A stretch of 64,000 bases of DNA, taken from contig NW_027191460.1 of assembly GCF_011745625.1 (NCBI RefSeq), forward strand, positions 496,001 through 560,000, in the 5' to 3' direction. This DNA is from Cladosporium halotolerans. Taxonomy: Eukaryota. The position numbers and the translations under genes were made by a program. Numbering within the stretch: position 1 is the first letter of the stretch; every line of letters begins with the position of its first letter. The notes beneath the pieces were generated by a model. The model saw nothing but the letters and a program-made list of their open reading frames with translations. It was not told where the DNA came from and did not search any database. Of the stretch, positions 1-64,000 are shown piece after piece.

Positions 1-593
1 TCTTTCTCCAAATTCGTCCGGAAGCCGGCCCCCACCACGAACGGATCTCACTCGAATGGCACGACAGATCCCCTGATAGCCACCGCGCACCAGTGGGACC
101 CGACAAACCCCGACCTCGTCCCGGATATCAATTGGCGCAACGGCCGCGGCGTGCAAGGCGGCTGGACGTGCGAGATCAACGGCGACTGCTCCTTCCTCGA
201 GAACGGCGAAGAGCGCGGCTGGTAAGAGAAATCCCCACTCGTCCCCCGTCCTCAAACCCCCGGCAATCGTGTATAAGCATTCCCTCTGCGCTGCTTTGTC
301 GAAGCACACTTACGACCCTCACCTCGGGCAACAGGGATTTCAACATCGAGAAAGCACAGTTCGGCGACGACGCTGTTGCGGCTCCCATGCCCGCCACCCC
401 AACCTGACGATCAGATGATTTCAAACAAATTACGCAGGCTTACGGCTCAATGAACAGGAAATTCTCCGGGGACGAATCGTTCCTCAAGGACCCGAATGCT
501 TTCAACGACGCGAAGAACACGGCTGCGCTGGAGGTCGTCGAGGAAACTGTGGATGATGCTGGCGAGAAGGCGGAGGACAAGTCACGGTTATGA
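1..593 (+). CDS. 3' part of a histidine phosphatase / phosphoglycerate-mutase-family protein (Tfc7/tau55 N-domain-like); two candidate terminal exons (335-407 or 458-593)
   Basis: Frame 1 from base 1 reads ...WRNGRGVQGGWTCEINGDCSFLENGEERG(W), with donor GTAAG at 222. Acceptor 334 gives WDFNIEK...PT*; acceptor 457 gives WKFSGDESF...KSRL*. The NGDCSFLxNGEERGW motif is recalled from this fungal family. Confidence 0.7.
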
Positions 594-933
594 TGAGATA
601 CCCTTCTGGAGGACTTTTATGACATGGAGGCATGGATGAGCTCTCGATTGCATTTAGACTAGATCGAAGCGTGACGGTGGCAACACTGGACTGCATTGAT
701 GGCTTGCATAGCGTTGCAAGTGCAAATAGATAGACGGCGACGGATGGTAGTAGAACATGAGACATGGAAACAGTTTCACGGGTGGACATAAAGCTTTTTG
801 AAATTGAGCTACTAATTCTGTTCCCATTTTCGCCCAAATTTCGAATGACCCAAACATTGACGCCAACCCGACCTGTGCCACGCTAAAACTTGCAGCTCAA
901 GTCAAGACAGCCCCGTTTGATTCCGTGAAGCGC

Positions 934-1817
934 TTAGGCCGCGGTGATGGCCTTGGTGCGGGCGGCACCACGCTGGCGGGAGGAAAGGTGGAGGCCCTGC
1001 TCGCGGTGGACCTTCTGGGGGGCCTTCTGGACGACCTCCTCACCCTCGGTGAGGATCATCTCGATGTGGCAGGGGTTGGACATGTAGGGGTTGATCTAGG
1101 CATTGTTAGTGAGTGTTGCGCATACATGTCTGTGGATAGTGTTGACTCACGCGACCGTGGGCACGGTATGTCCTGCGGCGCTGCTTGGGGGCCTGGTTGA
1201 CCTGGATGTGCTTGACGATCAGGTTGCTGGTGTCAAGACCCTTGGTGTCGGCGTTGGCCTCGGCGTTCTTGAGGAGCGAGAGGAGGAACTCAGCGCTCTT
1301 CACGGGCCAGCGGGCCTTGGAGACACCGAACTGCTTGCCTTTACATCGCGAATCAGTATCCGTTGTTCAAGACCACGCCTATGTGTCTTTTCTTTCAAAA
1401 GTTTCCTCCGGGTATCCCAATATTCGTATGCATCCTCGCACATGGCTATAGGCAACACCCGCTTTCACAGGGCCTTCACGTACCTTGAGCAGTACGGCCA
1501 GTGCTCCCGGCATATCTCCGCATGGGGACGGCCTCGGCGTGGCCCTTGACGTTCTCGAGGTACTGGAGAGCGCGGGTGACCTTCCAGCCGTTGATGGCCT
1601 GCGCGGTCTCGCGGGTGTTCTTGAAAGAAACACGGAGGTAGGAACCGCGAGCGCGGGCGGACTTGGCCGACTCGATGTGGGTGGCGGCGTAACGGACCTG
1701 GTGGTGAAATTCATGGTCAGAATTATGTTCGTCTCAAATCGCAAGGGCGCCGTTGAAACACTGAATTTTGCAATGGCGCAATTAGAGCGTTTGGCGAGCA
1801 GAATGTTGACATACCAT
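934..1817 (-). CDS. RPL17: 60S ribosomal protein L17 (uL22)
   Basis: Exons 1817-1815 (ATG only), 1697-1484, 1338-1151, 1095-934; contains [23 protein letters not shown] and [23 protein letters not shown]. Confidence 0.97.
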
Positions 1818-2143
1818 CTTGACTGATTGCCGCTGGCTAGAATGTTAGTAACGGGGTGAGGTCGGAGTCGTGAGGTCGCAAATCGCAAAGCAAATCTCGA
1901 CACGGCAGCCGGCCTCGCTGGGGAGAGTAGTGGGCTCGAAATTGGCCTTGGCGGGAACTTTTGGCTCTGCGGGCCGCGCCGTAGCTACCGCTCGCGAAGT
2001 CCGCGGCAAGCTCGGTCTCTGCAATTTTCGCTGCAGAGGAAAGCTTCAAAGCTCGAGGTTCGGCTTTGCACAAATCTTTGGGCTGGCGCATACGATTGAG
2101 CACCGGCACACGATCCTTCGACAACACATCACACACAGAAGAG

Positions 2144-3219
2144 ATGGCTTTCACACCCAGAGGAGGACGTGGCGGCGGTGACCGCGGTGGTCGTGGCGGC
2201 GCTCGTGGCGGCCGTGGAGGTGCCCGCGGCGGTGGTCGTGGTACGCATTTTGCGCTGCTAGACGAAAGATGCGACGAGCTGGGCTAACATCTTGCAGGTG
2301 GCTTCGGCGGTGACAGGGGTGGCCGCGGTGGTGCGCGCGGTGGTGGACGCGGCGGTGCTCGTGGTGGTCGCGGAGGTGCTCGCGGTGGCCGTGGTGGTGC
2401 GGCGGGCGCAAAGGGTGGCCAGAAGGTCATCATCGTAAGTTGCGGCAGAGTCTTCGAGAGCGTGAATACTGGATGACTGATTCCATATTACAGGAGCCCC
2501 ACAGGCACGCCGGTGTCTTCGTCGCTCGCGGCAAGGAGGATCTGCTGGTCACCAAGAACTTGACCCCCGGCGAGGCCGTCTACGGCGAGAAGCGCATCAG
2601 CATCGACACCCCCGGCGCCGGTGCCCAGGCGAACGGCGAGACCCCCACTGCGACAAAGACTGAGTACCGTGTCTGGAACCCCTTCCGTTCCAAGTTGGCT
2701 GCTGGTATCCTCGGTGGTATGGAGAACATCTACATGGGCCCTGGAAGCAAGGTCCTTTACCTGGGTGCTGCGTCTGGTACTTCGGTGTCTCACGTTGCCG
2801 ATATTGTCGGCCCTACTGGTACTGTCTTCGCCGTCGAGTTCTCCCACCGCTCCGGCAGAGATCTCGTCAACATGGCCACCAAGCGCACCAACGTTATCCC
2901 CATCGTCGAGGACGCCCGTCACCCCCTCAAGTACCGCATGCTCGTCAGCATGGTCGACTGCATCTTCGCCGACGTTGCCCAGCCCGACCAGGCCCGTATT
3001 GTCGGTCTGAACGCCCACCAGTTCCTCAAGGTCGGCGGCGGTGTTGTCATCTCCATCAAGGCCAGCTGTATCGACTCCACTGCCTCGCCCGAGGCTGTCT
3101 TCGCCCGCGAGGTCACCAAGCTTAGGGAGGAGCGCATCAAGCCCAAGGAGCAGCTCACCCTCGAGCCTTTCGAGAGAGATCACGCCATGGTTTGCGGTGT
3201 GTACAACAGGTCGGGTTAG
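2144..3219 (+). CDS. NOP1: Fibrillarin, rRNA 2'-O-methyltransferase
   Basis: N-terminal RGG/GAR domain, two introns (~2241-2297, ~2436-2493), motifs [29 protein letters not shown] and [10 protein letters not shown]. Confidence 0.98.
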
Positions 3220-3676
3220 AGTTAAGGAGGCTTGATACGAGTACCTGTTGGGAGCGTTGATAAACGCGGAGTCCAGGGCGTTCACAGGCGCGCAAAAGGG
3301 CGGACAAGCTGCTTTTATGTCTTTTGATGATAGTTTTACCTGTACAATTTCTACCACCCAGAATCCTGCCACACATCAAGCAAGAAGGCGTAAGTCGTCA
3401 GTCACGCCAGCAGTTGTCAGCCTTGCATCAACAATTGACTCAGCCGAGCTCGATTGGCTCTTCTGGCGGTCGCCGGAGATCGTACCACGAGAGTATACGG
3501 GTTTGGAGAAGGAAGATTCAATGAGTCCGAATGAAAATGCGAGTTGGAAAACGAAGTACAAATGAGATAGAATTCTTACTTGTCTGAGTACTGTTACTCC
3601 TCAACGGAGCAAAAATCAAAATAACAAAGGAAATTCAGACATCACACAACCACCGACTTACCATGTGAAAGCAAAG

Positions 3677-5521
3677 CTAAGATCCCTGCCTCTCCTTGTT
3701 ACGGCTCGAGCTCCTCGTTTGTCTCTTCTCCGAGGCTTCGTTTGACTTGGGACTGGCGACGACAATGTTCTCTCCGATGTCTTCGGGCCCGAAGAGGTCC
3801 TCGTCAATACCAGCGGTGGACCTCGAGCGAGTACGCGCAGCCGGGCCTTCCTCGTCATCATCATAAGTGAAGACGAAGAAATCGGCGCTTTTGATCTCGG
3901 AGAGTTGGGTGCTACTGGGCTTGCGGGAGGTAGAGATCGGGGCTGGACGGTGCTTGCGGGGCGTGGTGAAGTTGACCTCGTGCTCCGATTCGGAGGCTTC
4001 TGCGTACGAGACGGATTTCTTACCAGAGCGAGGAGAGCGACGCTTTGCTGGGGGCTCCTCGGGCTCGTCGTGCGCAGCATTGAAGGCCTGCAGAGCGGCC
4101 CATTCTTCAGTTGCGGCGGCGTTCTGAGATTCGAGAGAAAAGCCGAAGTCAGGCATGTTGGCACCGAAGGAGAACGGGGCCATCTGGGGAGTGGGAGCTT
4201 GGATGATGTTACCACGAGATTGCGAGCGGGTGCGAGACGCGACGTGGTCCACCTCCTCGTCGTTGTCAGTGTCGACACCCGGTCCCGTGAATTTGTTCTC
4301 GGGCGTAGGGGCACCCTTCCTGAGACGCTCCAGCTCCGCCATGTTCAGAGCGTAAGCGCCACAAGTACAACTTGGCTGGCCGAACTGGGACTGAATCTTC
4401 TTCATGGGAGCATAGGAGTACTCGGGATACATGATCTTGTGCTGCTCTGCCTCTTCGGCAGCGCGGCGCCTGTACACGTCCCTCTCCTTTTCAGTCAGCC
4501 CCTTCCAGGTCTTGCCGGCCACAGAGGAAATCTGGGTATTCTGCTGGCCCCTCTTCTTCTCGCGGGATGTAGGCCAGCGAGCTGCAAAATCATTGCGGAA
4601 GATGATGAAGGCATTGCGAGGGCGCGGGATATGCGCGGCCGCAACGCTCTTGGCAGGCGGACAACGGCAGCGCTGCACAGTCGCGGCGTTGAGCTCCTTC
4701 ATCTGGCCTGAAGCATTGCCATTGTTCCTTGCCGGCTTAGGGGCGCTCGGATTTGGCGTTGCCTTAGCCATTGTCTCTTGCGACGGTCTGGCAGACTTCG
4801 AGTACGCGGTGTGATAGTCGACAGAATCGCGGCTCACAGGACGAGGGCCGCTGTGGTCACCCTCGGCGCGGCGCTGGGCCTGCTCTGCGAGGTAGGCGCC
4901 GGGCCCGTACTTACACTTGTGGCGCGACGAACTACGACTGTGGCTGACGTAGCTGCGCTTACGCTTCTTGTCATCGGTGCTGGATTCGACCTCCTCAGAT
5001 GACGGATTAGCTGGAGCTGCAATCGGCGCATAAGCTGGGACGGGCGGATTAGCGAATGGCATCGGCATCGCTGGAATAGCCATCGTAGGCGCGAAGTTAG
5101 GAGGCATCATCAAAGGTGGCGGAAACCCAGCTACCGGTGCAGGAACTGGATAGTACCAACCGACCAAAGGATGGTAAGCGATGCCTGGTGGCGGCGTGGG
5201 TAAAGCCTGGCTGGGTGTTAGTGCAATCGGAGATGGACCGATTGTCTGCTGCGTAGGAATCAGCTCCTGCGGCGCATGCGTGAATGGACTCGGTGTGTTG
5301 TTCATTGCACCAAGGAAAGAAGGCGTCGTTGCTGGCTGGTCGAGGAGGCTGCCGTCATAGCCGCTGCCCTCGTCAAACTGCATTGGAAAGGTTTCGTTAA
5401 AATCAGCGCCGAGATCGCCAAAGGCAAAGTCATCGACGTTGAAGTTACCCAAGTTACCCAAGTTATTGACATCGGTGGGTGACGGATTGACCGGCGGCTT
5501 CCCGTTTGACTGACTTTGCAT
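3677..5521 (-). CDS. MATA_HMG/SOX-type HMG-box transcription factor (~614 aa from MQSQSNG, intronless)
   Basis: HIPRPRNAFIIFRNDF...NTQISSVAGKTWKGLTEKERDVYRRRAAEEAEQHKIMYPEYSYAP; Pro-rich N-terminus, basic/Ser-rich C-terminus. Confidence 0.88.
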   Translation of the reverse strand: MQSQSNGKPPVNPSPTDVNNLGNLGNFNVDDFAFGDLGADFNETFPMQFDEGSGYDGSLLDQPATTPSFLGAMNNTPSPFTHAPQELIPTQQTIGPSPIALTPSQALPTPPPGIAYHPLVGWYYPVPAPVAGFPPPLMMPPNFAPTMAIPAMPMPFANPPVPAYAPIAAPANPSSEEVESSTDDKKRKRSYVSHSRSSSRHKCKYGPGAYLAEQAQRRAEGDHSGPRPVSRDSVDYHTAYSKSARPSQETMAKATPNPSAPKPARNNGNASGQMKELNAATVQRCRCPPAKSVAAAHIPRPRNAFIIFRNDFAARWPTSREKKRGQQNTQISSVAGKTWKGLTEKERDVYRRRAAEEAEQHKIMYPEYSYAPMKKIQSQFGQPSCTCGAYALNMAELERLRKGAPTPENKFTGPGVDTDNDEEVDHVASRTRSQSRGNIIQAPTPQMAPFSFGANMPDFGFSLESQNAAATEEWAALQAFNAAHDEPEEPPAKRRSPRSGKKSVSYAEASESEHEVNFTTPRKHRPAPISTSRKPSSTQLSEIKSADFFVFTYDDDEEGPAARTRSRSTAGIDEDLFGPEDIGENIVVASPKSNEASEKRQTRSSSRNKERQGS

Positions 5522-6736
5522 CTTGAAAACTTGTAGTTGAAAAATGCTGCGGCGATGGTGGTTCAGGATTTGGGGATTACAATATAGAGGCAAGCGTACC
5601 AGACGCTCTATTATACCGTGTGAGGTTCCAGATGTGAGATGAAAGAGGGAAACCCCGGGGCATGCGAGCAGAGAACGCCTTTGTGGTTGAAGCGCTTTGT
5701 TCCATGGGAGAAGCAGATGAAAAGTGATTTTGCTCCGAATATAGTCGCATTGACAAAGGGGTTCAGACGAGGTCGGGCACAAAAGAATTTGATCAAAGAG
5801 GATACATTTCGCCTACAATGCTATTCTAATATGGACTTGCGCAGCGAGGCATCGATCAGAGGCTGGAACGGATGCAGATGATGAGCCAGGCATATCAAAC
5901 AGCGAACCTAGCACGTATAGCAGTGGGTTTCGAGCACTAGACATGTTGTTAGCCGACATCCATCAATGGCTCAACCAAGTCTTGAGGATAAATCATTCAT
6001 GATCAGAAGGTCTCCAAGCAAGTTATCCACATTATTGTTCAGAACAGGTCTGTGATATTTTTTGCATGGTTTTCATCTTAGAAGAGATGTAAACAAAAGG
6101 GAAGCTTACCATTGACAATGCTGGGTAGGAGAAGGGACAGAGTCAGTGACCGAGTCCAATCTCTCTACCCCAAGAGCCTCAAGTGCTCAGTCGTATCGCT
6201 CATAATGCTTGTATCAGCTTCGAACACGATATAGCACCTTCTGACATCTCCGTCAGCGAAATATGGGCATTGAGATATGGACGAGGAATGAGGTTGGTAG
6301 GAAAGACAAAGCGTGAAGTTCAAAGAAAGTTGTGTGTGAAAGACTCCGCACTTGGGCGCTCGGGCCGTTCGCCGCGGGAGAGAGTGCTACGGCTGTCGAT
6401 ATCTACCACCTTACCAGGACTTGAACATCCACACTGAGGCGGCTTCCGCTTTGGGCGTTTGATTCATCGTCATCCAATCTTGTTCGAGACGACCAATCCT
6501 TACGCGCTCACGTTGTATCCTGGTTGCGTCGTACTATTTGCAAGCTCGACGAAAGAGAGATCTTCGACAAGCGATTTTCTGATCGAGCTCTTTAGGAAAG
6601 ACCGACCCTTGGCCAGCCAAGCATCGGAGAACCCCACTGCAACCCTGCAACAAGTCGCAACTGGGATCCTTCCACTAAACCTCGCTGAGGTAAAGAGGAT
6701 ACTGTGATCTTTGAACTGTGAACGACTTTTGAAGCT

Positions 6737-7711
6737 ATGGCATCTTTATTCAGCTCGTTAAACAAGCTATTGCCCTTCGCCACACCAGGCACACCGCTCC
6801 TACAAGACCTTGTGCACCTCGGTGCCATCTGCACATTTCTCTACTACGCGCCACAAATACAACACTGGGTACAAGACCAACAGCAAGACTCTCCAGCATC
6901 ACATGAAGGCTTGGCTGGGGATGCCCCTCCACTACCGGAAGCTGTCGGCGCAGTAGACGAACAGCAGCCCAGAAACGCCCATGTCGAGGACGATGGCGCA
7001 GACGAGCCTGCACCTCGCAACGACTTCGAGCACAACGTAGCCGACGATCAAGATGACGATCATGCCTTTGCCAACGTACAGGAAGGCGAGCCTGGCCCGG
7101 CCAACCCTGCCAATGTCCCTGCACACCGGAATGTGGGCGCCAAGAAAGCAAAGTCTCTCGCTCGAAAGGATCAGAGGAGGGCTTACAACGAATTCATGCG
7201 GTCTCACGGTGATGCGCAGCGTGCTCAAGAGGCTGAAGGTGCAGCAGAGAGAGAAGCAGCCCTTGCTGTAGAGAAGGAGAGGAGACGGACAGCGGCGGCA
7301 GCGTTTGAGGCGAAGAAGGCGAAGGAGCGTGAGCAGAGGCGTGAAGCAGAAAGAAAGCAAAGGGAAGAAGAGATCAGAGCCCGGGAGCTTGCTGACAAGC
7401 TTGTACGAGAAGCTTTGGCTGAGAACGGCATGTGTGATCTGTTCAAAGTGGCGAGGCAAGTCGGTGGTGATGTGGACGAAGAATGGGTCGAGAGGGTCAT
7501 CAGGGCCAGCGATTTGGTGGGCATGAAGGACGGCATCCTCACTATGATCACAAGTGTTGGCTGGGCTGTCAGGGTCAGTCAGCAGGACGTACGGCAGCTT
7601 TACGAAAACGCAGCCGTGCTGGATGTCAGTGACGAGAGCGGTGCGATTGGTTATGATCAACTGGGTGGCATGTTTGAGAAAATACTCAAAGACCGCTCCA
7701 TCACGGCTTAA
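6737..7711 (+). CDS. DDRGK1/UFBP1-like membrane-anchored protein (divergent)
   Basis: N-terminal hydrophobic segment, acidic linker, VGAKKAKSLARKDQRRAY motif, E/R-rich helix, and a C-terminal segment resembling the DDRGK winged-helix region. Confidence 0.65.
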   Translation: MASLFSSLNKLLPFATPGTPLLQDLVHLGAICTFLYYAPQIQHWVQDQQQDSPASHEGLAGDAPPLPEAVGAVDEQQPRNAHVEDDGADEPAPRNDFEHNVADDQDDDHAFANVQEGEPGPANPANVPAHRNVGAKKAKSLARKDQRRAYNEFMRSHGDAQRAQEAEGAAEREAALAVEKERRRTAAAAFEAKKAKEREQRREAERKQREEEIRARELADKLVREALAENGMCDLFKVARQVGGDVDEEWVERVIRASDLVGMKDGILTMITSVGWAVRVSQQDVRQLYENAAVLDVSDESGAIGYDQLGGMFEKILKDRSITA

Positions 7712-8520
7712 TACTTACGAAACTGACGAGGACGCATGAGGGATGAACATGCATTGCAAATGCCAATATTAGCGAAAGGAGCAACGTGTGCTGGTCGTCA
7801 TGGATCACGCAAATGGCATGAATGAATGACCCAGCGGTCTTTGGGCATGAACATATGAGTAACACAACGATCGATAGGCTCGTACCAATAGGTACAACAG
7901 CCTGGTTGGTAGCTATGCAAAGTAGAAATTGAGATGGACATGTTGGTATGTCCCGACTTGTTAATTACGATCGAAGCCGCGGTGCGGGATAGCTGCGTCG
8001 TACTCAAAGACAGCCGGAATGATCATCTTGTCTCGCACAATGTACCTACCGAAGCAAGTACTTGTGTCCAGCTCAAGATCTGCAGTGTTGGAATGCGAGA
8101 CCGAGCGAGGCAAGAGACATGTGTGTTGAGGTGTTTGTTCCCTGGCGAGATACTAAGCACACTGGGGCACGATTGGTAGCATGCATCTATGGCATCTCGT
8201 CGCTTATGAAGGCAATTCATTTCCATCTCCACGACCAGAATCTGCCACAGTCGTGGACTTTCCAGATGTGCAGAGTGATGTCGGAGAAAGGGACTTGCAC
8301 GTACAGAAATTCCTCTTCGGCGCTGCGGCGGTCGTCAACCGTGCTCAATTGTCCGCATCCGGCCCTACATCTCCACTTCGGCCGTATTCGCCCGAAAGCA
8401 CATGTCATCGCCTCGGCTTAAAGGTCTCAGGCAACCGTAATGGAGCTTGACAATGTTCACACATGAGGTAACTGTGTCACTTCACCAGTCGAGCAGCGCA
8501 TTGAGCTGTGACAAGCCACA

Positions 8521-10261
8521 ATGACCCGGCAGGATGCTCCTCCGGTCGCTGCTCTGTTCCAAGTGATCTTCGACCAAAAGGTGGGGTGAGTTACTACTGG
8601 ACGTGTCCCGATGCGACTGCGACAGGGGTGAGTGTTACGTTGTCGTTGCTAACATAGCCCTGAAGGTATACCATTTCGTGGAAGCAATGCCTTCCTGGTC
8701 TGGATTTAGACGGCGTCGAGTATCAATGCCTCCCTTCTGGCTTGCACAGCGTCCGCGAAGATCTGGTGTACTTTGTCCTCGGCGAATATGCAGGCGTGAG
8801 CGCTTTCGTTCAAGAGGAGGCGGACAAGCAGCACCGCAACGCTAGCTTCGTTGCTGTTGGTGCCCTGGTGTCACTGGAATACGGGAGACTTGGGAAGAGC
8901 TGGATGCATGCGGAGGCTCTCAGGAGTTTGGCAAATGAAGTCGTCCAGGACGTGGAGAACAAGCAGCCACTAGAGCAGTTCTGGAAAGGACACGGCGTGG
9001 ACAGTAAGAGCAACGGGACAGCTTCAGCTGTACCCAAGACGCCATCCACTGGTGGCCCAGAGCGCAAACGATCTCTCTCCGACGCTCCTGAGTCCCTTAC
9101 ATTCGGACGTTCAGTGGAAGTGGATCATCCAGCTCTGTCTATGCCGGCCCTGGTGACAACTCTTGGCCCGCTGTTGTTCCCTCTCTACAGACAAGCCCTT
9201 CTTCGGAAGCGAATCCTCCTGATAGGCAGTACACCCGTGCAGCCGACTTGCAACTACGGTACGATTGCATTTGGACAGTATTCCGAGCGCCAGCTAATAG
9301 CTGTCTAGTGTACGACCTCTCTGTCTTATCTGATGTGCCACGTTCTCTCCGGGACTCAATATCATCGCACAACGGAAACAATGGCATCGAGCCTCTGTTC
9401 AACGTCGGTGTTTTCGACATCACGCGATTGGAGAGCCTTGAAAAAGGCTGGCTAGCATGTACCACGGATGATATCCTCGGCGAAAAGAAAAAGTTGTACG
9501 ATATCCTGGTCGAAATGCCAACTTCGCACGCAGCATCAGGACACAAAATCTGGCCTAACATCCGCACTCCTGACGGAGAAGTTGTCAAAGCGACACAGCG
9601 CGACTTCCGCCGATATGCCTCGCTACGCAGAGAACTTCGGAGACTTCAACGAGGTGCTGAAAATGGTATGCATTACCGCGACGATGAGTCCGACACGGCA
9701 GACTATGACCACGATGAATCGGCGCCACTCGTCCGCCCTCCGACAGAAACACACTCAGTGCATAGCGATGGTCCCCAGGGCGCCGAGGCAGCAATTGTGG
9801 AGCAGGTGACTTGGAGCACAACGGCATACCAATCTTTCATGTGGTGGACATCAGCTGGAGAAAAGGACTCTTCAGAAGCAGAAGAAAGTCTGACCGATCA
9901 GGCCCTTCTTGACGACTTGCCAGATCTAAGCGAGCTTTCAGGACAACATCACTCCGAGGACCACGATTCCCATCCAGGGGCGCAAAGATTAGCAGCTACA
10001 CTCGTGGCTTACTTTCATCGTGTGACGGGCGTTATCCTCCAAACTCTGGCGAACATCATAGAACGCGCGGACGACGATGCAGCGGAGGGCTACGAAGAAG
10101 ACGCGATAGAAATTTCAGAGGACGACTTGCGGCGCATAGGACTCGATGCATGGAACGTCAGAGATCGTGCGTTCGTCCGGGACGTCATGAAGTTGTACTT
10201 CAACAGACAATCGGTCATTGAAGATGACGGGGTGAGAATGTGTGGTGTAAGAATATGTTGA
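8521..10261 (+). CDS. DUF2347/DUF4484 (Anr2/LCHN/DENND11-like) protein
   Basis: Spliced start MTRQDAPPVAALFQVIFDQKVG|YTISW...GVEYQCLPSGLHSVREDLVYFV; LGPLLFPLYRQALLRKRIL; GWLACTTDDIL; C-terminal CGVRIC. Introns 8586-8665 and ~9259-9308. Confidence 0.85.
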
Positions 10262-10342
10262 TTGTACAGGATCTGTAGACCCGGAACTCTCAAGCCGTCT
10301 TGGGCCGCTCCATGGCCAAACGTCTCATCAGTTCTGAAATCA

Positions 10343-10443
10343 GCAAGCCTGGTCTAGCGGTTATGATTTCTGTCTAACAACGGTTGCAACACATGCGCTG
10401 ATGGCAGCACAGAAGGTTCCCGGTTCGATTCCGGGGGTTTGTA
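10343..10443 (+). tRNA. tRNA-Val(AAC) with 28-nt intron (10380-10407)
   Basis: Acceptor stem GCAAGCC/GGTTTGT+A, A-box TGGTCTAGCGG, anticodon stem TCTGT/ACAGA with loop CT-AAC-A|C, T-loop GGTTCGATTCC, TTTT tract ~20 nt downstream. Confidence 0.93.
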
Positions 10444-11335
10444 GCAGATGTTCTTCTATCCTTTTGCTCGTTCTAAGCAGACGCCTCCATGAATGGGTGG
10501 AGGTGTTGTTGTTTTTGCATCGTCTGGTGTCTGCTGTCCGTTCACAGGCGCTTGCGCTGTAATGTCGGGCTCGACACCAGCTCTCCCGTTGAAGCCCATT
10601 CGAAGTGTCTCGATTACGCGGACAGTACCTTTTTCTTGCATCCAGTTATGATTTGGATTGGTCGCAAAGAAGTAATCGCCAATATGAGTTAACATCATAA
10701 GCCTAAGATATAAATATTTAACAATACCCTCAGTGTCTGCCGATACTCTACTCGTGGCTTTGAAATGGTCCCAATGGCGTCGCTTGACAGCAAGAGCGTA
10801 CCCCAACCCGAACCCTAACAGCCCTGACGCCGCAGCCTCGCAAGTTATCAAGCATTCGGTTAATCAGCCGATTGCCGTTAGCGTCGGCTCGGGAAAGATT
10901 TCTGCCAGGCTCTTCGGAATCAGTTCCTGATGCTCGGTCATCGTAACGAACCCTCCATCGGCATTTAGCTCGTTAGGCTGCATTTTCTCTTGCAAATTCG
11001 AGCTAAATGCTCACCAGGCACGTGGAAGATCATGCAAATGTCCGTGCGCCACTTGAAAGGGCATCTGGCCGCGAGGTCTTCGCGTTCTACTTGATGCGTA
11101 GTCCAGTCTGCTAAGTCAGCTCAGACACTGTCTAGGCCACGGAACGCGTGCCGCCGTTTTCACGTAAGACTCTTTCTTTCGATGTCCGTTTATTCTCATA
11201 AGATGGCCGGACCCTGTCGGCGGTGATCTCATACCCTGTTCATCTCTCATCTCTCCAAGAGCCATCTTTGTATTCTTGACAATCACCTATCTCGGAAGGA
11301 CAGTGCACATTTCGCGCTCAGCGACCCTCGCCACC

Positions 11336-12949
11336 ATGGCTTTACCAGAGGAAACGGAGATTGCTCCCAGAGTATCATCAGACGCTTCTTCAACCTCCAC
11401 TAAGGATAACGAGGACGAGCCGGGCATGGATCTTCACCAGACGTCGATGCAGCGCACCAAATCCCTGGAGCAGATGGTATCTCTACCCAGAGAGATCCTT
11501 GTCGTCGGCATCATCAGTCTGGCTCAGTTCACCACACAGGTGGGCCTTGGACAGGTTCTCTCGATACTGCACGTCATCGCAGCGGACTTCGGTATCACAG
11601 ACGCTGGAGTTCAAGCATGGCTTATTGCCGGTTACAGCTTGACTGTCGGCACGTTCATCTTAGTATCTGGGCGCCTAGGCGACCTGTTCGGCTACAAGAA
11701 AATGCTAGTCATCGGATACATCTGGTACGCGCTATGGTCTCTGGTCGCTGGATTGGCGGTCTACTCGAACTACGTCCTTTTCATCTTCGCGAGGGTATTT
11801 CAAGGCATTGGACCTTCAATCTGCCTCCCGAATGGCCTGGCCCTTCTGGGTGTCCTTTACAGCCCCGGAAGAAGAAAGAACATGGCCTTCGCCGTATTCG
11901 GGGGTGTAGCCCCTGGTGGATCAGTCATCGGTGCGGTCTTTGCAGGAATCTTCGCCCTTGCCTGGTGGCCCTGGACTTTCTGGTGTTCGGCGTTGGTGCT
12001 GGCTACCATCGCCGCCGTTGGAGCATGGGCCATTCCTGATCCTCCACGAAAGATCGATATCAGCGAGAAAAGTACCTTCGACGTCTTCAAAATGTGCGAC
12101 CCGCTCGGCGCGCTTGTAGGCGTGACCGGCCTTGTTCTATTCAACTTTGCTTGGAATCAAGCACCCATTGACGGCTGGAATTCGCCCCAGGTCATCGTCA
12201 CTCTGATTTTAGGCATCCTCATCATTATCGGATTCTTCTACATTGAACTTCACGTGTCATCAAACCCTCTGATCCCGTTCGAGGCCTTGAACAGCGACAC
12301 GGCCTTTGTCATTGGCTGCATGGCTTGTGGCTGGGGATGCTTCGGTATCTGGGTATTCTACCTCTGGCAGCAGCTCGAAGTTCTCCGGGGCGCCTCTCCA
12401 CTGCTAGCATCCGCCTACCTTACACCTCTGATCATCTCTGGTATCGTCGCGGCACTGACGACAGGCTTCCTGCTCAGTTACGTCCGCCCGCCTTGGGTGA
12501 TGATGATGGCCATGGTTGCGTTCATGCTCGGCTCAATCCTCATTGCCACTGCGCCAGTGCACCAGATATACTGGGCACAGATCTTCGTGACCTGCATCGT
12601 CGCGCCATTCGGCATGGACATGTCATTCCCTGCCGCGACCCTCATTCTGTCCAATGCTGTGTCCAAAGAGCACCAGGGCGTCGCTGCGAGTCTGATCAAC
12701 ACTGTCGTCAACTACTCCATCTCGCTTGGTCTTGGATTTGCCGGGACGGTGGAAGTCCATGTCACGAAGGGGAACGGGGAGTTTGATGATACCCTGCATG
12801 GGTACAGGGGTGCTTTTTACACGGGCATTGGGATTGCTGGGCTGGGGATTTTCTTGAGCTTCGTCTTTGTGCTGAAGAGTTACTGGAGGGGTCACCAGGA
12901 AGCGAGGAGGAGAGCGCAAGAAGAGAAGCCCGTTTCATCTGAAGCTTGA
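11336..12949 (+). CDS. MFS DHA2 drug:H+ antiporter, ATR1/aminotriazole-resistance type
   Basis: ~14 hydrophobic segments; AWLIAGYSLTVGTFILVSGRLGDLFGYK; PFGMDMSFPAATLILSNAV; intronless. Confidence 0.92.
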   Translation: MALPEETEIAPRVSSDASSTSTKDNEDEPGMDLHQTSMQRTKSLEQMVSLPREILVVGIISLAQFTTQVGLGQVLSILHVIAADFGITDAGVQAWLIAGYSLTVGTFILVSGRLGDLFGYKKMLVIGYIWYALWSLVAGLAVYSNYVLFIFARVFQGIGPSICLPNGLALLGVLYSPGRRKNMAFAVFGGVAPGGSVIGAVFAGIFALAWWPWTFWCSALVLATIAAVGAWAIPDPPRKIDISEKSTFDVFKMCDPLGALVGVTGLVLFNFAWNQAPIDGWNSPQVIVTLILGILIIIGFFYIELHVSSNPLIPFEALNSDTAFVIGCMACGWGCFGIWVFYLWQQLEVLRGASPLLASAYLTPLIISGIVAALTTGFLLSYVRPPWVMMMAMVAFMLGSILIATAPVHQIYWAQIFVTCIVAPFGMDMSFPAATLILSNAVSKEHQGVAASLINTVVNYSISLGLGFAGTVEVHVTKGNGEFDDTLHGYRGAFYTGIGIAGLGIFLSFVFVLKSYWRGHQEARRRAQEEKPVSSEA

Positions 12950-13209
12950 GACACTCTCTTCCCTTGGTCATAGAGCATTTTGCATAATCGTAATACTGTA
13001 TTTTACCATTGTGTCGAAATCGTGGAAGTGCATGAGATATCACTGAGACACGTCGAGGTAAAGGAGAGTATTTACGCGACGATCCAAACCACCACCCATC
13101 GATCCCACAAAATAACGCAGTATGGGGTCGTGTTGGGTGGATCCGACGTGTGAACGACTCTCTGTGGGTGGAGTCCGGGGCAGTTGACGAAGCGTCGGTC
13201 GATTTCCGG

Positions 13210-13219
13210 CCGACATCGG
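13210..13219. promoter_or_regulatory. Candidate Leu3/LeuB binding site CCG-N4-CGG upstream of LEU2
   Basis: CCGACATCGG lies ~90 bp upstream of the LEU2 ATG and matches the established Leu3 everted-repeat consensus. Confidence 0.6.
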
Positions 13220-13306
13220 CAGCCACAGTCAGAACATGCCACTTCACAACGGACAATTTTGGAGAGACAACGCAAAGACGACTGCATCTTAGCAATATCA
13301 CACAAA

Positions 13307-14699
13307 ATGTCTCAGTATAACGTTGTAATTTTCGCTGGTACGTAACATTGTTATCACGATACATCAATGCATTCCTGCTAACATCGAAATAGGCGACCAC
13401 TGCGGTCCGGAGGTACAGTCTGATCGAGTCAAAGCCAGATAGCTTTCCGCCATATGCTAACCAGCATGCCCTAATCAGGTCACCGCAGAGGGTGTTAAGG
13501 TATCAACTGTAACATCAAGTCGTCATGCTCGAATGACGCTGACAGTCATCAGATTCTTCGTACCATCCAGGACCACACCGATGTCAAGTTCAACTTCCAG
13601 GAGCACCTCCTTGGTGGCGTACGTCATCCCATCCCACTACGTTCCCAAAGGCAACTCCCAGCTCACATCCACTCCAGGCCTCCATCGACGCCACTGGCTC
13701 CCCTCTGACAGACGAAGCTCTCACCGCCGCAAAGAACGCCGACGCCGTCCTCCTGGGCGCCATCGGCGGCCCCAAATGGGGCACCGGCGCCGTCCGCCCC
13801 GAGCAGGGCATCCTGAGGCTTCGCAAGGAAATGGGCACCTACGGCAACCTCCGCCCATGCTTCTTCGCTTCTGAGTCCCTCGTCGACGCCTCGCCGCTCA
13901 AAGCCGAGGTCTGCCGCGGCACCAACTTCAACATCGTCCGCGAGCTGACGGGCGGCATCTACTTCGGCGACCGCAAGGAAGACGACGGCAGCGGCTTCGC
14001 GCTCGACACGGAGCCCTACAGCCGCGCGGAGATCGAGCGCGTGACCCGCCTCGCCGCCCACCTCGCGCTGGCCGAGGACCCGCCGGCGCCCGTGTGGTCG
14101 CTGGACAAGGCGAACGTGATGGCGACGAGCCGGCTGTGGCGCAAGGTCGTCACCGAGGTCATGGAGAAGGAGTTCCCGCAGCTCAAGCTCGGCCACCACC
14201 TGATCGACAGCGCCGCCATGCTGATGGTCAAGAACCCGCGCGCCCTCAACGGCGTCATCGTCACCAGCAACCTGTTCGGCGACATCATCTCCGACGAGGC
14301 CTCCGTCATCCCGGGCTCGCTCGGCCTGCTGCCCAGCGCGTCACTGACTTCCTCGCCTGACGGCAAGAGCAAGTGCAACGGCATCTACGAGCCTATTCAT
14401 GGTGAGACATCTATCCACCAATACATGCAGTCTCGGCCCACGAAACTAACAAACCCACCCTAGGCTCCGCTCCCGACATCTCCGGCCAAGGCATCGTGAA
14501 CCCCGTCGCGACGATCCTGTCCGTGAGCATGATGCTGAAGTACTCCTTCCAGCGCCCCGACCTGGCGAGCAAAGTGGACGCCGCGGTCAAGAAGTGCATC
14601 GACGCGGGCGTGCGCACGAAAGACATTGGTGGCAGCGCCGGCACGGCGGAGGTCGGCGACGCCGTGGCCAAGGAGCTCGCGGCCATTCTTAAGGCTTGA
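13307..14699 (+). CDS. LEU2: 3-isopropylmalate dehydrogenase
   Basis: Micro-exons [24 protein letters not shown]|..., then [51 protein letters not shown]. Confidence 0.97.
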
Positions 14700-15423
14700 G
14701 GAGAGTGCCGCCTGATGAGATTGATGCTTGAACAGGGCACAGAGAGCCCGCCCGTTTCGAAACGACATGTAACGCGTAGATGAGGATTGGGTATCTTAGC
14801 ATAGAACAGCGCAGGACAAAAAGCATGGATTGCCTCGTTCGAAAAATTGTAGTTCACATGCGACGCGTTCACCTCTTGACAACGCTTCCTGATTCTAATA
14901 GCACTGGCAGCTTGGTCATGATATTCAAAGTAAAATTTTGTTCGGCAACTATTGACACACATCCCTCCTACCCTAAGCCTCGCAAAGCCGGCAATGTACT
15001 ACAACTCGCACACACCAACAATAGGTACGCAGCCCCCACCGCAGCTTCGAAAACATTACAGAAGACCAGCACAACGACAACAACGGCAACTCAGAAAAAC
15101 AACGCCAACGCTGAAGCGCAGAACTCTGCTCCAAAGAAAGGCTACCTCAGCCCCACAGAACTCGTGGAGCTGTCCATCCGTCTGATATTGTACAGAGCCC
15201 TTCTCGGACTCTCGCTGCTGGCCGAGCTCGTCGGCCTGGCGCGGTCGGGGCTTTCGCGCCTGCCGCGCGGGCTGCTGGGACCACCGTCCCCGTCGCGCTC
15301 CTGCTGATCGAAGTGCCAGAAAGATTCCGCGCTCTCGCGCATGGGGCTGGCGGGTGGTGAGGTCGTAGGGGGCGGGAAAGAAGATGAAGTTGAGGGCAGG
15401 AGGGGCGGGGGCGGTGCGCGCCT

Positions 15424-17642
15424 TCATTTTTGGGGTTCTGAGGCGTCGGCGGGGGCGTCGGCGTCCTCGGGCAGCTCGCCGGACTTCACGGCGTCGGCGT
15501 AGTCGATGAAGGAGGCGGATTGAGAGGTCGTGGCGCTCGAGGGCGAGTCAGGCTCGGCGGCGCCAGCGGCGGCATCTTCGGGCGCGGGGCGCGTGGGCTC
15601 GCTTTCGGCGAGGTTGGCGTCTTGCTTGCCGGCGGGCTCGTCTTCCGCCGGGACCTTTTCGGTCTCGGCGGCGGGCTTCTCGTCGTCCGTGAAGGGACTG
15701 AAGAGGCCGCCTTCGGTGCCGGGCTGCTCAGTCTTCTGCTGGCTGGGCTTCTTGCTTGGCGTTGAAGGGGGCTGGTTCTCCTTGTCGCTGGGCTCGGCAG
15801 CCTCGGAGTCCTCGGGCTTCAGCTCGACCTTAGGAGCCAGCTCATCCTTGACGTCGCTCTCGTTCTTCGAAGGAGTGCTCGCCTCGGACTCCTCGCCCCC
15901 GACAGTCTGCTTGTTCTTGTTCTTGTTCTTCTTCTTCGGGGAGTTCTTCTTCGGGGTCGAGGCAGCAGAAGCAACGTCGCCGACGCTCTCGGCGGCCTTG
16001 GACACCTTCTGCTCGAAGCTCTCGATTGCCTGGCTGACCCTGCGACCTTCCCACTTGCCCTCCTTGACCTTCTTAACGTCGTCACGCAGCTCCTGGACAA
16101 GATCGCGAGTCTCCTTCTGGGCCTTAGAGCCGCTGTTGCGGACCTTGTCTTCCGCGCGCTTGCCAGCAGCCTCGACAGCCTTCTCCGTCTCGTCTTCGGC
16201 CTTGCGCGCGTCCTGAGCAATGGCCTTCGCAGTCTGAGAAGCACCGCGCGGCCTGGTGGTGCGCTTCATGTAAGCCTTGTAGAAGAAGCGGGCGAAAAGG
16301 ACGGTGAGCGGGAACAAGTAGAACAGGTTGAGGTAGATGGCAAAGGCCTCGCCGGAAGTGTCAATGCAATTGACCTTGGTCCACTCGGTGCGCCATCTGG
16401 TCTCGTAGATAGGGCCAGGGGCGGCGCGCTCGGCGATCTGCTCGATCCTCTCCTCGATGTGCTGAGCGACGGGCTTGTTGTCGTGAGGGATACCAACGCG
16501 CTCGGCAACTCCCTCCTCGCCGGCGGCGCGAAGCAGGTACTTCTTGATCAAAGCGCCAATTGACGCAGTTGCGGCAGGCGACTCGATGACCTTCGAAACC
16601 TCGGATGTAGCAGAAGCGACAGCGGAAGATGCAGAGGATGCGGCAGTGGAGACCGCGGCGAGAACCTTGTATGGGGTCGCAATCGGAATGTCGTACTGGA
16701 CGAAGAGGTGGAGAGCGGCGTAGCTGGCACCGAACAGAAACTGGGCGATTTGCATGGTGGTAAGAGCGCGCTTGGCGGACTTCGGGACCTTGACGTTGAT
16801 CGCGGCAAGAGTGAAGTAGGTGTACTTTAGGAAACGTTAGCGGCTTGAAAAACAGCTGCGAATAGAATTAAAGAACTCACCATTAGAGCGTGAATGAAGC
16901 TGTTGATGAAGACGAACATCCAGATAGGCGGGCTCATGTAGCGGATACCAGCCCACATGCACAGCATCGCGCCAGCGTGGTGGTAGGTCTGCAGAGTCGC
17001 GCTACGCTTGCCCTTTGCGACAATGATGAAGGTGTCCAGGACCTCGTAGAACTTGCTAAGGTAGAAGATCCAACCCCAGAAAGCGAGACCCTCGTTCCAA
17101 AGTCTTCCGACGTCGGTCGGGTCGGGGTTGCCGTTCGGGCTCATGTGAATGAGCGCGTTCTTAGACTCCCAGATGTTGATAGTGGTGTTGTACGTGACAG
17201 CGTCGCCGAGCCCTCTCGGTCCGTGAATCTTGCATAGCGAGTCGGCAACACCTGCGAGGCCGTTCGCATTGTCCCAACCCGGCCAAGTGTGTACAAACGC
17301 TCTGAACATGGCGAGGAAAGTCGCAAAGCTGTAGATCGCGAGCGCGACATTGTGCAAGACGACGAATGGCTTGAAGAACGACTGACGCGCAATCCACCAG
17401 GGCTTGTTTCCGCGGCTGCGGTTCCAGGCGTTCAAGGCGAAGACGGTGGCAATGTAGGTGCTTGCGAACAGGAAGGGCACCTCAGGGCGCATTGCGAGGT
17501 TGAATAGCCATGGCGCGATGCCGAAAGGCGCGCGAAACGTCCGTTCGCGTACAGGCGGCGGAAGAGCTTGCGGAAGCGCGGCGGGAGGGAAGGTGAAGAG
17601 GTCGCTGGGCGGGAGCGAGAAGTAGACCTGCGGGCCCGACAT
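15424..17642 (-). CDS. GNS1/SUR4 (ELO) fatty acid elongase-like protein with long disordered C-terminal extension
   Basis: FYLSKFYEVLDTFIIVAKG, LQTYHHAG, NSFIHALM|YTYF, TMQIAQF; one intron ~16827-16880. Confidence 0.9.
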
Positions 17643-18368
17643 TGTCGCGAGTCGGTGGTGGTGTCGTTGACGGTGCAGTCGGCTGCAGGGACGCAGAAGG
17701 CGAGAGTGTTGAAGCTTCCAGGCCGAACGCGTGGGGACAACGCGTGCGGCAAAGCTTGGTGTGGTTGGAAATGACGAGCCGCGGCTGCTGACAACGTTGC
17801 GCGTGCGCGTGGCCGAGCCGAGTCTATGCCAAGTCTGCCTTTTCGTTCCCGGACACTGGAGAGGGTCGAGACCGATGGACCAAGGCGAAGATGGAAGATC
17901 GACAGCGGGAGACAAGGCAGGGAGGATTTATTGAAGGTGGGATGCCGCCTGCATTCACCTCCGAGCCGAAACAACTTGAATTCTTTCTGGAGCCATTGGA
18001 GAAACGTCATCGCTGTTTGACGTCACTTCGTCGTGTCTGCCTATGTGCAGCAGTCCAGGTGCTGTCCAAACTCCTTATACAGCGTGCTTGAATGCAAAGG
18101 CATACCCTATATCGGTACACCTCATAGACTAAGTTTGTTTTACGTGTCACATCATCTTGAATAGGATCGTTTGAGCCTCTACAGAATCAGAACGTGCATC
18201 CGATGCAAGTTGTCTCTCTATCCTGCTGGAGTGCACCTTAGTCCAGATTCATCATTCTCCAAATACAATTTCCTTTCTCAAAGCACCAATGAACACTGGC
18301 ATCTCGAAAAGACGAGCTCCGAATACTGATGCACCAGTCGCAGAGTCAACCATCGCACGCTTCATGCC

Positions 18369-19094
18369 TCAGCAGGAGTCCACATAGCGCTTCGACTTCG
18401 CGATTTCCTCCCTCCGACGCTTGAGCTCTTTCATGAAGGTCTCCTCCTCTCTATCGAGGGCCTCTTCTTCACGCTTAATCTCCGAATGTGCTCTTTTGCG
18501 TCGCTGTTCATGCCCCTCGCTAGTCGACTGCTGAGGCCACGCGTTTCCATTGCGGACCGGCTTCTTTTGGCCCGGCCCCACGAGCTCGCCCTCGGACGAA
18601 TCCTCGGAGTCATTCGGGGTAATGACCTGTGAGGACCTTGCCTTGTGATGAACGCGACGTTTGCTGAGGAACTTGACCTCATTGTCTTCTCCGTTGTCAC
18701 CCAAATCGCCGAGAAGGCTGCTCTTTGGTGGAGAGTGATCATCCGCAGCAGTTGGCGTCAAGACTTGGTTTTGGCCGGTTTCGTGGCGCTCGAGATTTTT
18801 GCGTGATCCATTGATTCCTTCGTCGTGAGACCCAGTCTTTAGGTCCCGATCAGCTCCCTTTTCGTAAGGTCCAGAATTGTCACCAGGTTCAAGCATACCG
18901 AACATTCTCAAAGCGACTGCAACAGCCATTAGCAGGAGATGAATGAAATCAAGCTCAGTGTGACTCACGATTGGACCGATAGCGGATGGTGAAACGAATT
19001 CTTTTCCCAGAATCACCCGCCGCTCTTGTCCAGACGCGTTTGCTTCTGTGAGATTGCGCAGCTGCTTCCTCGGACAAAGTACGGAGCTGAACAT
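18369..19094 (-). CDS. Hypothetical protein, charged C-terminus; 5' end uncertain, possibly spliced
   Basis: 241-codon ORF with an NLS-like RRKR and a short coiled coil; no family recognised. Confidence 0.4.
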   Translation of the reverse strand: MFSSVLCPRKQLRNLTEANASGQERRVILGKEFVSPSAIGPIVSHTELDFIHLLLMAVAVALRMFGMLEPGDNSGPYEKGADRDLKTGSHDEGINGSRKNLERHETGQNQVLTPTAADDHSPPKSSLLGDLGDNGEDNEVKFLSKRRVHHKARSSQVITPNDSEDSSEGELVGPGQKKPVRNGNAWPQQSTSEGHEQRRKRAHSEIKREEEALDREEETFMKELKRRREEIAKSKRYVDSC

Positions 19095-19613
19095 GCGTAC
19101 AAAGTATTAGCACTGCTCTCAGAGAATGGTTTGATATGCCATGGGATGTACTTCAACGCATGCGTAACACCTCTCACCTTGATAACCTTTTCGCAGTTTG
19201 TCTCTATTGTCTGAAGAATGAGCATGGGTTCACAAGACATTCACAGAGAGAAACACATCGGTTTGGGATGATCGAATCGGGCTCGCTACGCAGTCACTGT
19301 CAATGCTCAACCACATCGTAGTTGTACTTTCTCGACGCACGAGCACTGGCTATGTGCGGTATCTTGTTAGTGAGTCTAGCGAGCAAACGCCGCATGAACA
19401 TGGGTACGAAACAGGGATCACATCCGGCGTAACGCTTGCTGGTTTAGACAGAATAGCTCTAATCGCAACTACCATCGGTAGCTAGAACACCAAATGGTGT
19501 GTGATCTAAAGTAAAGTGGGTGTTATTCCCTTCAAATTTTGGTAAAGACGCAATAATACGTTTGCAAAGCGCTAAATCTACAAGTCTAAGTTAATAGTCG
19601 ACATTCAACTTCC

Positions 19614-21312
19614 TCAATGATTCTCAGGCAACCCCCAAGCGCCCAAACCATCCTGAATGATCTCCTCGCCAAAATCGCCGCACTCGAAATCCATCCGGAT
19701 CCACCCCTCGCCCTTCATCTCCTCCACGCGACTGTCTCTACCACCGCCCTTCCAAATCTCGAACGGCCAGAACTCGCGCACCGTCGAAGCGTTCTCGCCG
19801 CCGACTGCCACGGGCGTGATCGGCGAGTAGGCGGAGATGTCCAGGAGCCTGCGCGTGTGCTCGTGAAACCAGGGCTTGGACATCTCAGCGTCGCCGTTGC
19901 CGCGTTTGCTCGGGCGGATGATCGCTGGTGTGACGCCCGTGTAGAGGTTTGTGAAGAGCGGGACTTGGCTCCAGTGGTTGAAGCGAGGCAGGGCGGGCTC
20001 GAAGGAGAACGTCCAGTAAGGTGGTAGGCTTGCGGATACGTCCTTGGGGAGAGGTTGTTGGGCGGTCGTGAGGCCGACCTTGTGCTCGGCACGCGCGGTT
20101 TGTAGAGCCTTGGGATCGGAGAACTTGACTGGAGCGTAGTCGTCGGAGGAGAAGGCCATGTGGGCGCTGATTTCGCTTGCGAAGTCGAGACCGATGCCGT
20201 ACTCGTATGTAACGTTCGGGCTGTTGGTGATTGCGTTACGCATGGTGGAGATATGCTCTCTAGTGAATCCTCTGTTGTGTTTGAATCCGGCATCCCGGCG
20301 AATCAATTCACGGTGAGTCTGTTGCTGGCCAAATATGCGTTGTAGCGCGACCTTCTTCTCCTTGTCGTCTTTCCCTTCGGCATGACGGGCAGCTGCCTCA
20401 AAGACTTTACGAACGCCCCCAACGGTTCCCACGATGCTGCCTGTGTCCAAGAAGCGTGGGCGGAAGTGATCAAATCGATTCTCATCGTCGCCACCCTCAG
20501 CGTCAGTATCGTCTCCGTAAATCTTTGCAGGTAATGTGGATGCTGGAGCGCCATAGCAAGCCGCATCACTGGCGCTCAAACCACTGCACTCCTTTTGAGC
20601 GCCGAACAGAACGTCCTGCTGAATGTGATTACGAGCAGCATACTTGCCCCAATCTTTCTTCAACCGCTCGTTTGCACGCTTGTTGATGCTGAAGAATCGC
20701 TCCACCAACGTAGAAGCGCGAAGTTGCACAAGGCTCTCGCCTTCCAGCACAACTACAATGTCGTCGTTGTGAGTGGCGTCGAGACCCTTAAGGTAGTCAT
20801 TCACGCCCTCGACCATCGAGGGTATTGTTTCCCGGTTTTTCTCCTCGAGAGTCTCAGGCAGTCTTGCCGCCCAATTGACTATGATAGGGCTGGGGTAGCC
20901 CAGAATGGCTGCAGAGAACATTGTCTTACAGAAGCCGGCCGAAGGCGTTTCGGCTACCAGAAGCACATGCATGTTAGACGGCCTGGTCGCCACTCCACCC
21001 TGAATAGCAGATGGCTCTTTCTCGTTTGTGAGCAGCGGCTAGCGAGAATCAGCTAATTGCGCTCAGAAAGTAAGTGTTTGAAAAGCCACAACTTACAGCG
21101 AGGACATAGAGCATCAGCAGGCCAAACGCCGCCGCAAACCCAATAATGACCCATTGCTGACTCTGCCACAGCCCTTTCCACCCCTTCATCACCTCCCCAT
21201 CCTCCCGATCCTCATGCTGTGGCAAAAAACTCCTGGCCTCATCCTTCGCCAGCTCAGAGCCAGCCCGCGAGCGCCGACGCATCGGCATCGTCAAAGACTC
21301 GAAAAGCCCCAT
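19614..21312 (-). CDS. PLOD/GT-A-like glycosyltransferase-family type II membrane protein, catalytic motifs degenerate
   Basis: Exon 1 carries a TM segment (WVIIGFAAAFGLLMLYVLA); phase-0 intron 21096-21039; exon 2 is collinear with the neighbouring paralogue (HVLL..FCKTMFSAAILGYPSP..LFGAQKEC..PRFLDTGSIVG..YGIGLDFASEI). Confidence 0.8.
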
Positions 21313-22032
21313 GCGAGACGAGGCAGGCCGCCGTGGGAGCCTTATTCCAGAAGATCCCGAGTCGGAACACAAAGTGAAGCTGGGCGGCTAGTCCATAGGA
21401 AAGCCAACGCCCAGGCCTGCCGCGATCGCGAGTTTCAGAGGATGCGCGGGACAGCAGAGGCCAATCCCCGTCAAACGCCAGGGACTATCAGGGCGCGTGG
21501 CCGAAGTCGTCTGCCGGGAAAGCGGTGCGAGCGCGCCGGAGAGCCGAGAACGCGATGCTTGGGAAGAATCGTCTTATGAAGCGAGAAAGGAGCAAGAAGT
21601 GAGAGAGAGATAGTTGATTCACTGGATCGGACGGTCTGCAGCCCTACCGCCGACACGTATGTACAAAGGACGGACGATTATTCGAGGAGACAGCAATTTA
21701 GGGCTGGGAATGGATGCTGGGCCTGGCTCCCTGTAAATCTCGCCCAGTCCCTTCGGCGAGGTCGAGTGGATCGGTGGATGTTGAGCTATCCGGGCCAAGC
21801 CGCTTGCGGGAGCCGTTGATGGCGGCTGTGGCTGAAACGAGGACCTCAGCTCTTGGCGCTCGTGCATAAAGATGTGTGAAGACGGGTGAATCGGCAGAAG
21901 GGTTCAAGGCATTCAACGTAGCTGGTGGACTCACAGATGCAGATGAATTCGTAGATGTCATACAAAAATGCTAGATTACACCAAGCAATGCGAGGAAAAA
22001 GGTGTACAAGACCGCTAAAATAGCACGCAAAA

Positions 22033-23748
22033 TCAAGTCTCAGGCGGTGGCTTTGAGTCCTGCAGGTTCTCCTGAGCTCGTTGCTGCCCAGGGTGATACA
22101 AGCCGTAATCGTCGCCGCCATACATCTCGGGCTCATAGGCCTTGCAGAGAGTATTCCAGCCGAACCAGCCTCCTCGATCGGACCACGCGCCGCTCTTACC
22201 GGCGTTGGACACCTCTTCGGCCTCCTCTGGCTCTGCGTTGTACCATGTCATGCCCTCGATGAGTTCCTCGGTGATCTTATCGGTGCGCTGCTTGGCGCTT
22301 GCGATTCGCAAAGCTTCAGCGCGAGATTGGAACCAGAGCTTCGACCACCAGACTTCGCGGAATCGCTTCTCGCCCGTGAAGTGGATGATGACCGGATTGA
22401 GGCGGGAGACTGTGTTGCGAAGCAGCTCGACATCGCTCCACCGTGTTCCGACTATGCCTTTCTCCTCTTCCTTTTCGCTGTCCTTGAAGATGCTGAAAGG
22501 TTTCTGCGACGAGACAATGTCACCCGCCAGCCGAGTATCGTAGACACTGGAATTGGTGACCGAGTAAGGCAGCATGTCGCGTCGTTCGAAAGGCGGAACC
22601 CATGAGTCTCTGCCTCGTGACCAGGTTAGGAATTGCTTCCAGAAAGCCAGTGTCTGGAACAACTCCGATTTGACATCGATACCAATGAAATACTCCGTCC
22701 TGTTCACACCCGTGTAGTCTGGCTCCGCTCTTGTGCCGTTATCGAACTTGGGCTCCACCGTAACGCCATACGTCTCCTTCTTGCGTTCCTCCAGAAGCTC
22801 CGGCTTCCGAGATAGTCGCGCATACTCCTGCCTGCCAAAGATCTCTGCGAAGTAATACTGGTCGGAGTTCGTGACATAGTTGGTTTGAATATCATGCAGC
22901 GTTGCGCGGAAAACGTCGATAAGCTCCTGTGTAGTCCCCATGATCGTGCCCGAGTTCAGCCAACGCGGGTGCGTCAGCTCTTCGTGCTTGCTAGACGTCT
23001 GCGGGCCGAACGCGTAGGAGTCCAGATTGCCAGGATCGACGGCCCAGCAAGCCGGACGGCTGTAATCGATCGGCCAGCATAGCTTGTCCGGGCCAAAAAT
23101 CACAGACTGCTTCATGTTGTACTTCTTGACAATGTGCTCGCCATATTTCTCAACCAGCCTCTTGTTCGCCTGCTTGTTGCTCTCGTAATATCTCTTGATC
23201 AGCACATCCGGTCGCAACTGGAACCAGACGTCGTAGCCGTCGATGATGAGGACCAAGTCTTCGGTGTCCGGATTCGCATTCTCTTGGTGCTCCAAATACT
23301 TTAGCAGACCCTCCACCTTGGCGAGATGCTGCACGTATGGGTCCGCGTCTTCCGCCGCGCCATAGTTGATGAGCACAGGTGTTGGGTATCCAAGGATCTG
23401 CGTGGAAAGCAACAACTTGCACAAATCTCTACCGCTGCTAGTTGCCGGGATGAGCAAGTGAAAGCGACCCTTTGCGTGCTTCGGTGCGGGTTCGGGCGTC
23501 CAGTTGGGTAGGTTGTCTGCTGAAGGATCCAGTTCCACCGCAGCAGGGATTTTGCTATCGCTGTCGTATGGTATTGGATTTGATACTGTGCCCCCTGTGT
23601 TCCATGACAGAAATATCGCAGCAAGACTGAACAGCGTTACAGCGGCGTAGACAGCGCGCGCCAGCTTCGACGTGAGCGCACGCTTCACGCTGACATCGGG
23701 AGAGATGAGGCTGTCCAGCCAGTCCGGACGGCGTGAGGAGGAACTCAT
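22033..23748 (-). CDS. PLOD/GT-A-like glycosyltransferase-family type II membrane protein
   Basis: N-terminal TM; HLAKVEGLLKYL, LVLIIDGYDVWFQL, IFGPDKLCWP, PRWLNSGTIMG, SDQYYFAEIF, IIHFTG motifs, as in PLOD glycosyltransferase domains. Confidence 0.85.
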   Translation of the reverse strand: MSSSSRRPDWLDSLISPDVSVKRALTSKLARAVYAAVTLFSLAAIFLSWNTGGTVSNPIPYDSDSKIPAAVELDPSADNLPNWTPEPAPKHAKGRFHLLIPATSSGRDLCKLLLSTQILGYPTPVLINYGAAEDADPYVQHLAKVEGLLKYLEHQENANPDTEDLVLIIDGYDVWFQLRPDVLIKRYYESNKQANKRLVEKYGEHIVKKYNMKQSVIFGPDKLCWPIDYSRPACWAVDPGNLDSYAFGPQTSSKHEELTHPRWLNSGTIMGTTQELIDVFRATLHDIQTNYVTNSDQYYFAEIFGRQEYARLSRKPELLEERKKETYGVTVEPKFDNGTRAEPDYTGVNRTEYFIGIDVKSELFQTLAFWKQFLTWSRGRDSWVPPFERRDMLPYSVTNSSVYDTRLAGDIVSSQKPFSIFKDSEKEEEKGIVGTRWSDVELLRNTVSRLNPVIIHFTGEKRFREVWWSKLWFQSRAEALRIASAKQRTDKITEELIEGMTWYNAEPEEAEEVSNAGKSGAWSDRGGWFGWNTLCKAYEPEMYGGDDYGLYHPGQQRAQENLQDSKPPPET

Positions 23749-24816
23749 CGGAGAGAGGGGAGGGAGCGATGCGGCGGAACGGTGCGAAGAAAGGATAGAA
23801 ATGGCATCCCTCCCCGACGTCTATGGTAAGAAGGAGAGGTGGTGCTAGTGTGGGCAGAGTAGAATCATCCCCGCGAAGCGAGTAGCGTGGCCTGGGGGCA
23901 TCTCATTAATGGACCTTCAACGCTGGCGCCGAGAAAGATCCATGCGGGTGCCATGCAGCCCCGTCAGGGCGGCGTGGGCGGGCTGCGCCAGGGCTCGCAC
24001 TAGCCCGGCCGACGGAACAGACAAAGTTTAGCGTTGCTGTAAGACATGTGGCTTGCATCCAGCACCAGGTGACTTAATGATAAGCGATGAATAAATTCAA
24101 TGGTCAAGCAAAGGCGGGCTCGTGGGTACGACTGTTCTGAAGCGTCAGGACTCAGTTGAGAAGAGAGCAGATTTCTCAATAATCCAACATGCATTTTGTG
24201 TCGCGCTTGTCACACATTCATCTGGTAGTCGTGGCGCGAGCACGCAATCGCGCGTGTACCATCCGGACCACCAGCCGGCGTCTGCTGCTTGGAAGGGGTC
24301 GTAATCTTGTACCTCATATGCCGAGCATCTTCACGGCATTGCCGGGTGCGGATGGGTAACGCATTTCCTCGCATAACTCTCATTTTGCGAATGTGGCTTG
24401 AGCTGTGTTCATCTTTACCGTCAAATATTGGAAGCTACCCATACATTCGAGTTCTGCCCGTCTCGCCTCGCTTCGAGCTGCAAAACTGATTCGCTTCGGG
24501 ATATACATAGCTACTCGGCATGCAATATAGAGCTAATTCACCTTGCTTGACATGCTGACTCTTGCCAGAGCACAACTCTGCGAAACGATTGGAAGTCTGG
24601 GAGTGAAGCGACAGAAGCTTGTCTGTAAAGAATCTTTGTACAGTGGCAGACAGCAGCATGCGTAAGATACAAGCTCCCTTCCAGAAGTTTTCCCGCTCCA
24701 GAATTCTACTACAGTCAACGCAAGGAAATTGATATGCTGCTTCGCTCCATCTGGCGTAAGCCTCACTGCCGGATATTCGACTACATTGCTCGTCCCTTCT
24801 ACAGATTGTACTGCAT

Positions 24817-25625
24817 CTATTTGCCCTCAGGCTTGCTCTGAACCATACCCGGGCCGATGTAGTTCTCGGAAGAAAGACCGGTGATGGGCTCGACCTTCTG
24901 CTCCTGTTATGCGAAATGACGTTAGCATCGATTCCAGATGCCCAATGCCCGTAAGCAGCGCGCTTGCTGCACAGGACATTCTCTTCTTTGTCGGAAAAAC
25001 GAACCTTGAGGTACTCGTTGCTGGCCTCCTGGTACTCCTTGGTCATGGTAGGGGGGTTGCCACGGGCGAAGTAGCGGAGGGCGCCGAAGATGACACCGGA
25101 GGCTCCAACACCAAGCATGACGTACATGAAGATCTTGGTGCCCTCACCGGGAGGGGGCTGGGCGCGAGGACCGTGGGGACCGAAAGCAATCCAGTAGGCT
25201 GGAGCGTATAGTTAGCGTCAAGTCCATAATATAGTACCTTAACCGCCCAGTTCCGAGAGATGTGGTATGCGACGCATGCGAGCTCCGAGAGCTGACTCCA
25301 AGCAGCAATAGCCAAGAACAAGCAAATAACGCGCAATTTACTCCATTTCCATTCTTCACTGAACGGTGTCTCTAGACATACCGGCCTTCTTCTCCTGCAG
25401 AGTGAGCTCGTTCCAGTCAGCGCTCATGCGATCCCTCAGAGCCATCCAGAGCTCGGCCTGCTCCTGGGGCGGCATGGCCTCCCATCTCTTCTCAATGTTC
25501 GCAAGGGTCGGGTTGGAGATGGCATGAGCCTGGCGCGTCTGCTGGAATCTCGCGGCGGCAGCGGCGGCCGAAACCCGAGGGGTGGTAGGGAGCGCGGAGC
25601 GGAGGAGGGCGGGAGTGCGGAACAT
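24817..25625 (-). CDS. COX5: Cytochrome c oxidase subunit V (COX4 family)
   Basis: Exons 25625-25382, 25198-25005, 24903-24817; presequence, HAISNPTLANIEKRWEAMP, EKKAAYWIAFGPHGPR, TMTKEYQEASNEYLK. Confidence 0.96.
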
Positions 25626-26682
25626 TATGGCGGTGTTGCGGGTCCAATTGGCGATTCTGGAGGTATTAGGGACCGGTCTGAGGCCCTTCAATGGCTTGTG
25701 GACAATGAATTGGCGGGTGTATTGAAGCTATGGGGTTGCAGTTGCTGGGTCGGAAGGTTTCGCTCTGGGAGGTCAGCGCCAAGCGGACGATGTCCGAACG
25801 AGGAAACTTAGGCGGCCACCAGCTCGACGAGTGTTGATGGCACTATGGCACTCTAGGCGAAGGCCGACAAAACGAATATTGATGTCAATGGACTAGAAAT
25901 GCAAGACCTGGTCACAAGCTATATGACACACCGGGAGCGGCTGTGAACATACATCGCATGCAAGCGCTAAATCCGTCAGACTGGTAAACACCTCGATCCA
26001 GTAACAGCGACGCGATGATGGAATCAAGACCACGCAAACGAAACAAGAAAATGATCTCTTTATAATCCGCCGACCCTTCTACGAATGCCTCTCACAGATC
26101 CGATGGAATCAAATGCTGATAATGTGCCATTTCCCCAAGTTTATCTCTGCACCCTGTACCTTCTACCCACTGGGTGAGAAGCAGGGATCCGGTCACCTGT
26201 CGCAGGCTTTCCCACCAATATGCACGCGTTTGTTACACAACTTAGATGACCCTGTCGACATCCGGGAGCTATCGCATTTTTGCGGCAGACGCCATCTGCA
26301 AACCAAGACAGAGTCCAAGTCTCTCTCAAGAATCCATGCGGGTCTGATCGTGATTTGTTATAACTTGTTCCCATGCTAGTGGGCTTGCGCCTGCCGCTCG
26401 CTTTACCAAAACATGAAGGAGCTTCCGACGATGGTCCTAGACCATGATGGGTTTATTAGACGCGTCAAGAGCGCTCTACACCGCCAGCTGGAGCCTTCCG
26501 TGAGACACTGAACGAAGCTGCAAGAAATGCATCCCCTGGAAGCAGGTCTGTTGTGCGGACTGCGGATACGTGCAGACTGAGGTATTGCTAACAAGCCTCT
26601 TCTTTCACCATCCTGCTCTTCTTTCTTCCCGTGCCTCTGATTCCGTTTCCGCCACCTTTGTACCCATTGTCGCTCGGGCGAT

Positions 26683-29379
26683 ATGTCTGTCTCACAAGAG
26701 AGCCAGACGCGCCTTTGGGAGGCCACCCAGGCCGATCAAGATGTCGAGAGTGCCTTCAACGCTTTCTGCCATTTCAATAATGAGCAGCGCAATGCCAACG
26801 CCAACGTGATTAGAGGGATGCATGCAGAAATCATCATTCTCGCGAAGGAGAACGACTCTTTCCGGAAACGACTCAATGAAGCAGACGTGTTCAACCGCTC
26901 GTATAGAAGTTCGAATAACTCGCTACTTCAGGAGCGTGACACCCTTGCCAGCCAACTTTCAACCAGCCAGAAGCAGCTCTCAGAGGCTCTGTGCAGAGCA
27001 GACGAGGCTGAGCACCAACACAGACTCTTGAAATCAAGTTTCGAGTTCGAGAAATCGCAGATGGTGGAGCTGGAAGAATCTGTGTCTGAGCTTTCGAAGA
27101 AGTTGGAAGAGCTGGAGCACGCAGCAGGCAAGACAAGAGAAGGCAAGCAGCTCGCAATCGACTGCAGGGACCTCGCCAATCAGCGCAATGAAGAGCTAGA
27201 GAAGGAATTGAGCGAGACACTCAAACGCGAAGAGACTGTCGAGGCACTGAACAGGAACCTCGACGCACAGAGCAAACGGTACCGTGCTGACAACGTAAAG
27301 CTCGTCCAGGACAACGGCGAGCTAAAACATCGCCTCGAGCACGCCAACGAGCTTCTCGCGGCCAGAGTAATAGAGCTTGCTAGCTTAAACGACAATCTCC
27401 GGCACCCTCAATCCGATGTCGACGACCACTTGACTCACTGGCTATCGCACAGCATCCATCTGGTCAATGACGAAAGCGAGGCAGACATCGCCTACATTGC
27501 AGCCCACCTCGGCGACCTCACGGCAAGCCTCCATCGCACCAAGAACGAATTGATGGAGGTGAAGAGTAAGGCTCGCCAATTGGTTGCCGACTCCAAAAAG
27601 CGACGAGCTTCGTTTTCGAGGAAGGAGGAAGGGCTGAAGGAGGAAATGGAGTTGCAGCAAACCAAGCTGGCCCTGCTACAAAAATCGACCGACGACTTGC
27701 GGAAAGAGAAATCCGAAGCTACAGCTGAGCTGTGCGGCGCAAGGAAACAGGTGAAAGGCCTCGAAGTCGAAGCGCAGCAAATGTCCCGCCACCTCTTCGC
27801 CGCGAACAAGTATCGGACCGATACGGAGTCCGCCGACAAGAGCGCCATTCAAAGGCTCCAAGCACGGTTACATGACATCCAGGTGTCTCTGGCCGACGCG
27901 AGAGAATCCGAGAAAGGCGCCCAGAGGCGCCTCTCGCACTCAGCACGGGCCACTACAGATCTGAAGGCAGAGATGAATATCCGAAGTGAAGAATGGGACA
28001 GGGAGAGGGAGAAGGCGTCCTCGGAGAGCGCCGGACAAGTCATTGAGATAGGTAATCTGCGGCGACGTCTGGAGGCCAGCGAGGATCAGAGCAGGTCTCA
28101 AGCTGAACAACTTTCCGTGCTGGAAGACGATCTCACAGCCACTCGTGAGGAGCACCAGCGATTGTCGAGTGCCGCCATTGAGAACAAGCGCAAGGCTGCT
28201 GCTGCACAAGTGGATCAGGCAAAAGTGATCGCGGATCTACGCTCAAGCTTGAGTCGGGCTGATGCAGCTTTAGCTAATCAGCAAAATCTGCTGGAAGCGT
28301 CTCGGAAAGGGCATGCACTGGTCGCAGATGAGCTGACTGGTCTGCAGAGCAAGCTTGAACAGATCAAGGAAGTCTCAGCAAAAGAACGATCCGAGTTAGA
28401 CAGGGAGCATCAAGAAGCAACTCAAAGGCTGCATGATCAGTTGAGAGAGGTGCGGTCAACCTCTAGTACAGAGCGCTCCAAGGCCAAGGCAGAGACCGAC
28501 CGAGCAGCAAAGGCGATCTCAACGCTTCGCGATCAGGTGAAGGCACTGGAGGAAGCAACAGTCGAACAGAAGGCCAAAGCAGCAGCGAATAGCCAAAAAG
28601 CAGCGTCAGAGATTGAAGAGTTGCACAAGCTGTTGTCCGAGAAGCAAGCAGACCTCACCGAAGAGAAGGCAAAGGCAGATTTGGAATGCAAAAATTCACA
28701 TCAAAAGACGCAGGCCCTTGAGAACAAGCTGAAGCAATTGGAAAGGCTGCGTGCCGAAGACGAGAAGGCTGCTGCGGCCACATCAGAAAGACTTGACGGA
28801 ATCGAGAAGGAGCTTTCGGAGAGCAAACAGAAAGAGCGCGAGAGCAGGAAGGAGGCTGAAGAGGCCAGACTCAAAATGCAAGAGAAGGCAGACGAAGTTG
28901 TGAAAATGGCGAGCTTGCTGTCGCTGGAGACACGTAAGAAGTCGGACGCCGAGCAGCAAGTGAAAGACGCAAGGAAGGTCATCACGAAAGCTCGTCGGCT
29001 TGACGAAAAGATCGACAGGCCCTTGTCGTCTTCTTCACGCGAAGAGGCCAAGGCGTTTTCAACATTCGTCAAAACTACGGGCAGCCATGTTTCAATGCAG
29101 ATCAAGGGAGCCGCCGCGAGGAACGCGCAATCTTCGCCATTTTTGACCCCCACCCGTCAAGGTTGGAACACTTTCCGTTCGACCCCCTTGACTGCCTCTG
29201 AAACTGGCAGCAAGCACTCCAGCCGTGCCTCTTCGGCATCTCTCACTGGGACATCGGCCTCAGGCGCTCCCTCATTGTACCGCCAAGACCTCAGCTCGCT
29301 TGCTTCTCGCAAGAGAACGATCGCGGATGAGGAATCTCAAGGCCAGCAAGTTCGCAAGCGTGCCAGATACGAAGACTAG
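26683..29379 (+). CDS. Long coiled-coil protein (898 aa) with basic S/T/P-rich tail and bipartite NLS-like end
   Basis: Uninterrupted ORF; E/K/Q/L/A heptad-like composition over ~750 aa; C-terminal SRKRTIADEESQGQQVRKRAR. Confidence 0.8.
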   Translation: MSVSQESQTRLWEATQADQDVESAFNAFCHFNNEQRNANANVIRGMHAEIIILAKENDSFRKRLNEADVFNRSYRSSNNSLLQERDTLASQLSTSQKQLSEALCRADEAEHQHRLLKSSFEFEKSQMVELEESVSELSKKLEELEHAAGKTREGKQLAIDCRDLANQRNEELEKELSETLKREETVEALNRNLDAQSKRYRADNVKLVQDNGELKHRLEHANELLAARVIELASLNDNLRHPQSDVDDHLTHWLSHSIHLVNDESEADIAYIAAHLGDLTASLHRTKNELMEVKSKARQLVADSKKRRASFSRKEEGLKEEMELQQTKLALLQKSTDDLRKEKSEATAELCGARKQVKGLEVEAQQMSRHLFAANKYRTDTESADKSAIQRLQARLHDIQVSLADARESEKGAQRRLSHSARATTDLKAEMNIRSEEWDREREKASSESAGQVIEIGNLRRRLEASEDQSRSQAEQLSVLEDDLTATREEHQRLSSAAIENKRKAAAAQVDQAKVIADLRSSLSRADAALANQQNLLEASRKGHALVADELTGLQSKLEQIKEVSAKERSELDREHQEATQRLHDQLREVRSTSSTERSKAKAETDRAAKAISTLRDQVKALEEATVEQKAKAAANSQKAASEIEELHKLLSEKQADLTEEKAKADLECKNSHQKTQALENKLKQLERLRAEDEKAAAATSERLDGIEKELSESKQKERESRKEAEEARLKMQEKADEVVKMASLLSLETRKKSDAEQQVKDARKVITKARRLDEKIDRPLSSSSREEAKAFSTFVKTTGSHVSMQIKGAAARNAQSSPFLTPTRQGWNTFRSTPLTASETGSKHSSRASSASLTGTSASGAPSLYRQDLSSLASRKRTIADEESQGQQVRKRARYED

Positions 29380-29753
29380 CAAGCTTGGTAGAAATGGTGT
29401 GCAGGTTGATCGCGACGTAAGCTTTTTGAGGACGATCCTTGAGCACATATATGTAGATGGATGAAGACCGTTCAGGGGTATCTACTCGCATACATATACA
29501 GCTTCAGCTTCGCGTCTCCCTGAAAGAGTGCAGCAACGAGCTGACACCTTTTTCTATTGAGCATCAAGGTAGGCAAAGCGGCAGCCATGCCTCCGGCCGT
29601 GCTGGCCATTCGAACACCGTGTCATTGCGACGAGAGGATGTCCCAAACCCGAAGGCACTGAGATCGTATCAAATCAACATGAACGCCATCCGCTATGCAA
29701 GTGGCACCAAATCCTCCCATTTCCCGTAAGATCCTGACTCGTAAAAAAAAGCA

Positions 29754-31930
29754 TCACGTGGTCATCGTGACGTCCTTGCCTGTGAAATCTCTCATCACCG
29801 CAACCACGTCGTCCAGACGTCTGACCTGAGTAAGAAGCTTCTCCTGCGTTTCGCGCCAAAGAGCCAGCTGCTGCTTCTCGACGCCGCTCAGAGGCGCGCC
29901 TCCTTCCTCCAGCATACCGGTCTTGCCGATGATGAAGCTCCTCGCGGCGTCAGGGTTGGTGGCACGCAGACGCTCACGCTTGTCGAGGATCTGCTGGAAC
30001 TTCTCCTGTTCGACATCCATGCGCTGCAGGCATCTTGCGATGCCTTGGTACGCTTGATGGAGCACGAGCTGCGCTACCTTCTTCTTGTCGAAGAACCAGA
30101 GATAGAGCGAGCGAGTGGGTTGGCGGTATTGATCTTTGGGGACCTCTTGCGATTCCAGAAAGCCTGCCGCCTGCATTTGAGCCAGGATCGCACGGATGTC
30201 TTTGACCTGCTTGAGGCACTTTTGCGCTACACCCTTCTCTTCCAATTTGCCTTCTTGTCGAAGCATGCGAGCAACACGAACTGCAGCAGGGCCAAATCGA
30301 CGATCGATAGTCGTGTCAATTTCCGCGTCGACCAGTGTTTTGCTCAATACAGGGAAATTGACCCGCCATTCGGATTGACCTGCTGCACCGGGCCGACGGC
30401 AGAATTCTTTGTCATGTTCCTCCAAAAGCTTCAGGTGTTGCTCGATAAGGTCAAGCCGCCTGTTCTTGCTCCGCATGCTCGAGTATCCATTAGTACCCTC
30501 ATCGTCAGAGTCGACTTCTTTCTTAACGCCAATGTCGCCAAAGTCGTTGTCGTATTCGATAGAAACCTTCCGTTTGGCTTTGGGTCCGCCGTTCGGCAAG
30601 TGCGACTTCGCACCACTAATTCCCGCGGCAAGATCCAAGTAAGGGTCGACATGTTCGGCAATCTCCATGACCGAAGCAACGGGCTGAGCTTCCTCCTCCT
30701 CGTCTTCGTCATCGTAATGTACAAGATCTTCTCTCACGGATCGTACTTTGGGCTCCAGCACGGAAAGAAGCGCACGGTATACGCCTGCTGTGATGTGGCC
30801 CAGGTAGTGCTGTGCATGGTTCACCAAATGCTCGCTTCGCATCGCAACGACGCATTTATCGAGGTTGACACCGATAGACATGTCGTTCTGAACCAGAAAT
30901 ATTAGTGAGTAGAACGCTAGGATCTGGGGGTTACTGCCTTACCGGAAGCTTGGGCCCCGAGAAATCCGCTTCGTCGTTGTGACTGCTGTGTCCATTGGCG
31001 AGCCCGCCATTCAACTTCTGTCGCTTGTTGGCATCCATACCAGGACGCACAAGATTTGCGCCGCCTTCGACATCACGTCGTTCCGAGTACTCTGCGTCGT
31101 CGCGCCATTTCCGCTTGAGGCTATCGACCGATCTCTTAAATTCGGCCTGCTTCTTTGGTCCTGTGATCTTGCCGTCGGGGAAGTTCTCCTCCATGACGAG
31201 GGTACCGATCTCGTCTTCTATGTCGGCATTAGGCTTGAACGAGCGCAGTCCAAGCTTCATGAGGAATCCGGCACGCAGGAGTTTTCGGAGGATATGATGC
31301 AACTCGGCAAGACTGCCGATTTGTTTGGGGTCGTGGTGTCCTGAGCCATGATCTCCGTTGACCTGACCGTTGCCATTCTGCACCGGGGTATCCGCACCGT
31401 TGCTACGTTTTGAGAGCCCGTTCTCGTCAAAGTCGAAGACACCAGCCAAATCTCCCACCGTGCAATGTCCAATCTGCAGCACCATAGCCACCACCCCCGC
31501 AGCCTTTTCTCCCAGCCGCGATTCGATCAAAAGAATGGTTCTACCCGTGCGAAGTAATCCATATGCGCCGTGCCAGTCTACCGAGTAATAGGTATCGCTA
31601 CGATCGTCGGTGTGGTGTCGGACCAGACGGTGCTGGATCAGCTGGGCAAGACTGGTCTTGATACGAGAGAGAGGTGTTTTGCGCAGTTTGAGCGCCTTAA
31701 GCGTCTCCAGCGTAGTCCGACCATTCCTGGCGAGAGCTTCAAAGATTTGCTATGCGATATGTTAGATTCCGGGTCTGCTGGCGCAACCTGCAACTGTCTC
31801 GATTTACCCTGGACGTCTCTCCGTAGTGGTAGCTGATCACTTGGCTGCAGACCTCGATAAGTTGCTATGCGCACGAGTTAGCGGCGCAACCCAGTGCAGG
31901 CGCATGTGCGGAAGGCGTTACCGAAGACAT
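29754..31930 (-). CDS. RPC82: RNA polymerase III subunit C82 (RPC3)
   Basis: Multi-exon (MSS|QLIEVCSQVISYHYGE...); IDRRFGPAAVRVARMLRQEGKLEEK..., ESQEVPKDQYRQPTRSLYLWFFD. Confidence 0.9.
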
Positions 31931-32373
31931 GTCGGAGTTGGAAGCTGCGGCCGGCGATGTAAGTGAACGCAGACGGCCGCGTGGAGGGCGAGGCGTCGGC
32001 GAGGATGAGTGCACTCTAGAGACCTCTCACGTCGTCTAGAGTTGTCGCAGTACTACCGCCGGTGGATGCGCATGAGTTCTGCGACAATCATGCATCGCAA
32101 TGCTGCAGAGCGAACTTCGGCAGGCAGCTTTGCCATTCAAAAGATTCACCTGCGTGCAGCGCACTGGGGCTGGTGCCCGCCGCCCGCCTCGCCGGCGTTG
32201 GCGCCTGAGGCAGCCGCGCCCGCAAGTAAGCCAAATCGCGATGATTGGCCGCAGCGGGAGCTACCGGTCCCGAGCCCAAGGAAACCGCGCTCTTCGACGT
32301 CGCCAGCAAAGCTCGACCATCGCCCATTGCACCCGCACACCTCCCCCGTTGCCATTGAGAGCCCGCCGTCACC

Positions 32374-33869
32374 ATGCTCTCGCGCTCCGCCCTCGGTCGC
32401 CACACCCAGCGCGCTGTCCGCCGCTCCTGGCAGCAGCAGAACCGCGGCCTCGCCGCTCCTGCCTCCGGCTCCTTTGCCTACGAGGCCGGTGATGCGCAGG
32501 GCATCAAGTTCGCCAGCAGAGATATTCCCGGCCCCGTCGCCAGCCTCGCCATCGTCGCAAAGGCCGGTACCAGGTACCAGGCTTTCCCCGGTCTTACCGA
32601 GGCCCTCCAGCTCTACGCGTTCAAGGTAGGAGATTATCTGGGAGGAGATGGAAGGCGGGAGGATACAGGAACAGGGCTGATGGAAGCATTGAACAGAACA
32701 CCGAGAGGAGGTCTACCCTGAGGATACAGCGCGAGTCCGAGCTGCTCGGATCTGCTCTCCAGACTTACCACTCCCGCGAGAATCTCGTCGTTGGTGCCAA
32801 GTTCCTCCGTGATGACCTGCCTTACTTCGTCGAGCTCCTCGCCGAGGTCGCACAGCAGACCAAATATGCGCGTATGTTTGCCCAGTCAATCCGGATTTGC
32901 GTACTTTGTGGCGGCTAACGGAGCGCAGCCCACGTCCTGCACGAGGAGATCTACCCCATCATGAAGCTCAACCAGCAGGCGCTCCTCGCCAACACCACCG
33001 CAATGGCCCAGAACTCCGCCTTCGGTCTTGCTTTCCACCGCGGTCTCGGCGAGTCTATCAACGCTTCTTCTTCCCTCCCCATCAGCAAGTACGTCGACGC
33101 CGAGTCTGTCGCCGACTTCGCCGCTTCCGCCTACGCCAAGCCCTCCTTCGCCATTGTCGGCAACGGTGTTGCGCAGGGCGAGCTCAACAAATGGGTCGGC
33201 GAGTTCTTCACCGACATCCCTAGCCAGCCTGCGTACAAGCTCGAGTCTCAGCAGTCCAAGTACTTTGGTGGTGAGGAGCGCATCTCTCACGGCTCCGGCA
33301 ACTCCATGGTCATTGCTTTCCCCGGCTCTAGCAGCCCTACCGGCTCTTCTTACAAGCCCGAGGCTTCCGTTCTGGCTGCGCTGCTTGGTGGTCCCTCCAG
33401 CATCAAGTGGTCTGCCGGCTCTAGCCGTCTTCTCCAGGCCACCGAGGCTGCCCCTGGCCTCAAGATCCAGACCAAGAGCGACATCTTCTCCGACGCCGGT
33501 CTTCTCAGCATCACTCTCTCCGGCTCTGCCAACGACGTTGCCAAGAACGCTAAGCCCGTCGTCGACATCATCAAGGCTATCGCCAGCGGTATCAGCAACG
33601 AGGACCTTGCCAAGGCCAAGGCTCTCGCCAAGTTCAAGGAGCTCGAGTACGGCCAGTCCACTCAGGCCGCTATGGAGCTCACTGGTGCTGGTCTTGTCCA
33701 GGGCGGCAAGGCCTACCAGATCGACGAGGTCGGCAAGGCCGTCGACTCCGTCACTGCTGAGAAGGTCCAGCAGCTCGCCAAGGAGGCGCTTGAGAACAAG
33801 GCCAGTGTCAGCGCAGTTGGTGACCTTTACGTCCTGCCGTACGCGGAGGAGATTGGTCTCAGGGTGTAA
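32374..33869 (+). CDS. QCR2: Cytochrome b-c1 complex core subunit 2
   Basis: Presequence MLSRSALGRH; AKAGTRYQ, RSTLRIQRESELLG, VLAALLGGPSSIKWSAG, AVGDLYVLPYAEEIGL; two introns. Confidence 0.96.
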
Positions 33870-34235
33870 ATAATCTGAGGTGACAATTTCATAGAGGAGG
33901 GTTCCCTTTGTTTTGTGCAAAAAGGTAGAAGTTGTACCATTAGCGTGTAACTATGGTAACGTCTCAGAAAGAAGTATTGTGATTTATTTTGGATTTTGAA
34001 ATGTATCAATTGGCATCCATTCAATTATCTCCACATCCCACAGCTCGCATTGGCGCATGCCGCTGATTGAAAGCCGGCCAACGTTTTGTCACTGCGTCTA
34101 GCCGACTCCGGCTGGACCCGAGCTTCAAACCTCCGCAGGCCATCCCATCGCTGCAGCAGGGCCGCCAGACCATTGACGCCGCAAAGTCACCTCCATTCCA
34201 CCCAACAAACCTCTCACATCACCAAATCAGCCATC

Positions 34236-34635
34236 ATGTCTGCCGCCTGGAAGTCCGCGGGTCTCACGTACGTCCAGCCGACACCGCCCGTGCCCGACTC
34301 AATGCGCGCACGCCCTCTGGAGCCCGGCTGCTAACAACTTCGCACAGCTACAACCGCTACCTCACCATCGCTTCGCGCGTCGTGCGTCGCTCGCTCAAGG
34401 ATGACAAGAGACTGGCTGCTGAGAGGCGCGGCGAGTCCGACCTGAGGTTCGCCAAGTGGGAGGTGCGTACACCCGGAGCAGGATAGCAAGGAGGAGAGGG
34501 GATTAGCCGTCACAAGGGCGCGAGGAACGCAGGAGCGGATACTGACAATATCGACAGAACGGCAAGCAGGGTGAGGCCAAGTCCCTCAACCAGGCCAACG
34601 AGTCTGGCTTCGCGCAGGCCGCTCAGAGCTCGTAG
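34236..34635 (+). CDS. ATP15: Mitochondrial ATP synthase epsilon subunit
   Basis: Three exons: MSAAWKSAGLT|YNRYLTIASRVVRRSLKDDKRLAAERRGESDLRFAKWE|NGKQGE...*. Confidence 0.95.
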
Positions 34636-34924
34636 AGCAGTCCAGAGCCAGGAGATGAGACCATGAGGGGAAAGCACAGGACCGGCGCAAACCGCGCCGG
34701 AGAATGAGCGGTGGGAGATCGATGCCTTGCGTGGGTGCGCGGATGCGCTGTGCGAAGGGGCAGGCTCGAGTGTTGTAACCATCATGTACATACATAGTAA
34801 ATGGAGGCTCCCTACCCTTCGGGAGAGTGCCAAGCTTTTCCCTACAGTACTTTTGGGCTTCGCGCCGTCTTACAACCACTATATGTCCCCAAACCCGCCC
34901 TCGTGAGTGACCTATCTGCCTGAA

Positions 34925-37373
34925 ATGCAGCAAGATGGCTTGTCGCGAGGTAAGATGTCCGTATTGATGTTATTGCTCACCCGACTGTTTCTGACATGTA
35001 GACATTTGCAGACATCGCGCGACTTGCCATCAGCTCCGAGTCGAACGATGACGAGAATATCAAGATAGCCGCGGCACGGCTAGCGCAAGAAGCCAGACAG
35101 ACTGCCTCGTACGGCAGGAGAGGTGTCGTAGATGTGACTGAACAGTTTTCGGCTGCCTCCAAGGGTATCGCTCTTCCATCTCTATTTCTCAATTCTAAGG
35201 CTGATGTAGTCTCAGAGTTACGGCCTGGCGATTTGGTCATCGATGACTTCTTCACTCTATTTGAAGCTGTCGGTGCTTTGGAGGTATGTCACTATCTCCG
35301 AGCTTTCACAAGAGCAAGGTATCTATGCTAACACATGACAAGATCATGGACCCTAAAATGGACTCTGGCCTAGTGCCTCCTGGCGAACCTGTGGATCCTT
35401 CTTTCGACCCTGTCGCACCGCTTAACGCGGCACAATCACTCTGGATTCTAGACCAGCTCTCATCTCTTGAAATTGCCTGGCTGGAAGGATCACAGCTCTC
35501 ACAAACCGTCTTCACAAGCTTACATCTGGATCGCTTGCTTTCGGCAGCCAATCGATACCCTTACACGCTGCAATATGGCGAGCCCGCAGATCTCTCGACA
35601 AATGAGTCGTGCTTGACGCATGTTGTCGTGAAAGCGTACTGTGTGGCTTTGGCTAAATGCTGCGCCCAGGTCTTAATGACGGTCCAGAGCCAGAACTTCT
35701 ACGACGAAGAGGACTTTGTCACGCATCTGTTCGGTCAAGAGCTCCTGCCGCGGATGGGTGAAGACGACGTCAAGACTATCCTGGATGATGCCATTCGCTG
35801 GGTGGTGAACTGTGACCTCCCTGCAGATATAAAGGCCGCACTTGAAGCTCGCTTGCAGGCCCGCAAGCTCTACATGCTTTCGGCCTTTGGAGAGGCGAAC
35901 TTGTGGGCGAACCTCGTCGTCTATACAGAAGATAAGATGACAGAGGAGAGTCATCTTTTGGCCGAACCAATTCCGGAGGCCTTCACGGACAAGGTTCAGC
36001 GCCACCTTGCAACGAGTACACCACCACGGCCAATGCTCCAGCTCACTTGGACCGAATCTCAAAAGAAATGGATCAAGCTTTTCTCAGACATTGACGAGGC
36101 TGACCGCCTCACCGATTCTCAGGCCAGACAAAGTCCCGCATCCCTGCAGAAGGCTGTCTGGTCTTTTGCTTCTCGAGATCCCAGCACATACCCTCGGGCG
36201 ATCTTCCAAGATCTGCTCTTTGCGGGCGGCACGGTCAGGGATGACATTCCTCATTTCGACCTCATGCTGCTAGACATTCGCGATTTGGTCCTGGCTGGCG
36301 ACGTCCTTGTAGACCCCGCGAGCTTCCATGTCGAAGTTCCTTCGGATCCGCGACACCGCTGCGCGAGAATATTGGAAACGATCATGGACAAAGCATACGA
36401 CGAATACCTGAATCTCTACCGCATGGTCTGTCAGAATCGTTGCCGGACACGACGAACTTTCACCCAGGCTGTGCCCTTGCTACACGAGCTCGAGACGACC
36501 ATCGCAAAGCAAGCCGACGCGGACATCGACTCCATCATGCCACAGAAAAAGCTCGACACAGTCTTCGGCAAGCAAGTAAAGCTGTCCCCTCTCAGCTCCT
36601 GGTCTCGCTGGTACAAGCTCAAGATCATGACAGAGACCATCAGCCTCGGCTTCGAGACGGATATCTACCTGGACTACGAGATGGGCGGCATGTACTGGTA
36701 CCTTTCCCAGCTCAATCTCGAGAAGCAACGGCTCCTCCAGCACATCGAAGCCTTCCTCCTCGATCGCATGGCCCAGATCGTCAGCTCGAAGAACGTGGCT
36801 TACTCCATGGACTGCATCGCCTCCCAGGACTGGATCAATTGCTTGCGAGAGGAAACCGAAGTCTCCATCCTGCTCGCGGAGGCGCTCGCAGACCTCTACG
36901 CTCTCCTCTCACACTTCAAGCTCATCAAATCCGCCGACCGACCCTTCGCCCAAGCTCAGCTCGTCTACGAGGCCCGCATGAAGCCCTACCTCGCCGTCAC
37001 AGACCCCGCGCCTCCTAGCCTGGAAAGCTTCAAGAGCGCGCAGACTCTCACAGGTAGCCCTGAAGATGCTGTGATCAGAGTCGAGGCTCGCGTGAAGCCC
37101 ATCAAAGAGCATCTGGCGAAGTTGAAGAAGGTGTCGCCGACTGCTGGAAAGTTCGTCGGCACGGAGGCAAGGCGGAACGCCCAGATCAAGCAGCTGGAGA
37201 CGACGAGCGTTGCTATTTTCGTCGGCGCATCTTTGCTCAAGCGTACGATGGGTAGTGGTGTTGGCGAGGATGGGCTGCGGGAGGTGCTGGAAGTGAGCAT
37301 CCCGCCGCCGGGAAAGAGGTACAATGACTGGTGGGTTGTGCCGCAGATCAAACCTAAGCCGAAAAGCGAATAG
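34925..37373 (+). CDS. MAK10: NatC auxiliary subunit (Mak10/Naa35)
   Basis: DVTEQF..ELRPGDLVIDDFFTLFEAVGALE|IMDPKMDSG; AWLEGSQLSQTVFTSL; FYDEEDF; CQNRCRTRR. Start is either 34925 or 34935. Confidence 0.93.
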
Positions 37374-38273
37374 ATAGATGGATTGAACATGACATGAACG
37401 ATTGATTGCATAAATACGTCGATGTTGCGTATCCTCTGTCCCTTCTTCTTGTAGCGATCTCTTATCGGCATAGCGGTGGACTATCTGGGCTGCTGCTTAC
37501 ATCAAGAATCGTTGCGCTTGCAGAGCAGGCATATCCAATGCTTAAGAGCAGTATTTTCCAAACGCAATGATGGACACCACCTAAGGAACGGAAATGGAAG
37601 ACATGAAAAACACCCCCAGACTAGACGTCAAGGCTTTAATGTTCGTACCTGACAAAGTCGCTCATTACCCCAACCCTTACCCTAACAACCCTCACTTGCA
37701 CGCCGCTCAGACAACAAATGCCTGTTGATTTGCTTCTTGAAAACTCACTATACTCTTAGCCTGCGACTCTGCGCATGCGAATTCTCATCGTATAATCGAA
37801 TGGCCCAAATTGAGAGTCTAGGGACAGAAACGGATGTGAATTATAGATGACGCGGGGAACGCTCGTGGAGCAAAAGACTCATCAAATAGCTTTACGGCTG
37901 TATGTATTGGACTATTGAATTATTCTGCCCAAGCTCGAGCTCATACTTCCCCAACCCCATAGTTGACCAATAAAGGTATTTCTGCCTGTAACCCAGGCCT
38001 GAGATTTTCAACAAGAGATTACCCAGGTTGGTGTTTCGCCGACCCATGCATCGATGAGTCGAGCTCGGGACATTCCAGATCGGTCCTTTAGTGGTGTTGT
38101 CGATCGCCCGGATGACTCGATTCGCCTTGCAAAATCCATTTGGTCGTCCTGATCGGCTCGAAGCTCATCAAAGTCCAGTCAAATGCCACAAGAAATTTGT
38201 CCAAGCCAAGTCACGTCCTGTCTCTGCCGTATGCCGGGACTTGTTGTCATTCGAGGCCCGTCTGAGAAGCTCT

Positions 38274-39277
38274 TCAACGCCCAAAGTGCCTCCTCACCTG
38301 CACCTTCAGCTCCTGCTTACTCAAATCAAGCAGCTCCGGCGTCATCTCCCTGATCGGCTTGCCCTCGTCGTCCAGCACGCCCCTCGTCGCCGGCCCGATA
38401 TCCAGCTTCGTAATCTCCAGTCTGCGCAGACATTCATCATAGCTCACGCCGTCCGCCAGAACGTAAATTTTGAGTCTCTCCCAGTGGTCCGCGACGTGGT
38501 CTTTCAGCGACTTGCGCTCCTGTGTGGCCATCGTGACGGTCAGCTCACGCAGCCGAGGGGCGCTACAAAGTATTTCGTAAAAGTCGACGGCAAGCTGATG
38601 CCCGCTCTTGCGGACAGTCAGGCGTGTGAGGAACGGGCGGTACCGTGCGTGAATGTGCAGAAAGGTGATTGCGGAGCTCATAGACTGCATCACGAAGTGC
38701 TGCGGGAGCCACAAAAACTCGCGGGCTTCGAGGTAGATAGCTTTGTTGACCCGGAGAAGAGCGGTGATTCCCCTCGGCAAACAGCCGCAAAAGATTCTGG
38801 ACGGACGTCTGGTGCCATCCGTATAGCTGCTGGCGTGTACCACAGACGCAAAGCAACCACCGATGGTGACCTCGGGCATAACGGGGAAGACCAGCTTGTA
38901 AATTCTCTGGCGGAGCTCCAGAGGAAGCTTCATAAATCGGAAGTGGGAGGCTGGAGCGAAAACGAGAGCTGTCATGCCTTTGTAGGGACCACTCGGCACC
39001 ACGGTCTTTCGTAACATCAGTACTGTTCGTGGCTATTCATCACTAACAGCCAGAAATGGAATACTCACATCGACGAGGACGAATGGCCGATGAGATCGCA
39101 TTTGGCTTTTGTGGTGGAAGAACCCATTCGAGGAATCGTACTGAATCACGTCAGTATCAGATTTGAAAGCCGCAATGCTCGAGTCGGCAAACTCACGTTC
39201 GCGTACGGGTGTGAGTCTTCGAAGTCTCTTCTGATGTAGAGTCTTCTCGGCACGGGAAGCTTCGTTTGCTGCTTCAT
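38274..39277 (-). CDS. Hypothetical protein with F-box-like motif; 5' exons tentative
   Basis: FRFMKLPLELRQRIYKLVF...ALLRVNKAIYLEAREFLW pattern, typical of ascomycete F-box/2EXR-like proteins. Confidence 0.65.
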
Positions 39278-40682
39278 TGTGAGATCGGGATTGGTGGTCT
39301 CTGTGGGGGAGGTGGTGTTGATGAAGTTCCTTAGTCGTGGATGTGGTAAGTTGGTTGGTCGTTGGACTGATAGGTAAAGGCGTAAGAAGGTCAAGAATGT
39401 ATCGTCCTTTCAAGGCGCCTCATCGCGGTCCCTCATAAAGTTATCATGTGGCTGATAAGTATGATTTCACATGCCCAATTTCGAGTGAAAGTATTTACAC
39501 CATCATCCAAAACATCGTGACTGAATGCAGATGAATGAGGCTCTCTGACCGACGTGTGACCGATACCGGTGATCCGTCGCTCCAGAGTGAACTGTTACTA
39601 CCACTCATCTGAAAGACTCAGGAAAGGGTCTGAGCATTGAAGTCCCTAAAAATCACTAATAAGGTGCATCATTCGAGCAGGGAGCCACAGACAGTGTGAA
39701 CAATGCTTTACTGATCGAAAACCATCAACGAACGATCAATGTCTGTCGAAAATATCTCAATGCCTTATGATCTGAAGTGCATGCACTTCGAAGTCACACA
39801 ACTGATACCTGCTTTGACCCCTTGTGCATCAGACTGAACCTTTAGTCGGCGACGACTGCGAATACGACGACGGAGACAGCGACAAACCAATCCAGGCCAC
39901 AACGATGCGAAGAAGATCCATGAATGATTTCCACACTTACCATTGAGCCGCTCTCCACGAGCTTCACTTTCACTACCATGTGAGTCCTCAGCACAGCGAT
40001 CGCAAGACAATCGTTGCGCATCAATGATGCGTCTCCAGGAGCGCGACGAACTCCTCCTCCCGCCCCTCCGACCGTCAAGCTGTCATGGACATTCTCATGA
40101 CAAGTAAAGTAGAACCCAAGTTGGTGACGACACTCAACTCTCCCCAAACTCCGTCCCCCGAATCCAGACCCCCCTCCGCCGAACCTCGTAAACCGTACTC
40201 GCACACCCCCCCTCCCCACCTCCCCATCGCCACCACCACCATCACATCACAATCAAAACCCAAGTCTCCCTCAAAACCATGCCCGCCCGGCGACGGCAAA
40301 CCCCAAGCAGAGCGAGCGCAGTAATAGCGATCAACCCCCTCCCCAAACAAGCCAACTAGCCAGCCCCCGAAACGCCCAAAACAGCAAGACCTCCGACCGA
40401 ATTCCCGGGCCCGGGTCCGAAAGTCGAGTTCTCAGTCCAGCGCAGCGCAGCAGCCCAAGGGCGTCAAACTACCTACCTAGTAGGCTAGCACCTACAGTAC
40501 CTACCGTGAAGCACCACCGCCTCGCCTTATCTCCTTATCGCCCCCGTGGCCAGCACAATCCAGCACAGTCCGATCCAACCAATCCAGCAGCCTACCTTAC
40601 CTACACACACAACTCACTACCGTGTATGTATGTATGTATGTACAGTAGCCCCAAACCCTCCCGCCCGGAGCCGCCGAGCACG

Positions 40683-40709
40683 CCCAAACCCAAACCCAAA
40701 CCCAAACCC
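40683..40709. repeat. (CCCAAA)4CCC microsatellite; G-quadruplex motif on minus strand
   Basis: Read directly from sequence. Confidence 0.9.
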
Positions 40710-43700
40710 GAGCTGAGGGGAGCTCCAGTATGTACCGTACCTTACCTTGCGCTCTTCGCAGATCGCAGCGTTCACGCCTTGCCCTTTCGCGAATCCTCCT
40801 CGCTGCTTATTAGGCTTTAGGCTTCGGACGACCCCACGCGCCAAGGGCGGCGGCGGCCGCGAACCTTCTAAGCGAAGCGAGGCGAGGCTGCGGGCCCGCG
40901 CGGTCCGGGCGCACAGACGACCGCCGGGGCGGGCGGCGGTGTGACTTGGGTGTGTGTGTGCGCGGTGGGGAGGGGAGGGGAGGGAGATTTGGGGCGTTTG
41001 GTGTTTTGGCTGTGGCTGGGTTGGGTTGGGTTGGTGTACGAGGTACGAAGGGGAGGGTGTTTGGGAGGAGTGGAATGGGTTGAGTTGATAGTGATTATAA
41101 TAATAATGGGGGGTATTTTTGGGGGGCCTCGGGTTTCTCGTTTGCGGAGGGCGGGTGTGGTAGCGAGGGCACGGTATGTAACGGTTTTTTTTGGGTGTTT
41201 GTCTGAGGACGTGAAGGGGTCTCACTATTGCTGCTGCTGCTGCTGAGTCTCAGAAGAGTGGCGGCGGCCGTCGTCGGCGGCGTGTTGCTTTCTTTAGAGG
41301 GGACCCGGCGTCTTTATGTTTGCGTTTCAGTAGTACCGGGCGGGAGAACGGTTTCGTGTCTAATGTGCAGTAAGTTGCTGTAGGGCGGCTCGCTTCGCCT
41401 CGCGCGCGCGTGTGCGATTATTGCTTGCATTAGAGCCACGCAGGCGTGGCAGAGCCGGCAGCGAGGGCGCGGACGCGCGCACGCGTGGTTGAGGGTTGGG
41501 TTTAGAGTTGCGGTTGGGATCTCGATGGGCCGCTCGCAGGAGAGACAAGCAGTAGCCCGGGAGGAAGGGCTGCTTGGGCTGCTGACCCGGGCGCCAGGTC
41601 GGAGGGCTCAGGATTGGCTTTGCTGGCGAGCCCTGAGCGGCGAGGGCAAGCGGCTGCAGGCGTGGGATGAGCAAGCGCTGGCTTGGTGCTTTGCGAGGGC
41701 TCTGGTCGTCTGGCTCTGGGCGCGGCTGGGCGCGGCTGGGCGTGGGCTGGACAGAGGATCCGCGCAGCACCCCGTTCTGCCCGTTTGCTTGCGGTGGTGA
41801 AAACTGTAGCTTGACCCTGCGCCGAGATGCACGACGGTTGGGAGGCGACCACGTTTCCACAGTCCTTCGCGGATGGGACATCCCGCTGTGGCGCCATTGA
41901 GGGCTTCGGCGGCGGAAGTCGGTCAGACGCTTGGGCTCGGATGCGAGAGTAAGACATGGGCGGTTTGTGATGACGCCTGAGTCATGCAGCGCATGCGCGC
42001 CTCGCGGTCGGAATCAGGCCAGGATGGGATTGATGAGCGCCCAAGCCTACGGCAAGATCAGACCTGTCAGCCCGGTTTGAGACCGGTCGTTCAGTCCGTG
42101 TCGGCCTGAAAGTTTCATGTACAGTACGTAGACCTACCTGACCTCGACGACGTTACCTGTAGATTCGAGGTGGGCTTTGAAGTTGCCAAAAAGGGCAGTG
42201 CAGATTCCTGATTTCTGCCTGAGTTTGACAGCTTGGCGGGCCGCATCGCAGAATTTGGCTTCCCACTACGCAACCTAACGGGCATCCTAAAGCTGACGGC
42301 GGGCAGAACGCGGCGTCAGAAGGGGCCTCGAATGCGACGACGACTCTCGGAGCATACGCAGCCTCTGTCAAACCGGACATGGCCCGCGCCGCCGGTCGGG
42401 GAAGGCTGGAGTCGGGGAGGCGGCCGACTCCGGTCGCACGGGAGGGAGGGGAGGGCAGGAGCCAGGACAAGGGAGTCGCGGTGGCGTGTCACCCACTCAC
42501 CCTGGGCCTCCAGCAGCGCAAAGCCGGCGCGGGCGCGTTTGGGCCAGCTAGCGTGTGCAGGCGTTTTCGTGTGACGTGCTGAGCTGCGCGAAGGAGCGCC
42601 AATGTCAGGTAGCGCTTCTGCGGGCTTGCAGCGGTAGGGGACGCAGTAGTGGCAGCCATAGCGCCGCGCAGCTTGCCCGGTACAGTGAAAGGTCCGAAGG
42701 GGCGCGGGAAGGGGCGTGTCCTCGTCCATCCGGGACGGCGGTCGCTGGGTGGGTTTGCAGTCTGGGTCAGTGGCATGGGTGGGCGCGTTTCTGCTGGGAC
42801 GGCAGCGACAAGGGACGGGGAGGCGGCACGCCATGACGCCGGCTGCAGGAGGGGAGTGCGAGGTGTGCAGACGCGCCCGGCTGGGTGCAGCAGCAGCTCA
42901 TCAGGCAAGCTGCCGTGGCTGCTTCAGAGGATGGCGTGCTGCGCCGGGCGATCGGCACAGGAAGGGGAGTGCATGTCTCGTCCTGAGGGGAGTGTAGAGT
43001 ACAGTACGCTTCAGTATAGACTGTAGACTGACTGCTACAGACCGTTACGTGCAAGCAGATAAGGGATTAGACTGCCGAGACTACCGTACGCGAACGAAGG
43101 CTCGAAGAGAGGTAGCGGTCGGCAGGCACGCGCAGGGCGATCCAAGGCCAACGGTGACGACGGGGGCCGGGCGGCAGACGACGATCGGCACAGCACTATG
43201 TACTAATAAGTGTGTGGAGCAGGCTGAGGGACCCACGGGCGCCGTTGTCGGCAAGGCCCGCAGGCGAGCCGTCATGGCGTCCGAGCGGCGAGCTACCGGG
43301 CAGGCACGGCAGGCTAACGGGCGCGGTGTGCAGGCTGCAGGGCGCGAGGCGCAGAGACGTGAGGGCCGTCGGGATGGAGTGGCAGAGGGGAAACGGCGCT
43401 GCGAACCCATGTCTCAGGCTACCTTACCGGGCTGTAGTGTAGTGGGCTGGGTCAGCAGCAGCGGCAGAACATTTGCAGCAGCAGCAGCAGCAGAGCAGTC
43501 GCAGCATGCGCGCAGGCGACAGCAAGTAGATACCTTAGGCAACAGACGCCGTTGGGCGGTCGCGGGCGGCGTCTTGTGCTCGCCTGGGCACCTGAGCGCT
43601 GAGCAGTGATGAGGAAGGACCCGCTACCCGCCAGCCAGCACAGGCTCGACAGGCGCGCGCACTCCCACCACACCCACGCCAACGCCCGCTAGGCCCGCGG

Positions 43701-43869
43701 CCAGAGTTCGACGCTAACGGCGGGTCGGCGCACTAGCAGCGCCCCATCCCACACGATTGGCTCCCCGCCCGCCGGCCCTGGGCGTGTCGCGGCGGCGGCA
43801 GCAGCAGCAGCCAACACCTCGCGCTGCCCTGCACCGGCGCCAGACCAGCGCCATCACCGCAGATACCTA

Positions 43870-44040
43870 GCTCTGCTTTGCTCTGCTCTGCTCTGCTCTG
43901 CATTGCTCTGCTCTGCTGCGCTCCCCTCTGCCCTCTGCGCCGCAACGACACCACGCGCGCCGCCTCTTTGCTGTGCCTGTCGCCGCGTCCCTTCGCTTCA
44001 CACTCCACACCACGCCTCACCACACCACACCACACCACAC
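43870..44040. repeat. Imperfect (GCTCT)n and (CACAC/CACCA)n microsatellites upstream of veA
   Basis: Read directly from sequence. Confidence 0.85.
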
Positions 44041-44665
44041 TCGCGCCATCCACGCCCGCCTCCACCCACTCACCGCGCCGGCGCCCCTCGTGTGCGAGCC
44101 GCCGTCCTAGAGGCTCATCAGTGCATTACCACGCCACCTTGCTTACTCGCCCGTTCGCTCCCCGGCCTGCACGCCCGCCCACCTGGTCATCACCAGCGCC
44201 GCCCAGCTGAGACGCCCATAAACCCTCCGGCACTCGAACGCCGCGCGACTCGCTACCTTCGACTTCGCCTCCCATCGCCTTCCATCTTCGCTGCTCTGCT
44301 CGCCCTCCTCTCGTTCATCCGCACCTTCCAGCCGCGCCTGTCCCGACCGCGCGAACCGCGGCAATCTCCCACGGAATTCCTGCCTTGATTGTGAGTGCCA
44401 TCTCGCCCATTCGTGCCGTCCTTGCGTCCTCGCGTCAGCCTGCCACCTGGGACCTTCCTTCGTCCCGTCTGCGCGGTACCTCATACCAACGCCGACTTCC
44501 CGGACTCGCTACCTCTCCTTTCCCTCCGCTGCCCAGAACTTTGTTATTCATCTCGCGCGGCGGCCACCAAAGATCGTGAACAGCAGAACTGACACCCACT
44601 CCAGCTCCTGCTCACGAGCGTGACACCACCTACAGACCGCCTCCTGGCGCGCTTCTCAGCCCGCC

Positions 44666-46573
44666 ATGGAGAGATCAGGCACCATCCCCGTGACCAACGA
44701 GACCAGGAGCTCCACCACCAGACTGACCCGCGAGGGCAAAAGCCTGCGGTATGAGCTTCAGGTGCTCCAGCAGCCCATGCGTGCCCGCGCATGCGGTGCC
44801 GGCCAGAAGTGTATGTCCAACCGCCCTGCCACAACGCACCTCTTCCGTACTGACCTCCATGCAGCATCGGCCGACCGCAGACCCGTGGACCCGCCGCCTA
44901 TAGTGCAGCTCAAGATCCTCGAGGTCAAGCCCAACGACGTGGTCGAGGACATCACCTTCATGATGAACGCCAACTACTTCCTCTTCGCGACCTTGGAACA
45001 CGCGCGGCATCTGGCCCAGCCCCGTGGCATGACTGACCCGAACAAAGTGGCCGTCCTCACCGGTACTCCGGTTGCGGGAATGGTCTACCTCGAGCGCCCA
45101 GACCCAGCTGGCTACTTTATCTTCCCAGATCTGTCCGTCAGGCACGAAGGTCACTACCGCCTTAGCTTCAGCTTGTACGAGGAACTCAAGCGCACCGAAG
45201 ACCACGACGAGCCCCGCGACTCCGGCAGGGCCTCATCACCGGCGGATACTCATGTCACTCACCGATTGGAAGTCAAGTCGGAGGTCCTCCAGGTCTTCAG
45301 CGCCAAGCGATTCCCCGGTCTCACTGAAAGCACCACCCTCAGCCGTACGGTCGCCGAGCAGGGCTGCCGTGTTCGCATTCGCCGCGATGTGAGGATGCGC
45401 AGACAGCCTACGAAATCCGGCGGGAGGGAGTGGGATGAGTACGAGGAAGAGACCGCGGAACAGCGTGCAAAGGCAGCACGTACTTCGGACGCATCTGTGA
45501 ACTACACCGCTGCGCCTCTTGGAGCCCCGCCGCCTGCCATGGAGCCTGCTTCGGTCCGACCTAGATCTGCAAGCAATGCCAGCCATCACTCCCTTGCCGC
45601 GTCTATTTCGCGCCGGCAGTCACAGCAGGAAATGGCTCAAGCATACTACTCGCAGCAACATTATTCCGGCACCGCACCGCACACCCCTCAGAGTGGAGTC
45701 ATCCCGGCATCATCGTATGGACCCTCGCCCAGCCAACAATATTCGCAACCGCCCTACATGCAGCAACCGCAAGCGCCTTTGCAGCCACCTCCCGCCCAAT
45801 ACCACCAGCCCCAAGGTTATCCCGTCGCTCCTGCTGCACCTCAGCAAAATGGCTACCCTGCATATCAACCAGCTCCAGCACCCGCTCCGCAGCCGCAGTA
45901 CGCGCCTGTACCAGCCGAACCCAGCGGTCACGCCCATAGGCCAAGTGTCGAATGGTCCGCGCCTGTTCAACCCGACTACCACCGACCATCAGTCCACCAT
46001 GCTCCTCCACCAATGCAGCCTCAGGCAGTGCACACCCAACCGGCTCCTGCACCCTACAACCCTCATACGTACCAGAGCACAGCCCAGTCGTATCAGACCC
46101 AGCCGCCACCGCAACCACAACAACAATACTACGCGCCGCCCCAAGAGATGCAACACACACGCGCGCCTCCCCCCGAGCCAATCCAGCCGCCAACCCGCAC
46201 TACCGCACCCACACCTCCCCTCTCCGCGAAGCCCTTCAGCTACACCCTCCCTCCCATATCCCACGCCCTCGAGCCCGCTTCTCCCGCCACCGCCACGCCA
46301 ACCAGCGGCAACAGCTACTTCCCGACCTCCAACATCGGCCACCCCTCCACGGTCGACTCGCACAAGCGCTCGTACGGCTCGACCTTCTCGACCTCCCACC
46401 ACGACGTCGCCCAGAAGGCCGGCGCCCGCCCCCAGGATCCCTACGCCCAGCAGCCCCTCAGCGCGACCTACCCGGAGCTGGACGCCGACGACGACTACAG
46501 CGAGTTCGGCGACATGACGGGCGCGTACAAGCGGGCGAACGGCGTGGTCGCTATGGCGCGCACGAAGTTTTAG
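44666..46573 (+). CDS. veA: Velvet regulator VeA
   Basis: TREGKSLRYELQVLQQPMRARACGAGQK|SSADRRPVDPPPIVQL; YFIFPDLSVRHEG; SAKRFPGLTESTTLSRTVAEQGCRVRIRR; intron 44811-44864; P/Q-rich C-terminus. Confidence 0.96.
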   Translation: MERSGTIPVTNETRSSTTRLTREGKSLRYELQVLQQPMRARACGAGQKCMSNRPATTHLFRTDLHAASADRRPVDPPPIVQLKILEVKPNDVVEDITFMMNANYFLFATLEHARHLAQPRGMTDPNKVAVLTGTPVAGMVYLERPDPAGYFIFPDLSVRHEGHYRLSFSLYEELKRTEDHDEPRDSGRASSPADTHVTHRLEVKSEVLQVFSAKRFPGLTESTTLSRTVAEQGCRVRIRRDVRMRRQPTKSGGREWDEYEEETAEQRAKAARTSDASVNYTAAPLGAPPPAMEPASVRPRSASNASHHSLAASISRRQSQQEMAQAYYSQQHYSGTAPHTPQSGVIPASSYGPSPSQQYSQPPYMQQPQAPLQPPPAQYHQPQGYPVAPAAPQQNGYPAYQPAPAPAPQPQYAPVPAEPSGHAHRPSVEWSAPVQPDYHRPSVHHAPPPMQPQAVHTQPAPAPYNPHTYQSTAQSYQTQPPPQPQQQYYAPPQEMQHTRAPPPEPIQPPTRTTAPTPPLSAKPFSYTLPPISHALEPASPATATPTSGNSYFPTSNIGHPSTVDSHKRSYGSTFSTSHHDVAQKAGARPQDPYAQQPLSATYPELDADDDYSEFGDMTGAYKRANGVVAMARTKF

Positions 46574-48062
46574 ACAATCCTATCGACCGATTTCTATGAA
46601 AGTACCTGGATGCTTTGAGCAAGCTGTGACAACGGATTCGATTCGACTCGCTTCCCTTCCGCAAATTGCACCCTTCCTAGGAAACCAGCAGACGAAACCC
46701 GACCGACGGACGGCTTCCAAGAATCTAAAACGCTACCGCTCCCAATCCAATTTTTACCATTTCAGGGAGACATCTTACGACTTTGACGGAACGAGACGGC
46801 GGAGCTTGGCTTCTTTTTTCCTTTTTCTTTTTTCTTTTTTGGTCTTTCTTCTTCCTAACAAAATTCCCCCTTTTATTTACGCTTCTTCGTTGGTTTTACA
46901 GTTTTTTTGTCCTTTCACTTTTCCTGGGCATCATCACAGCATAGGCACGCAAGGCGAGGCAAGACCGAATGCATCCCGGCGCTTTCGGGGGTCGGGGGTC
47001 TTGTAACATCTTCCCTCTGCCCACCGGTTGCGCGCGGGGTTTTCGGTTGTTTTTGATCATGGAGGGCATTGGGGGGAGAAGGTTTTCGGAGGGGTTTTGG
47101 GGTCTGAGGGGGAGAATGCTGTTCGAGAATGTGTCTTAACGTTTAACTCTGATTTATTAGTCGGAGATGGTAGGTAGGTAGGTAGTTTTGGTGGAGATGA
47201 ATGGAATGGAATGGAGAATTTTTGGAATTTCGTTCGTGTTTGGGCTTGTGTCACGATTTTTAAGGTCTTGTGAGATGAGGGGTGTTGAGGGGAGTATCGT
47301 GTGTTGTTATGTTGTGAGACTTCGTTGATGAGGTAGGAGACGAGCTGTCTGTCGGTCCGATGGGGACTTTAGCGCATTTCACGTGGAGGATCCTTTGGCA
47401 GGGCCTTGTTGGTGGGTAGACGTGTTACTGTAGAAGAAACGTCATGTAAATATGTTTTAGGGCACATTGATATACGGCCAGCATGTCATGAGGAGTCCAT
47501 GCTCGCGAGGATATTGTCGTCCATTGGTTGAAAGAGCCCTACGGACTACAGTTGGTGCGATGTTGAATTTACCTTTCAGACTCACACTTGTGGGTGAAGT
47601 GGACCCTGGTGATCTCGGAGCGTTGGTGCCGGTCGTCCACACACACGATGACATGATGATCGTTGCAGTATTCGCATCGGCAGCCGTGGCCCGTCCACTG
47701 GAGAAACTGATGATTGTGTCGAAGGGTGGTGGTCAAGCTTTCTCGTGAACCCAAGCTTTTGCCAAGTCCCAGGTGCCTACTTCACGCATGTCGGACTCTC
47801 ACCAGGCACAATGCGCTCTAGCATGGCGCTGCTGAAGGCAAAAAACTCAAACAACACGCCGGCGCGCCGGAGATGCACTGCGATGTCTGCTGATAACGAC
47901 TCCTCAGCCCTGTGCCGGGGCCCGCGGTCAAGTGGGGACGGCGTACGAGTACTTTTAGACTACTCCCAGAGCACACTCTAAGATGGCTTGTCGTCTGGCT
48001 CAGCGCAGTCCGACCACTTCACCCGCTGGACACAGCATTCGGTGTCCTTCGTCACCACCGTC

Positions 48063-49585
48063 ATGAGCACCGCCGCGGACAAACCTACGCTCATCACGCA
48101 GTCCCGCGAGGCTGAGAACAAAGATGACGAGAAATACAACACCGCGGACCGCAAGACCGGCTCCGTCCTCACCATCGTCGGCAGCGCTCTCGCCAACCTG
48201 TCCGATGGCTATCAGCAGAGCTTGGCTTCGTCTACGAATGTGATCTTCAGCCACCTGCTGGGCAAGAGCGTCTACACCTCGGAGCGCCAGACTCGCATTT
48301 CCAATTCGCTGCTTGTTGGATCTGTCATCGGCATTCTGGCCTTTGGCTTTATCTCTGACCGGTTCAGTCGCAAGGGTGGCATGCTGGTGACGTCTGGGCT
48401 GGTGGTTGTTGGGAGTTTGATGTCGGCGTTGGCGCTGCAGGTCGACGGTCCGGCGAGTATGCTCTGGTTCATGACCATTGCTCGCGGCACTGCTGGTGTT
48501 GGTGTTGGAGGTGAGTCGGGCGAGCCAGGTCCAGCAAGGGCATGTGCTGATCGTGATGTCCAGGCGAGTATCCCACTTCCGCAGCCGCCGCGATCGAGAG
48601 CTCGAACGAACACTTCGACGCGAAGCGAGGGCCCATCCAGGTCGCCATCTCAACGCTGATGGCTACGTCGGGAGCCCCGATTTGCACTTTCGTCTATCTG
48701 ATGAGTCTCATTGGTAGTGATAGCAATCTCACGGTTGCGTACCACGCCATGTACAGCATTTCGATCTTCTTGCCCATTCTCGTCGTCTTGATCAGGTGGC
48801 GGATGCAAGACGGTCGGCTGTTTGAGCGAAGCAACTTCAAGCGCCGACAGATTCCGTGGCTCCTGTTGCTCCGGAATTACTGGCCTAGAATGTTAGGGAC
48901 GTCCGCAGCGTTCTTCCTCTACGACTTCGTGAACTTGTACGTCCTTCCCCCAACCCACACCAGCTCGCCGAAAACTAACGAACCCCACAGCCCCAACTCC
49001 ATCATGTCCTCCGTCATCATCAACTCCCTCGTCCCCTCCAAGTCAGTCCGCACCGTCGCCCTCTGGCAGCTCTACCTAGCCCTCATGCCCGTCCCCGGCG
49101 TCCTCGTCGGCGCCTTCCTCGTCAACCGCCTCGGCCGCCGCTACACCGGCATCCTCGGCCTGCTGCTGGGCTACGTGCCCATCAGCTTCCTCATCGGCGG
49201 CCTCTACGACGACCTCACAACGCACCACCTCCCCGCCTTCGTCGTCCTCTACGGCCTCCTGCAGGCCTTCGGCCACATGGGCCCCGGCGCGACCATCGGC
49301 CTGATCTCCGTCGAGGCTTTCCCGACCGCCGCGCGGGGCATGGGCTACGGCGTCGCGGCGGGGTTTGGCAAGGCGGGCGCGGCGGTGGGGACGCAGGTTT
49401 TCACGCCGTTGAGGGAGGGCGCGGGGCCGGCTTCGACGTTCTTTTTGGCGGGTGCGGTCGGTGTGCTGACGGCGGGGATTTATTGGTTTTTGCCGGAGGG
49501 GAAGGGGCTGGATCTTGAGAGGGAGGATGAGGGGTTTGAGAGGCTTTTGGGGGAGTGGGAGAGGGGGAAGGAGATGGAGGGGTGA
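48063..49585 (+). CDS. MFS glycerophosphoinositol/glycerophosphodiester permease (GIT1-like)
   Basis: ALANLSDGYQQ, FGFISDRFSRKGGM, GVGVG|GEYP, FFLYDFVN|FPN, GHMGPG, EAFPTAARG; introns 48511-48563 and 48937-48990. Confidence 0.88.
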
Positions 49586-51264
49586 GAGATATGCAGAATG
49601 GAGGTACTGGCTGCTTCGCCTGCAATACAGGGCTCCCTGGCTTGTAACTACGAAGGTCGCAGCTGGGCTTGTATGTGCGGATAAAAAACCCCAAAGTGGA
49701 GTTTTTGTGAACTGGGAGTGTGAGTCGTCCAGTATAATGCTAGACTCAAATCGGGTGCTCGACCATGGCCATTGCGGATGCTCGGAAACAAGACTCAGCA
49801 ATTCGACGACGATAACGAAGGAAGCTTAACGACCAACGGCATATTATGTGGGCAGCTTGTGTGAACCTCGGCGAGTAAGCTCGCTCACAAATGACTGCAG
49901 CACCTACCTACACATGAGCAAGGCCGTGAACTGTCCTCTAGAAATTGACACCACACTGAGCCCTTGGGACAAATGCGTTCTCTCTCCCCGCTGTTAGCAT
50001 CTACTTGTCCCGCCTTGCGCTTCACCAGATGGACAGTCCATTACAAGTGGTCCATGAGCCCCGTGAATCCCAAAAGGCGTCAATCGGACTCCTCAGCGAA
50101 CGAGGCCATAATGCTGCGTACTCAGATCAAGGGTGGATTTTCCCCTCTCATGCTTGTTGAAAGACTGACCGGAATCCGCTCAGCAAATGCTGTTGTGCTA
50201 TTATTCTCAGAAGCTCGAGCACCATTAGCGCTAAAGGTCATCTCCGACTCAATTTAATGGCGGACGGTGATGACCAGGTAAAGGAGCAGCATGAGTGTAC
50301 GGATATCTTGACTGTCCTTACAGGTTTCGACCGCGGTGTGTCGATAGCCGCCAAGGGAGAATGCTGTGAAACCGTCGTCGCCGCTTTGCGAAGCCTTTTG
50401 GAGGTGATTGCAGCTGCGCTCGAGAAGTTCCAAAGAAATATGTTTTAAGGCCCCGAACAGTCCCAGTGAGATTGGCGGAGGTTTGATCGGTGAATGTCTC
50501 GCGGAGAAGACTAGCGACAAGTCGTGGACATCAGTCTTCCGGTGATCATCAGACATCAGGTCCGCGTCACGATCGGAGGATACGGTACCCTCCGACCCTT
50601 GCGACGGAGCTCTGCACCCTCAGCATGGTACCATCTGATGGCCTTCATTTAGCCGAGCCAGTAAGTTGTGGCTGCGGCGTGACAGCGGAGTCCACGAGAC
50701 GTGAGACGACATCGAAGGCGGAGGTTTTGTCACTTGCCACTTTGTTTCCAAGCCCCTCGTAAATTCTGCTCAATTGTCATGTTATCACAGGTCGGTGGTT
50801 TATAGTTTCGTGCATTAGTTCTGGTCTTGAAGTAGCCACTCCCGATGGATACACCCAAGAAGAGACACCTGTCTGTCGCACAGCATATGCGGCCCAACGT
50901 TAGCGTCTTGATTTGACCCACCAATATTGTTTGCACACACTTCACCCGTTAAAAGCTGGACGCTCATCAGGATCGAATCGATTAGACATGCTGGACGGGC
51001 TGCCGAAGTAATCGCTCATCAACGAGGAGGTTTGGGCACCATCAATTTAGAAGAAGTACAAGCTGAATGCGGAATCCGTGTCATGCAGGATGTAATTTTT
51101 GTGCGAGTAGCTTCCATGCAGGTGGACGAGGCTGAGCTTTTACGGCTGTACCTCAGCCTGATTCTTGATCAAGGATATAAGAAGACGCTGAGACCTTCAC
51201 AGTACTGGGCATAGCTTATCGCATTTTTTCATCATCATTGAAATCCAATTGTAGATCGTTGGCC

Positions 51265-52379
51265 ATGAGCGGAGATCCTGCAGCCGGCGAAACTGGAAAT
51301 GGCGAGGACACTCACGATGCTCATCCAGGGCCGATATCTCCTGTGTCAGCGAACTCTGTCCAAGGCAGACTTCAAGATGACGACGCTTTCCAAGAGGATC
51401 GTTTCGGCTTGGAAGCGCCGGATCACTTTGATCAAATGCATCCAGAGCGATGGGTTGACCCTCATCCAAGTCGCGAGTCGAGCGCCGACGCAGACTCTCG
51501 CATCCGAGAGCCAGTCCTCGTAAACGAGCTCAGTCAGATAGTCCCAGGGCAGCCGGAACGATCGGAAGCCAACCAAAATGTCCAGTACATAGACGCTTTA
51601 CCTTCAGCTTCAAGTACGTGCATTCATTACAGTGTTTGCGCGAGGCTTTGGCTAACGTAAGCTAGACGATGAGGATCACGAAAATACACCCTTCCGATTC
51701 TTTCACAACGCTTACAAGTGGGTAAGAGGCCACTGGTCTCGATGTGGTCCATGGAGATGGGACATGTCCGCTCTGATCTTTGCATGTGTACAGAGTCTTC
51801 CGCGTCGGCCATGATCCTCAGGTGCTGATGACGAACTGGCTGGATCGACAGCTCACAGGTACTGGATATCGGGGTGGTCCAGACGCGGACAGCTTCCAAA
51901 CCAGTGACCAGTTGCAAGGCATCGACGAAGCCTTCAAGGATGGCGAAGATGGGCTGCAGCGGCTTATGGCCAACGTCGCCAGTGCGATGACAGCATCGCT
52001 TCGTACTGCCTCCAACGAGACCGCACCGGGGGTGGTACTCATCAGCGAGCCGTACATCCATGTTGAATGGGCTTGGATCACACTGTCCGTGCTGCTGTAC
52101 ATTCTCTGCATATTCTTTGTGGTGATTGTTGCATTGAAGGCTCACTACGGTAAGCCACCGACACACGTGTGGAAGAACAGCCTTCCAACCGCATTGTTCC
52201 ATGGCCTCGATCCTGAGCTGCGAGCCCGCCATGGCCACCTCACTCGGGAAAAGGAGATCGACGATGCTGCAAAAAATCTGCATGTGAGACTCGTGCCCGG
52301 TCTGGATGGGTTGAAACTCGCCAGTGAAATGCCCAATGAGTTGGATCGATTGGATGGTGTCGTAGATAGCGGACATTGA
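51265..52379 (+). pseudogene. DUF3176-like membrane protein gene with internal deletion and frameshift
   Basis: The N-terminal part ends at WRWDMSALIFAC and stops shortly after. A different frame carries the family-type C-terminus LMANVASAMTASLR...YIHVEWAWITL...VWKNSLPTALFHGL. Confidence 0.6.
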
Positions 52380-52473
52380 TACTGGACTATCTGAACCATC
52401 GAAATCTTAATACTTCCCGAGATTTCTCCAATTATACATTCTCGAGACGGATCTTGGTCTGCTGTTCCTGGTT

Positions 52474-54616
52474 CTATGCTCTGCTGATTTCTAACTTGGA
52501 CGCCTCGTTGGTTGCGACGCCCATGCGATTGAGGTCCGTGTTGTCTCGGTGGTCGATGTGGCGGAACAGGTACCAGTTGAAGAAGGATGCAAGTAAGTTG
52601 GCAACACCGATGGCAACACTGTGATGAAGGTGAGCTTTCTCAAACATACGTCTGAAGGGAGTGTGCTAGACTTACAACGGCCATATGAGATGCGGATCCT
52701 TGAAAGCAGGAGAAGCAATCTCGATGATGGCTTGCGAGATAGCGTATGTGAAGAATACGACGGCAATGATACTGCCTTTCATCCTTGGCGGAGTCATGGT
52801 GTATGCTATTTCGTAAGAGCTGACTGAGATCATGATACCGCCCAGTGGCTGCAGCCAGTAAGGGACGACAATGAGCCAAGCGGACTGTGTCATAGTCAGT
52901 ATGCAGGAAAATCCATTCTCTCAACTCAAAACATGTGACTTACCAATGGCGAGACGCCGATGCCAATTTGGCAGTCGCTAGCTTGGTACCCACAAGGGCT
53001 GGTCTGGTATATCTGCCACTGGATGATAGCAGCGCAAGCGTTAAGGATAGCACCAATGAAGTAGCCGCACGACATCCGCTGTATGAGTGAGAAGTTGATA
53101 CCCCTTTTCCGGAGTCCCGGATACAGCACCCAATTGTAGATCGGGATCGCAACAACCGTCGAGATCGGGTTGAAGTTGAAGAGCAAGTCATTGGGAAGTC
53201 CGTTAGTGGTCATAGAGCCCGCCATATTCGTTAGAATTGTGTTGGTACCGCCATCGGCCATGTACCAGAGAGGTAGGAAGGCGAAGACCCAGAAAGCCTT
53301 CAAAGTGGTTCGGAGCTCGTCAACAAATTCGTCGTCCCATGAGATCCAGCCAGGTCTGTGTTTGGAGGCTACTGCATCGTAATTCCCGCTAATTTCTAGA
53401 TTTGTTGGCTTTACGGCCTCCCAGTCTGCATCTGTAGTGCTCAAGTGTTCGGCTCGTTGGTGAACAAGACGTATGACTTTGATGCCATCGGCCACCGAAG
53501 ATCCGCCCGGAGGATACATAATGATCCGAGGTTTTGCCCACAACAAGCATATAGGCATAAGCATATAGACGATTCCTGGCAAGAGGCTGGACGGAGTGGG
53601 TGGTCAGCCGGGTGACAAATGCATGCATCACTGGCACTGGAACTTACTAGGCAAGCCAGAAGCCAATATGCTTTTCCGTGAAGGTCGTTGCGATCGAGAA
53701 GAAGTCGCCAAGGTTAGATGCCCAATAGTATAAAAGCAGCATTCGCTCGACTGTGGCGTTGGGGTCTGCTATGACTCTCTCGCCGGTCTTGAGCGTTATG
53801 ACGGTCGCTTTCTTGACTGTTGACTGATCGGCGATCATTGGAGCAATTGTAGGCTTGATGAAGCCGGATGCAAATCCGAGACTGATGATACCAAGAATGA
53901 ATGGAACGATAGCATAGCCTCCAGTCATAACACTTGGAACAGCAGCAATCACTAGTAAAACATGAGAGAAGAAGCCAATGATGACCCCGTACCAGCAGGC
54001 TTGGTACCGACCAAGCTTTGCATCAGCAAGATAGCCACCCAGTAGAGGCGTGCAGTATGCAAGGAAGGTGAAAAGGACCGTAAGAGCCTGTGCTGTTTGT
54101 AGACCAAGGTCAAGAGCGCCGGCAGACTGTTGAGTCCCCTTCGGTGGTGCGCCCTGGGAAGCATGAGTCAGTACGCCCAGAAGCTTGCATGCTGAGGTCA
54201 GTCAGACACCAACCCATCCGTTTCCACCTTCTGGCAAAGGCCGCTGTAAGAAATTGGCAAAGACTCCTGTAACTCCATAGTATGATGCGTTGTTGGCGGC
54301 TTCTACGAAGCAAAGCATGTAACCAGACCAAGACACTGCACCGGCGACCCGACGAAGGCTTCTCATCTCTTCCTCAGTCGGCGAGATTTCATCTGAAGCC
54401 GAGCCGATAGCCGTGACCGTTCCTACTCCTAGGTCTACATCGGTGGATTCCAGACTTTTATCGCACGATTTGCGCTTCTCATCTTTCCCAAGGATGTGAC
54501 CGACGTCGCGGCCAGATGCCTCGAGATCGAGTAGGATTTGAGCGTCAGGTGCAGCTATCGCAATCAGTCAGCGAACAGAAACATACAGAGGTGATTTTGG
54601 CATTGGACAAACCCAT
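52474..54616 (-). CDS. PTR2: POT/PTR family peptide transporter
   Basis: Six exons reconstructed in frame (ATGG micro-exon first); YCTPLLGGYLADAKLGRY, GFIKPTIAPMIADQ, YWASNLG, MTTNGLPNDLLFNFNP, YEIAYTMTPPRMKG. Confidence 0.9.
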
Positions 54617-55447
54617 CAGGACACAAGATAGTGTTCTACTAAGACGACGAATACTGATGGAGGGTCGAACCCGTTGTTCGATCCGCGCTGCCCATTTTGT
54701 GTGATTCTGCAATGCAATGACATGTTGGCTTATTAATTCAAGATGGGACCAAAATATGTTGAAGTGGTATCCATGATAAGCTGATCACACTGTGAGATAG
54801 CTAGACTGCCAAAATATGCTTCAGCAATTGGTGGGCAAACAGTTTCTGCCGTGGTATGCAAGTTTTGCCTGAACCCATGAGTGTAGAACTGTAGATAGGC
54901 TGATGTGGATACAGAAACCCCACTCGAAGCGTGACTACGAGCAAGGCCTTCCTGCGCGACGGCTATTGCGGAGGATATCAATAAGACAGGATAGGAAGGT
55001 CCGTTTCTGCGACTATTCAGAGAAGTGTCGGATAGGCTGGCGTATCATGGGATGATGTGGAGTTGGAGATTGAAACATGGGCAGCACGGGAGGCTCGGCA
55101 GATAAGCAACCCAAGCGATATAGGCGAAGTGCTTGAAGAGTGGGTCCTTCATGTAACGTTCGGCAGGACCTTCTACTGGTCGCGATTCATTCACCTTTGG
55201 TAGAGCTTCTTCTTCGGTAGCAGTGCATTGGCGAGCATGAAGGATGCGGCCAATTCGTATGCCCGTCCTTTGGGCTCGCCGCGATACCCGCTAGTCCACT
55301 CGACCATTTTGAGCATGCTGGCAATGTTGATGGATACAAACCGACCATATATGGCGGACTTGTAAACATCGAGCAGACCGATGCAACCTAATATAGTGTT
55401 GTTCAAAGTGCACACTTACAAGAAGCTTATACATCATCGTCTCCGTC

Positions 55448-56615
55448 ATGCAGCCACTTACCTCACATCATCAACTCCCCCCCTTCCCAGACAATGTCAA
55501 GAACGCGCCTCTCGTGTCTGTCAGTTTTGAAGCTCTCGAGAAAGGCGACGAAGGGGCGTCCGCCGCTTTCTTCCAAGCATGCAAAGATCTCGGGTTTTTC
55601 TATCTTGATCTGTTCGGCTCAGAGCTTGGTGAGAAGATCGTCGAAGAGGCTGAGAAGCTCAACAAAATCCAACAAGAGTTCTTCAAGCTTCCAAACGAAG
55701 TCAAAGACGTGTACGGACGGCCGCATCTCCACCCATTCTACGCGTACCGTTTCAACGAGCTCGCAATCAAGGATGAGAACGGCGTACCTCTCCGTGGCGA
55801 GAGCTATAATGTGAGTTCTCGACGCGCCTGAGATACGTCCCGGACCGACATTACGTAGGCTAGTTTGACAGGTACATGAGCTGATCTTGACTTGGTAGCT
55901 GCGCAAAGACGACATCCTAGGCAATTGTGAGCGACTTGCATGCCATCCGATGATCCTCGAGCAACAGGAGCTGTTCACCAGCTATACGAAGCACTGCCGT
56001 GCGGCGGTCGATTGCCTGTTGGAGCACCTCAACAAACACCTCAAACTTCCGACCGGCACCCTGGCGGACATGCACCGGATAAACGAGCGCTCTGGCGATC
56101 ACGTACGCCTCGTGCAAGCACCGCCGTATCCATTCGATGCCGCGCAGGCACAACGTGCCGAGCACACTGATTTTGGCTCAATTACGATCTTGTTCAATTG
56201 GCTGGGCGGCCTTCAGATTCGTGTCCCGGATACTAATGAATGGGTGTACGTTCGCCCCATCCCAGGCTCATGCGTCGTCAACCTCGGCGACGCGATGGTC
56301 AAGTTCACAGCCGGGCTGCTGAGGTCAAACATCCATCGTGTAGTGCCGCCGGTCGGTGAACAGGCAGGCGAGACACGCAATTCACTCGTGTTCTTCAGTC
56401 GCCCAGAAGACTCTGTCGTGCTTCAGCGTCTGGAAGGAGGACTCATCGATGCTCAGCCGGTAGTTGAGAGCACCGAACCTGAGATGACAGCTCACGAATG
56501 GATCATGGCGAAAGGGACGGGCCAGTTGCCAGGTGTGTATACCAAGAAGGGTTTCGAGTGGCGAGAGAACGACAAGAGATGGAGGCAAGCTAGTTCCAGT
56601 ACTACTGTTGCGTAA
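55448..56615 (+). CDS. 2-oxoglutarate/Fe(II) dioxygenase (IPNS/DIOX_N family)
   Basis: ACKDLGFFYL, HTDFGSITILFN, VVNLGDAM..SNIHRV..RNSLVFFSRP (HxD..H..RxS); intron 55811-55898. Confidence 0.93.
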
Positions 56616-57034
56616 CCGCTTTGATACCAGTGATGCAGCAGACATATATACCAAAACTTCTCTTAGAAGCACATACGACCACGGGTCAGTGGAAACTGGG
56701 CATCCCGTCCAGAATCTCATGGTCTCACCATGGTCGATAGTTACAAGATTCCATTATGTGTTCGTGTAGACGTTCGCATGAGGTCGATTCCTGGCTGACC
56801 TCTACAGGATCGGGTCAAGGCAGGCTTGGGAATCGCAAATGATCAGGTTGTGAACTGGATTCAGCGAATCCAACTTGAACCAGGTCCAGAGTGATGCCGT
56901 CGGAAAAAGGCAGGCTATGTAAGGTTGAAGGAGGCTGGACATCGAATTGCTGGACATCGAATTCCTGTCAGAAAGGGATTCTCAAGCGATCAGGGTTCTT
57001 TATGTTCGGTATTGATTCCTGTATCTGGCCTTGC

Positions 57035-57606
57035 TCACGTGCCTCCCTCAACCCTACTCCTGAGATCTCTGTTCAGCTTCTCGAAACCTGATCGCGTCTT
57101 AGTGCCAAACCCCCATCCAAACAGCGGCCTCATTAAGAAAGACAGTAGCCCGGTGAATTCTTCTCCTTGGACGAAAGTTGTCGATCCAGGGTTAGTTTCG
57201 CTAGGCTGGAAACGAAAGAAGTGATCGCCGCAAAAGATCGGATATATGCTTCCTCGCCATATGAGCTCGCGCTCTGAGTTCTCCTGGAGTATTCGTTCAG
57301 ACTAGGGTTCAATGGTTTGAACATGAACGATGGTGTACAAACCAGGATGACTCCCGAAAAGGTCGCTCCTTCCATTGTAATTGTCACCTTGTCGCCCTTT
57401 CTGATCTCACCATCGCGAGATTGAACCTCTACAGATTTGAAGTGACCTTGGTGCCACTCGGAGAGCTTGGCGAAGTCGAGGAACTGAGTGCAAGTATTTA
57501 GTGGTTACTATACGCTGAGAGAGGGCCTGTTCAGCATTGTACACACCACATCTCTGACATGTGCTGGATCTCCTCCGATCTCGATCTCCGTGAGAATTAA
57601 AACCAT
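57035..57606 (-). CDS. SRPBCC/START-like (polyketide cyclase/dehydrase 2) protein, 149 aa
   Basis: Phase-0 exons 57606-57547, 57483-57343, 57283-57035: MVLILTEIEIGGDPAHVRDV|FLDFAKLSEWH...|ENSERELIWRGS...GDHFFRF...TTFVQGEEFTG...GFEKLNRDLRSRVEG. Confidence 0.82.
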
Positions 57607-59124
57607 GGTCTCAAGTGCTGACCGAATAGTGTAGCTGGGGAGTAAAATAACCGGTGCGAACAGCGTTTGTTTTATGATACCTCAGCGTATCACGGAGGCG
57701 TTTAGCTGTGTGCCGCTGCTAGATTACACCAATGAGCAGCTGCTTGAGCTGCGCGTGACTGCCGCCTTCGCTAGGAAGGCGTCTAGATGCTGACTCGCAG
57801 CTCCTTCGCTACCTTAGTGTAGGATTACACTAGTCTCAGAAAAGAGCATCTGGCGAAGGCGAGATTAATTCACCAACCGTGTATGTATCGATGCAAGCGA
57901 GACGATGCAGGCGGACGGCAGTGATAAGCACATTTATTATACTTTTCTTTTCAGCTCCCCGGCGCCACGCTCTCAAGCCGCATTGTCGATGATCACGGGG
58001 ACGTCACGGACCCGACGCTGGCAAGCTTAACCAGATAGGCCGCTGCCAGAATATGATGCGATCCGCCGTGGCTGCAAAGTCTCTGGGTGCTCTACTGACG
58101 AAGCCACCGATCTCATCGATCCAAAGGATGGACTTGTCAAATGGAAGGTATCCATCACAAGGCCGAAGCTGACCACGAGTGTCAAGATTGCTTGGTAAAC
58201 TCGCACGAAGGACTCTGAATTCGCGCGAAGAATCCGCCTCAAAGTGCTTGTAACACGTCATCTTTGGTCTGCGTATGGAGGTTGCAGCCTTGACAAACGC
58301 AGCTCGATCTCTCAAGTGTAGTTGGCAATCCGTTGGCGATGGTCACCGCAGTCAATTCTATCAGCCTTACTTCACTATGCGGCTGACGTTCCCTCTACCT
58401 AGCCAACATTATTGTCGTTATTTAGTGGTTTCCCTTCTTCTGGCTTCGCAGTGTAATAAATGGTGGCAGCCGATATAGTCTCCTCGTAGATGAATGCATG
58501 GATGACTTCTGCGTTCGCAAGTCGTCGTAGCAACGGCGTGCAGATGTCGTAATCATCACCACTCATAGGGATAGAGATCATTCGTTCGAAAGACTCGGGA
58601 TTTTTTGACTTTGTCGTGTTAGTAGTCATCTCGGGGAGGTGATTTGTGTCGACCAGAAAGCAAGAGTGCGAGTGGTAATACTTGTATAAGGGAGAGATTG
58701 GATGATCTGAACCATGAAGTCTGTACTATATGCAGGAAGGAGGAGATCTGGAGGAGGCTTATCTTATACGCTTGCGCCCTTCGTCATCGTGGCAGCCTTC
58801 GGGACTCCGCTGTAAGCGAACCTGCTGCCTCAGAGGACCCACGCGAGCTGGGGTTGTCCGGCGATCCAAGACCTACCGGATAATGTTGACGAGGAGTCCA
58901 GACGCAAGACCAGAGCGTGACCCGCCTTTACCGCCTCCATAAGCACAACTCTTAAGCGCAACACCAGCAGCTCAGATTTACATATCTGAGCGCCTATGAC
59001 AGCTTGCTTGAAGTCTTCTTTTGGGAAATTGTTACCCATTTAGATATTAGCGTAGCGCCCAAAGGAGTGGTTGTATAAAGAGTCTATATGAGATGCTGCC
59101 GTTTAGCCGTAGCTACAAAGATGC

Positions 59125-60893
59125 CTAGTCTTGTGTCATGATTTCCCGCGCCAACTTGCTCTTCGCTCTGATTGCCGGCCCATACAACAGCAATACCCAG
59201 GGCACGACGGTCAGAATGAATCCCAGACCGCCCAAGCATCCGCCTGCGCCTTGAAAAGTCATCGTGTCAAACATCTGTGTAGTGAAGAGCGGAAAGGCGC
59301 CGGCTAACAGGTTGCGACAGAAGCTCTGAGCCGCCAGCGCACTACTAGCGTATTGATGATACGAATCGGCCAGGTAGTTGAATGTCGCCAGATATATGCT
59401 GCCGATGCCAATCGCGGCACAACCGACTCCAATCGCTGGAACGATCCATGGGCACTGTGGGTACGCTCCAGAGATTCCGAGCCATATAATGCCAACGGGT
59501 AGAAGCACAGATTCTACACAAGCAAAATACAGTCTGCCTTCTGGTGTCTGGAGAAGCGAGCGGTGCTTCTCAGGCAGGTGATTTAAGCCCCAATCCTCCT
59601 GGTAGACGGCAACAAACAGAAAGACGACGCTCGCGACACAGACCGCTGAGAAGACCGCGTTGCTTTGTTGAACATTGAATCCATATGTCTTTCGGAAAAT
59701 GTGCGGAACAGCGTCCAGGGTCATGTAGAGTACCGCCCAGGAAAAGCTGATCCAGATACTGAAGAAGAATACGACGGGCTCGGTTAAAAGCATGTGGAAC
59801 GGGCGATAAAGACTGATGCGAATCATGGTGAGAAAACTGCTGCGCTCCTCGTAGGCCTTGCATTTCCAGCGGATCCGTTGGATTCGTTGAGCCGACTTCT
59901 CGTCCTCGCTGGACTCAGGCATGATGACGCCGTAGTAACCTGCTGATTCCAACTGATCGTAGTATGCGTTCAACTTCTCAACCTTACGGCACAAGAGGAT
60001 CGATCCTCTTGTTTCTTTAAAGAAGAAGATCATGAAAGCCAAAAGGGCGCTGTCGATGATGATCTGCAGGTAAAATATCCTGGCTATGAGTCAGCCGCTG
60101 GATCTTCAAGCTCCCCCCTCCAGAATGAAACAAACCATCTCCATGTCGTGTTTTCCGCAATAAAGCCGCTGACCAGAGGTCCCAGCCCGGTGCCCATCAA
60201 TGTGGAGGCTGAAACGAGAGTCATGGCGGTATTCCTGTCCTTGGCGTGATAGACGTCGCTCACGACGCCACCTACCACGGTACTGAAAGTACTACTGGCA
60301 CATCCCACCAAAAACCGGGCCACGAGCATCCCAGCGAATGTTGGAGTGACAGCACAGAGGACTTGGAAAATGACAAAGAACAGCCCGCAACTGAGGAATA
60401 CGGGACGCCTGCCGTTAATCTCGGAGAACGGTGCTAGAAGCATTGGCGTGAGGCAGAATCCACAAGTGAAGAGCGTGACTCCGAGTAAACCGGCAACTTC
60501 CCCAATATGCCACTCTTCCCTCATTTGAGTGATGCCAGGAACATACGCTCCGGCGTTATAGGCTGTGAAAATAGTCGCAATACAGCTCAGCGAGACGATG
60601 AAGCTTTTCCTCGACTCGGACCAGAGGAAAGGCGATGTGTATTCGCTGAGATCCGGACACGCAGGTGGCGGACTTTCATGGCCTTGCATGCACAACGGTG
60701 CTGGCAGTTCCGTTTCCCACTTCAAATAGTACCACGTGATCTCATCACGGATTACACATCCATCCAGACCAATGGTGCTCGGCAACCCACTGGTTGAGAA
60801 TGTCTTGATTTCGTCCACGGCCAGGGGCATGTGCGAACCTTGGACTTGGTCTTCGATTGGGTCTCGAGGCAGTTCGACCTCTGCACTCGCCAT
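59125..60893 (-). CDS. MFS DHA1 multidrug/polyamine transporter
   Basis: PFLWSESRK, LAPFSEINGRRPVF, TVVGGVVSDVY, FFKETRG, RPFHMLLTEPVV, PEGRL, YLADSYHQYASSA; intron 60135-60080. Confidence 0.92.
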
Positions 60894-61987
60894 GACAGCC
60901 ACAGGGTACGATGACTATCCGGAAGAAATCCAGGACGGCAAAAGAATGAGTTGGACTGGGTGATGCGGGGCAACAACATAAATAGTGCACGATGCTTTTC
61001 AAAAAGTCGACTGGAGGAGATGCAATCGAAGTTCGAGCCGCTCTGCGATCACCCACGCGCCTTGGATCGTCTCGGTAAAGTCGACGCTGCCGGTATTGAT
61101 CCATGTTGCGACCATGATCTCGAGATGAGCCTTGGAGCCTCAGCTGCAAGCGAGAGTCATACGTACATACGCGCGCCCTTCGGCTTCACGTTTGGGGTTA
61201 GATGAAGCTCGTCTAACCCCTGAGGCAAGCATGTGGCTTACCGACAACGAATCGCGGCGAAGATGCGTCATGATAGGCAGTGAGGATTGCCAACCTTGCC
61301 TGGAGTTACCACATTCGGAACCATGGCCGCTTCCGAGTGTCGATGTAGGAAGGCAAGGGAAGAAGGAGCTTCTGGCGTGCAAATCGTGGTGGAGAATCTC
61401 CCGCATGCAGCGCTTTGGCCCAAACTCGTGCCGCCAAAACGTTGTCATTCAGACGCGCACACAGCAGCAACGCCACGACTTGATATTCTGACCCTTGTGA
61501 GTGTGATAGAAAAGAGATCTAGAAGCTTTACTTCATCAAAACTCTGCCACTTCTAGGACGTATCTCGTTACGTATTAACACGCTATATTATGGCGTAGCG
61601 ACACGTCGCTGGCTGGCGATACACAACATCACGAAGGACATCTAGGCTGAACAGAGCTGATACATCCTGAGAGACCTTGCTCAGCCACCGATCAGATTCC
61701 GACCCACATCAACTTCACTATGTCGTGGTCGTAGCCTCGTCCGTTCAAACATCTATTCCCCTCCCCACAAGACTCCAGGAAGAGAGATCCTTGTATCAGG
61801 TGACCCTGGTAGACATTCTGAAGAATTTAGAGCGAGCGAACGACCCAAACACGAGTACAGCTGCACTCGAGCGATGAAGATCCGGTTTTGGGTGAACCTG
61901 TCTTAGCATGACAAGCTCTTTTACCCTTCGTTGTGTCTCTGGCTGACCCTCTCATTTGATCCTGTCGTCTGTGGCGTCTGTCATCGT

Positions 61988-63766
61988 CTATGCTGCATTC
62001 TGCCCCGTCTCTTCTTCTCCCTTCTTCTGAGTAGGAAGTCTCGACCACGGACAAAGCAAGCTCACAATAACCGCAACCCCAGCCATACCAATTGCCACCG
62101 CGAACGCAGCCCTGAGACCTTCGGTGTAAGCAGAAATGACACTCGGAAGTTCACGTGCTGAAAAGACAACCCGAAGCTCCGCCGCCCCTGCCTCTGTCAC
62201 CCTTGTCGGATCCACTCCTGAAGCCGTACTGGCCAGAGCCACGAGCAGTCGATTTACGAACGCCGACTGCGCGGCGGAGATGCTGAACGCCCCGCCCAGA
62301 GTCTGGAAAACTGCCCAAGCCGGTAAGCGGGTTTCTCCTGTATGGAGTTGAGAAGAAGCACTCACACTGATTGACACTGCTCACGACCGCGATATCCGCA
62401 TCGTCGACGTGAGCCTGAGCAAGGCTGAGACAGTTCATGTACGGGAACGCAATCGCCGCCCCAGCAAGGACCTGGTAGCCAATCCACCTCGCAGCGGGCG
62501 TCTCCGTCCCCATGGAGAAGAACAAGCCGGCCGACACGCACGTGAGCGTCGCTCCCGCCGCCATGAAGGGCGTTGCGTGGCCCGTCGCCGCGACGGCGAA
62601 GCCGCCTGCGAGGATGGAAATGCCGAACGCGATGACTAGGGGCAAGTTGCGCACGCCGGACTGGAGCGGGCTCGCGCCGCGGATGCTTTGGAAGTAGATT
62701 GGGAGGTAGTACAGGACGACGAAGTAGGCGCCTGCGAAGGAGAACTGGAACGTGCAGGTTGTCCAGATTGCGCGGCGCTGGAGCAGCTTCCAGGGCAGCA
62801 TGGCGTGGTCTCCTTGGTGCAGTTCCCAGAACGCTAGGGTGGTGGTGATGAGGACGAAGCCGACCAGCAGGCCGATGACTTGGCTGCTCTTCCAGGAGTA
62901 TGAGACGCCTCCGTATTCGAGTGCGAGGATGAAGCAGACCATCCCTGATAGAGTCAGAGCAATGCCGACTACATCCATGTGCAGAAACGCCTGTTGCCAG
63001 CCGGCGTTGGTGGCCTTTGCCCCCGTTTCGAATTTCAGGAAGATCAGGATAAGACCTGCGACGACCGCTCCGAAGGGCAGGTTGATGTAGAAGCACCAGC
63101 GCCAAGTGATCTTGTCCGAAAACGCTCCTCCCAGAAGCGGACCCGTGATGTTGCCCAAAGCAGCTGCTAGACCAAGAAAGCCCATAAACATGGGTCGCAT
63201 TTTGGGGAAAGCATGGAGGGCAACGATCGTTGTCCCTCCAGTGGCGATTCCCGCACCACCGACGCCTGTGATGGCTCGGCCGATGATGAATGCAGTGGAG
63301 TTGGGAGCGACGCCGCAGATGAGACTGCCGAGCTCGAAGATTGCAATGGTGAGTAGGAAAGTGGGTTTCATCCGGAAGAACTTGCACACTTTTCCCCAGA
63401 AGGGCCTGAAGGCGCCGAGGGTGAGAAAGTACGCGGCGCCGTACCAAGAGACTTGTGCGAGGCCGTGGAGTTCATCCGTGATTTTGGGTATAGCCGTGCT
63501 GACGATCGTCTGTCTTTCGTTAGAGATGGAATTCAAGCAAACCACACGCTGGGACGGAGAAAATGATGCCCAATCAATACCTGGTCTAGAGTAGTCAGGA
63601 AGACAGCCAACATGATCGAGCCAACGATCAGACTGAGGGACAACGTTGATGAATGTTGATTTGAAGGCTCTGCCGAGATCACTCCATTGGAAGCTTCCTT
63701 TTCCTCGCGGCAAGACGAAGGAGCGAGTGCTTTGTCCGAAGCCATGTTCTCGTGTGCCGCTGCCAT
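61988..63766 (-). CDS. MFS DHA2 efflux pump (fungal toxin-pump type)
   Basis: VFLTTLDQ|TIVSTAIPKITDE, SWYGAAYFLT, TWRWCFYINLP, YYLPIYFQSIRG, Q|FFQTLGGAF; introns 63580-63510 and 62365-62311. Confidence 0.92.
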
Positions 63767-64000
63767 TGCGTTAAGGCGGTCAGCGATCAACAAGAAGACC
63801 AGAACTGTGAGTCTTTTGACCGGGACACACACGGTGCGAGTTATTAGTGCAATGATAGTCAGAACCACACTGCCTCATCACCATGGACTAGACAACATGA
63901 CTGTGCCTGAACCACGGTGGCTAAACCCAGCCTCTGAACCACCCACGGCGTACTCGCTTGTAGCTTGCTGATCCTTTGCCAAAACGATCAGCCGGGGAAA

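Follow-up and report, generated by a model that had tools for sequence, protein, structure and literature searches.

Two alternative 3' splice sites give a histidine phosphatase gene predicted products with and without a peroxisomal targeting signal

The histidine phosphatase gene at the beginning of the window (the whole stretch of 64,000 nucleotides analysed, C682:496001-560000 of a 27.9 Mb genome) has two 3' splice sites for its last intron, and the proteins predicted from them differ in whether they end in a type 1 peroxisomal targeting signal (PTS1). This arrangement is conserved among related loci, the distal site is used and the intron is also found retained. We consider it probable that the two 3' splice sites serve dual localisation, placing the product of one gene in both peroxisome and cytosol. 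In the mechanism we propose, the two sites would compete for a single donor, so that one gene gives two complete phosphatases of the type represented by yeast Huf and the tau55 phosphatase domain (tau55-HPD). As both branch sites appear to be weak (non-consensus), neither 3' splice site would win outright. Skipping the proximal site would give a form ending in SRL, probably the main and older one, which would be imported into peroxisomes by Pex5; using it would give an enzyme that lacks the signal and stays in the cytosol. When both sites fail, the intron would be retained and the product would stop at a Trp codon.

The window opens inside the gene, which starts 947 nt upstream (Table 1). The donor GTAAG at 222 splits a Trp codon in phase 2 and so cuts the final conserved motif in the folded domain, W-x-F, which means that each alternative exon must complete it. 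Both do. The acceptors, at 334 and 457, lie 123 nt apart and are in phase, and the W-x-F restored by each aligns with the W-x-F of the yeast tau55 and Huf chains. Splicing to the proximal acceptor is predicted to give a protein of 311 aa whose tail of 24 aa lacks a PTS1, and splicing to the distal acceptor one of 332 aa whose tail of 45 aa ends in SRL; the distal exon matches residues 286-330 of a Cladosporium fusiforme protein by tblastn. Retention of the intron reads TGG TAA, and the product then stops at Trp288 (288 aa). A previous sequence-only reading had described the split Trp codon, the two in-phase acceptors, the W-x-F in both products and the SRL end peculiar to the distal one, and all of these coordinates hold.

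Table 1. Positions of the features of the gene; numbers without a prefix are window positions
Feature	Position	Strand	Remarks
Exon 1	L001:554-589	+	12 codons, contains RHG motif
Intron 1	L001:590-894	+	305 nt; joint present in X1 and X6 contigs
Exon 2	L001:895-1721, 3' part = window 1..221	+	275 codons plus two bases of Trp codon
Common 5' splice site GTAAGA	222..227	+	used in X2 and X6 contigs; X1 reads through it
Putative proximal branch site ACACTTACGA	306..315	+	non-consensus; putative branch A 312, 23 nt from AG end
Proximal alternative exon	335-407, TGA 405-407	+	acceptor AG 333-334; W-x-F-x-I-E-K tail
Putative distal branch site GGCTTACGG	436..446	+	non-consensus; putative branch A 442, 16 nt from AG end
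Distal alternative exon	458-593	+	acceptor AG 456-457; W-x-F-S-G-D-E tail; joint 221^458 in X2, X6 contigs
PTS1 tripeptide Ser-Arg-Leu and stop	582..593 (S-R-L 582-590, then TGA TGA)	+	tail predicted disordered

The same reading had called the two segments alternative last exons. Alternative 3' splice sites they are, but last exons in the strict sense, each with its own poly(A) site, are less favoured: the proximal stop and the distal branch motif are only ∼30 nt apart and the X1 contig runs through both exons, which favours a common 3' end, although contigs cannot show RNA ends. A cassette exon was ruled out by the lack of a good donor within the proximal exon here. Readthrough of the proximal stop into the distal exon was likewise rejected: the two are in frame at this locus (123 nt), yet the same holds for no more than 8 of the 26 distinct two-acceptor loci, as expected by chance. 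No RNA structure was supported in intron 2 (z 0.78), and Rfam gave no matches at E 0.1 for six loci. Splice choice does account for the three different ends at which this gene has been annotated, since of 120 homologue annotations 60 end at the Trp, 26 in the distal tail and 15 in the proximal tail.

To place these features in a wider sample, JGI metagenome contigs were scanned for the motif that precedes the donor. This gave 99 loci, 80 of them with long flanks, and hence a classed set of 100 including our own. Two acceptors are present in 34, one in a further 34, and 17 are intron-less; in the remaining 15 the distal exon lay beyond the contig DNA or was not found. The 34 two-acceptor loci collapse to 26 distinct ones. 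In one single-acceptor relative (L063) the donor of this intron is of the GC type (GCAAGT).

Tails were scored against a strict PTS1 consensus that we take to be [SAC][KRH][LM]. All 24 complete distal tails end in Leu, 21 in x[KRH]L and 13 in the strict form; three (ANL twice and PNL) and several others (GKL, FRL, HRL, PKL and LKL) are non-canonical as PTS1. None of the 26 proximal tails ends in a PTS1-like tripeptide. The same split is seen among the 120 database homologues, where x[KRH]L ends 24 of 26 tails of the distal type and none of 15 of the proximal type. In addition, all 23 single-acceptor relatives end in x[KRH]L, and many distant representatives end in SKL, SRL or similar. A broad PTS1 consensus is given in the consulted part of PMC12316961, which also uses SRL-tagged GFP as a PTS1 control in Aspergillus nidulans. 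In the C. fusiforme model of the distal form, mean pLDDT is 91 for residues 281-290 and under 50 for 309-330, so that the PTS1 is predicted to sit on a flexible tail beyond the folded domain. Import of the SRL form by Pex5 is highly likely; a TPR search did not identify Pex5 itself.

Within our sample the PTS1 tail thus appears as the general form and the proximal exon as restricted to a lineage. Because relatives with a single exon carry only the PTS1 tail, a peroxisomal enzyme looks like the default to which a form without PTS1 was added, and the distribution among the sampled loci suggests that the PTS1 form is the older of the two. This would be the reverse of the polarity in fungal GAPDH and PGK, which the sequence-only reading had cited.

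An alternative is that the exons mainly exchange the C-terminal segment of the enzyme, altering substrate or partner binding or stability, with localisation a side effect. The residues that follow W-x-F are indeed conserved differently in the two products (F-x-[MI]-E-K proximally, F-S-G-D-E-S-F-L distally), and where the model of the proximal type shows, at low confidence, a helix (284-295), that of the distal type shows coil. The clearest conserved difference, however, lies in the last three residues, 20-45 aa past the domain on a variable linker, and the proximal tail is conserved neither in length nor in sequence after about residue 10. We therefore regard a swap of enzyme properties as an unlikely main function, and dual localisation as the better account of the two tails.

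RNA evidence came from Logan contigs that we guessed to be RNA (95-99% alike), in 4 of 24 listed runs. Contigs X2 and X6, from two studies, contain the junction 221^458. In X1, intron 1 is spliced out and intron 2 retained, whereas X2 retains intron 1; X5 has no intron joints and may be DNA. The junction 221^335 is absent from the contigs of all four runs, contigs being a form of data that drops rare variants. In addition, five metagenome contigs from two-acceptor lineages lack the intron (L008, L049, L055, L066 and L071). All five are distal, and three of them also lack intron 1, which marks these three as spliced RNA. Of the two junctions that the sequence-only reading had proposed to count, the distal one is present in two studies and the proximal one appears in none of these contigs. 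Since contigs lose minor forms, this suggests that the distal form is the major one and is compatible with proximal splicing. Two region searches, in which variants within 90% clusters are hidden, found no transcript-derived protein with a proximal tail among 9 and 19 candidates.

Protein annotations do include the proximal form. A Fulvia fulva database protein ends in a proximal tail, and near-identical Cercospora proteins are annotated with different tails, one of each type. In a study of F. fulva (PMC11694984), two isoforms are recorded for the gene CLAFUR5_02520 in both isolates, at the transcript as well as the protein level (S5, S6 and S11-S13 Tables), one labelled tau55 and the other YNL108C, with no Pfam difference between them in the rows consulted, S15 included; the gene is absent from S16 Table. 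CLAFUR5_02520 is probably the orthologue of our gene, its tie to the proximal-tail protein (P0019) being by name only. The type of event is not stated in those rows and such calls are common (∼40% of F. fulva genes were counted as alternatively spliced, and 71% of events were intron retention), so they lend weak support to two phosphatase isoforms.

The branch-site consensus of fungi is CTRAY, and it is from this and from their position that we infer the conserved motifs in front of the acceptors to be branch points, and weak ones. Of the branch-like motifs proposed by the sequence-only reading, CTTAC at 309-313 and 439-443 falls in conserved columns of an alignment of eight loci, as islands in a diverged intron, while CTCAC (318) and CTCAA (446) lie outside such columns. 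The distal GCTTACG is invariant in all eight. Among the 26 distinct two-acceptor loci, CTTAC precedes the distal acceptor in 22, and the proximal acceptor is preceded by CTTAC in 11, TACTA[GT] in seven and CATACG in two; a canonical CTRAY is nearby at four distal and four proximal sites. Canonical CTRAY was found in intron 1 of 18 of 19 loci from two-acceptor lineages (by eye; 21 were examined and two from other lineages set aside) and at 14 of 19 single-acceptor loci outside the Dothideomycete group described below. All six single-acceptor loci that have lost the proximal exon (L016, L017, L052, L054, L060 and L061) keep CTTAC at the remaining acceptor, which suggests that intron retention may there have become the route to a form without PTS1.

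Background counts are less informative about CTTAC: after 661 donor-like sites in 264 kb, a crude and annotation-free background, its excess was 5.7, similar to that of a control motif (4.4), whereas the four CTRAY motifs gave an excess of 49. The pattern CTTACG-N8-24-YAGG occurs three times in the window, both of these acceptors included; as 2.4 occurrences would be expected, the number by itself carries no weight. In most Cladosporium-like loci another, TTACGCA-like motif is present immediately 5' of the distal branch motif (window positions 430-437), where it may serve for binding or as a reserve branch site. Intron 1 is 177-317 nt long in two-acceptor lineages and mostly 46-83 nt elsewhere (exceptions, L033 and L065), with no evident conserved inner element and no Rfam match. 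Directly 3' of the distal stop (598-603), and in some aligned relatives, is ATACCC, which matches the motif bound by Khd4 in 3' UTRs of Ustilago.

These data also bear on the possibility that the proximal site, or retention of the intron, leads nowhere productive and merely adjusts how much peroxisomal enzyme is made, through an early stop, a longer 3' UTR, decay or an unstable protein. Every spliced intron 2 junction seen is distal, X1 and X2 each retain an intron, and the weak branch motif outlives the proximal exon where that exon is lost. Against this, an unproductive outlet would have no need to keep W-x-F-x-[MI]-E with a third-position bias, and no intron is evident 3' of the proximal stop. 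We rate regulation of this kind as improbable to the same degree as the swap of C-terminal properties, and prefer a proximal site that yields a second, functional enzyme.

That the proximal exon is under selection is indicated by its codons. In its first nine codons, pairwise differences among 11 Cladosporium-like loci number 79, 78 and 217 at positions 1, 2 and 3 (the pairs are not independent); F2, E5, K6 and F9 never vary, although the codons of E5 and K6 do so synonymously. The corresponding figures for the distal exon in the same loci are 0, 0 and 123. The excess at third positions implies coding constraint on the proximal exon, weaker than that on the distal one. Proximal acceptors had been admitted by a loose filter, W-x-[FW], which 2.3 of 26 shuffled introns pass by chance, and a tight motif, W-x-[FW]-x-[MILF]-E, is present in the proximal products of 24 of the 26 loci against 0.01 expected. 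Both figures are partly circular, since the loose filter served to select the loci and the tight motif was derived from those same loci. Independent support for the exon therefore comes from the codon-position bias and from phylogenetic clustering.

For the latter, a quick tree of 84 rows was built from loci with at least 165 aa upstream, dropping duplicates and adding 28 database anchors. With the exception of L021, whose proximal candidate is only 10 aa long and doubtful, the two-acceptor loci in the tree sit in one Dothideomycete group of 49 rows (SH-aLRT 81, not strong), while some Dothideomycete anchors, represented by protein only, fall outside it. Conservation of both exons, which the sequence-only reading had proposed to test, is thus borne out for this group. 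Two of its loci (L016 and L054) lack the proximal exon, and in one lineage (L017, L052, L060 and L061) that exon has decayed. The proximal exon might be a non-functional relic or a chance look-alike, with the distal exon alone in use, a view consistent with that decay and with the absence of the proximal junction from all contigs. We think this very improbable, given the low chance expectation and the retention of the proximal exon together with its branch motif across Cladosporium-, Aureobasidium- and Mycosphaerellales-like loci in an intron that has otherwise diverged. On the evidence of selection, splicing to the proximal site very probably does occur.

The gene itself is single copy in the genome (tblastn) and groups among Cladosporium-like loci in the tree; its nearest named homologue is the C. 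fusiforme protein, at 84% identity. The product contains a His_Phos_1 domain (Pfam PF00300; E 9e-15, 55.3 bits against a cut-off of 21.7) with the RHG motif of branch 1 of the histidine phosphatase superfamily, encoded by exon 1, and R74 and H185 (C. fusiforme numbering) are invariant across 50 sequences. The best matches among solved structures are Saccharomyces cerevisiae Huf (YNL108C; E 6e-34) and the tau55 phosphatase domain (E 5e-33). A fold search with the model of the C. fusiforme protein gave the same two, Huf with Z 29.7 (rmsd 2.2 over 229 residues of 2yn2) and tau55-HPD with Z 29.3, the next family being Sts-1 at Z 20.1. The RHG motif and the W-x-F domain end are common to our protein, Huf (PDB 2yn2) and tau55-HPD (PDB 2yn0); in having no fused TFIIIC domain it resembles Huf and differs from tau55. 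By sequence and model comparison, then, it is a stand-alone Huf/tau55-HPD-type histidine phosphatase. Members of the superfamily hydrolyse phosphomonoesters through a phosphohistidine, as our enzyme most likely does; yeast tau55-HPD is reportedly active on phosphopeptides.

The name Tfc7-like, used in the sequence-only reading, is apt as a statement of homology but not of a role in TFIIIC, and the nuclear location offered there as an alternative has no basis. Neither alternative exon encodes a TFIIIC_sub6 domain, which is matched only once in the genome, by a gene of its own on a different contig (C365). According to the part of PMC3799434 consulted, tau95 is bound by the C-terminal domain of tau55, and the phosphatase domain is dispensable for this and specific to S. 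cerevisiae in TFIIIC. A nuclear TFIIIC subunit as the form without PTS1, for all the homology to tau55 and the database labels 'transcription factor C subunit 7', is accordingly highly improbable, as the tau95-binding domain is here encoded elsewhere.

Dual targeting by alternative splicing is already known in fungi; what appears new here, within the literature searched, is the phosphatase family and the apparently reversed default. For GAPDH and PGK of fungi, cryptic peroxisomal isoforms were reportedly described by Freitag et al. in 2012. As in our gene, splicing of one GAPDH or PGK gene produces C-termini with and without a PTS1, with dual localisation as the outcome in the accounts consulted (PMC9549241, PMC12316961, PMC3798809). 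In those accounts, however, the enzyme is cytosolic and the signal is acquired by a minor fraction of it, whereas in the phosphatase the PTS1 tail is widespread and belongs to the sole junction observed; the phosphatase also differs in having two full coding exons that each rebuild the end of the catalytic domain. For malate dehydrogenase of Yarrowia lipolytica, the consulted part of PMC3798809 describes an intron that is spliced alternatively to give one isoform bearing a PTS1 and one lacking it, the introns differing by 4 nt, in contrast to the 123 nt between our acceptors, each of which has its own branch motif and exon. A peroxisomal phosphatase is known in S. cerevisiae Ptc5, a dually targeted, PTS1-bearing PP2C enzyme that dephosphorylates Gpd1 in peroxisomes (PMC7217942, as far as seen). 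Ptc5 thus shares a PTS1 and dual targeting (here predicted) with our phosphatase, but has an unrelated fold and is sorted through mitochondria rather than by splicing.

In line with the sequence-only reading, the freely readable papers that we searched contain no report tying the Huf/tau55-HPD family to peroxisomes or to splice isoforms, the rows of the Fulvia tables apart; the supplements of other fungal splicing and peroxisome surveys may list the gene. A phosphatase family with solved structures, for which we found no compartment in print, thereby gains a testable location in the peroxisome. The event would also be a deeply conserved case of alternative acceptors in fungi, where intron retention dominates the records (as in the F. 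fulva figures above). The paired non-consensus branch motifs are directly mutable, and so offer a way to test how the balance between two 3' splice sites is set in fungi. More speculatively, and with less conviction than we attach to dual localisation, Huf/tau55-HPD phosphatases may be peroxisomal by default in filamentous ascomycetes, a Dothideomycete ancestor having added an escape exon that re-encodes the last domain motif, and the non-consensus branch-site pair, conserved across orders, may be a regulated switch that sets the cytosol-to-peroxisome ratio with conditions. If so, this would be a 'cryptic cytosolic' isoform mirroring those of GAPDH and PGK, and the first compartment for an orphan phosphatase family.

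The PGK gene of this genome (C24, L122:2690-2850) has a GTAAGT donor that overlaps its stop codon, with a CTGAC branch motif and an AG ∼110 nt further on. Splicing there would give a short extension ending in SLL, similar to the known A. nidulans PGK case. A CTTAC signature common to the phosphatase and PGK was ruled out, this candidate last intron having CTGAC. The neighbours of the phosphatase gene, at L001:1-120 and window 900-3000, we take to be those for ribosomal protein S22 (upstream), ribosomal protein L17 (convergent, minus strand) and fibrillarin; an L17-like frame occupies the same position at several Cladosporium-like loci.
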